From: Candidatus Pacearchaeota archaeon
GTDB taxonomy: Archaea; Nanobdellota; Nanobdellia; Pacearchaeales; GW2011-AR1
NCBI GenBank assembly: GCA_016866975.1
Contig: VGKP01000013.1
Coordinates: forward strand, 1 to 26,357
Reading direction: 5' to 3'
DNA: 26,357 nucleotides
Part shown: piece by piece, positions 1 to 26,357 of the stretch
Layout of the letters: every line of letters begins with the position of its first letter
Numbering within the stretch: position 1 is the first letter of the stretch
The notes under the pieces: model-generated
Seen by the model: only the letters and a program-made list of their open reading frames with translations
Told to the model about the DNA's origin: nothing
Databases searched by the model: none
Translations under genes and position numbers: made by a program

Positions 1-35
1 ACATCTCCAGGTCTCAAGAATGCTTCTACAGCCAT
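1..35 (-). CDS. 5' end of a gene running off the window (MAVEAFLRPGD...), product unknown
   Basis: ATG at 35..33, open to window edge; TATAAATA at 64..57, the same -29..-22 spacing as other genes. Confidence 0.55.
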   Translation of the reverse strand, partial: MAVEAFLRPGD

Positions 36-239
36 ATTAAATCAGAGAATAGCTTCTATTTATAATTGACTTAAAGGCTAAAAGAACAAATTTGCTGGGC
101 CAACATGAAAAAGCCAAAAGTTCTGGTCCAGAACTTGTTCAACGCAATTTGAGAACCTGCTTAATACTGCTCTCACACATACAGAAGCGCGCAAAAGAGT
201 AACCTTATAAACTTTAATTCTTTTAAGAAATTAGTAAGA

Positions 240-1028
240 ATGATAATGAAAACAAAAAATAGATATTTCAAAAATATTGAATTTTCAAATCATAAACTTG
301 GTTTATACGATGTAAAAACGTTTATCAAAGATTGGGGTTCTGAACCACGAAGAGGCGTAGCTGAAGGGAGAAGCAGAATTGTGAAAAAGAATGGAGACAA
401 AGTCCTAGAAATAACTATTCCAAGGGGAACATTGAGTGATGGAGGGTCTTTTTGGAGATTACTCTTTCCAAAAGATTTCCTAAATGTAACATTTGAATAT
501 GATGTTCTATTTGGAAAAAATTTTGATTTTGTTAGAGGCGGTAAACTCCCTGGAATCGGTGGTGGATTGTCAAATGGATGCGGAGCAACTCCAGATGAAT
601 ATCAAAACGGCTTTTCAGCAAGATTAATGTGGAGAGTATTAAACTTCCATAATAAACACCTAATAAAAGACTCTCACAAGGCATACTTGGTTCAGTATAT
701 GTATTATCCAGATAGGCATCCATCAAAAAAATTCGGTGAAGATTTAATTTATAGATATAAGGGCAGAAAGATATTCGTAAAATCTAATAAATGGTATAAA
801 CTTAAAACAAACATAAAACTATCAGAAAACCCAAAAAGAAAAGATACAATCACGGCCTATGTAAATGGAAAAATGGTTTTAAATAAGAAATTAAATCTTA
901 GAAAAAAGACTACCTATGGGATTAATCAGATAATGTTTAGTTTATTTTTTGGTGGTGGAGAACCAAGTTGGGCTACGAAAAAGAAAGAGAAAATATACTT
1001 TAAAAAATTTATAATTGAAGGAAAATAA
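240..1028 (+). CDS. Polysaccharide lyase family 14-like protein
   Basis: Motifs FDFVRGGKLPG, GFSARLMWR, YMYY and MFSLFFGG..W recalled as typical of the PL14 beta-jelly-roll family; no signal peptide visible. Confidence 0.72.
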   Translation: MIMKTKNRYFKNIEFSNHKLGLYDVKTFIKDWGSEPRRGVAEGRSRIVKKNGDKVLEITIPRGTLSDGGSFWRLLFPKDFLNVTFEYDVLFGKNFDFVRGGKLPGIGGGLSNGCGATPDEYQNGFSARLMWRVLNFHNKHLIKDSHKAYLVQYMYYPDRHPSKKFGEDLIYRYKGRKIFVKSNKWYKLKTNIKLSENPKRKDTITAYVNGKMVLNKKLNLRKKTTYGINQIMFSLFFGGGEPSWATKKKEKIYFKKFIIEGK

Positions 1029-1237
1029 CGATCTTATTTTTGAAAAAAACAGCACGCTCTTCCGTCCCCACTTACAAAAATAGAAGATATAAATTTCATT
1101 AATCGCGAAAGAAAAAACTCCTTCGCTCCCTCATATTTTTTGATATTCATATTTCAGTAATCACAACAATAAATAGATAACAGATAAACACAGCAAATAA
1201 TTCGATATCCTAATTCTAGGAAATTGAGACCGAATGC

Positions 1238-1588
1238 TTACCTTAATGCAGAAAGCTTTTGTTTTATCCTATTTATCTCTAGGTCCAAAGCAAGGACTTT
1301 GTCTTGCTGCTTAGAATGAACTTCTTTAACATGAGAAGTATTGATATGTTTTGATTTTTCTACTTTTATGCTTGCCTTAGGCAATAGAGATTCAAGATGG
1401 TTCAATGATGACATGACATCATCAGCAGATTTCTTAAGCGCCACTTTGAGCATAAATTCTTCTTTTCTCAGTCTCCTATATTCATTATAATGTTTCATAG
1501 CATTGAGGATAAAAAACTGTGATTCAAGGAGGCTTTTCTTTCCATACTTTAACTCTTGAGGGCCAAGCCTAATATATTCCGTATCCAT
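1238..1588 (-). CDS. Hypothetical coiled-coil protein (start moved to MDTEY at 1588)
   Basis: Long helical heptad pattern; ATG begins 1 nt after the TAA of the upstream gene, suggesting coupling. Confidence 0.75.
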   Translation of the reverse strand: MDTEYIRLGPQELKYGKKSLLESQFFILNAMKHYNEYRRLRKEEFMLKVALKKSADDVMSSLNHLESLLPKASIKVEKSKHINTSHVKEVHSKQQDKVLALDLEINRIKQKLSALR

Positions 1589-1589
1589 A

Positions 1590-2282
1590 TTAATCAACCT
1601 TCTCAAAAAGTGCCTTGCTTATCTCATCTATCCTCGATTTTGCTTGCACCATATCTTTCTCCCATGCAGAAAACTCTTGCTCCTCTCTCATCTTTGTCTC
1701 TCTTATCTTCTTCAAAAGACTGTCTACACTTTCAAGCTGGTTTTGCACCATGCTTAATGCTCTTCTTGCAGAGTGGAACTTATCTATTTTTACAAAAACA
1801 TCAGAGCTGCGACTCGAAGATGGATAAGGGGCTGGCTGAGATACAGGTTCAACTATAATTGGTCTAGGCTCTGGCACAGGTTCTGGCAAAGTTTCTTCCC
1901 TAGGTGGAGGCAATAATGAGGTATTCTTTACAGATGCTCTAGATGCAAGAATAGGAGAAGAGGCAAGGGGCGACTCGTCATCTACTTCTACTACCTTGAA
2001 AGACTTAGGTTCTTGAGCGACACCAACTATCTCTGCGTCCTTAACAGAATCATTTACAATAGCATCCTTAATTGCTGCTTGTGAGAAACCTTTCGTCATA
2101 GGAGAATCAGGAAAGGAAGGAAGCCCATGCTTCTCTGTAGGAGAAGTGTCATCACTCTCTTCATTTTCAGGCATTCCAGGCATGGCTGATGGCGAAGCAG
2201 GCAGAGGAGTCTTTCCCTGTAAACCTGGCTTCATAGGAGGTAGATCCGGTAACTGCTTATCGTCTTTTTTACCCCAAAACAT
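1590..2282 (-). CDS. Hypothetical protein: Pro/acidic disordered region plus C-terminal coiled coil (VFVKIDKF...)
   Basis: 230 aa ORF; TATATAAA at -29..-22 (2311..2304). Confidence 0.8.
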   Translation of the reverse strand: MFWGKKDDKQLPDLPPMKPGLQGKTPLPASPSAMPGMPENEESDDTSPTEKHGLPSFPDSPMTKGFSQAAIKDAIVNDSVKDAEIVGVAQEPKSFKVVEVDDESPLASSPILASRASVKNTSLLPPPREETLPEPVPEPRPIIVEPVSQPAPYPSSSRSSDVFVKIDKFHSARRALSMVQNQLESVDSLLKKIRETKMREEQEFSAWEKDMVQAKSRIDEISKALFEKVD

Positions 2283-2381
2283 ACCAATAGGTTTTAAAAT
2301 TAATTTATATAGCTTTATATTAATTATTTAATAGTAACACCTTTTCGAAACATTTTTAATCAAACTTTTTCAAGGATGGAT

Positions 2382-3053
2382 ATGCAAATAGATCTTCTTA
2401 AAGATATTGTAGGTTCTGTCGCTGGAGAGAAGGCTAAATCTATAGTCGACCTCCTTCATCAGAAGAAGAATGTGAACGAATTTCTCGTGGCCAAGAAGCT
2501 GAAGCTTACTATAAATCAGACTAGGAACATCCTTTACAAGCTTGCTGACGAGGGGCTTGTAAGTTTTGTCAGGAAAAAAGACACGAAAAAAGGAGGCTGG
2601 TACACATATTTCTGGACACTCAACATAGAAAGGGGCCTGGCAAAATTCAAGGAGTACTTGCACAGTCTGATAAATTCTGAGAGACAACAAATACAAGTAA
2701 AGAAAACCGAGAAATTCTTCTTTTGCCCTAACTGCCAGATAGAGATGGGAGAGGAGCAAGCACTATCGATACAATATACCTGTCAGGAATGCGGAAAGAC
2801 TTTTGAATTGAAGGACAACTCAAAGGAAATTATGGCTCTTGAGAAAGAGATTGTTAAGCAGGAGAAGATACTCAATGATTTAGATAAGGAGTTGGACATA
2901 ATAAATACTCAGCAAAACAAGGCAAAGGCAAGAAAGCTCAAGGCAGAAGAAGTGAAAAAGAAAAAGGAGAGAGAAGAGAGGAAGAAGCAAAGAATTGGAG
3001 CGAAAAAGTTAAAGGAGAAGAAGAATAAGCCAAAAAAGCGGAGATCTAGTTAA
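2382..3053 (+). CDS. tfe: Transcription factor E (TFE-alpha) with Lys-rich tail
   Basis: Winged helix (NEF.VAKKLKLTINQTRNILYKL, GWYTYFW) plus CxxC...CxxC zinc ribbon; TATA spacing favours ATG 2382 over 2376. Confidence 0.92.
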   Translation: MQIDLLKDIVGSVAGEKAKSIVDLLHQKKNVNEFLVAKKLKLTINQTRNILYKLADEGLVSFVRKKDTKKGGWYTYFWTLNIERGLAKFKEYLHSLINSERQQIQVKKTEKFFFCPNCQIEMGEEQALSIQYTCQECGKTFELKDNSKEIMALEKEIVKQEKILNDLDKELDIINTQQNKAKARKLKAEEVKKKKEREERKKQRIGAKKLKEKKNKPKKRRSS

Positions 3054-3056
3054 ACC

Positions 3057-3890
3057 ATGCCTCGTTATCAGCATAGAAATAGATCCAGAAAAAGTTTGTA
3101 CAATTTCAGGACCACAACTTGGTTGATAATTACTAATGTATTAATATTCTACATCCTATTCTACTTAGCACCAGAATCTTCAAGATATATCCTTCTTCAA
3201 GGAAAACAGATAATCCAAGGTGAAGCCCTATGGACTTTGCTCACAAGTATGTTCATGCATCAAGGCCTATTACATCTTTTTGTGAACATGTTCTCGTTGT
3301 TCTTCTTAGGGAATTTCTGTGAACAGCTGATTGGCAAGAAGAGATTCATATGGTTATACCTTCTTGCAGGCCTTTTTGCCGGAATCTTTTTTGTACTAGG
3401 CACAATCATAGGATCAGGTATTCCATGGGGTCCAAGAGTTTTTGGAGACATCAACGCGATGGCAGCAGGAGCATCAGGTGCACTATTTGGACTTTTGGGG
3501 CTCTTGGCCATGTTGGTACCAAGATACAGAGTCTATCTTATCGTGGGTCCAATCATAGTATTTGTCTTACTTGCCATAATTGATACACTCCCACAATCGC
3601 CGGCCATATTCATAATAAATATCTTACTCAACATAATCCTGTTCGCCATGATATTCTCATTATTTATGCCTTCCAAGAATCTCCGTAAATTTTCAATACC
3701 AGTAGCATTACCTATGTGGTTTGCCCCTGTTGTTGCAATAGTGCCTCTGATAGTCATCAGTTTTGCCATAGACCTGCCTATCGGGAATAGTGCCCACTTG
3801 GGAGGCCTACTATTTGGATTGGCATATGGGACTTATCTAAGATTAAAGTACCCTCAAAAGATGCTGCTTCTCAAGAGGTTTTTCAGATGA
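3057..3890 (+). CDS. Rhomboid family intramembrane serine protease
   Basis: SMFMH..LLHLFVNM, GASG catalytic Ser, AHLGG catalytic His, multiple TM helices. Confidence 0.92.
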   Translation: MPRYQHRNRSRKSLYNFRTTTWLIITNVLIFYILFYLAPESSRYILLQGKQIIQGEALWTLLTSMFMHQGLLHLFVNMFSLFFLGNFCEQLIGKKRFIWLYLLAGLFAGIFFVLGTIIGSGIPWGPRVFGDINAMAAGASGALFGLLGLLAMLVPRYRVYLIVGPIIVFVLLAIIDTLPQSPAIFIINILLNIILFAMIFSLFMPSKNLRKFSIPVALPMWFAPVVAIVPLIVISFAIDLPIGNSAHLGGLLFGLAYGTYLRLKYPQKMLLLKRFFR

Positions 3891-4477
3891 AGAAGAGGCG
3901 CAGTCTATTGTCAAGGCTCAAATCATGGGCAAGTGAAGGATTAGAATATTTGAAAGAAAGCAGGAGATACATTTACCTTTCAGCAGCATTATTTATTTTA
4001 TTCATTGTTATTGGTTTTTGCTTTGCTGATAAGCTAACAATCTTGGACAGTGTGATTAAAGAGATGAGAGAGAGTGTTTCAGGTCTTGATGGAAAGGACC
4101 TGACTCGCGCAATTTTTTTATCAAACATACGCGCAGCATTTTTCTCTCTCTTCCTCGGTATATTGATGGGCATATTCACAATATTCAACATAGCCCTCAA
4201 TGGGACCTTGATAGGGTATGTTATAAACGCCCTGTGGATTGATTCCGGATTTACTCATTTATGGAAACTTCTACCACACGGAATATTTGAATTGCTTGCG
4301 TTGTTTATAGCATGGGGTCTAGGCATAAGGTTAGGAGCATTTATTTTCTCAAAGAATCCCGGAAAAGATTTGAAGAAGAGACTGATTGGATCAATAAAGG
4401 CATTTACATTTATAATAATCCCTTTGCTTTTCATAGCTGCAATAATTGAAGGTCTGCTCATTGCATTCATCGCATAA
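3887..4477 (+). CDS. SpoIIM/DUF95 family membrane protein
   Basis: IFLSNIRA, NGTLIG, LLPHGIFEL and IAAIIEG motifs; ATGA overlap with the rhomboid stop. Confidence 0.85.
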   Translation: MKKRRSLLSRLKSWASEGLEYLKESRRYIYLSAALFILFIVIGFCFADKLTILDSVIKEMRESVSGLDGKDLTRAIFLSNIRAAFFSLFLGILMGIFTIFNIALNGTLIGYVINALWIDSGFTHLWKLLPHGIFELLALFIAWGLGIRLGAFIFSKNPGKDLKKRLIGSIKAFTFIIIPLLFIAAIIEGLLIAFIA

Positions 4478-4556
4478 CTCAGCCATTAAGAACTCTGTTC
4501 TTGAGGTTTCCTTACAAGTTCACAATATTTAAAACATCAAGAAATAACCAACTTAT

Positions 4557-5081
4557 ATGGATCTTACAAAAGAAAGCGTTGAAGAGATTGACGCAGAGCG
4601 AGACATGGAGAATACCAAAAAAGTCGAGGCCGCATTGTTCATCTCGGGCAGGTTCCTTTCATTACAAGAACTTGTGGCCTTAACAGATGTAAACCCTCTT
4701 CTTCTTAAGAAAATACTTGAGGATCTTGTAGACAAATATAAGAGTTCGGGTATATCCGTTATCCAGCAAGACAGTCTTTGGAAGATGGACGTCTCAGAAG
4801 AATATACTTGGATGGTCAATAAACTTGCCACAGGAAGTTCTGAATTCAGCAAGGCGGAGCAAGAGACTCTCGCCATAATTGCTTATAAGCAGCCAATGAA
4901 GCAGTCTGTGCTTGTCAAGATTAGAGGCAACAAATGCTATGATCACATAAGAAAATTCACAGATATGGGTCTAATCAACAAGAAAAAAATGGGTCACACT
5001 GCAGAAATATCATTAAGCTCCAGTTTTTATGAGTATTTCCACCTTCCTCAAGGAGAAGAATTGCCAAGGCAGGGAGAGTGA
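4557..5081 (+). CDS. scpB: SMC-Scp complex subunit ScpB
   Basis: VEAALF, ETLAIIAYKQP, IRG..YDHI..tandem winged helix; TTTAAAAC at -29..-22. Confidence 0.92.
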   Translation: MDLTKESVEEIDAERDMENTKKVEAALFISGRFLSLQELVALTDVNPLLLKKILEDLVDKYKSSGISVIQQDSLWKMDVSEEYTWMVNKLATGSSEFSKAEQETLAIIAYKQPMKQSVLVKIRGNKCYDHIRKFTDMGLINKKKMGHTAEISLSSSFYEYFHLPQGEELPRQGE

Positions 5082-5085
5082 GATC

Positions 5086-6342
5086 TTGAATTTCTACCAC
5101 ATCCTTACATATATCTTGGTCTATTTGGGCCTTTTTGCTACTTCATTTTATTTACTAAGTCTTTTCTCTTATTATAGAAAACCTCGGAAGACTACTGATA
5201 AAAAATTCTCAGTAAGTATAATCGTACCTGCGTTCAATGAAGAAAAAACAATATCTAAGACCCTCCAATCTTTGCTTGAACTAGACTATCCTAAAGACAG
5301 AATGGAGATAATCGTTGTTGATGATGGTAGTACAGATAGCACATACTCGCAAGCAAAAAGATTTGAATCTAATATTGTCAGAGTAATTAGGAAAGATAAT
5401 GGTGGCAAAGGCTCTGCCTTAAATGCAGGCATAAAAGTCGCGAAAGGAGAACTTATTGCTTCCATGGATGCAGATAGTTTTGTCCAAAAAGACGCCCTTA
5501 AAAAAATGGTTGCTCTTTTCTATAATGATAGCGTCATGTCAGTAGCTCCATCCGTAGGAATAATCGAGCCAAAAGGCATACTGAGAAGAATACAGCATAT
5601 TGAGTATGCAATGGGAGTATTCCTCAGGAAATCATTCTCAACTCTCAATGCAATCCATGTCACTCCGGGAGCATTTTCACTCTATAGAAAAATATTTTTT
5701 GACAAATATGGCGGTTACGACGAGCATAATATTACAGAGGACCTTGAGATTGCCCTGCGTATCCAAAGCAAAGGATACGTTATCGAAAATGCAGAAGATG
5801 CAGTAGCATATACCAGGGGCCCAAGATATTTTAGAGAGTTGATGATACAAAGAAGAAGATGGTATACTGGACTTGCAAGAAATCTCTGGAGATACAAGAG
5901 CTTATTCGGTCCATCAAGAGGTCCACTTGGGACATTGGTCCTTCCGGCAGCAGTGATAGCCATAGTTCTGCCGATGATATTGGTAATATATCAAGTAATA
6001 AAGAACCTTGACGATATAAGGAGAAACATCATACTCTTGCAGTCTATAGATTTCAGATTCAAGGACCTTTGGGAATATAACAGTTATATCTTTGAACAGA
6101 TAATATTGTCATCATTAAGCTATCCCTTGTTCCTCATGAGTCTTCTTTTTCTGGCACTTCTTGCAGGATATCTTATATTCGCCAAGAGGATCACAGGTTT
6201 TAAGGAAAGATGGCAATTGAATTTTGTCTTGTTCTTCCTCCTGTATTATTTTCTTTTTGTGTTCTGGTGGATAGTATCTACAGCCTATCTTATATTTAAC
6301 AAGAAAGTTATATGGAGGAAAGAGAAGCATGAAGCAGGATAA
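5086..6342 (+). CDS. GT2 processive glycosyltransferase (cellulose synthase-like)
   Basis: IVPAFNEE, VDDGS, DAD, TED, QRRRW motifs with TM helices; TTG at 5086 is the likely start (ORF open from 5029 overlaps scpB). Confidence 0.9.
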   Translation: MNFYHILTYILVYLGLFATSFYLLSLFSYYRKPRKTTDKKFSVSIIVPAFNEEKTISKTLQSLLELDYPKDRMEIIVVDDGSTDSTYSQAKRFESNIVRVIRKDNGGKGSALNAGIKVAKGELIASMDADSFVQKDALKKMVALFYNDSVMSVAPSVGIIEPKGILRRIQHIEYAMGVFLRKSFSTLNAIHVTPGAFSLYRKIFFDKYGGYDEHNITEDLEIALRIQSKGYVIENAEDAVAYTRGPRYFRELMIQRRRWYTGLARNLWRYKSLFGPSRGPLGTLVLPAAVIAIVLPMILVIYQVIKNLDDIRRNIILLQSIDFRFKDLWEYNSYIFEQIILSSLSYPLFLMSLLFLALLAGYLIFAKRITGFKERWQLNFVLFFLLYYFLFVFWWIVSTAYLIFNKKVIWRKEKHEAG

Positions 6343-6976
6343 TTCAATTTATCTTAGAAGATACATCTATTCATTCTTTATAGCAACATTTCTTTTCATC
6401 TTGGTATTCGCGATAGCTGACTCATTCACACATATAAGTTATGAGAGAAACGCCAGGGAAAGTGAAGTCATAAGATCGTACATAACAGACCTCAATGGAT
6501 ATTTTAAGGAGCAGAGTTGCAGTGACCAACTGATTTTTGATGCTTCATTAAAGCTAGATAATGTGGGAAACAGGATAGACTTACTTGAAAAAAGATTTGG
6601 AAAATCTGATCAAAGAGTAGTGACTCAGAAGAAGCAATATGCAGAATTGCAGCATACTCATTATCTCATAATCCAAAGACTGAACAAATATTGTGGAGCA
6701 AAATTTATCACGGTACTATATTTCTATACTCAGGCCAAAGAAGAGAGCGATGCAAATGAGCAGGCTTCTTTCATCTTGAACGCGTTCAAACAGGAGAGTC
6801 CTGAGAGAATAATGATATATGCATTTGACTCCAGTATAGGGTCGGGAATTGTAGGCAACCTTAAGACCTGGTACAACATTACTTCAACCCCTTCTGTCTT
6901 GGTGAATCAAGAAAATAAGATAGATAAATTGACCCATATTTCACAGCTAGACCCATTTTTAAAAGAAGTAAGATAA
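6329..6976 (+). CDS. Hypothetical membrane-anchored protein, possible C-terminal thioredoxin-like fold
   Basis: N-terminal TM helix; YNITSTPSVLVN resembles a Trx-fold end without CxxC; overlaps the GT2 stop. Confidence 0.7.
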   Translation: MKQDNSIYLRRYIYSFFIATFLFILVFAIADSFTHISYERNARESEVIRSYITDLNGYFKEQSCSDQLIFDASLKLDNVGNRIDLLEKRFGKSDQRVVTQKKQYAELQHTHYLIIQRLNKYCGAKFITVLYFYTQAKEESDANEQASFILNAFKQESPERIMIYAFDSSIGSGIVGNLKTWYNITSTPSVLVNQENKIDKLTHISQLDPFLKEVR

Positions 6977-7124
6977 ATTGTCGTTCTCAAGAAGTATCAC
7001 CTAGTTACCCTTTTAACAAGTCATCTTAGAATTGTTACTGCCTTAGATGACAAACTTGCAGAAAGATTTAAAAGCAGACCGCAGATGTAATATATAGGAT
7101 ACAATATAACCATTACAATATACC

Positions 7125-7400
7125 ATGGCAGAAATTCGAGATAATTTTGATATATTCTTTAGAAGAAAGCCAGCCTTGCTCCTAGTAGCATTAAAGAGGC
7201 TTGCAAGAGCAAGATATGGTAGTGTCCTTGCAAAAGAAGTTGATTGTACCTACAGCCACGCCGTCAAGATATTACAATCTCTCGAAAAACTAGGTCTAGT
7301 CATGTTTGAGAAGAAAGGCCGCATCAAGCTTATCAAGCTCACCAAAAAAGGCCAGGAAATCGCTGATAATATTGAGAATGTGAAACGCCTTGTTGGTTAA
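7125..7400 (+). CDS. Small winged-helix DNA-binding protein (MarR-like)
   Basis: LAKEVDCTYSHAVKILQSLEKLGLV HTH plus KKGRIKLIKLT.KG wing. Confidence 0.85.
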   Translation: MAEIRDNFDIFFRRKPALLLVALKRLARARYGSVLAKEVDCTYSHAVKILQSLEKLGLVMFEKKGRIKLIKLTKKGQEIADNIENVKRLVG

Positions 7401-7459
7401 TTAATTCTAAAATTAATTGGTTATATCTCTTTTTTAAACATCTATTCTTAAAAATCAAA

Positions 7460-7564
7460 AAAACGATGCGCCACTGCGGCTTAAACCTCGAGGATGTGAA
7501 TCCTCGATGGCAGTCAGGAATCTTAGATTCCTGATGAGCCGCAGTTTGATGCAGGCGCTCGTTT
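7460..7564 (+). repeat. Structured dispersed element, copy A (multibranch fold)
   Basis: AAACGA/TCGTTT, GCGCC/GGCGC and CTGCGGCT/AGCCGCAG enclose hairpins CGAGGAT-GTGA-ATCCTCG and TCAGGAATC-TTA-GATTCCTGA; homologous copy at 17396..17474. Confidence 0.85.
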
Positions 7565-7566
7565 CA

Positions 7567-7673
7567 CCAAGAACATTGTTCTTGGATGCCATCAAGAATA
7601 GAAGATTCTTGAGGTTTGGATGCTCAAGGAACAACTCCAGCTTAAAAGCTGGAGTTTTAGTCAAGTTCCTTGA
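7567..7673. repeat. Array of REP-like palindromes
   Basis: CCAAGAAC-att-GTTCTTGG (7567-85), TCAAGAAT-agaag-ATTCTTGA (7592-7612), TCAAGGAAC...GTTCCTTGA (7624-73) enclosing AACTCCAGCT-taaa-AGCTGGAGTT. Confidence 0.85.
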
Positions 7674-7680
7674 CATAAAA

Positions 7681-7902
7681 TGGCCTCGAGGGGATTTGAA
7701 CCCCCGACACCTGGATTTCCTAAGAAACCTACGGTTCGTCAAGGACGAAGTCCTTGAGCACGCTCAGGAATCTTTGATTCCTGACGTCTTGTGGGTCAAC
7801 TTCCCTCAAGAAAATGCCTTATGTCCCCGAGGAGGGTTCATAAGGGTAACGTAGTTCCCTTATTAAGAGTCCAGTACTCTGACCGGGCTGAGCTACGAGG
7901 CC
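7681..7902 (-). tRNA. tRNA-Lys(CTT) with 147-nt anticodon-loop intron; CCA not encoded
   Basis: Acceptor GGCCTCG/CGAGGCC+A, D arm GCTCAG..., anticodon arm CTGGA-CT-CTT-AA-TCCAG after splicing, T arm GGGGGTTCAAATCCCC; 75-nt mature tRNA; upstream TTTTTAAA. Confidence 0.95.
7717..7863 (-). other. tRNA-Lys intron (147 nt; 7716..7862 if spliced at 38/39)
   Basis: Closed by TAAGGGAACTACG/CGTAGGTTTCTTA stem; contains four internal hairpins. Confidence 0.9.
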
Positions 7903-7938
7903 ATAAAACACAAAGCAAGAGATGATTTAAAAAAGTAT

Positions 7939-8262
7939 CTAGAGTAATTTTATTCTATAATTATTAATGGCATTTCTGAAAAAATCTCTTACGGAGTGTT
8001 CAGAGGGAAAATCAAAATGACTGCATAATTTTGAAGGAGTACTGCCAATAAGAATATGATATAATAAAAAGCTATCGACATCAGGGTATTTTAATTGCAG
8101 ATCTCTGGCAAAATCTCTTCTATTTTTATCAAATACCCTGTCCTCATCTGCACTAGCCAATTCTTCAAACTGAGTCCTAACATGATGCATCTCTAAATTT
8201 TCCTGTGACGTCAGGCCTCTCGCCTCAAGTGCTATCCAATATCTTCCTATATCCCATTCCAC
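7939..8262 (-). CDS. Hypothetical protein (LLYHILIGSTP...FDF motif)
   Basis: 107 aa ORF; GTG start supported by TTTAAATA at -29..-22. Confidence 0.7.
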   Translation of the reverse strand: MEWDIGRYWIALEARGLTSQENLEMHHVRTQFEELASADEDRVFDKNRRDFARDLQLKYPDVDSFLLYHILIGSTPSKLCSHFDFPSEHSVRDFFRNAINNYRIKLL

Positions 8263-8320
8263 AAATAAAGCGTCCAGGTCATCTATTTAAATCTTAGCTT
8301 TGTAATTTTTAAGATTAATA

Positions 8321-8629
8321 TCAACGATATTTTCTCCATGTATGCTTGCATTTTGTGCATTTATAGAACTTAGTCTCTGATTCATCACTTGATCTTGTCT
8401 GTGTGGTCCAGAAATAAGCCTTCTTGTTCTTACACTCTGGGCAGACCATATCAATCACCGGATAAGTATTATCTGCCTCTTCATTTATGACTGCCACGGT
8501 TTCTTTCTTCATTATCTTTTCAGATGCTTCTATTTTTGGCTTTTTTTTACCTTTATGGCCACATGCTGCACATACTGCACGGTCATTAACTATCTCAATA
8601 ATACCGCCACATTTTTCGCAAAATTCCAT
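8321..8629 (-). CDS. tfs: Transcription elongation/cleavage factor TFS
   Basis: Two zinc ribbons; QTRSSDE with intact acidic DE pair; C-terminal CTKCKHTWR. Confidence 0.93.
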   Translation of the reverse strand: MEFCEKCGGIIEIVNDRAVCAACGHKGKKKPKIEASEKIMKKETVAVINEEADNTYPVIDMVCPECKNKKAYFWTTQTRSSDESETKFYKCTKCKHTWRKYR

Positions 8630-8650
8630 CGCATTAATAGAGACTTACTT

Positions 8651-8658
8651 CTTTTAAA
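8651..8658 (-). promoter_or_regulatory. TATA box of tfs (AAAGC-TTTAAAAG)
   Basis: -29..-22 from the ATG with purine-rich BRE. Confidence 0.7.
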
Positions 8659-9295
8659 GCTTTGGTTGAGTCGATCCTCTACAGAAACCTCTCTCATCAG
8701 CAGGTTTCATGAAGTCGAAGAATATCAATTTCACCCAGCCAAGATAAGGTATTCTTCCTACAGCCACTCCCTGTATTCTGCTTATGGATATATTTATCTC
8801 ATCAACTCCTGCTCTGTTGTTAGAGAATTCTGGATTAGCGACCAGCTGAAGATTGTTATTGTCTCCTTTTGTCTCTATTGGATCTGTACCTACGACTCTA
8901 TGTATTATGGGGTAATATCTTGAAGCGGTTGGATGCGCATTGAACACTATGACATCTCCCTTATTATATTTCTTCCCACCAACAAGAAAAATTATGTCTC
9001 CTTTGTTAAGCCCGTTCACAAATCTATAAGATTTGAAATCTTCCTTAGAAACACCATATAATGAATAAAGGTCTCCATTGATTCCCCACCAATCATCTAG
9101 CACTTGTTCATGATACATAGAGCATGACTCAATTATGACTATAGGAAGTGATGTGCCTGTAACAAGTGAAAGAAGAGGAAATAATACAAATTTTATAACA
9201 ATTATTATCAAGACAAAAGAAACCATCCAAGATTTCCAGGAATCCTCTTTTAGAAACCTCCAGATCTTGATTCCATATTCTTTGAATCTATCCAT
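8654..9295 (-). CDS. Signal peptidase I (archaeal/ER-type S26)
   Basis: TM anchor, SCSM Ser box, GDVIVF, IIHRV His box, GRIPYLGW. Confidence 0.9.
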   Translation of the reverse strand: MDRFKEYGIKIWRFLKEDSWKSWMVSFVLIIIVIKFVLFPLLSLVTGTSLPIVIIESCSMYHEQVLDDWWGINGDLYSLYGVSKEDFKSYRFVNGLNKGDIIFLVGGKKYNKGDVIVFNAHPTASRYYPIIHRVVGTDPIETKGDNNNLQLVANPEFSNNRAGVDEINISISRIQGVAVGRIPYLGWVKLIFFDFMKPADERGFCRGSTQPKL

Positions 9296-9377
9296 TCAAT
9301 AAAATCGTAAGAAGACTTTAAAAATACTCGGTAGTCGCAATCGCCACATTTTTATACACCAAAACATTAATAGTACT

Positions 9378-9956
9378 ATGGACTTTGATTCAGTTATAGA
9401 CAAGAGGCACTCTGTAAGAGCTTTCAAAAATAAGAAAGCAAGTTGGAAGCTCGTATTAGATGCAATTGATGCTGCAAATCAAGGGCCATTTGCAGATAAC
9501 ATAAACCCGCTTAAGTTTCTGATAATCGAAGAGCAGTCTACAATTGACAAGGTCTCGGAGCTATCAGGACAACTATGGATAAATGAATCAAGTATTTTAG
9601 TCATAGTCTGTTCAGATGATACTCATCTTGAACACCTTCACGGCCAGCGTGGAAAGAGATATTCAAGGCAACAATCTGGGGCAGCCATAAATACCTTCAT
9701 TCTAAAATTAACAGACCTAGGCCTCTCATCATGCTGGGTAGGGGCATTCACAGACGATCTAATAAAGCAACATCTCAAGATTCCAGGACATATTGAAATA
9801 GAAGCAATCATCCCTATTGGTTATGAAAAGACAAAAAGCAACAAAAGAAGGAAAAGACCTTTGGAAAACACTCTCAATTGGGAATCCTGGGGTTCCACAA
9901 AGCGCCCCTCATTATTCAACGAAGATGCTCCCGACCCAGATTTGATAGAGTCGTGA
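9378..9956 (+). CDS. Nitroreductase family protein
   Basis: I.KRHSVRAF FMN-binding start, LGLSSCWVG, IPIGY. Confidence 0.9.
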   Translation: MDFDSVIDKRHSVRAFKNKKASWKLVLDAIDAANQGPFADNINPLKFLIIEEQSTIDKVSELSGQLWINESSILVIVCSDDTHLEHLHGQRGKRYSRQQSGAAINTFILKLTDLGLSSCWVGAFTDDLIKQHLKIPGHIEIEAIIPIGYEKTKSNKRRKRPLENTLNWESWGSTKRPSLFNEDAPDPDLIES

Positions 9957-9960
9957 TCAC

Positions 9961-10115
9961 TCCTGCAGATGAAACTCAACTTTCATCCTGTCAAGAACTT
10001 TGTTCTTGAGCACGATCAAGAATTGCGTTAAACCAATTCTTGACGCATCAGAGTTTTTGAAAAAAATTACTGATGGGATGATATTATTCCTGCAGATGAA
10101 ACTCAACTTTCATCC
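9961..10115. repeat. 28-bp direct repeats (9961-9988, 10088-10115) flanking a 99-bp triple-hairpin insert
   Basis: TCCTGCAGATGAAACTCAACTTTCATCC is identical twice; insert has TCAAGAAC-ttt-GTTCTTGA, TCAAGAATTG..CAATTCTTGA and CATCAG..CTGATG. Confidence 0.92.
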
Positions 10116-10473
10116 CATCGGGATCCTTAGTGAATATGGCAGTTCCACCGTATCCATCATCAGTTATTCCATTATCTTCCATTTCTATTCCCATTTTACG
10201 TAAGGTTCCCTCTATTTCATCCAAGTCTTCTCTGGTATCAATCTTAAAAGCCCAGTGATTTAGTCCTAGTTTCTCAGGATCAAAAGTCTCGTCTTTTCCA
10301 ATTACCAATTGAGAATTCGCGAGCCATAGTGAAAACATTCCATCGGTCAAACCACAAACATCTTCCTCATCATGCATTACTTCCATCCCACATACATCTC
10401 TGTAGAAATCACGTGATTTAGAAATATTCCGCACAATCAAAGTAATATGATGAACTCCAGTTGTTGTAACCAT
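10084..10473 (-). CDS. VOC/glyoxalase family protein
   Basis: GVHHITLIVRNISKSRDFYRDVCG, LNHWAF, IFTKDPDG.KVE. Confidence 0.9.
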   Translation of the reverse strand: MVTTTGVHHITLIVRNISKSRDFYRDVCGMEVMHDEEDVCGLTDGMFSLWLANSQLVIGKDETFDPEKLGLNHWAFKIDTREDLDEIEGTLRKMGIEMEDNGITDDGYGGTAIFTKDPDGMKVEFHLQE

Positions 10474-10623
10474 AAGTAAAAATGAAAAAGAAGATAATTA
10501 AACCTTTTTATTTTTTAATTAATACCTTAACAAAACTCTTCGAGTTTTAACCTCTACCTAAGGTAGAGGATTTCTACGAGCGTTAATAAAACCAAAATTT
10601 TCAAATTGTTACATATAAATCAA

Positions 10624-10668
10624 GGAGCCTCTTTCGAGGCCCCTCAAGAGAAAAATAAAAAAAAGGGA
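10624..10668 (-). terminator. Probable ftsZ terminator (oligo-T tract plus GC hairpin)
   Basis: Minus-strand T-rich run about 20 nt after the stop, then GCCTC-GAAA-GAGGC hairpin. Confidence 0.5.
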
Positions 10669-10688
10669 AGTTAATAAGAACTTTGTCT

Positions 10689-11768
10689 TTATCTGAAGAC
10701 TTCGATGCCTAAATCAGACATCTCTGACTTCATTGAGGCTTCTTCACGGAAGGCTTTCTTACCAAGGACATAAGGTGATCTGACACCCGTCATGATAGTA
10801 ATAACTCTGACGCGATTAGCGAATTCCTTATTGACGCGAGCTCCAATAATTACTTGGGCATCCTGGCTGATGTTCTCTGTTACAAGCTCACCAACTCCTG
10901 CGAATTCCTCAAGCTTGAAGTCAGGGCCGCAAGTGATGTGGATCAAAGCTCCTGTTGCTCCTTTATAGTCTACATCGAGCAAAGGATGTGTCAAAGCTTG
11001 CCTGACTGCTTCATCTACTCTTGCTGTTGTGTCAGATTCTCCAACGCCGATTACTGCTACGTCGCCATTCTTCATAATAGCTGAAACGTCTGCATAGTCT
11101 AAGTTAATCAATGATGGCAAGGTAATAGTTTCCACTATGCCTTTGATCATTGTACTGACTAGCTCGTTAGCTACTGCGAATGCCTGCTCCATAGGCAAGT
11201 TTCCAGCGATATCTACCAGTCTATTGTTATCAATCACGATAACAGTGTCAACAACTTCTGTAAGTTCCTGCAATCCAAACTCTGCTTTGTCATGTCTTGC
11301 TTTTTCACACTCAAACGGCATTGTGACTACTCCTATTACTACAGCTCCAGATTCTTTAGCAAGCTGTGCAACAACGGGTGATGCTCCTGTTCCGCTTCCT
11401 CCCCCCATTCCTGTGAGGACGAAGACCATATCAGCTCCAGATGCAGACTTCTTAAGCTCAGACAAAGATTCCTTTGCAGCTTCTCGTCCCTTGGCAGGAT
11501 ATCCCCCGCATCCAAGACCACGTGTAAGCTCTTTTCCGATAAGTATTTTCTCATCTGCCTTTGTTATGCTCAAATGTAATGCATCAGTGTTGATAGCATA
11601 AATAGAAGCTCCATTTATTCCTTTGTTGAATAGCCATGTCGCCATATTGCTTCCAGCTCCTCCAATACCAAATACTTTGATATTGGCTTTTCCAGCTCTC
11701 AATTCATCAAAATTGATGCTATGCGTCTCCGCATTTTTGATCGCCTCTTTTGCAAAATCAAGTACCAT
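10689..11768 (-). CDS. ftsZ: Cell division protein FtsZ (C-terminus resembles the FtsZ2 type)
   Basis: GIGGAGSN, GGGSGTG, NLDYAD; ends DLGIEVFR. Confidence 0.96.
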   Translation of the reverse strand: MVLDFAKEAIKNAETHSINFDELRAGKANIKVFGIGGAGSNMATWLFNKGINGASIYAINTDALHLSITKADEKILIGKELTRGLGCGGYPAKGREAAKESLSELKKSASGADMVFVLTGMGGGSGTGASPVVAQLAKESGAVVIGVVTMPFECEKARHDKAEFGLQELTEVVDTVIVIDNNRLVDIAGNLPMEQAFAVANELVSTMIKGIVETITLPSLINLDYADVSAIMKNGDVAVIGVGESDTTARVDEAVRQALTHPLLDVDYKGATGALIHITCGPDFKLEEFAGVGELVTENISQDAQVIIGARVNKEFANRVRVITIMTGVRSPYVLGKKAFREEASMKSEMSDLGIEVFR

Positions 11769-11775
11769 GTTTTTT

Positions 11776-11782
11776 ACCTCCT
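11776..11782 (-). promoter_or_regulatory. Shine-Dalgarno site of ftsZ
   Basis: AGGAGGT 7 nt before the ATG. Confidence 0.8.
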
Positions 11783-11913
11783 TTCAGTTAATATTTATGT
11801 TTTTTCAAAGGCCACTTCACTATTTATACTTGACGATACCAGATTATATAAGAATGAGAAGATAAAAAGAGTGAAAATGATAATTTTATAAGGAAAAAAC
11901 CACATATATATAC

Positions 11914-12447
11914 ATGATAAAAAAGTCTTCTGCATTCGATAAGTTTGTAAATTTCAAAACTAAGAAGAGAGCAGATATCACGACTCTCTTTGAGCACCCA
12001 TCAGCCTTCAAAGGAGTTGTAGATGAGATGACGAAACCATTCGGAAAAGTGAAAATAGATAAGATAGTAGGATTAGATGCCTTGGGATTTATCCTGGCGA
12101 GTGGAATGGCCTTAAAAATGAGAAGGCCTTTGATACTTATAAGAAAAAAAGGAAAATTGCCTTACCCGTCTAGTGCGTTACTAAGGATTGATGCAAGAGG
12201 TGTAAAAACGGACAAAGATAATAATCCAAGCAGGAAGTTAGAGATAAGAAAAGATTCTATTAAGAAAGGAGATCAGGTTCTATTGGTAGATGAATGGATC
12301 CACACAGGAACACAAGTGCTTGCAGCAGTAAAGATTATAGAAAAATTAGGTGGGAGGGTAGTAGGAATTGCATGCTACAGTGCCAATCTTAACGAAAAAA
12401 CTAATGTCTTATTCGATAAGTACAATCTCAAGCAGGTCCGCAAATAG
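11914..12447 (+). CDS. apt: Adenine phosphoribosyltransferase-like type I PRTase
   Basis: IVGLDALGF, IRKKGKLP, PRPP loop VLLVDEWIHTGT (variant); substrate not certain. Confidence 0.72.
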   Translation: MIKKSSAFDKFVNFKTKKRADITTLFEHPSAFKGVVDEMTKPFGKVKIDKIVGLDALGFILASGMALKMRRPLILIRKKGKLPYPSSALLRIDARGVKTDKDNNPSRKLEIRKDSIKKGDQVLLVDEWIHTGTQVLAAVKIIEKLGGRVVGIACYSANLNEKTNVLFDKYNLKQVRK

Positions 12448-12454
12448 ATTGAAC

Positions 12455-13489
12455 TTATATTCTCTTCAGTCTATCCATGAATTCTGCAATATACTTTAAA
12501 GGAAATAAGCACCCAGATGCGGCTTTATGCCCGCCTCCATCTGAATTCTCAAACCCTTCGACTATTTTTCTTGCGAGTATAGACACATCTTCTCCTCTAT
12601 CTTGCCTTCTAAACGAGCATTTTACAAGGTTATTAGACTTTCTGTAAATGACGATTGTCTTATCTGGAATTTTATGGCTTCTATCGTTAATTACAACCTC
12701 TCTTATTGGAAATATCCCTTTGAATTCCCATACATATCTTCCATTTATCTCCTTCTTCTCAGAATCAAAAGACTCTAATGCTTTATCGACCTCTTCTTGC
12801 ACTTCAGCTATATGTCCTCCCAAGATGCCAAGTTCGCCGAACTGCCTGGGAAATCTATCGTAAAAATCATATATTGTATCTTTATAATATACTAAAGCAA
12901 GATAAAGTTTGTATTGAAAATCCCATATCTTGCTATCTTTTACCTCTTCATCTCCAGGAACGAACTCTCCTCCATATTTTTTATATACTTCTGACAAGAA
13001 ACCTCCATTTGACTTCCATGCCCAATCAGATAAGGATGCGCAAGCAACCGCCCAATCCCAAGATTTCAGTTCTTGTATTTGTGAAAATAAAAAATAACAG
13101 AGATAGGCTGCGCACATTCCTTGAGCGTTCATATATACTGTCTTTTCAGAATTGAAATCTTCTATTATCTGATGATGATCTATTATCAATATTTTTGCAA
13201 AAGATTCCAATTTAATGAATTTGTCTTTGGTTTTAAAATTCAGGTCAGTCATGACGACCTTGGTCACACCTTCTTTCCTTAGTTCTTCTATAAGTTCATC
13301 ATTCAATTCCTCATATCCTACGAGCCTAACTATATTTGGATCAATGGCTTCACTGACTATTTTTGCAGAAACTATGCCATCCAGGTCAGACTTGTGACTA
13401 ACTACTGCAATCACATCTTTATCATCTAAAGAACCAACATATTCAGCAAACCTTTTCTCATTCCCAGTAATCCAATTGGGTTTTTCCAT
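12455..13489 (-). CDS. DHH/DHHA1 family phosphoesterase
   Basis: SHKSDLDG, MTD, IDHH, GGGHKAASG. Confidence 0.9.
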   Translation of the reverse strand: MEKPNWITGNEKRFAEYVGSLDDKDVIAVVSHKSDLDGIVSAKIVSEAIDPNIVRLVGYEELNDELIEELRKEGVTKVVMTDLNFKTKDKFIKLESFAKILIIDHHQIIEDFNSEKTVYMNAQGMCAAYLCYFLFSQIQELKSWDWAVACASLSDWAWKSNGGFLSEVYKKYGGEFVPGDEEVKDSKIWDFQYKLYLALVYYKDTIYDFYDRFPRQFGELGILGGHIAEVQEEVDKALESFDSEKKEINGRYVWEFKGIFPIREVVINDRSHKIPDKTIVIYRKSNNLVKCSFRRQDRGEDVSILARKIVEGFENSDGGGHKAASGCLFPLKYIAEFMDRLKRI

Positions 13490-13506
13490 GCTCAGGTGAT
13501 TGATAC

Positions 13507-14178
13507 TTATACTCTTTCTAAAATGACAGAATTAATGCCATTTTGCAAGCAGAGAGATTCAAATCTTTTAGCATCATCAATCGTGCCTACTACTCCAGAC
13601 CCATAATGCATGGGGATTGCCAGATCAGCACCTAACATCTTGGCCACGTCTGCAGCGTCTTCTGCAGTCATTACATAAGTCCCAGAAACAGGCAACAATG
13701 CCACAAACTCATTTCCATGTTTCCCATATCCTGTAAGCCTCTCCATGTCAGGTATCTTGTCTGTGTCTCCTGCATGGTAGATGATTACCCCATTAAATTT
13801 GATCACAAAGCCAAGCCACCTCTCAGATTTTGGATGAAAATCATTCCCGACATTATATGCAGGTACGGCTTCTATTTTGACTCCATCCATCTCAAGTTCA
13901 TCACCAATCTCCATTATCTGCATTTGGACATCATCGATTCTCGTTATCTTGCTTTGTGCATCAGGGGACGTTATTATCGTAGTCCCTTTTTTTGACATCT
14001 TAGCAATATCTTTTATGCTGCAGTGGTCAGAGTGACTGTGTGTGACAAGTATGTAGTCTGCTTTTCCAGCAGCATCTGATACATTATATGGATCTATCGC
14101 TATCCTTTTTCCATTACTATTACTTATCAAAAAGCCATCGTGGCCTAAAAATTCAATGATGACATCTTTTATCTTCAT
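13507..14178 (-). CDS. Metallo-beta-lactamase fold hydrolase (UPF0173-like)
   Basis: LGHDGF, THSHSDH, YHAGDT, IPMHY; start 14178 from TATA spacing. Confidence 0.9.
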   Translation of the reverse strand: MKIKDVIIEFLGHDGFLISNSNGKRIAIDPYNVSDAAGKADYILVTHSHSDHCSIKDIAKMSKKGTTIITSPDAQSKITRIDDVQMQIMEIGDELEMDGVKIEAVPAYNVGNDFHPKSERWLGFVIKFNGVIIYHAGDTDKIPDMERLTGYGKHGNEFVALLPVSGTYVMTAEDAADVAKMLGADLAIPMHYGSGVVGTIDDAKRFESLCLQNGINSVILERV

Positions 14179-14352
14179 CAACAATCAATCTTTACTTAAT
14201 TTATAAGCTTACTGGTGATTGACATGAAAGATTTAAATATGAGGAAAAATGGGCAGTTGACGGCCATATTACAGATATTTCATTCGATACATACTGGCAG
14301 GCATGAGACTGATAGTTTTTTATTGCACTATTTTGACCAACATTAAGAGGTA

Positions 14353-15645
14353 TTAAGAAAATTTCCCTGCTATCTTCAACGCCTTTAAATCATTTCCTTT
14401 GGCACACATTACCTGTAAGCCGACAGGTATATTTTCCACAATTCCCGATGGTACAGCAACAGAGCATATACCGGCCAGATTCGCAGGGCAAGTAAGTGCA
14501 TCAGCAGCATATACTTCTTCAATGCTCATCTTGTCCCCCTCCCCAACCTTCCATGGCAATATTGGGCACACAGGTATTATTATACAGTCTACTTTGCCGA
14601 AAGCTTTTGAAAATTCTTCTGATATCATTTGTTTAATTTCCAATGATCGTCTATAATATGCTCCCGCGTGTTCTGCTTTAGTGATCTCGCTCCCTCCAAG
14701 TACTCTCCTTAACACTTCCTTGCCGCACTTATCTTCAAACCGATATCCGTACCTCCTTCCATCAAACCTCCTTGTCCCAGAATAAAACTCTGAATATACG
14801 AGAGGATAATATGTCTGTACAGCAAGCCCTATGTTTTCAAGTTCTATTTCTTTTATAAGCCATTTATTAATCTTTGCGACCTCTCTTAGTTTATGTTCCA
14901 CAATTTTATGAATCCTTGAATCTATTCCTTTTATCTTTAAAACTCCTATATTTATTGTATTCCCTTCATCTTCCTTTATGTCTTCACTCATAGTATCTCT
15001 CTCATCTCTACCTGATATAACTTCAAACAACAATTTAGCATCCTCAACATTTTTTGCTAGTGGCCCTATCTGATCAAGGCTCATCGACAGGTCTACAAGT
15101 CCATATCTGGAGACTGCGCCATAACTTGGCTTCATCCCAACTATCCCGCAATGCGAGGCGGGGGCCCTTATGCTCCCTCCAGTATCGCTTCCTAGTGCAA
15201 CATCGCAAAAACCTGCTGCTACTGCCGCAGCACTACCGCTGCTGCTTCCTCCAGGTATTTTTCCCAATGCAGCAGGGTTCTGTGTTGGTCCAAATGCGCT
15301 ATTTTCCCCACTTACTCCTGCCGCAAATTCATCCATATTTGTCATCCCTATTATAACTCCATCTTCTCCCTTGATCTTAGAAATGACAGTAGCATCATAA
15401 GGTGCGACATAGTTCTCTAAGACACGCGAAGCGCAATTACATATAATCCCTTTTACATTTATATTACTCTTTACAGCCACTACGAAACCATAAAGCTTTC
15501 CTTTCTTGCCTGTCTTTTTAAATTTTTCATCCACAGCTCTTGCCTCCTCAACAACTTTATCGTTAAGATGTAAGAACGCATTAATCTTGCCATCCTCTTT
15601 TTTTATCTTTTCCAGAAACTTCTTTACTTTATCTTCTACACTCAT
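14353..15645 (-). CDS. gatA: Amidotransferase subunit A (amidase signature)
   Basis: VAVK, GMTNMDEFA, GGSSSGSAAAV, GSDTGGSIR, DQIGP; start MSVED with TTAATAAA at -29..-22. Confidence 0.88.
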   Translation of the reverse strand: MSVEDKVKKFLEKIKKEDGKINAFLHLNDKVVEEARAVDEKFKKTGKKGKLYGFVVAVKSNINVKGIICNCASRVLENYVAPYDATVISKIKGEDGVIIGMTNMDEFAAGVSGENSAFGPTQNPAALGKIPGGSSSGSAAAVAAGFCDVALGSDTGGSIRAPASHCGIVGMKPSYGAVSRYGLVDLSMSLDQIGPLAKNVEDAKLLFEVISGRDERDTMSEDIKEDEGNTINIGVLKIKGIDSRIHKIVEHKLREVAKINKWLIKEIELENIGLAVQTYYPLVYSEFYSGTRRFDGRRYGYRFEDKCGKEVLRRVLGGSEITKAEHAGAYYRRSLEIKQMISEEFSKAFGKVDCIIIPVCPILPWKVGEGDKMSIEEVYAADALTCPANLAGICSVAVPSGIVENIPVGLQVMCAKGNDLKALKIAGKFS

Positions 15646-15687
15646 ACCGATTTTGAGAATTAGCACTTTATTAATCTTCCTTTACAA

Positions 15688-15918
15688 TCAATGTACTAGT
15701 TCCTTTGCTCTCTGTTCTAATGCTTGCTTTTGAGAAGCATCCATCTTTCCATATTTATCAGAATGTGCTTTCTTGAAATGTTCAATCATTTTCTCGGCAG
15801 TCTCATCAATATTTTTACCTCTTGCCACAAAACCACATTCCATGTTTCCTAATGAGTAACAGTTCAATTCCAGCTCATTCAAACCGGCGCGTGCTTTGTC
15901 AGGATCTGCCTCTTCCAT
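15688..15918 (-). CDS. DUF1059-like small metal-binding protein
   Basis: C....C.FVARG...E......H....H pattern. Confidence 0.75.
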   Translation of the reverse strand: MEEADPDKARAGLNELELNCYSLGNMECGFVARGKNIDETAEKMIEHFKKAHSDKYGKMDASQKQALEQRAKELVH

Positions 15919-15997
15919 ATTATTATAAGAAAATAAGAAGTTTATGAACCTTTCTTTTGTACAAAAACAAAGTCGTGTCTAAGGTTTATACAAAGGC

Positions 15998-16507
15998 TTA
16001 CCAGCTTATATTCTTCACAGGCTTCTTAATATACATAATCTCCTGCAATTCATAGACTTCCATGGTGCTTTCAACTTGATCGTCAAAATATCTTATCTGA
16101 TATTCCTTATCATTTTTGTCAAATACTTCTATAGTCATCTCTTTAGTGCTCCCATGATCCATTAAGACATAATGAGCATCTACCTCTAATTCCACACCAT
16201 CTATCTTTATCTTGTCTCCTTTCTTGATCTTTGATACTGGTCTAGATGCACTTACCTTGGGAGGTTCTGACGGCCCATTATGGTTCATCTTCTCTATAAC
16301 ATTAACTGCATCTTCAACCATGTCATCCATGTCATCCATATCATCTTCATCTACTGTCTTCTTTTTCACTTTCGCAGGCTTGGATGCAGGAGCATATTCT
16401 ACATCTTCATCATCACCAAATGCATCATCCAAAGACATCCCTTCATCATCACTTTTATCCGCATTTACTTTCCCTGCTTCTTTCTTTTTTGTTTTTTTAG
16501 CTACCAT
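15998..16507 (-). CDS. Hypothetical protein with acidic linker and beta-rich C-terminal domain
   Basis: ATG overlaps the gatC stop (ATGGTAG); Asp/Glu-rich middle. Confidence 0.78.
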   Translation of the reverse strand: MVAKKTKKKEAGKVNADKSDDEGMSLDDAFGDDEDVEYAPASKPAKVKKKTVDEDDMDDMDDMVEDAVNVIEKMNHNGPSEPPKVSASRPVSKIKKGDKIKIDGVELEVDAHYVLMDHGSTKEMTIEVFDKNDKEYQIRYFDDQVESTMEVYELQEIMYIKKPVKNISW

Positions 16508-16743
16508 TTCTTCTTCTCCGCGATAATGCAATCCTCATCTTTATTTGGCGCGTTAGCAAGTAACATATCTCTGAACGCCTCATCTCCAGATGCTCCCTTC
16601 CCCTCTTCTCTGAATCCTCCAACTCTTTCTTCATTTTTCTTTTTGGAAATCTTAATCTTGGACAACGCAGAGCTGAACTTTTTCAATATTTCTTGTACTT
16701 CTACTTTAATCTTTTCCTTTTCTTTCTCAGAAATTGCATTCAT
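16501..16743 (-). CDS. gatC: Amidotransferase subunit C
   Basis: 80 aa; N-terminal helix, FREE, LANAP..ED..I motif; near gatA. Confidence 0.78.
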   Translation of the reverse strand: MNAISEKEKEKIKVEVQEILKKFSSALSKIKISKKKNEERVGGFREEGKGASGDEAFRDMLLANAPNKDEDCIIAEKKKW

Positions 16744-16764
16744 ATTTGTGAAAGAAAGCTTGAA

Positions 16765-16772
16765 TTTATAAA
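16765..16772 (-). promoter_or_regulatory. TATA box of gatC (TTTATAAA)
   Basis: -29..-22 from the ATG. Confidence 0.7.
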
Positions 16773-16964
16773 GCTAATGTAGTGAAGTTTACTTTCTTTT
16801 AAAAAAATACTGCATCGATCCTCTCTTTAGTAATGATTTTTTTAATCTTGTAAGGATACTCCTTGAAAATCCCCTAAAACAAGTAGTCTCATTACCAATG
16901 CAAGAAAATCTTATTAAAAAAAATATCTAGTAAAATATAAATACAGACCAAGGTTAAATTTTTA

Positions 16965-17234
16965 ATGGATATTAGATTGGTGAAAGATTCTGATCTTCTA
17001 AAGAGGTCTTCACTCTACCGAGAATTCCAAGCAGAACGCGAAGAGGTTCTAAGGCATAAGTGGATAGAATCTGAGAAAGCAGGTTATGACATAGGTTTTG
17101 AACATGCCCTAATCGATTGGATAATTCATCATCGCTCTAAATGGAGAACGTGGAGAAAACAAAACTGCCCAGAGTGTCCATATTATATGAAAAAACCCGA
17201 GAGCAATCCCTTGCTACCAAATATTAAGTTTTGA
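16965..17234 (+). CDS. DUF4032-like small protein
   Basis: SLYREFQAEREEVLRHKWIESEKAG.DIG...A..DW motif; TATAAATA at -29..-22. Confidence 0.7.
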   Translation: MDIRLVKDSDLLKRSSLYREFQAEREEVLRHKWIESEKAGYDIGFEHALIDWIIHHRSKWRTWRKQNCPECPYYMKKPESNPLLPNIKF

Positions 17235-17395
17235 GTACCACAATTTCTTTTAGAAGAGATTTGTTTCATGCATGATGCTGAACAAGTACATAAATTCCCA
17301 ATTTAGATTGGAAAGCAACTAGAGGAAATAGGTAAATTAAGAAGTAATAATTCAAAGGCATTTTCATTTAACCATCCTTCTCTTAGACTATCACT

Positions 17396-17474
17396 AAAAC
17401 GATGCGCCACTTCAGATTCATTATAGAAGAAGTTAATCTTAAATGGCAGTCAGGAATCTTAGAATCTTGATGAG
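17396..17474 (+). repeat. Structured dispersed element, copy B (degenerate)
   Basis: 16/16 identity to 7460-75, 30/32 to 7507-38, identical 47-nt offset between motif starts. Confidence 0.85.
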
Positions 17475-17502
17475 GTGTGTTTTTGGTCGATTCTCAACAT
17501 AA

Positions 17503-18897
17503 TCACTTCTTCTTTTTCTCTTCCTTTTTAGGAACATCCAATTTAATGAATACTTCCTTGAGCTGCTTCTCGCTTACTGAAGACGGAGTATCAAGCATGA
17601 CGTCTTGTGCAGCTTTATTCTTCGGGAAAGCAATCACATCGCGGATAGTGTCTGCGCCGATAATAATCTGAATAAACCTGTCGAGGCCAATAGCATACCC
17701 TCCGTGTGGCGGCGCTCCATACGACAAAGCATGCAGCAAGAAACCAAACTTTTCCTCTGCTTCTTTCTCGTCAATGCCCAGAACTTTAAACACTCTCTTT
17801 TGAATTTCTGGATTATGGATGCGAATGCTGCCACTCAGCAATTCTGTTCCATTCAAGACCAGGTCATACGTCTTCGCCTTCACTTTCAAGGGCTCTTTCT
17901 CAAGCAAAGTCAAATCAGAGGGCATGCAGAACGGATGGTGCGCAGCAACATATTTCTTCTCTTCCTCAGAGTACTCAAAAAGCGGAAAGTCCACAATCCA
18001 GGAAAAGGCATACTTCTCTCCGGTCTCCTTGCGCAAATCGGGCTTGTCAGAGTTGTACTTCTTCATCGCCTCTGCATACGGAATCCTCCGAAACGGCGTC
18101 TTCAGATCCTGATGAAGAACCTCCTTAAACAACGCCTTCATGAGCTGCTCAACACTCGAATAAATATCTTCTTCATTAACAAACGACATCTCAACATCGA
18201 GTTGCGTAAACTCCGGCTGTCTATCTGCACGCAAATCCTCATCGCGTAAGCAGCGCGCGATTTGAAAATATCTATCCATTCCCGATACCATCAAGAGTTG
18301 CTTAAATAATTGCGGCGATTGCGGGAGAGCATAGAATTTGCCTGCATGAACACGGCTCGGTACAAGATAGTCGCGCGCTCCTTCCGGCGTTGATTTTGCA
18401 AGTAAGGGTGTCTCAAACTCCGTAAATCCTTCCTTGGCAAAGAAACTACGAATGGTCTGCATAATCCTGCCGCGCAAATGGAGATTGCGCTGCATGCGCT
18501 CGCTGCGCAAATCAAGATAGCGATACTTCATCTTCACATCCTCATTGACCTCTGCATCATTGAGCATAAACGGCAGAGGCGGACAAGGATTCAATACCTC
18601 AAACGCCTCACAAAAAACTTCAATGCTCCCTGTAGATAGCTCTTTATTCTCAGTTCCTGCCTTCCTCTTCACCACTTCCCCAACAATCTTCACGCACGAC
18701 TCCAGCGCAATGCTCTTTGCCTGCTCAAATCCCTTGCTTTTCTTAATCAAAACAACTTGCACAACTCCATATCTGTCCCGCATATCCAAAAAAACAACAC
18801 CTCCATGCGCTCTTACTGTCTGCACCCATCCACATAATTGCACTTTCTTTCCCACATCTTTTCCGCTTAATTCTCCGCATGTATGTGTTCTTAACAT
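17503..18897 (-). CDS. aspS: Bacterial-type aspartate--tRNA ligase lacking the GAD domain, non-discriminating signature
   Basis: RTHTCGEL, TPEGARDYLVPSR, LPQSPQLFKQLLM, RDEDLRADRQPEFTQ, PPHGG.A.GLDR; H31 and G81; DKPDLR joined directly to AFSWIVDFP. Confidence 0.95.
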   Translation of the reverse strand: MLRTHTCGELSGKDVGKKVQLCGWVQTVRAHGGVVFLDMRDRYGVVQVVLIKKSKGFEQAKSIALESCVKIVGEVVKRKAGTENKELSTGSIEVFCEAFEVLNPCPPLPFMLNDAEVNEDVKMKYRYLDLRSERMQRNLHLRGRIMQTIRSFFAKEGFTEFETPLLAKSTPEGARDYLVPSRVHAGKFYALPQSPQLFKQLLMVSGMDRYFQIARCLRDEDLRADRQPEFTQLDVEMSFVNEEDIYSSVEQLMKALFKEVLHQDLKTPFRRIPYAEAMKKYNSDKPDLRKETGEKYAFSWIVDFPLFEYSEEEKKYVAAHHPFCMPSDLTLLEKEPLKVKAKTYDLVLNGTELLSGSIRIHNPEIQKRVFKVLGIDEKEAEEKFGFLLHALSYGAPPHGGYAIGLDRFIQIIIGADTIRDVIAFPKNKAAQDVMLDTPSSVSEKQLKEVFIKLDVPKKEEKKKK

Positions 18898-19044
18898 GCC
18901 AAATCCAAATAAACGCGCTTTTTAACCCTTTTCTTTCAGAAAACCTTACTTTGTTAAGATCTCAAAGTCTATCGGACTTTGATGGCCATCAAGGATTAAT
19001 ATCCATGAGGTTTCCTAAATCTTATTTTTAACCCTTATGCTACA

Positions 19045-19356
19045 TTAATTTTCCCAAGGACACACTCTGGGATTTCCGCCCCTAGGATCTTCCCATCCAA
19101 AATCATTCCCCTTTATTTCCGTCACCGAAACTGTGTTCATAACTCTTGTTCCATTGCATTCCACAGTAATATCCATACATTTTCCACTAAGCGTGCATAA
19201 TGCAAATGTCCATGTATAATGAAGAGGCTCATCATCTTTCTCATCAATTGCTAATCCAGTCCCACTCACTTTTTGTACAAATAATCCTGCGAAGAAAGCC
19301 AGAACTACAAGTGCCAGCACAATTAACACAAGCCTCCAATTTGCTTTTTTACGCAT
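19045..19356 (-). CDS. Small membrane-anchored Cys-containing protein
   Basis: Basic N-terminus, TM helix, TGLAI, YTWT.A.C...C...C, W.DPR; start MRKK from TTTATAAA at -29..-22. Confidence 0.72.
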   Translation of the reverse strand: MRKKANWRLVLIVLALVVLAFFAGLFVQKVSGTGLAIDEKDDEPLHYTWTFALCTLSGKCMDITVECNGTRVMNTVSVTEIKGNDFGWEDPRGGNPRVCPWEN

Positions 19357-19450
19357 GGGACAAGTAATCAAGGTACCTTTATAAAATTTGTTATCCCTAC
19401 ATAGAGACATTTTTAGAAAGATTTATAAAGTGTAATTAAAGCTTGAATCT

Positions 19451-19774
19451 ATGGCAACAAATCCTCTAAGCAGAGTAAATATGTACTTCCCAATAAAAGG
19501 TCTGGCAAGAATACTCTTTCCTCATAAGCCCCTAGACGTATTTCCAATAGGTAATGATCCCTATCAACCATGTAATTTACCTACTTTCACAAAAGATGAT
19601 TACGCTTGCTTTTCCACAGGAGAAGACGTTGTTATAACAAGTATCGGTACATATCAGAAAATAAATGATGCCTGTCATGCAGGTCCGGCACAAATAAATT
19701 CCAAATTAACGAGTGCACGTTTTCTCTGCTATGCGCTTAAAGAATTTGACGAAGACATAGCCTTGGATCACTAA
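19451..19774 (+). CDS. Hypothetical protein
   Basis: 107 aa ORF with AAAGATTTATAAA promoter at the standard spacing. Confidence 0.65.
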   Translation: MATNPLSRVNMYFPIKGLARILFPHKPLDVFPIGNDPYQPCNLPTFTKDDYACFSTGEDVVITSIGTYQKINDACHAGPAQINSKLTSARFLCYALKEFDEDIALDH

Positions 19775-19779
19775 AGGAT

Positions 19780-21249
19780 CTATTTAACCAGTCGATTCAA
19801 TATTTCCATCGCTTTTCTCTTATCCACTCCAGGCATCTTGGCAATAACCATCCCCATATATGCTCCTGCCCTCAATCCAGGTTTATCTCGAACAATCGCG
19901 ATTATCTTCTCTTCTATAACGTGATCATCTATTTTCTCTATCTTCAAAGCATCTTCAATCTTGGCCCCATTAGTAACTTTCCACAAAACCCCTTTAATAT
20001 CTCCCTCGCCAATCTCTCCCTTAACTAGCGCCTCAAGAACTTGCTCCAACACTCTCTCATTCAAAACACCTTCAATTTCTTCAAAGCTCTTCTTCAACTT
20101 GCTCGCAAATTCTTGTCTCCATAAAACTACCATCTTGGCAACAAGATCGGCATCTTTGCTATATATCTTGATAAGAGTCTCAAACTCATCAAGATGTCCA
20201 TCCAATACAAGCCTTATCATCTCCTCGCTTAGTCCTTTCTTCTTCAACTCATCTCTGATTTCAGTCCTCAATTTTGGAAGTATCTTCTTAAGCATATTCA
20301 ATCTTTCTCTTCCAATTGTTAACAAAGGCAAATCTGTCTCAGGATACATGCGCGCCTTTCCAGGCATGGGGCGCAAAAACTCCGTATCTCCTGAAGGCAA
20401 TGCATTTCTCACAGCGCCTTCTTTTTTTCCTTGCTTAAGTTCCGTCTCTTGACGAAGCACTTCTTTGCGAACAGTCTCTATCATCATAGCAGGATCCTGG
20501 AATCCCTTGACTTCCACGCGATCATGCCCTTTTATAGAGATATTCACATCTTGCCTGATAGTGCCAATCCCTCTCTTTACTTTGCAAGCCCTTAATATTT
20601 CTCCAAGCTTAAGTGCAGTCTCTTTTATCTTGTCAGGAGTATCTAATACAGCAGCAGTGGCAATCTCAACTAAAGGTATTCCTAGTCTATCAAGACGATA
20701 AACAGCCGCCTTCTCATCTCGACTTACAATGCGCGCCGCATCTTCTTCTAGACACACAGTATCTACCTTTACTTTGCCAAAAGAAGTTTCAATAAATCCA
20801 TCGTGAGCCAATAATACTGTTCTCTGGAATCCAGAAGTGTTACTTCCATCAATCACAGTCTTGCGCATCACCTGAGTCACAGGATATACTTCGCAATTGA
20901 GCAGAAGTGCTATCTTCAATGCTTCATCAAGTGCCGCTTCATTAACAAAATGCGGGGGCTCCTCATCCAACTCTACCAAACAAGTCGTATCATTATAGCC
21001 TTGATATAAAAATGTCCTTCCTAAAACTGCCTCATGCGCAACAGCAGCATCTACTTCTCCAGTCTCTCCAGCCACCGCATGCAATCTTCTAATCACAGAG
21101 AAATGGGGTTCCTCACTCCTAAGATATCCAGGACATGCACAGAATAGCTTCCCCGTATCCAACTGTTGATGTATTTCCAATCCAGCTTTTAGCCCTATTT
21201 TAGAATAGGCAGTTGCAGTATGTTGAGAGACTCTCTTTGTATAATCCAT
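19780..21249 (-). CDS. gatE: Glu-tRNA(Gln) amidotransferase subunit E lacking the AspRS-like insertion
   Basis: GLEIHQQL, CLVELDEEPPH, DGSNTSGFQRT, DRLGIPLVEIAT, RGIGTIRQDVN, FLRPMPG.ARMYPETD. Confidence 0.93.
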   Translation of the reverse strand: MDYTKRVSQHTATAYSKIGLKAGLEIHQQLDTGKLFCACPGYLRSEEPHFSVIRRLHAVAGETGEVDAAVAHEAVLGRTFLYQGYNDTTCLVELDEEPPHFVNEAALDEALKIALLLNCEVYPVTQVMRKTVIDGSNTSGFQRTVLLAHDGFIETSFGKVKVDTVCLEEDAARIVSRDEKAAVYRLDRLGIPLVEIATAAVLDTPDKIKETALKLGEILRACKVKRGIGTIRQDVNISIKGHDRVEVKGFQDPAMMIETVRKEVLRQETELKQGKKEGAVRNALPSGDTEFLRPMPGKARMYPETDLPLLTIGRERLNMLKKILPKLRTEIRDELKKKGLSEEMIRLVLDGHLDEFETLIKIYSKDADLVAKMVVLWRQEFASKLKKSFEEIEGVLNERVLEQVLEALVKGEIGEGDIKGVLWKVTNGAKIEDALKIEKIDDHVIEEKIIAIVRDKPGLRAGAYMGMVIAKMPGVDKRKAMEILNRLVK

Positions 21250-21270
21250 AACAACACAGAATAAAAGGAG

Positions 21271-21278
21271 TTATTAAA
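21271..21278 (-). promoter_or_regulatory. TATA box of gatE (TTTAATAA)
   Basis: -29..-22 from the ATG. Confidence 0.65.
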
Positions 21279-21286
21279 GATTATCT

Positions 21287-22180
21287 TCACCTAGTTTTTG
21301 TTAAAATCTTTGAATGATTGGAATGTCTAGAACCTTCAAAATTAAGCTTGGAAGCAGAGTTATCCCACAAGCAAACAAATTCTGCTTCTAACTGGGATCG
21401 GCTATCAGGATGTTCTTTGAAGATAGGGTGGTTACGTGCCGAATAGGAGATTATCCTTTCAAAACCCATTCTCTCAGCAGCTACTTCTGCAATATGGAGA
21501 AGAGCTACTCCTAGCAATACGTTTGGAGGGAAATGAGCATTTCTACAAGGCTGCATCTGAGATACAAGCAATGCATTATCTTGAGCCCAAAAACCTGCAA
21601 CTGCCACAAGATTAGACTCTTGATGGTTCTGATGAGTATACATCTCTAAAAGGAAAGGAGAATCAGAACGTATACCTCCTCCTTTTGCCCCGCCTAAACT
21701 AGTAGTACCCAAACCGCAATTTCCTGAAACAACATATCCTGTTAAATTAATCCCGGAAGGCAGAACAATATTCTTTAGAGTTCTCTTAAGGCATATTCCA
21801 AAAAAGTCAGATGGATTTTTCTGCATGCATTGTAAATAATCTGAGATTTTAATATCATTGCCCATAGATAAAGTATACTCACGATAAAGCCCTTCTTCAA
21901 GGTGGTTTGCTGGAGATTCTATCAAAGGTACAAGAGACAAATAATCTAGAGAAGGAGTCCTGCGCAAGCTATCTGCGGTATTATGATAGTAAGGGTCTCT
22001 TATATCGAACTGATATATGTCTTCTTGGACGAACCCCCATGCATTTTTTAGGTCTGACCGAGTTACAACCTTACGATCTTCTAAAACTAAGGGCAGAACC
22101 GTCTCATACAAATGTCCTCGTAACTCTGAGAATCTTCCTTCACATTTTACCCTGCGGGGAGGTTTATGTCCGTCTTCCAT
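21287..22180 (-). CDS. Hypothetical protein, weak VirK/YbjX- or GNAT-like C-terminal half
   Basis: 297 aa ORF with its own TATA; LLVSQMQ, AAERMGFERII...NH, LWD pattern. Confidence 0.65.
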   Translation of the reverse strand: MEDGHKPPRRVKCEGRFSELRGHLYETVLPLVLEDRKVVTRSDLKNAWGFVQEDIYQFDIRDPYYHNTADSLRRTPSLDYLSLVPLIESPANHLEEGLYREYTLSMGNDIKISDYLQCMQKNPSDFFGICLKRTLKNIVLPSGINLTGYVVSGNCGLGTTSLGGAKGGGIRSDSPFLLEMYTHQNHQESNLVAVAGFWAQDNALLVSQMQPCRNAHFPPNVLLGVALLHIAEVAAERMGFERIISYSARNHPIFKEHPDSRSQLEAEFVCLWDNSASKLNFEGSRHSNHSKILTKTR

Positions 22181-22249
22181 GAAGCAAATAAGAAAAATTC
22201 TCTATTTAAATCTTTTTAATTGTAATTCCTTTATAGTTATAACATTAAT

Positions 22250-23524
22250 TTATACCGCGATTCGCTCATTCAATTCCCCAGAAACATTCTCCTTCATCTT
22301 CTCCTTCACCTTTCCTTTCCAACCGAAGTGTCCGAGAACCCAGCCCAACTTAACCATCGCAGTCTCAGGAAGCATATCATCCAGGAAAATCACTCCTGCA
22401 TCAACGATTTCTCTCCCATTTGAATAGACAAAGGGATCAAGTCTTCCATAGATAGTTTGTGCTGCAGCACATATCACAAGGCCTTGTCTGATATGTTTTT
22501 TCAGAGCAGGCACCCAATTATGTTTAGCCTCACTAGGAGGCAGGTGCCCCAATCCTCCAACTTCTATAACAACACCTTTAAATTTAAGTGCATATAAATC
22601 AAGGATAGAAGGGTCCTGCCCAGGATAAAATTTCACTAATGCCACTTTATCAGTAAAAGAAGTATCCAGAACAGTTTTCCCTCCAGGACTTTTCCTATAC
22701 TCAGAGATAAACTCTATCTTATCAGGCCAGACTTTCGCGATGGGCTCGCAATTAATCGGCTGAAAAGCATCTCTTCTTGAGCTATGCATCTTTCTTACTT
22801 TTGATCCTCTCATGGCATGGCAGTATTCATCATTTAAGTTTGCATGACCGACCAACATCACTTCGGCGACATCTGATAAAGCTGCCCTCGCAGCGCACAC
22901 TAGATTCAGATTGGCATCACTGCTAGCTCTGTCTATACTTCTCTGAGAATATGTCAAAACTACTGGCTTTGTAAGATCTTGAAGGAAAAATGAAAGTGCT
23001 GCTGCAGTATAATGAAGGAAGTCCGTCCCGTGTGTCACAATGACTCCCTTTATCTCAGGGTCATCTACCATCTTCTTCACGCTTTCAGCTATCTTTATCC
23101 AATGCTCACTAGTCATGGCTTCAGACGATGTCATGAATGGAACATCTATAGTCTTAACATCGACCATCTCAAAAAGTTCAGGGTAGAATCTCATAAGTTC
23201 TCCAGGATCTGTAAGCCAAGATGTCCCGCCTCTCTTTGCATCAAGCTTGGCCGCTATTGTCCCACCAGTCACAACAAGTCCCAGCACAGGCAATCCTTTT
23301 TTTCTTTTTACCTCACTTTTTTTCTCTTCCTTAACGACTCTCTCATATTTCTTCAATACTCTTGAAGCCAATATATTATCCCGAGGAATTCCTACATTAT
23401 AACCAGATTTTAATTTTATTAAGACTACGCTACTGTCAGGGTTTTCAAGTACAATTCCATCGACTTCCTCTTGAGCCAATCTAAATCTAACTTCATCTCC
23501 TGCATTGAAACCAAGTTCAGCCAT
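22250..23524 (-). CDS. gatD: Glu-tRNA(Gln) amidotransferase subunit D
   Basis: N-terminal IKLKSGYNVG domain, TGGTI, HGTD, QRSIDR.SSD, RKMH catalytic residues. Confidence 0.93.
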   Translation of the reverse strand: MAELGFNAGDEVRFRLAQEEVDGIVLENPDSSVVLIKLKSGYNVGIPRDNILASRVLKKYERVVKEEKKSEVKRKKGLPVLGLVVTGGTIAAKLDAKRGGTSWLTDPGELMRFYPELFEMVDVKTIDVPFMTSSEAMTSEHWIKIAESVKKMVDDPEIKGVIVTHGTDFLHYTAAALSFFLQDLTKPVVLTYSQRSIDRASSDANLNLVCAARAALSDVAEVMLVGHANLNDEYCHAMRGSKVRKMHSSRRDAFQPINCEPIAKVWPDKIEFISEYRKSPGGKTVLDTSFTDKVALVKFYPGQDPSILDLYALKFKGVVIEVGGLGHLPPSEAKHNWVPALKKHIRQGLVICAAAQTIYGRLDPFVYSNGREIVDAGVIFLDDMLPETAMVKLGWVLGHFGWKGKVKEKMKENVSGELNERIAV

Positions 23525-23545
23525 ACTTCTCAAGAGAAGAAGATG

Positions 23546-23553
23546 TTTTTAAG
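23546..23553 (-). promoter_or_regulatory. TATA box of gatD (CTTAAAAA)
   Basis: -29..-22 from ATG 23524. Confidence 0.65.
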
Positions 23554-23666
23554 TGTTTGTTTCGCAGAGATAATTAATTAGATTAATAAATGAATTCACC
23601 AGTAGGTATAGTAAAAAACTGGATTTATAGCGGAAATAAGCCTATGAAAAGAATTTATGTGCAGGC

Positions 23667-25169
23667 TTAATACTCTCGTGCAATATATACCGTTTCCTTT
23701 GCGGGTTTTCCACACACAATACAAACTCCGGAAGTCTTTGTTTTTCCAATCTCATCAAACTTTCTTCCCCTAACTTTGGCACCTGTGCTTTCTTCAACTT
23801 TATCAGAGCATGAAGCACCGTCTTTTTCTATCGAACAGAATCCGCATCGCACAATACCTCCAGATTCAATGACCTGCTTCGCTTTCTTCAGATCAGTCGC
23901 ATTAATAATCAGATCATCAAATACCTTGTCTGCTTGCCGCATTAGGATTTTACCAGACTCTTCAGCGAGTTTTTTGATATAGCCCAGAACATTTTCCTCT
24001 CGAATTACTTTCTTTTCACCTGTGTCTCTTCGGAATATAGTGACGCTTTTTTCTTTAATGTCTTTCAAGCCAAGATCAATACGTACCGGAACTCCCTTCA
24101 TCTCCCAATGATTGAATTTTTCACCTGCACTTTTATTAGTCATATCAATTTCTACATTAGAAAATGAAGATAACTTATGATATAAGTTGTCAGCTTTCTC
24201 CATAACTTTAGGATCATCAACAATCGGCACTATTACTACTTGAATAGGTGCAAGGTTCCAAGGCAATCTAAGGCCTTTGTCATCGCCATGAACAATAACT
24301 ACACTTGCAAAAATTCGTGAAACTGCAGGACCATAACAAGTAATCCATCCATAATTTTCTTTTCCATCTGCACCAGTATATTTAACTCCAAACCCTTTTG
24401 AGAAAGCCTGGGAAAGTAAATGTGTTGAAGGCTGCTGTACAACTCTCCCATCAGGATTCAAAACATCTGCTGCAAATGTTCGATCTGCCCCAGGAAACTT
24501 ATCCCATGCTGGACGCTCAAAAAAGATAAAAGGCAATCCGAATACATCATGAAGGACTTCTTTTGTAGTCTGCATATCTTCTAGTACCTGTTTTTCAGCA
24601 TCTTTCTCTGTTGCATGTACGCAGTGAGTTTCAATCCAATGAAATTCCCTACTTCGTAAGAATGGTCGTGTTGCTTTAGTCTCATACCTAAAAACATTTG
24701 CCCTCTGGTACGTTTTAAAAGGCAGATCTTTGTAACTTCGAATCCATAAAGAAAACATCTGATAGAAAGCAGTCTCTGAAGTGGGTCTTAAAGCGAGACG
24801 TTCCTCAAATTTCTTATCTCCTCCTTCAGTAACCCAGAACACTTCAGGTGTAAAACCAATAATGTGAGTACTTTCCCGTTTTAAGTTACTTTCAGGAATA
24901 AGAGTAGGGAAAAAATAGGGTTTATGCCGCTTTTGTTGCAAGGTTTTCTCAAGATAAGAGTACATTTTCTCCATAACCATGACTGACCAAGGCTGAAATA
25001 CCAGAAAACCCTTTACATTGTATCGTAAATCGGCAAGTTCTGCCTTCTGCACGACCTGAGTATACCATTCAGAAAAGTCTTCATTCTTTTTTACAGTCAA
25101 ACCCTTAGTATCTTCAATTTTTCCCTTTATTTCTTTCACAACTTCCTTGGCAGCCTTCTCAGTCTTCAT
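23667..25169 (-). CDS. proS: Proline--tRNA ligase, archaeal/eukaryote type
   Basis: FSEWY, ALRPTSE, FRYE.K.TRPFLR.REF, C-terminal zinc domain ending AREY. Confidence 0.96.
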   Translation of the reverse strand: MKTEKAAKEVVKEIKGKIEDTKGLTVKKNEDFSEWYTQVVQKAELADLRYNVKGFLVFQPWSVMVMEKMYSYLEKTLQQKRHKPYFFPTLIPESNLKRESTHIIGFTPEVFWVTEGGDKKFEERLALRPTSETAFYQMFSLWIRSYKDLPFKTYQRANVFRYETKATRPFLRSREFHWIETHCVHATEKDAEKQVLEDMQTTKEVLHDVFGLPFIFFERPAWDKFPGADRTFAADVLNPDGRVVQQPSTHLLSQAFSKGFGVKYTGADGKENYGWITCYGPAVSRIFASVVIVHGDDKGLRLPWNLAPIQVVIVPIVDDPKVMEKADNLYHKLSSFSNVEIDMTNKSAGEKFNHWEMKGVPVRIDLGLKDIKEKSVTIFRRDTGEKKVIREENVLGYIKKLAEESGKILMRQADKVFDDLIINATDLKKAKQVIESGGIVRCGFCSIEKDGASCSDKVEESTGAKVRGRKFDEIGKTKTSGVCIVCGKPAKETVYIAREY

Positions 25170-25190
25170 ATTCAATTAATGATGATAAGC

Positions 25191-25198
25191 TATTAAAA
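25191..25198 (-). promoter_or_regulatory. TATA box of proS (TTTTAATA)
   Basis: -29..-22 from ATG 25169. Confidence 0.65.
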
Positions 25199-25233
25199 TC
25201 TACCGTTGAGACTCACTCCAAAGAATATTAGAG

Positions 25234-25575
25234 TTAATGGCCATTCCTTCGACCATACATTTCATCACGCATGGTCTTCAGGACAGCTTGAGGGCGGGCA
25301 ACAAGTTCTTGTAACCCTCCAGCAAATCCTCTTGCTATAACCCCTCCAAGAGCAGTACTAGCCATAAGAGTCAAATTAGGATGCTGAAGAACAGTATACG
25401 AAAAAGCGTTTTGTGGAAAGTAAGTTACAGCTTTATTTAATTCCATCCCGACATAAGCGCCAACAGCACTTCCTAAAACAAATGCAGCATTGCGAAGTAG
25501 CCTTCCACGAGAAGAATTGATATACGTTGCTCTTTGTTGAGATTCTTTCAGAAACTCTTGAACAATCATTCTCAT
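25234..25575 (-). CDS. Hypothetical small membrane protein
   Basis: Two Gly/Ala-rich hydrophobic helices; ATG 25575 with TTTTTAAA at -29..-22. Confidence 0.65.
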   Translation of the reverse strand: MRMIVQEFLKESQQRATYINSSRGRLLRNAAFVLGSAVGAYVGMELNKAVTYFPQNAFSYTVLQHPNLTLMASTALGGVIARGFAGGLQELVARPQAVLKTMRDEMYGRRNGH

Positions 25576-25647
25576 AGAAATTTGATTGGACAATCCTTTA
25601 AAAACCCTTCCTAAAAAAAGTACCCATGTTCAGTAGAAAAAGAAATA

Positions 25648-25779
25648 CGGGTCCAGGAGGAATCGAACCCCCGTTACAGCGTTCCTTCGCTCCTTTCCAA
25701 AAGGGAGGTTGAACAAAAAGGAACAGTCGGGTTCCTTATACTCCGAAGCGCTGCGTTCTATCCACTAAACTATGGACCC
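25648..25779 (-). tRNA. tRNA-Arg(TCG) with 60-nt intron at 37/38 (25683..25742)
   Basis: GGGTCCA/TGGACCC+G acceptor; CAGCG-CT-TCG-GA-CGCTG after splicing; BHB core CTTC/GAAG with 3-nt bulges; 72-nt mature tRNA. Confidence 0.95.
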
Positions 25780-25829
25780 AACAAAAAGAGCCCAAACATC
25801 TTTTTTAATGCTTTGTATACAAATTCTAA

Positions 25830-26250
25830 GGCAATAATTTCAGACTTTCATCTTTCTTCAAGGCATAGTTCTTTCTCGAGTAATAAAGAGACACCAACTC
25901 GTTTACTACCCAAGTCACTGCCAGCAACAGTGCGAAGAATGCTCCTCCGATGGGTGTAGCGTAGGCAGGCTATCACTTTCAAGATAACTCAGTATGCCTG
26001 CGATTACTCCGACAGTAGTTATCAAACGTAAAGAGCCGATAGAATTGCGAGTGCTTTCAGCACCCATCTCACCAAATCTGGCAATAGTCGCACCAAGATA
26101 ATTGTCAGTCATCTTCCAGAGTTCCTTGATATAGGACAAAGTATCTTCAAGAGTCTCATATTTATATGAGAATATTTGGTCAAGAGTTTCATCAATTTTC
26201 TGCGTATTTGCAATCTTTCCTCTTGTCCTCAGATATAACGCTTCTAATTC
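25830..26250 (-). pseudogene. 5'-truncated, frameshifted membrane-protein gene fragment
   Basis: Frame ELEALYLR...VIAGILSYL has no start codon; a shift near 25957 restores a second TM helix (TPIGGAFFALLLAVTWVVNELV). Confidence 0.6.
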
Positions 26251-26357
26251 ACGTTGGCACAGATAGCATAGGCAGTAACCGAATAATCACTATCAGGAGT
26301 TCCTGGAGGGACATGTAAGGAGCACGTCCATCCGTACTTTGTTTTATCTAAACTTAT
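26244..26357 (-). CDS. 3' end of a gene entering from outside the window (...YSVTAYAICANVN)
   Basis: Open frame from window edge to TAG at 26246..26244. Confidence 0.55.
   Translation of the reverse strand: MSLDKTKYGWTCSLHVPPGTPDSDYSVTAYAICANVN

Follow-up and report, generated by a model that had tools for sequence, protein, structure and literature searches.

Ultrasmall symbiotic archaea have genomes that are usually called streamlined. Modular hairpin repeats are known from reduced genomes as the Rickettsia palindromic elements and the pneumococcal BOX elements, and the RAYT gene of REP systems is typically single-copy and flanked by its own REPs. In bacteria, the REP, BIME and REPIN repeats are associated with RAYT, or TnpA-REP (PMC6006769, PMC3116915), and a GT[AG]G tag lies 0-2 nt 5' of the REP hairpin foot (PMC6006769). 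The PATEs, as outlined in one account (PMC3119063), are gene-less IS200/IS605 derivatives, present for example in Haloquadratum walsbyi. The insertion orientation of IS200/IS605 elements follows the lagging-strand template (PMC5027513).

The window analysed here is a stretch of 26,357 nt from a Candidatus Pacearchaeota archaeon (GCA_016866975.1 VGKP01000013.1:1-26357). Its TCARGRA palindromes are probably modules of a lineage-specific, hairpin-only, non-autonomous mobile family, the core of which is moved as single-stranded DNA by an IS200/IS605-type Y1 transposase. Elements of this PATE- or REP-like kind are already known; the modular family is a new variant, and no description of it was found in the literature searched. 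The core shares with PATEs a non-coding length of 100-250 nt, unlike ends, subterminal hairpins without inverted-repeat termini, insertion beside a short specific motif with no clear duplication, and a Y1 transposase in the same genome. It differs from PATEs in that the search found no parent insertion sequence sharing its ends, its interior is strongly modular, with two-stem, one-stem and composite forms, and its density is very high, at about 75 copies per Mb in a 0.8-Mb genome; the core hairpin also has its start 1 nt away from the cleavage point presumed here, in contrast to PATEs and to IS608. The family has in common with REP, BIME and REPIN repeats its short extragenic palindromes of about 20 nt, high copy number, frequent doublets, conserved stem foot with co-varying upper stem and presumed movement through a Y1 HUH enzyme acting in trans, but the host is an archaeon with no RAYT and units are also nested in other repeats and in a tRNA intron. 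Unlike in a REPIN, each hairpin of a doublet is self-paired beside a fixed 6-nt spacer, and no single long hairpin is formed. As with the Rickettsia palindromic and BOX elements, some copies are tolerated in frame in protein genes or in RNA genes; there is no sequence relation to those elements, and here a target motif and a strand bias point to single-strand transposition.

Hairpins and their grouping

All nine hairpins listed in the first-pass annotation were found in the sequence. Those at 7514, 7567, 7592, 7739, 7764, 9991 and 10016 have perfect stems of 8-10 bp (at 7567 the foot is CCAAG rather than TCAAG), 7624/7665 is a 9-bp outer stem belonging to a larger stem-loop, and the hairpin at 17450 is imperfect, with 2 mismatches. 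An additional family hairpin with the foot TCGAG, absent from that list, was located at 7488-7507. A family-specific scan of the 805.7-kb genome gave 72 hairpins, against a chance level of 4.05 +/- 2.2 in 20 shuffled genomes. Many copies lie beyond the window, and the well-formed members all lie in non-coding DNA, a positional bias that agrees with the mobile family proposed earlier. The compensatory arm changes also proposed were upheld, since the variable stem positions 3, 4 and 6 agree between arms in 61 of 85 cases, a count inflated by copies of common descent, where independent arms would give 23.6 (invariant letters alone served as anchors). Five arm classes occur, each with a matched partner.

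Among the 72 hairpins, 22 doublets were counted whose spacer is about 6 nt, and within the window the paired hairpins are separated by exactly 6 nt. Spacers in the family read TGGCAG, ATGCCA, GCRCGM or TGACCG, and the GT[AG]G tag is absent before the family feet, where the letters are CC, CG, TC or CA. Five of the nine listed hairpins belong to a larger element with sharp boundaries, of which the window has two copies, and the other four make up two double-hairpin units of 50-57 nt, one in the tRNA-Lys intron and one at 9989-10045. The idea of dispersed, non-coding mobile repeats was retained, with the units redefined as a 123-nt element with two stem-loops and a 50-nt double hairpin in place of lone palindromes.

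Core element, insertion sites and orientation

The core element is about 123 nt long, has two bulged stem-loops and is present in about 60 genome copies; a profile search of the genome returned 61 strong matches, all ending at the same bases. Its ends are unlike, the left tip starting GTCAAGGAAC and the right tail finishing GGCGCATCGTTTTTTTGAT. Alignment of 36 copies with their flanks, together with single-strand DNA folds, revealed subterminal hairpins, no terminal inverted repeats and two unrelated tips. Two bulged hairpins are formed on either strand (z about -9.6), and T-runs follow the stem-loops on both strands. There are two subfamilies, each retaining both stems via compensatory changes, and chimeras between them and one-stem fusion variants are present. 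The repeats total 15.5 kb, or 1.9 % of the genome, and many contig breaks fall inside element copies.

A composite core copy of 221 nt occupies 7454..7674 of the window on the minus strand (start GTCAAGGAAC..., end ...TTTTTTTGAT) and consists of a 120-nt core and two nested double-hairpin units. Some 40 uninterrupted copies match its core segments with 100 % identity, and two near-identical composites lie elsewhere in the genome at C3:37442 and C2:40331. The first core stem-loop (7624..7673, minus strand) has the outer stem TCAAGGAAC/GTTCCTTGA, which is a member of the hairpin family, a one-sided 8-nt internal loop and an inner 9-bp stem, and would be the left-end hairpin under the IS200/IS605 model. 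A TTAT tetranucleotide (7675..7678, minus strand) adjoins the element 5', 3 nt past the tRNA-Lys 3' end. The second window copy, at 17390..17498 on the minus strand, is a decayed one-stem variant of 109 nt with a left tip, one stem and a right tail, and was aligned by eye with the variants C5:44966, C15:4918, C2:40559 and C8:30865. Its stem loop contains a double-hairpin unit, the surviving hairpin being 17450-17470, and TTAT is found at 17499-17502, immediately after the aspS stop codon (17503-17505). The neighbouring genes were confirmed as winged-helix, nitroreductase, glyoxalase/VOC, a weak DUF4032 and a class II aaRS.

In 43 copies the left flank conforms to TTAT (T37, T32, A40, T37) and the 3' flank is unconstrained. 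No clear target duplication was seen at core copies in the flank alignment or at the empty sites of the congeners G010 and G016, and the flanks may be compatible with a 2-bp AT duplication because both core ends are flanked by AT. With AT on both sides of every copy and a single AT at the empty site, and with a DDE-type transposase-like gene on contig C8, a classical cut-and-paste miniature element moved by a DDE transposase and duplicating the AT dinucleotide was considered. This explanation is very improbable: terminal inverted repeats are absent and the tips are unrelated, conservation reaches the TT before the left AT while nothing is conserved past the right AT, and a symmetric double-strand mechanism should not give strand-specific orientation. 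Core orientation agrees with the sign of the coding-strand-corrected GC skew in 43 of 50 copies, although copies on the same contig are non-independent; by contig majority the agreement holds for 12 of 14 contigs, with 1 contrary and 1 undecided contig, and the orientation switches in 6 of 39 neighbouring copy pairs. The link from skew to replication polarity is assumed for this lineage, because the genome is in 31 contigs without a mapped origin.

Gene-less hairpin elements that move as single-stranded DNA, like IS200/IS605 transposons, are most likely. In a first layer, the core of about 123 nt would be excised and inserted by an IS200/IS605-type Y1 (HUH) transposase, 3' of TTAT without target duplication, on the strand exposed as lagging-strand template. 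In a second layer, the roughly 50-nt double hairpin, two hairpins with 6 nt between them, would closely resemble bacterial REP doublets in being gained or lost exactly in the loops and A/T runs of other repeats, in the tRNA intron and in ordinary spacers.

Sister genomes contained the empty sites that a mobile family should leave. G010 is empty at the tRNA-Lys 3' flank, where it reads ...TTTTAT^TTTT..., and in G016 the aspS gene is followed by stop-TTAT with the element absent. The intron of G016 lacks the 7737-7786 unit (CAAGGA^ACCGTAGG), and this genome has 38 family matches elsewhere. The family was found in 12 of 16 congeners, and occupancy varies among close relatives at every locus compared. 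Such present/absent sites in dispersed, non-coding, structure-conserving repeats support mobile DNA rather than conserved terminators. Host elements under selection, whether multi-copy small RNA genes, terminators or protein-binding hairpins, would account for stems kept by compensation, for stem-loops followed by T-runs on both strands and for the several copies that adjoin gene ends, but are distinctly unlikely given the variable occupancy, the settings of the copies and the lack of an Rfam family match. Every type of intergenic spacer harbours copies, divergent promoter regions among them, and further copies are nested in one another, placed in tRNA introns or lie in frame in ORFs. At E<=1, the window gave two tRNAs only when scanned against Rfam, and nothing exceeded the gathering score in a canonical copy and three other contexts, among them the mosaic upstream of serS and the C21 context. 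Hammerhead and C/D-box readings of CTGATGA, inspected by eye, were dropped because the CTGA is paired in a stem. A role as tRNA trailer was likewise set aside; the window copy is the only one that closely abuts a tRNA, and most copies do not.

The preference for convergent junctions claimed in the first-pass annotation was not reproduced genome-wide. Core copies were in 31 tandem, 11 convergent and 11 divergent spacers (n=53), compared with 63, 19 and 19 % of all spacers, and free double-hairpin units were mainly in tandem or divergent spacers.

Nested double-hairpin units and the tRNA-Lys intron

Two units in the 7454-7674 composite were delimited by exact filled/empty comparison with uninterrupted core copies. 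The first (7486..7536, 51 nt; hairpins 7488-7507 and 7514-7534, spacer TGGCAG) is placed in the loop of the second core stem-loop, and the second (7565..7614, 50 nt; hairpins 7567-7585 and 7592-7612, spacer ATGCCA) is in the T/A run joining the two core stem-loops and has the opposite orientation; both have a fold z of -6.2. The unit at 7737..7786 (50 nt; hairpins 7739-7757 and 7764-7784, spacer GCACGC) sits in a 34-nt repeat module within the tRNA-Lys intron. A tandem copy of this module upstream of serS on contig C2 is without the unit, and copies matching the unit at 91-95 % identity occur at C2:56458 and C9:2215. The unit at 9989..10045 (57 nt; hairpins 9991-10009 and 10016-10043, spacer GCACGA) lies between the nitroreductase and VOC genes, and its first hairpin is identical to one in a tRNA-Thr intron at C16:9476; the spacer content around this site differs in G008 and G016. 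Adjoining it at 9961..9988 (minus strand) is a 28-bp duplicate of the VOC 3' end, the second copy being at 10088-10115 (100 % over 28 nt), and both copies retain the last nine codons and the stop.

At three host sites the presence or absence of a nested unit is exact to the base, over 50-51 nt and without duplication, the host repeats being otherwise identical, and the stem feet of the units are similar to the outer stem in the first core hairpin. The filled/empty pairs may represent exact loss instead of gain, because composite forms are also found in G005. The same host positions are shared by units of different hairpin content, which together with the subfamily chimeras and one-stem fusions would fit modular repeats that have no transposase dedicated to them and are spread and reshuffled through replication slippage, gene conversion or host recombination, as BOX-like mosaics in which the 50-nt double hairpin is a recombining module. 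The opposite orientations of the two composite units relative to a single host strand, not expected if insertion were strictly strand-specific, are on the same side, as is the failure to detect a Y1 gene in the element-rich genomes G005, G008 and G016 (incomplete assemblies, with about 10 contigs for G008). This alternative is nonetheless unlikely, as it does not account for a TTAT present on one side only at some 40 unrelated loci, for orientations biased according to strand composition or for clean empty sites at unrelated loci. Under single-strand transposition, the small double-hairpin unit would presumably move on its own and not by recombination.

The tRNA-Lys(CUU) gene (7681..7902, minus strand; Rfam tRNA 45.6 bits) contains a 147-nt intron (7717-7863, minus strand) between positions 37 and 38, and its exon ends were fixed by intronless orthologues in 5 of 14 congeners. 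ARAGORN miscalls this gene. Across the 14 congeners the intron ranges from none to 147 nt and has modules in common with intergenic repeats. The 52-nt intron of G001, G002 and G009 was rejected as a mobile double hairpin because it is single-copy in each genome. A more tentative and rather doubtful proposal is that the family is an archaeal counterpart of REP/BIME run by an ordinary IS200-type Y1 enzyme without RAYT, its 50-nt double hairpins and 34-nt modules accreting in tRNA introns, so that capture of single-strand transposon modules enlarges, and perhaps creates, the tRNA introns of this genus.

Transposase genes and implications

A Y1 transposase, as had been predicted, is encoded in the genome, which has intact Y1 genes and PF01797 matches at three places (C10:122-586 and two contig ends). 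The C10 gene scores 77.8 bits with NF033573, and its HUH and Tyr residues were aligned to the solved TnpA structures 2ec2 and 2a6m. The predicted RAYT type was not borne out, because the Y1 genes score as IS200/IS605 TnpA (with NF047646, all three proteins tested reached 31 bits, below the cut-off of 80), the GT[AG]G tag is absent and unrelated hairpins are found at the ends of the assembled IS200 copies. The IS200 type in G003 and G000 was considered as a source of the elements, but its left- and right-end hairpins are unrelated to the family, and PF07282, searched as a sign of TnpB or omega-RNA, was not found.

No family hairpins were found flanking the C10 Y1 gene. A right-tail-like end (30/35 identical) lies upstream of C10 tnpA in one of two assembly contexts, just before a 127-nt contig-overlap segment running into the tnpA start; the similarity of the downstream sequence to subfamily 2 was not significant (15/500 shuffles). 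In the related insertion sequence of G009, tnpA is preceded by a TCAGGGAG/CTCCCTGA hairpin, and the left end of this insertion sequence has a family-like hairpin foot. A crude scan for a full-length parent, with left tip and right tail 0.3-5 kb apart around an ORF, matched only neighbouring separate copies, and its left-tip pattern missed subfamily 2. Y1 genes were detected in 7 of the 13 element-bearing genomes and in 0 of the 4 that lack elements, a co-occurrence that is suggestive only, the 17 congeners being incomplete and related genomes. The link of the Y1 enzyme to the element is likewise only suggestive; that a Y1 enzyme is the mover, and which Y1, is what we infer.

For annotation, the elements need to be masked to keep them from being called as small genes or N-terminal extensions. 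If the single-strand mechanism is true, replication direction in uncultured archaea with unmapped origins could be read from the orientation of the elements. The tRNA-Lys series, from no intron through short to module-laden introns, offers a concrete system for how archaeal tRNA introns gain sequence. Despite the streamlined reputation of such genomes, about 2 % of the DNA of this one belongs to one family of hairpin parasites, which break assemblies, occupy tRNA introns and are occasionally read through in proteins.

The hairpin family and its core element

All nine TCARGRA-type hairpins of the first-pass annotation are present in the window, and the genes flanking them agree with the names it gave, with three hairpins departing from their description. 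At 7567 the foot reads CCAAG, which differs from the arm assigned to it; the arm at 7624 has its partner at 7665-7673, the two making up the outer stem of a longer stem-loop; and the hairpin at 17450 has an imperfect stem with two mismatches. An additional family hairpin at 7488-7507, with the foot TCGAG, had been missed. The source assembly is an 89 % complete metagenome genome of 805.7 kb in 31 contigs, including the window as contig C13, and a family-specific scan of it located 72 family hairpins compared with 4.05 +/- 2.2 in shuffled genomes, which places copies beyond the window. Well-formed family hairpins were non-coding throughout the assembly, and their arms fall into five matched classes. 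Variable stem positions match between arms in 61 of 85 cases (23.6 expected; the count is anchored on invariant letters only and includes copies related by descent), bearing out the proposal that arm changes are compensatory. Another short repeat, at 10532-10590 (hairpins 10532-10548 and 10551-10569), is unrelated to the TCARGRA family and has 3 to 4 further copies in the genome.

Genome self-comparison identified 7454-7674 (minus strand, 221 nt) as one repeat copy rather than a loose palindrome cluster, its three core segments being contiguous in about 40 other genomic copies. A profile built from 36 core copies gave 61 strong matches in the genome; all repeats combined occupy 15.5 kb (1.9 % of the genome), and numerous contig ends fall within a repeat copy. 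Sharp ends delimit a core element of about 123 nt. On its reading strand (the GTC strand) it begins with GTCAAGGAAC immediately 3' of TTAT and terminates in a right tail ending GGCGCATCGTTTTTTTGAT. It contains two stem-loops built alike: in each, an inner stem capped by an A/T loop is joined to an outer stem through an internal loop of 8 nt on one side only. The outer stem of the first is a TCAAGGA-type member of the hairpin family. This two-stem-loop shape is folded by single-stranded DNA of either strand (z ~ -9.6). A second subfamily, about 80 % identical, preserves both stems via compensatory changes, and chimeras of the two subfamilies are present. The window composite carries two extra blocks, each a hairpin, a 6-nt spacer and a hairpin: one of 51 nt (7486-7536) inside the loop of the second stem-loop, and one of 50 nt (7565-7614) in the A/T run that separates the stem-loops. 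A one-stem variant consists of the core's left tip, a single stem with a double hairpin in its loop, and the core's right tail; a decayed 109-nt copy of it at 17390-17498, containing the 17450 hairpin, begins after the TTAT that immediately follows the aspS stop codon.

Read along the GTC strand, the 123-nt subfamily-1 element has one frame free of stops, 41 codons in length, and its TTAT|G junction yields an ATG; subfamily 2 carries a stop in that frame. Five subfamily-1 copies (C8:6414-6537, C8:20765-20888, C9:22273-22395, C19:4465-4587 and C22:4-127) lie in frame within called ORFs; their sites include a gene judged by eye to be a candidate DDE-type transposase (C8:20620-21891) and the N-terminal parts of two very large proteins.

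Occupied and empty sites

The family was found in 12 of the 16 congeneric genomes compared, at 2 to 38 matches per genome; G004, G007, G010 and G012 are free of it. The proposed mobility is supported at the 3' flank of tRNA-Lys, where the congener G010 reads ...TTTTAT^TTTTAA... and the source genome has TTTTAT, the 221-nt composite and TTTTAA, in the same gene order of tRNA-Lys facing a winged-helix gene. In G016, another congener, this flank is also without an element, and aspS is followed by its stop codon and TTAT with no element; occupancy therefore varies at every comparable locus, despite the 38 family matches elsewhere in the G016 genome.

Genome-wide, 22 doublets have about 6 nt between their hairpins, and these spacers are of three types (TGGCAG/TGGCAT, GCRCGM and TGACCG). 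This double-hairpin unit of about 50 nt is present or absent to the base, without duplication, in three host contexts: the loop of a core stem-loop and the core A/T run, each with filled and empty copies, and a 34-nt repeat module upstream of serS on contig C2, where one tandem copy is filled and the next is empty. The same module lies in the window tRNA-Lys intron, filled at 7737-7786, and is empty in the G016 intron. Composite core copies are also found in the relative G005, so the change at the core sites could be gain or exact loss; in both cases the unit acts as a separate entity. In a separate arrangement, a 28-bp direct repeat (9961-9988 and 10088-10115) brackets a double-hairpin unit and 41 nt of unique sequence. 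Each 28-bp copy specifies the nine C-terminal residues of the VOC protein and then a stop, which in the outer copy lies 1 nt from the nitroreductase stop. Some 127 nt appear to have entered the 3' end of the VOC gene along with a duplication by which the C-terminus was kept intact.

Target, orientation and genomic position

The core tips are unrelated to each other, and the element therefore has no terminal inverted repeats. Among 43 copies, the left-flank TTAT is conserved in 37, 32, 40 and 37 at its successive positions, and the right flank is merely AT-rich in general. In the 'peel and paste' transposition of IS200/IS605 elements, the top strand leaves as a circle and inserts 3' of a short specific single-stranded target (PMC5027513). 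The one-sided TTAT, the end-adjacent hairpins and the presence of just one TTAT at empty sites fit this mode. A 2-bp AT duplication is a formal possibility, since the core, lying 3' of TTAT, itself ends in ...GAT.

Element orientation along the chromosome is clearly non-random, with only 6 switches among 39 neighbouring pairs, 12 of 12 copies in one orientation on contig C3 and 7 of 7 in the opposite one on C2. Element orientation and the sign of the local GC skew agree for 52 of 61 copies, and for 43 of 50 once the coding-strand effect is removed by averaging plus-strand and minus-strand genes separately; within such counts, those copies that are related by descent are not independent. By contig majority, 12 agree, one (C1) disagrees and one is undecided (sign test of 12 against 1, p ~0.003). 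Orientation correlates less well with gene-strand bias than with the skew (r 0.39 against 0.65). In most prokaryotes the G-rich strand is the leading strand; if this is assumed for the lineage, the GTC strand would be on the lagging-strand template. That orientation has been reported for IS608, ISDra2 and relatives (PMC5027513).

A preference for convergent gene ends, as claimed in the first-pass annotation, was not recovered: by a crude ORF-based gene caller, 31 of 53 core copies lie in tandem, 11 in convergent and 11 in divergent spacers, close to the 63, 19 and 19 % for the genome, and free units are mainly in tandem or divergent spacers. Units occur within the tRNA-Lys and tRNA-Thr introns, and 23 nt from tRNA-Leu, 42 nt from tRNA-Glu and 49 nt from tRNA-Ala. 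Orthologues (loci L011-L023) of the window tRNA-Lys(CUU) (7681-7902) are without an intron in 5 of 14 species of the genus; the introns are otherwise 22, 52, 58-68 or 147 nt, all at position 37/38 and mostly unrelated in sequence, the 52-nt intron of three congeners (G001, G002 and G009) being orthologous and single-copy. The first hairpin of the window intron (7840-7863, ATAAGGG...CCCTTAT) has a match in a 45-nt unit, five tandem copies of which lie directly beside tRNA-Pro (C7:4853-5064). The 51-nt intron of tRNA-Thr(UGU) (L046, C16:9434-9559) carries just one family hairpin, of the same sequence as window 9991-10009, and after it an unrelated hairpin. A second intron-containing tRNA in the window (25648-25779, minus strand; Rfam 51.4 bits; called Arg-TCG by ARAGORN) has an intron of about 60 nt with a hairpin (25718-25737) outside the TCARGRA family.

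Candidate enzyme and related systems

The first-pass annotation pointed to the HUH transposases of the Y1 type (RAYT/TnpA-REP) that spread bacterial REP elements. Y1 genes were found here, but at 31 bits they stay below the RAYT cut-off of 80. The one at C10:122-586 is intact; it reaches 77.8 bits with the IS200/IS605 model, and solved TnpA structures can be aligned to it at the HUH motif and the catalytic Tyr. Another, of IS200 type, is split over two contig ends; the IS200-type ends, complete in the congener G003, have hairpins unrelated to the family, and TnpB was not found in the genome. The 5' region of the C10 gene joins two alternative upstream contigs, and one of these contexts has a right-tail-like end (30 of 35 identical, a score reached in 0 of 300 shuffles) just upstream of a 127-nt overlap segment running into the gene start. 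Its closest relative in the genus, from G009 (36 % identity), belongs to an IS present in four copies, the left end of which contains a TCAGGGAG/CTCCCTGA hairpin. The right-tail-like end and the G009 hairpin are hints that the C10 gene may be linked to the elements, and we infer that a Y1 enzyme acts on them. A Y1 gene was not detected in the element-rich congeners G005, G008 and G016, which speaks against a strict link, but all three assemblies are incomplete and IS copies frequently drop out of them. Exact 127-nt overlaps join the contig ends C2 (right), C21 (left) and C10 (left), and C6 (left) and C12 (right), at two Y1 loci; two upstream contexts on one downstream contig suggest that the transposase either has a second copy that was not assembled or lies in a region rearranged at strain level.

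A census of TIR-type MITEs reported very high densities in some DPANN genomes (PMC11602168), and in a 2026 survey IS200/IS605 was the IS family with the widest distribution in archaea (PMC13343696); a literature search including both returned no description of the family or its nested architecture. The double-hairpin unit lies outside the canonical REP, lacking the GT[AG]G tag as well as a RAYT, but works like a REP doublet. No parent IS was found for the core element; it works like a PATE, a gene-less IS200/IS605 derivative, and has most of the features by which a PATE is defined.

Follow-up and report, generated by a model that had tools for sequence, protein, structure and literature searches.

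The tRNA-Lys(CUU) Locus

The window (i.e., the whole stretch of DNA analyzed, 26,357 nt) is contig C13 of the Candidatus Pacearchaeota genome G000 (805 kb in 31 contigs, 38.8% G+C, 89% complete), the other contigs of which are referred to as C1, C2, C4, etc., while the other G-numbers (G007, G008, etc.) stand for its congeners. Its minus strand harbors a tRNA-Lys(CUU) gene (Table 1), to which the Rfam tRNA model aligns with a 149-position insertion within the anticodon loop, and the in silico excision of 7717-7863 leaves 75 nt that form a perfect cloverleaf recognized by ARAGORN as tRNA-Lys(ctt), the unspliced gene being wrongly called Val(gac) by the same program. The Rfam match and the spliced cloverleaf thus bear out the original prediction of a tRNA-Lys gene with a 147-nt intron, the edges of which may slide by −1 to +2 with the product remaining unchanged. 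Bases 1-41 show 100% identity with the intronless orthologues of G010, G007 and G015.

The TATA-like box upstream of the gene presumably serves as its promoter, and the T-run that follows the discriminator base is its likely terminator. Two open reading frames overlapping the locus (7507-7854 on the plus and 7455-7742 on the minus strand) had no Pfam match and are taken to be spurious. As AAG makes up 45% of the Lys codons in the genome, the tRNA-Lys(CUU) gene is probably needed, which is also suggested by its conservation: the gene could be recovered from 15 of the 16 congeners and is intact in all 15 of them, and the exons of the gene described here are intact as well, with the mature tRNA being only 1-4 nt apart from the congener orthologues and the changes being partly compensatory. 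The locus is syntenic with those of the congeners on both sides.

Table 1. Features of the tRNA-Lys(CUU) locus and of related repeats in the window.
Feature	Position	Strand	Basis
tRNA-Lys(CUU) gene, 222 nt including the intron	7681..7902	-	Rfam RF00005, 45.6 bits
5' exon, positions 1-37, anticodon C34 U35 U36 = 7867-7865	7864..7902	-	Rfam alignment and ARAGORN
Intron, 147 nt, canonical position 37/38	7717..7863	-	Rfam insertion, ARAGORN on the spliced form
3' exon, positions 38-73	7681..7716	-	Rfam and ARAGORN
TATA-like box TTTTTTAAA, putative promoter, 24-32 nt 5' of the gene	7926..7934	-	read from the sequence
T-run directly after the discriminator base (likely terminator)	7677..7680	-	read from the sequence
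Inverted repeat unit, intron nt 1-34, hairpin end at the 5' splice site	7830..7863	-	repeat matches
Forward unit, 5' half (purine-rich flank and GTTGACCCACAAG), intron nt 47-77	7787..7817	-	nhmmer unit profile, E = 9e-4
Twin-hairpin module, 50 nt, intron nt 78-127	7737..7786		hairpins 7764-7784 and 7739-7757, 6-nt spacer
Forward unit, 3' half, intron nt 128-147, ends with CTTAGGAA at the 3' splice site	7717..7736	-	nhmmer, E = 6e-3
AGGA, predicted partner strand of U33-U36 (7865-7868) in a relaxed motif (central helix, 4 bp)	7718..7721	-	predicted pairing
Composite repeat, 226 nt, abutting the tRNA 3' end	7455..7680		~125-nt base element and modules 7486-7536 and 7565-7614
Intergenic twin-hairpin module, layout as in the intron module	9989..10045		hairpin scan and alignment

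Repeat Composition of the Intron

The repeat that accounts for most of the intron is a unit made up of a purine-rich flank, GTTGACCCACAAG, a 7-9-bp hairpin and a CTTAGG end, for which approximately 25 profile hits at approximately 15 loci were found. Five 45-nt repeats arranged in tandem next to tRNA-Pro (C7:4853-5064) are matched by intron nt 1-34 at 94% identity in the inverted orientation, and a copy upstream of tRNA-His (C1:44509-44542) is matched at 85%. The stretch from nt 47 to nt 147 represents a unit in the forward orientation (GTTGACCCACAAG-hairpin-CTTAGG), the hairpin of which is interrupted by a nested module of 50 nt; within this stretch, nt 53-143 share 93% identity with C2:56452-56541 and 88% with C9:2215-2307. 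The CTTAGGAA-type end of the unit abuts the 3' exon in the introns of tRNA-Leu(UAA) and tRNA-Lys(UUU) as well. In the 5' half of the forward unit, 28 of 28 bases are identical to locus L064 of a Woesearchaeota MAG, where the unit is uninterrupted, and this identity runs up to the very position of the module in the G000 intron, the L064 unit being of the same subtype but without the module. These repeat matches along the intron therefore identify it as two head-to-head units and one nested module, and, because the units stand head to head, CTTAGG-type ends are found at both splice sites. The palindromic module that had been proposed to reside in the intron is indeed there and does have intergenic relatives, but it turned out to be nested in a larger unit, and nearly the whole intron consists of such units.

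Of the full unit copies that carry the same twin hairpin, the closest one (C9:2215-2307) stops 5 nt before tRNA-Leu(UAG), and, as the nearest strong TATA box is located some 150 nt upstream of this copy, it may lie in a long 5' leader that would likewise be discarded.

Both hairpins of the intron module (7739-7757 and 7764-7784) are perfect. The second of them differs from 7514-7534 in a single loop base, as the 20/21 identity noticed at the outset had implied, whereas shuffles of the window lead one to expect 0 such matches. The layout said to be common to the intron segment 7738-7786 and the intergenic 9990-10045 (hairpin, 6-nt spacer, hairpin) was recovered too, with a 79% alignment of 7738-7771 to 9990-10023. 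Throughout the genome, there are 58-59 perfect hairpins with YCRRGRAY stems, in which two Watson-Crick pair types occur at 6 of the 8 positions, and 20 hairpin pairs with a 6-nt spacer; single hairpins recur in differing pairings, and the modules are seen in both orientations, also outside introns. The first hairpin of the intergenic module (9991-10010), for instance, is identical at 20/20 bases to one in the tRNA-Thr(UGU) intron (C16:9434-9559).

The twin hairpin is a discrete module, as 50-51 nt are precisely present or absent in three carrier contexts. Near-identical units, one with and one without the module, are found side by side on C2 (C2:56463 and C2:56548), and the ~125-nt base element of the composite repeat that abuts the tRNA has more than 30 module-free copies in addition to 3 copies with both modules (51 and 50 nt, at fixed points), with joints in this base element in metagenome contigs skipping exactly 51 and 50 nt. 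When occupied and module-free sites were compared, no target duplication was seen.

The composite repeat itself begins right after the final base of the tRNA, for which it provides the T-run; the copies of its base element are near-identical and many are located at contig ends, and the region 3' of tRNA-Lys(CUU) in the congeners is only a spacer of about 60 nt. Within 9957-10119, the intergenic twin hairpin lies in a segment of about 100 nt that is bordered on either side by an exact direct repeat of 28 bp, itself a duplicate of the neighboring gene's end.

The Unit in Other tRNA Introns and Genomes

The unit also terminates the introns of tRNA-Lys(UUU) and tRNA-Leu(UAA) and, inverted, begins that of tRNA-Ser(GCU), the identity among these three and the Lys(CUU) intron being 83-92%. 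In all four introns, the CTTAGG end faces the splice site and contributes to the adjoining helix. The tRNA-Lys(UUU) paralogue (C1:46659-46795, minus strand), miscalled by ARAGORN as tRNA-Ser(tga), has exons that differ from those of Lys(CUU) by just two bases and a 62-nt intron with a strict bulge-helix-bulge motif and the unit at its end. In total, 3-4 of the ~25 unit hits fall into tRNA introns, which represent 0.8% of the non-ORF sequence (954 nt of intron vs. 115 kb outside long ORFs), corresponding to an enrichment with a P of ~1e-3 that is to be taken as rough, given that the copies are not independent. The introns of tRNA-Arg(UCG) (window 25647-25780, minus strand; 60 nt, strict splicing motif) and tRNA-Met look like diverged relatives of the unit, the 5' part of the former resembling an inverted copy. 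The 99-nt intron of tRNA-Met(CAU) (C9:23713-23884) contains an imperfect twin hairpin of the family and has 3 of 4 pairs in its central helix.

Among the 17 congeners, the exact unit motif is amplified only in G000, and two (G016 and G008) have diverged units with a twin hairpin, while well-conserved units were found in another genus of the family, in a Nanoarchaeota MAG (within its tRNA-Ser(GCU) intron) and in a 5' leader of Woesearchaeota. Tandem arrays of the unit in G000 (C10:23300-23600 and C4:13100-13340) have a self-complementary 17-nt stretch around CTTAGG, and neighboring array units form, on paper, strict bulge-helix-bulge motifs (9 hits in C10 and 3 in C4 vs. ~1 in shuffles), which could just as well result incidentally from a hairpin arm that pairs with a Shine-Dalgarno-like tail.

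The length polymorphism among relatives that had been suggested as a check is pronounced, as the congener Lys(CUU) introns measure 0 nt (five genomes), 22, 50, 52 (three genomes), 58, 60, 67, 68 and 130 nt, compared to the 147 nt seen here. They belong to at least five unrelated sequence families, and the modules of the 147-nt intron are absent from all of these orthologous introns. The 130-nt intron of G008 (locus L035, C5:24707-24911), in which the strict splicing motif is kept, corresponds to a 67-nt-type intron with a 51-nt twin hairpin within a hairpin loop; this 51-nt insert has no further copy in G008, and the likeness of the G008 intron to the Lys(CUU) intron of G000 is structural only.

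Origin of the Intron

Taken together, we consider it likely that the locus contains a working intron of the protein-spliced (EndA/RtcB) type, which was built up or rebuilt from dispersed hairpin repeats, these being tolerated there because the intron is discarded. Its transcription, splicing and circularization, as well as the direction and the mechanism of repeat movement, are what we infer as follows: the CTTAGG-type ends of the two head-to-head units would pair in the manner of terminal inverted repeats and thereby close the intron helix; the pre-tRNA would adopt a cloverleaf fold in which the anticodon arm is extended; a relaxed bulge-helix-bulge motif would be cut by EndA; and RtcB would join the exons into a normal 75-nt tRNA, with the intron being closed into a circle. 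The repeats themselves would have come from, or would have been exchanged with, intergenic copies at the DNA level by insertion or gene conversion.

That the intron is a splicing-protected haven for the repeat, as had been put forward, fits the enrichment of the carrier repeat in tRNA introns, but the same data may equally fit the reverse, namely, units that build and spread introns: since the units supply splice-site helices in several tRNA introns, they may build introns and not merely shelter there. A stronger version, to which we assign a low probability and which does not exclude the discarded-intron reading, would have the units as mobile intron modules, each of which carries half a splicing motif. 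This half comprises the CTTAGG hairpin end and a purine tail that would pair with pyrimidine-rich anticodon loops, so that the insertion of one unit, or of two units head to head, next to an anticodon could give rise to a spliceable intron or reshape an existing one; EndA might excise tandem units of a single transcript as RNA circles, and tRNA introns would then be a reservoir and a source of the intergenic copies. The hints in this direction are that CTTAGG always faces the splice site, that the array motifs are strict on paper, and that the unit is patchy, yet highly conserved, across distant DPANN (a tRNA-Ser intron and 5' leaders).

Splicing Motif and Splicing Machinery

As to whether the intron could be spliced, the strict motif (two 3-nt bulges, 4 bp between them and flanking helices), which most of the long introns of G000 have, is not formed by the Lys(CUU) intron. 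In the canonical register, its central helix has 2/4 pairs, the weakest of the 17 Lys introns compared, vs. 3-4/4 in the relatives and in the Lys(UUU) paralogue, the reason being that the CTTAGGAA end of the unit perfectly fits the anticodon loop of Leu(UAA) and not that of Lys(CUU). The repeat arrangement has, in other words, left the Lys(CUU) intron with a degraded bulge-helix-bulge motif. A register shifted by +1 is predicted to do better (pair probabilities of 0.47-0.69 vs. 0.001 for the canonical one), with UCUU/AGGA forming 4/4 pairs, a 6-bp inner helix, a proper 3-nt 5' bulge and an unchanged product, and with the 3' cut site placed in a 2-nt bulge opposite C32; as modeled, this would be a relaxed bulge-helix-bulge motif. 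A cryptic strict motif, better formed than the real one, can be drawn between the 5' splice region (7862-7869, minus strand) and intron nt 59-63 (7801-7803), with a 4-bp central helix and flanks of 4 and 6 bp, and a cut there would, according to the model, yield a dead-end product.

The single EndA found (170 aa, encoded on C9; RtcB is encoded on C1) aligns gap-free with the M. jannaschii alpha4 enzyme, is devoid of the insertion of the N. equitans enzyme and, judging by its sequence, looks like a strict alpha4 type. Enzymes of the alpha4 type had been regarded as strict, but DPANN alpha4 EndAs with a C-terminal loop (L3) go together with more disrupted tRNA genes (PMC5829648).

These observations raise the possibility of a gene that is being disabled: the CTTAGGAA end would have displaced the strand pairing with the anticodon loop, the transcript would be spliced poorly or never, and AAG would have to be read by Lys(UUU) through wobble. 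The poor canonical register, a unit end that suits another tRNA, the better cryptic motif at the 5' splice site and a seemingly plain alpha4 EndA all speak in its favor, but we deem it unlikely, as the exons are intact and nearly identical to those of functional-looking orthologues, the shifted register offers a 4-bp helix, a 3-nt 5' bulge and the correct product, and both the AAG usage and the 15 intact congener genes count against it. The link between L3-bearing DPANN enzymes and more disrupted tRNA genes could be invoked here too, although, with the loop apparently absent from this EndA, that point may not apply (PMC5829648).

A different partition of the intron, into an ancestral 63-nt intron and an 84-nt insertion at the 3' splice site, rested on an internal site pairing perfectly with the anticodon loop and was dropped because this site is the normal 5' flank of the unit.

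Predicted Fold of the Intron and Integrity of the Assembly

The anticodon arm and the intron together are predicted to fold at −64 kcal/mol (z = −5.1 vs. shuffles) into four hairpins closed by a 12-bp stem that adjoins the splice sites, which agrees with the original prediction in this regard. The intron-closing helix includes two G-U pairs, which are possible only on the tRNA-sense strand.

Such a fold might also be that of a functional domain under selection as RNA (a protein platform, a regulator or a stable circular RNA). Excised archaeal introns do circularize, compensatory changes keep the stems, and the strand-specific G-U pairs of the closing helix point the same way. Circularization of pre-rRNA flanked by bulge-helix-bulge motifs is likewise described (bioRxiv 10.64898/2026.03.23.713588). 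We nevertheless regard an RNA-level function as rather improbable, since the modules are found in either orientation and also outside introns, the orthologous introns of the relatives do without them, and DNA-level elements would equally be expected to be perfect palindromes. The long tRNA-Trp introns, which, as cited in PMC4090602, encode a C/D box guide RNA, are similar in being unusually long archaeal introns at position 37/38, but reading the sense strand of the intron revealed no C (RUGAUGA) or D (CUGA) boxes, and an Rfam search with E up to 1 returned only the tRNA.

A repeat-driven chimera joining two tRNA halves in a metagenome-assembled genome, for which one could cite an intron consisting of repeats and the many contigs of the assembly that end in repeats, is very unlikely, as a 1779-nt contig of lake-metagenome run X1 spans 7692-8150 and a contig of run X6 spans 7763-7902, both of them without differences, the gene has its two exons as well as its promoter-like box and terminator, and the synteny with relatives extends to both sides.

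Independent lake-metagenome contigs cover the entire intron without differences, although their sample may be the source of the assembly. No alleles lacking the module or the unit at the Lys(CUU) locus were present in the contigs of four lake-metagenome runs, the insert-free joints in such contigs coming from paralogous tRNAs and from other repeat copies, and neither exon-intron junction (5' or 3') was matched in exact-pattern scans of the metagenome contigs.

Relation to Known Introns and Repeats

The Lys(CUU) intron resembles other archaeal bulge-helix-bulge tRNA introns in its position (37/38), in the normal tRNA left on its removal, in the extended anticodon-arm helix and in the presence of EndA and RtcB, whereas its length (147 nt, much longer than most), its relaxed motif and its repeat-derived body set it apart. 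The closest precedent, as summarized in PMC4090602, is the intron families shared among tRNAs of Thermoproteales (transposed tRNA introns; Fujishima et al. 2010), where near-identical intron sequences reside in different tRNAs, as they do here in those of Lys, Leu and Ser; similar introns in tRNAs of different identity point to spread at the DNA level. Unlike in Thermoproteales, the G000 unit is not confined to tRNA genes, as copies of it also form tandem arrays and lie in the spacers of operons for ribosomal proteins and ahead of tRNA genes; moreover, it can hold a nested second repeat and belongs to a DPANN lineage. New features are the occurrence of copies beyond tRNA genes, the nesting, the turnover within a genus and the degraded motif.

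The mechanism of tRNA intron transposition was called unknown in that review (PMC4090602), and a 2026 census of Asgard archaea arrived at no general route by which tRNA introns arrive (bioRxiv 10.64898/2026.10.13.758758). The present case bears on how archaeal tRNA introns arise and grow, as, within one genus, a single tRNA gene may lack an intron, have a short one from any of several unrelated families or have a long one, and an intron that can be traced to intergenic repeats makes for a tractable natural system of intron growth and turnover. It is also a natural test of how much motif distortion is tolerated by an alpha4-like DPANN endonuclease, and, if the units do turn out to be mobile intron modules, it would provide a concrete DNA-level route for the gain of archaeal tRNA introns.

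On the side of repeats, REP/BIME elements (PMC3733652) are similar in being near-perfect 19-22-nt palindromes in tens of copies, mostly extragenic and often paired at a fixed spacing, and the 59 hairpins and 20 pairs of G000 are extragenic paired short palindromes in the same sense. The GTAG/CGTC tag, however, is absent from the G000 hairpins, the two flanking bases of which vary (CC, CG, CA, TG, AG), the Y1 transposase genes of G000 are flanked by unrelated hairpins, and the G000 modules sit inside the hairpins of other repeats and in tRNA introns. With MITEs and the PATEs of IS200/IS605, the module shares its small, gene-less and structured nature and its clean presence or absence per site, but it is not a classical MITE, since it lacks a target-site duplication, and it is not demonstrably a PATE, since it bears no likeness to the IS200-type ends present; known PATEs are also larger than a 50-nt module. 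Elhai et al. 2008 and Costa et al. 2002 reportedly described nested small dispersed repeats in cyanobacteria, including some within the group I intron of Nostoc tRNA-Leu. Those repeats are comparably very small, insert into one another and make the length of a tRNA intron vary between strains, but the introns concerned are bacterial self-splicing group I introns, whereas the G000 intron is of the protein-spliced type, with the repeats being part of its splicing motif.

No enzyme able to move the repeats was identified in the genome. A tyrosine recombinase was considered in view of the inverted arms and the 6-bp spacer, but, although two integrase genes are present, nothing ties them to the module. 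The 89%-complete genome yielded no reverse transcriptase match, and a viral origin found no backing either, as the unit pattern matched no viral contig and a BLAST search of the intron against phage records came back empty. A link to IS200/IS605 or RAYT was rejected because the three Y1_Tnp loci are flanked by unrelated hairpins. Fragments of IS200-type Y1 transposases lie at two contig ends (C6:1-220 and C12:26690-26912), each followed by the same hairpin with the stem CCCCACGG, and probably represent one insertion sequence, copies of which interrupted the assembly.

Follow-up and report, generated by a model that had tools for sequence, protein, structure and literature searches.

Gene-end-copying mini-insertion at the convergent junction of a VOC/glyoxalase-family gene and a nitroreductase-family gene in a Candidatus Pacearchaeota genome

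The spacer between a VOC/glyoxalase-family gene and a nitroreductase-family gene of a Candidatus Pacearchaeota archaeon is one more case of a gene-end-copying insertion process that recurs in this lineage. The site lies in the window analysed here, that is, the whole stretch of 26,357 nucleotides (contig C13 of the host genome, G000). The host genome is a metagenome-type assembly of 806 kb in 31 contigs (39% G+C, 89% complete), many of which are broken inside repeats. It is a genome of the Woesearchaeota/Pacearchaeota (DPANN) type, as its hairpin module turns up again in MAGs that bear these names. According to the open reading frames and Pfam matches, genes for TFS, signal peptidase and nitroreductase on the plus strand are followed by the VOC gene and the FtsZ gene, both on the minus strand. 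When covariance models of Rfam 15 were applied, no match at E up to 1 was obtained within 9850-10250, and the gathering score was reached in the window by two tRNAs only. The coordinates of the features are collated in Table 1.

The end of the VOC gene is present twice. An exact 28-bp direct repeat (9961-9988 and 10088-10115) recurs at a spacing of 127. With up to three mismatches allowed, the 28-mer was matched twice in the window, versus 0.00 matches expected from 100 shuffles, and no third copy was found in the 806-kb genome at up to six mismatches. In total, 33 nt are homologous (9956-9988 and 10083-10115, respectively), and the two mismatches among them are silent transitions (GAA/GAG and TAA/TGA): the VOC gene ends in GAA-TAA, the downstream copy in GAG-TGA. 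The downstream copy, which translates as ..MKVEFHLQE-stop in a frame without an upstream gene body, is a non-functional relic, and its TGA directly adjoins the TGA of the nitroreductase gene. Within the 28 bp a 7-6-7 quasi-palindrome (GATGAAA / TTTCATC) is contained. The repeat, stops, hairpins, complementarity and quasi-palindrome that the initial annotation had listed were all found again in the same places. Its claim that an insertion had duplicated the gene end and kept the VOC protein whole was supported by the VOC orthologues (G016, 80% identity; G008, 73%; G001, 59%): MKVEFHLQ(E/K) is the C-terminal strand in all of them, and this strand falls within the Pfam domain match (residues 7-125).

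Orthologues of the nitroreductase gene were present in 15 of the 16 genomes of the genus. The C terminus of the protein reads ..LIES in the host genome, which is one residue beyond the ..FIE of G008 and G016. The extra TCG at this end of the gene (window 9945-9956) breaks an otherwise perfect 12-nt palindrome spanning the two abutting stops.

Table 1. Features of the VOC/nitroreductase junction (positions in the window) and of related insertion sites in the host genome (contig and positions).
Feature	Position	Strand	Description
Nitroreductase-family gene, 192 aa	9378..9956	+	ORF; Pfam PF00881, E 4e-20; stop TGA 9954-9956
VOC 3'-end relic copy	9957..9988	-	exact 28-mer 9961-9988, then G and TGA 9959..9957
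Double-hairpin module, 57 nt	9989..10045	.	hairpin 9991-10009, 6-nt linker, hairpin 10016-10043, 2-nt flanks
Filler, 42 nt	10046..10087	-	last base of GAA, TAA stop 10084-10086, inverted gene-end copy 10072-10081, hairpin
VOC/glyoxalase-family gene, 129 aa, intact	10084..10473	-	ORF; Pfam Glyoxalase PF00903, residues 7-125 of 129
In-gene repeat copy	10088..10115	-	codes last VOC strand ..GMKVEFHLQ and GA of final codon
VOC segment, 10 nt	10110..10119	-	reverse complement at 10072-10081; straddles upstream edge of repeat
L3/L4 insert	G000 C10:12453-12569		16-bp repeat, 85-bp insert
S5/L30 insert	G000 C10:23310-23538		16-bp repeat, 55-nt insert, three tandem 71-nt units
L30/L15 insert	G000 C10:23936-24017		14-bp repeat, 54-nt insert
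tRNA-linked unit sites (Arg-gcg, Ser-gga, Arg-cct, Gly-ccc, Gly-gcc)	G000 C8:30768-30986; C5:20263-20443; C25:3234-3420; C3:25877-26073; C1:78633-78900		

The 99 bp between the two copies contain three hairpins (9991-10009, 10016-10043, and 10046-10051 paired with 10070-10075). The fold of this DNA was calculated at -20.5 kcal/mol (z = -6.4), and none of 200 shuffled sequences folded as well. In addition, GATGGGATGA at 10072-10081 is a perfect 10-bp complement of 10110-10119; an inverted match of this length was found in 3 of 2000 shuffles. In the loop of the filler hairpin a T5 run (10054-10058) lies on the plus strand and a T7 run (10060-10066) on the minus strand. The best match of the 99 bp in its own genome (C7, 83%) covered the double-hairpin part only. 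This part is multicopy, and neither the 42-nt filler nor the whole 99 bp has another copy in the genome: for the filler a single weak 26-nt match at chance level (E 0.01) was obtained, and no convincing second copy. The "palindrome module" of the initial annotation thus has its hairpins and does not form one unit, the 57-nt double hairpin being a separate family member.

When positions 9989-10045 were removed in silico, CTGATG was joined to GGATGA. The direct repeat thereby grew to 32 exact nt (37 nt with two transitions), and two 6-bp pairings were fused into a perfect 12-bp hairpin (-19.8 kcal/mol) with an 18-nt loop, which carries T7 in the VOC sense and T5 in the nitroreductase sense. From the growth of the repeat and the restored 12-bp hairpin a history in two steps was inferred. 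The primary event would have been an insertion of ~70 bp by which the end of the VOC gene was reproduced both as a direct and as an inverted copy. The double hairpin is probably a later arrival, since members of its family insert elsewhere without long duplications. Oligo-T has a known role in archaeal transcription termination, which suggests that the spacer probably acts as a two-way terminator.

The double hairpins, whose family is present in many genomes of the Woesearchaeota/Pacearchaeota type, share a layout: two stems that begin with TCAAG.., between them a GC-rich linker of 6 nt, and flanks of the CG type. The host genome contains 13 double hairpins and ~24 single hairpins; they are situated in tRNA introns (e.g., window 7739-7784) and at the 3' ends of genes, and some lie nested within other repeats. 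By means of the linker motif alone, 23 copies were gathered from five genomes of the genus and seven Woesearchaeota MAGs; the underlying pattern scan of genome contigs returned many chance bacterial matches as well as the module in the Woesearchaeota MAGs. A perfect stem of 8 bp or more was formed by the second hairpin in all 23 copies and by the first hairpin in 20 of them, and the arm sequences varied. Because the arms vary and the stems remain perfect, the changes are compensatory and the module is a conserved structure. Wherever the empty host sequence was available (the hairpin loop of a 122-nt family and a 36-nt core repeat), the module was found to be a clean CG..CG insertion without long duplication. 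No flanking repeats of at least 11 nt were detected at the other 12 doubles or at the single hairpins in the genome, with the exception of L3/L4 (16 bp), nor at the copies of the double hairpin in the genus beyond one chance-level 11-mer. The duplication at the VOC site appears to be unrelated to the insertion of the hairpin family itself.

Several other repeats were recorded along with the hairpins. Pure tandem arrays of the 36-nt "core" unit are found at contig ends (G000 C12:1-163 and C5:47579-47700), and the unit is also present in tRNA introns and in the inserts of the ribosomal-protein junctions; the double hairpin nests in it at a fixed point. Two tRNA genes of the window carry long introns (7680-7903 and 25647-25780). 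Both were called by the intron search of ARAGORN and by Rfam, and neither was called in a default ARAGORN run; the first intron consists of the core unit and a double hairpin. The 23S rRNA gene contains an intron-like insertion whose 3' edge carries a double-hairpin module as well (G000 C6:6172-6219). The dominant dispersed repeat has a length of ~122 nt and occupies ~50 sites genome-wide (e.g., G000 C3:33559-33680; window 7428-7687 and 17387-17483). It falls into two subfamilies, 95-100% and ~83% identical to the reference copy, respectively, and many contig ends lie inside it. As a cause of the VOC-site duplication this family was rejected, its ~50 copies being without long flanking direct repeats.

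Gene ends are duplicated at further sites of the genome. The ribosomal-protein operon on contig C10 contains three junctions with inserts and duplicated junction sequence (Table 1). The inserts are hairpin or "core" mini-elements, and both neighbouring genes survive because the duplicated stretch is the Shine-Dalgarno/stop/start overlap. In G008 the junction is empty and single-copy at L3/L4, S5/L30 and L30/L15; in G016 S5/L30 is empty, and L3/L4 and L30/L15 are filled, with nested differences. The ground on which the initial annotation would have counted as refuted (no other copy with a flanking duplication and no empty allele) does not hold: flanking duplications together with empty alleles in a relative were found at these three junctions. 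An inverted copy of the gene end was absent from the three ribosomal-protein cases, as judged by comparison with shuffled sequences.

Closer counterparts of the VOC site were found behind tRNA genes. Five such genes have units of 59-178 nt directly after them; these units close with a copy of the last 11-23 nt of the tRNA and in several cases are tandemly amplified. Four of the five inserts start with an 8-12-nt inverted copy of the T-arm/acceptor segment at the edge of the repeat, which was matched by 0 to 26 of 2000 shuffles. The geometry of the VOC site is the same, with the direct copy of the end after the insert and the inverted copy at the start of the insert; the latter is 10 nt long at present and 12 nt in the reconstruction. 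An internal motif is common to at least four of the inserts, those behind tRNA-Gly(ccc), tRNA-Gly(gcc), tRNA-Ser and tRNA-Arg(gcg), so that the tRNA-linked inserts constitute a cassette family. This motif is absent from the VOC filler (10046-10087). On a larger scale, 243 bp of the 3' end of rtcB are duplicated (96% identical; G000 C1:22012-22252 and 24264-24504). The two copies bracket a 2.2-kb island with ORFs of 421 aa and 188 aa and without an integrase, and their mismatches are clustered at both ends, as at the VOC site. A scan of all ORF ends gave no further protein-gene case outside the ribosomal operon.

The junction (window 9957-10688) was compared with loci L032-L045. According to the initial annotation the VOC and nitroreductase genes had once been flush. 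An empty allele of this kind was encountered in none of the 16 genomes of the genus, and likewise in none of 12 metagenome loci and in no viral contig, so this part of the proposal was not borne out. When metagenome contigs were scanned with the VOC protein, identities did not exceed 63%, and the scan of viral contigs with a DNA pattern of the VOC end gave no match. In G008 the synteny is kept, with ~400 bp between the VOC and nitroreductase genes, and the distance between the two genes in G016 is ~3.3 kb; a relic of the VOC end beside the nitroreductase gene is present in neither genome. The gap in G008 holds an ORF of 123 aa without a Pfam match (L011:1930-2301), which overlaps the 3' end of the nitroreductase gene by 11 nt. 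In four other species FtsZ is directly convergent with the nitroreductase gene at a distance of 59-128 bp, with no VOC gene in between. The gap between FtsZ and nitroreductase is occupied by 0.6-1.1 kb of other DNA in four species and by the VOC gene in G000 and G008. Such varied junctions mark a variable spot at which the VOC gene is accessory cargo.

We tentatively favour the explanation that the 127-bp spacer arose by two successive events, the integration of a gene-end-mimicking cassette and the subsequent insertion of a double hairpin, and hold it to be not quite an even bet. In the first event, the structure of which was reconstructed from the sequence, a unit of ~70 bp would have integrated at the end of the VOC gene. 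Three things would have been brought in or generated by it: a duplicate of the final 32-37 bp of the gene, in which the end is recoded (GAA-TAA in place of GAG-TGA); a 12-nt inverted copy of the start of this segment, which would have given rise to the perfect hairpin; and an AT-rich loop that has oligo-T on each strand. Of the two gene-end copies, the upstream one would keep the VOC gene whole, and the downstream one would be left as a relic beside the stop of the nitroreductase gene. The likeliest mechanism would be site-specific or short-homology recombination (Campbell/att-type) of a small hairpin cassette; the insertions behind tRNA genes and at rtcB may be parallels within the host genome. 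In the second event the 57-nt double-hairpin module would have entered the 3' arm of the hairpin formed in the first.

The copies differ by two silent transitions at the distal edge, and their similarity decays on both sides, as is expected if the incoming unit carried a gene end of its own. Integration of a cassette is likeliest to account for these clustered edge differences and fits the rtcB island and the tRNA cassette family. The att-like integration put forward in the initial annotation was borne out as regards the direct repeat of the gene end and the intact gene; the integrase, the cargo and the empty site belonging to such an integration were not found. The host genome encodes two tyrosine recombinases, both on contigs other than C13, and no recombinase gene is adjacent to the VOC site. 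Since the filler has neither a convincing second copy nor a family motif, nothing shows that it ever moved. Furthermore, a double-stranded circle of 70 bp is implausible on physical grounds, and the intermediate would have to be single-stranded or linear; the spacing from target to inverted copy ranges from 6 to 28 nt among the cases, which is at odds with one fixed core site of a recombinase; and the lack of an inverted copy in the ribosomal-protein cases means that more than one process may act.

Several of these points would be met by an error of local replication or repair without any mobile unit, an explanation that we regard as rather unlikely. A fork stalled or broken at the quasi-palindromic end of the gene would have re-copied the last ~35 nt as a tandem duplication, a snap-back template switch would have written the inverted copy and the filler, and the double hairpin would have been added later. 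Template switching is known to give rise to a perfect inverted copy, and with it a new hairpin, in a single event (PMC8794818, PMC5453318), and products of this kind are matched by the inverted copy of 10-12 nt, which lies within 30 nt of its source. The filler without a convincing second copy, the quasi-palindromic (7-6-7) duplicated segment, and the lack of a recombinase, reverse transcriptase or Cas1 linked to the site point in the same direction. Such an error, however, requires both later substitutions to have fallen within the last 5 of 37 positions, for which we estimate a chance of ~0.02-0.04, and it provides no local template for the 18-nt loop. Moreover, inserts of this architecture, with an internal motif in common, stand behind several tRNA genes, which argues for a cassette and not for independent accidents.

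Insertion of the whole 99-bp palindromic element in the manner of a transposon, with a 28-bp target-site duplication formed by a staggered cut and fill-in, is improbable. The insert does include a member of a dispersed hairpin family, and the elements at the three ribosomal-protein junctions, the sites of which are empty in G008, are flanked by target duplications of 14-16 bp. IS200/IS605-type Y1 transposase genes are present in the host genome as well (G000 C10:194-541, C6:1-153 and C12:26760-26912); contig ends truncate two of the three, and the element is therefore probably a multicopy IS. Against transposition, elements of the IS200/IS605 type are not known to make a target duplication. 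The other copies of the hairpin family, L3/L4 excepted, lack flanking repeats of at least 11 nt, and the 122-nt family with its ~50 copies lacks long ones. An insert that started with A-TAA by chance, and in this way kept the last residue and the stop, would be expected with a probability of ~0.03 by our estimate, and in the reconstruction the double hairpin splits a hairpin that was already there. Among archaeal genomes, that of a Woesearchaea ranks with those of highest MITE density (PMC11602168), which would favour transposition; the duplications made by MITEs, however, have a fixed length of 2-10 bp (PMC11602168), compared with 28-37 bp at the VOC site, and the initial annotation likewise called 28 bp much longer than usual for a transposon.

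A chimeric joining of two strain variants through the 28-bp repeat is very improbable. The assembly is of the metagenome type, with 31 contigs, many of them broken in repeats; the 99-bp middle part, however, has no second copy and would fit inside one typical read, which means that the two junctions must be present on single molecules, and 28 bp is less than the larger k-mers commonly used by assemblers. Analogous structures are also present at seven or more other loci of the host and in an independent assembly (G016, L30/L15).

Scarcely credible, finally, is an ectopic integration of the CRISPR type, in which Cas1-Cas2 would have placed a spacer-sized fragment at a palindromic non-CRISPR site with a duplication of repeat length: in E. 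coli spacers are known to integrate off target with duplication of a stretch of repeat length, and the lengths before the arrival of the double hairpin would fit (duplication ~32-37 bp and partly palindromic, insert ~33-38 bp), but no Cas1 was found in the genome (89% complete), no CRISPR array was found among its short-range repeats, and spacer capture leaves the inverted copy of its own target unexplained.

Three further candidates were rejected. A 28-bp site of the Xer/dif type was discarded, as the 28-mer and the 7-6-7 palindrome occur only at the VOC locus in the genome. For a bulge-helix-bulge intron two 3-nt bulges separated by a 4-bp helix were required; the two copies pair in helices of 7, 4 and 7 bp, in this order, that are separated by 1x1 mismatches and have no 3-nt bulges, and the VOC protein is complete without splicing. 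Insertion mediated by a reverse transcriptase, which gives variable duplications, was dismissed because no reverse transcriptase was found in the genome.

In genomes as small as these there is almost no intergenic DNA and genes abut or overlap, so that an insertion is expected to destroy something. The VOC locus and its relatives in the host indicate that copying of the gene end during insertion lets spacers, terminators and repeat landing pads arise harmlessly. It is conceivable, if on the whole doubtful, that DPANN archaea of this group possess an undescribed process by which gene-less hairpin cassettes of ~70-85 nt are placed directly behind tRNA and protein genes and by which direct and inverted copies of the target end are written. 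Such a process would supply ultra-compact genomes with spacers, terminators and new recombination substrates and leave the neighbours unharmed, and with the VOC site it would be seen for the first time at a protein gene in a convergent junction. If the tRNA cassettes, the ribosomal junction inserts and the VOC site were all made by one dedicated mechanism, this would be a new mobile or recombination process. It would also bear on the spread of archaeal introns and repeats, because the same hairpin modules fill tRNA introns of the host. If the VOC site were merely an accident of template switching, it would still illustrate, as a clean case from nature, how a terminator hairpin can arise in a single step.

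Among known systems, integrative elements that use att sites within tRNA or protein genes, with a tyrosine recombinase or by Campbell-type recombination, leave a duplicate of the 3' end of the gene they target, and the work of Williams (2002) on tRNA sublocations reportedly gives an example of such elements at gene 3' ends. As in these elements, the direct repeat at the VOC site is the 3' end of a gene, the gene is intact, and silent differences lie at the edge of the identity block; the rtcB case (243 bp, 2.2 kb of cargo) is a clear larger example in the host genome. The VOC unit differs from them in being only ~70 bp long (99 bp with the module), with 99 non-coding bp between the copies, and in having no integrase, no other genes and no second copy.

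In E. coli, tRNA genes are linked to repeats such as the 178-bp repeats of tyrT and related ones. Here a short non-coding unit follows the gene, ends in a copy of its last ~20 nt and is sometimes amplified, and units of this sort are carried by five tRNA genes of the host. At the VOC site, in contrast, the host gene is protein-coding, the junction is convergent, the unit is single-copy, and no motif is shared.

VOC/glyoxalase genes are common cargo of integrons. The attC site resembles the VOC site in that an imperfect hairpin stands right after a cassette-type gene and one of its arms matches the recombination point. The VOC site, however, has no conserved core-site motif, array or nearby recombinase, and it shows a duplication of ~30 bp, which integron insertion does not produce. 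Mycobacterial MIRUs are, like the inserts at the VOC site and the other junctions, mini-repeats between tightly packed genes that preserve the stop and start signals of the neighbours; they are located inside operons and translated as bridging mini-ORFs, whereas the VOC site is a tail-to-tail junction.

The double-hairpin part resembles palindromes of the MITE, REP or BIME type, being small, gene-less, hairpin-forming, intergenic, multicopy and situated at the 3' ends of convergent genes; MITEs make duplications of 2-10 bp (PMC11602168) and REPs none, compared with 28-37 bp at the VOC site. Short template switches (PMC5453318, PMC8794818) have in common with the VOC site a perfect inverted copy nearby and a new hairpin formed in a single step, but do not on their own yield a direct duplication of 32-37 bp together with an untemplated 18-nt loop. 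Set beside these systems, the VOC locus is a gene-end-copying mini-insertion at a convergent junction of two protein genes, probably colonised later by a conserved double-hairpin module.
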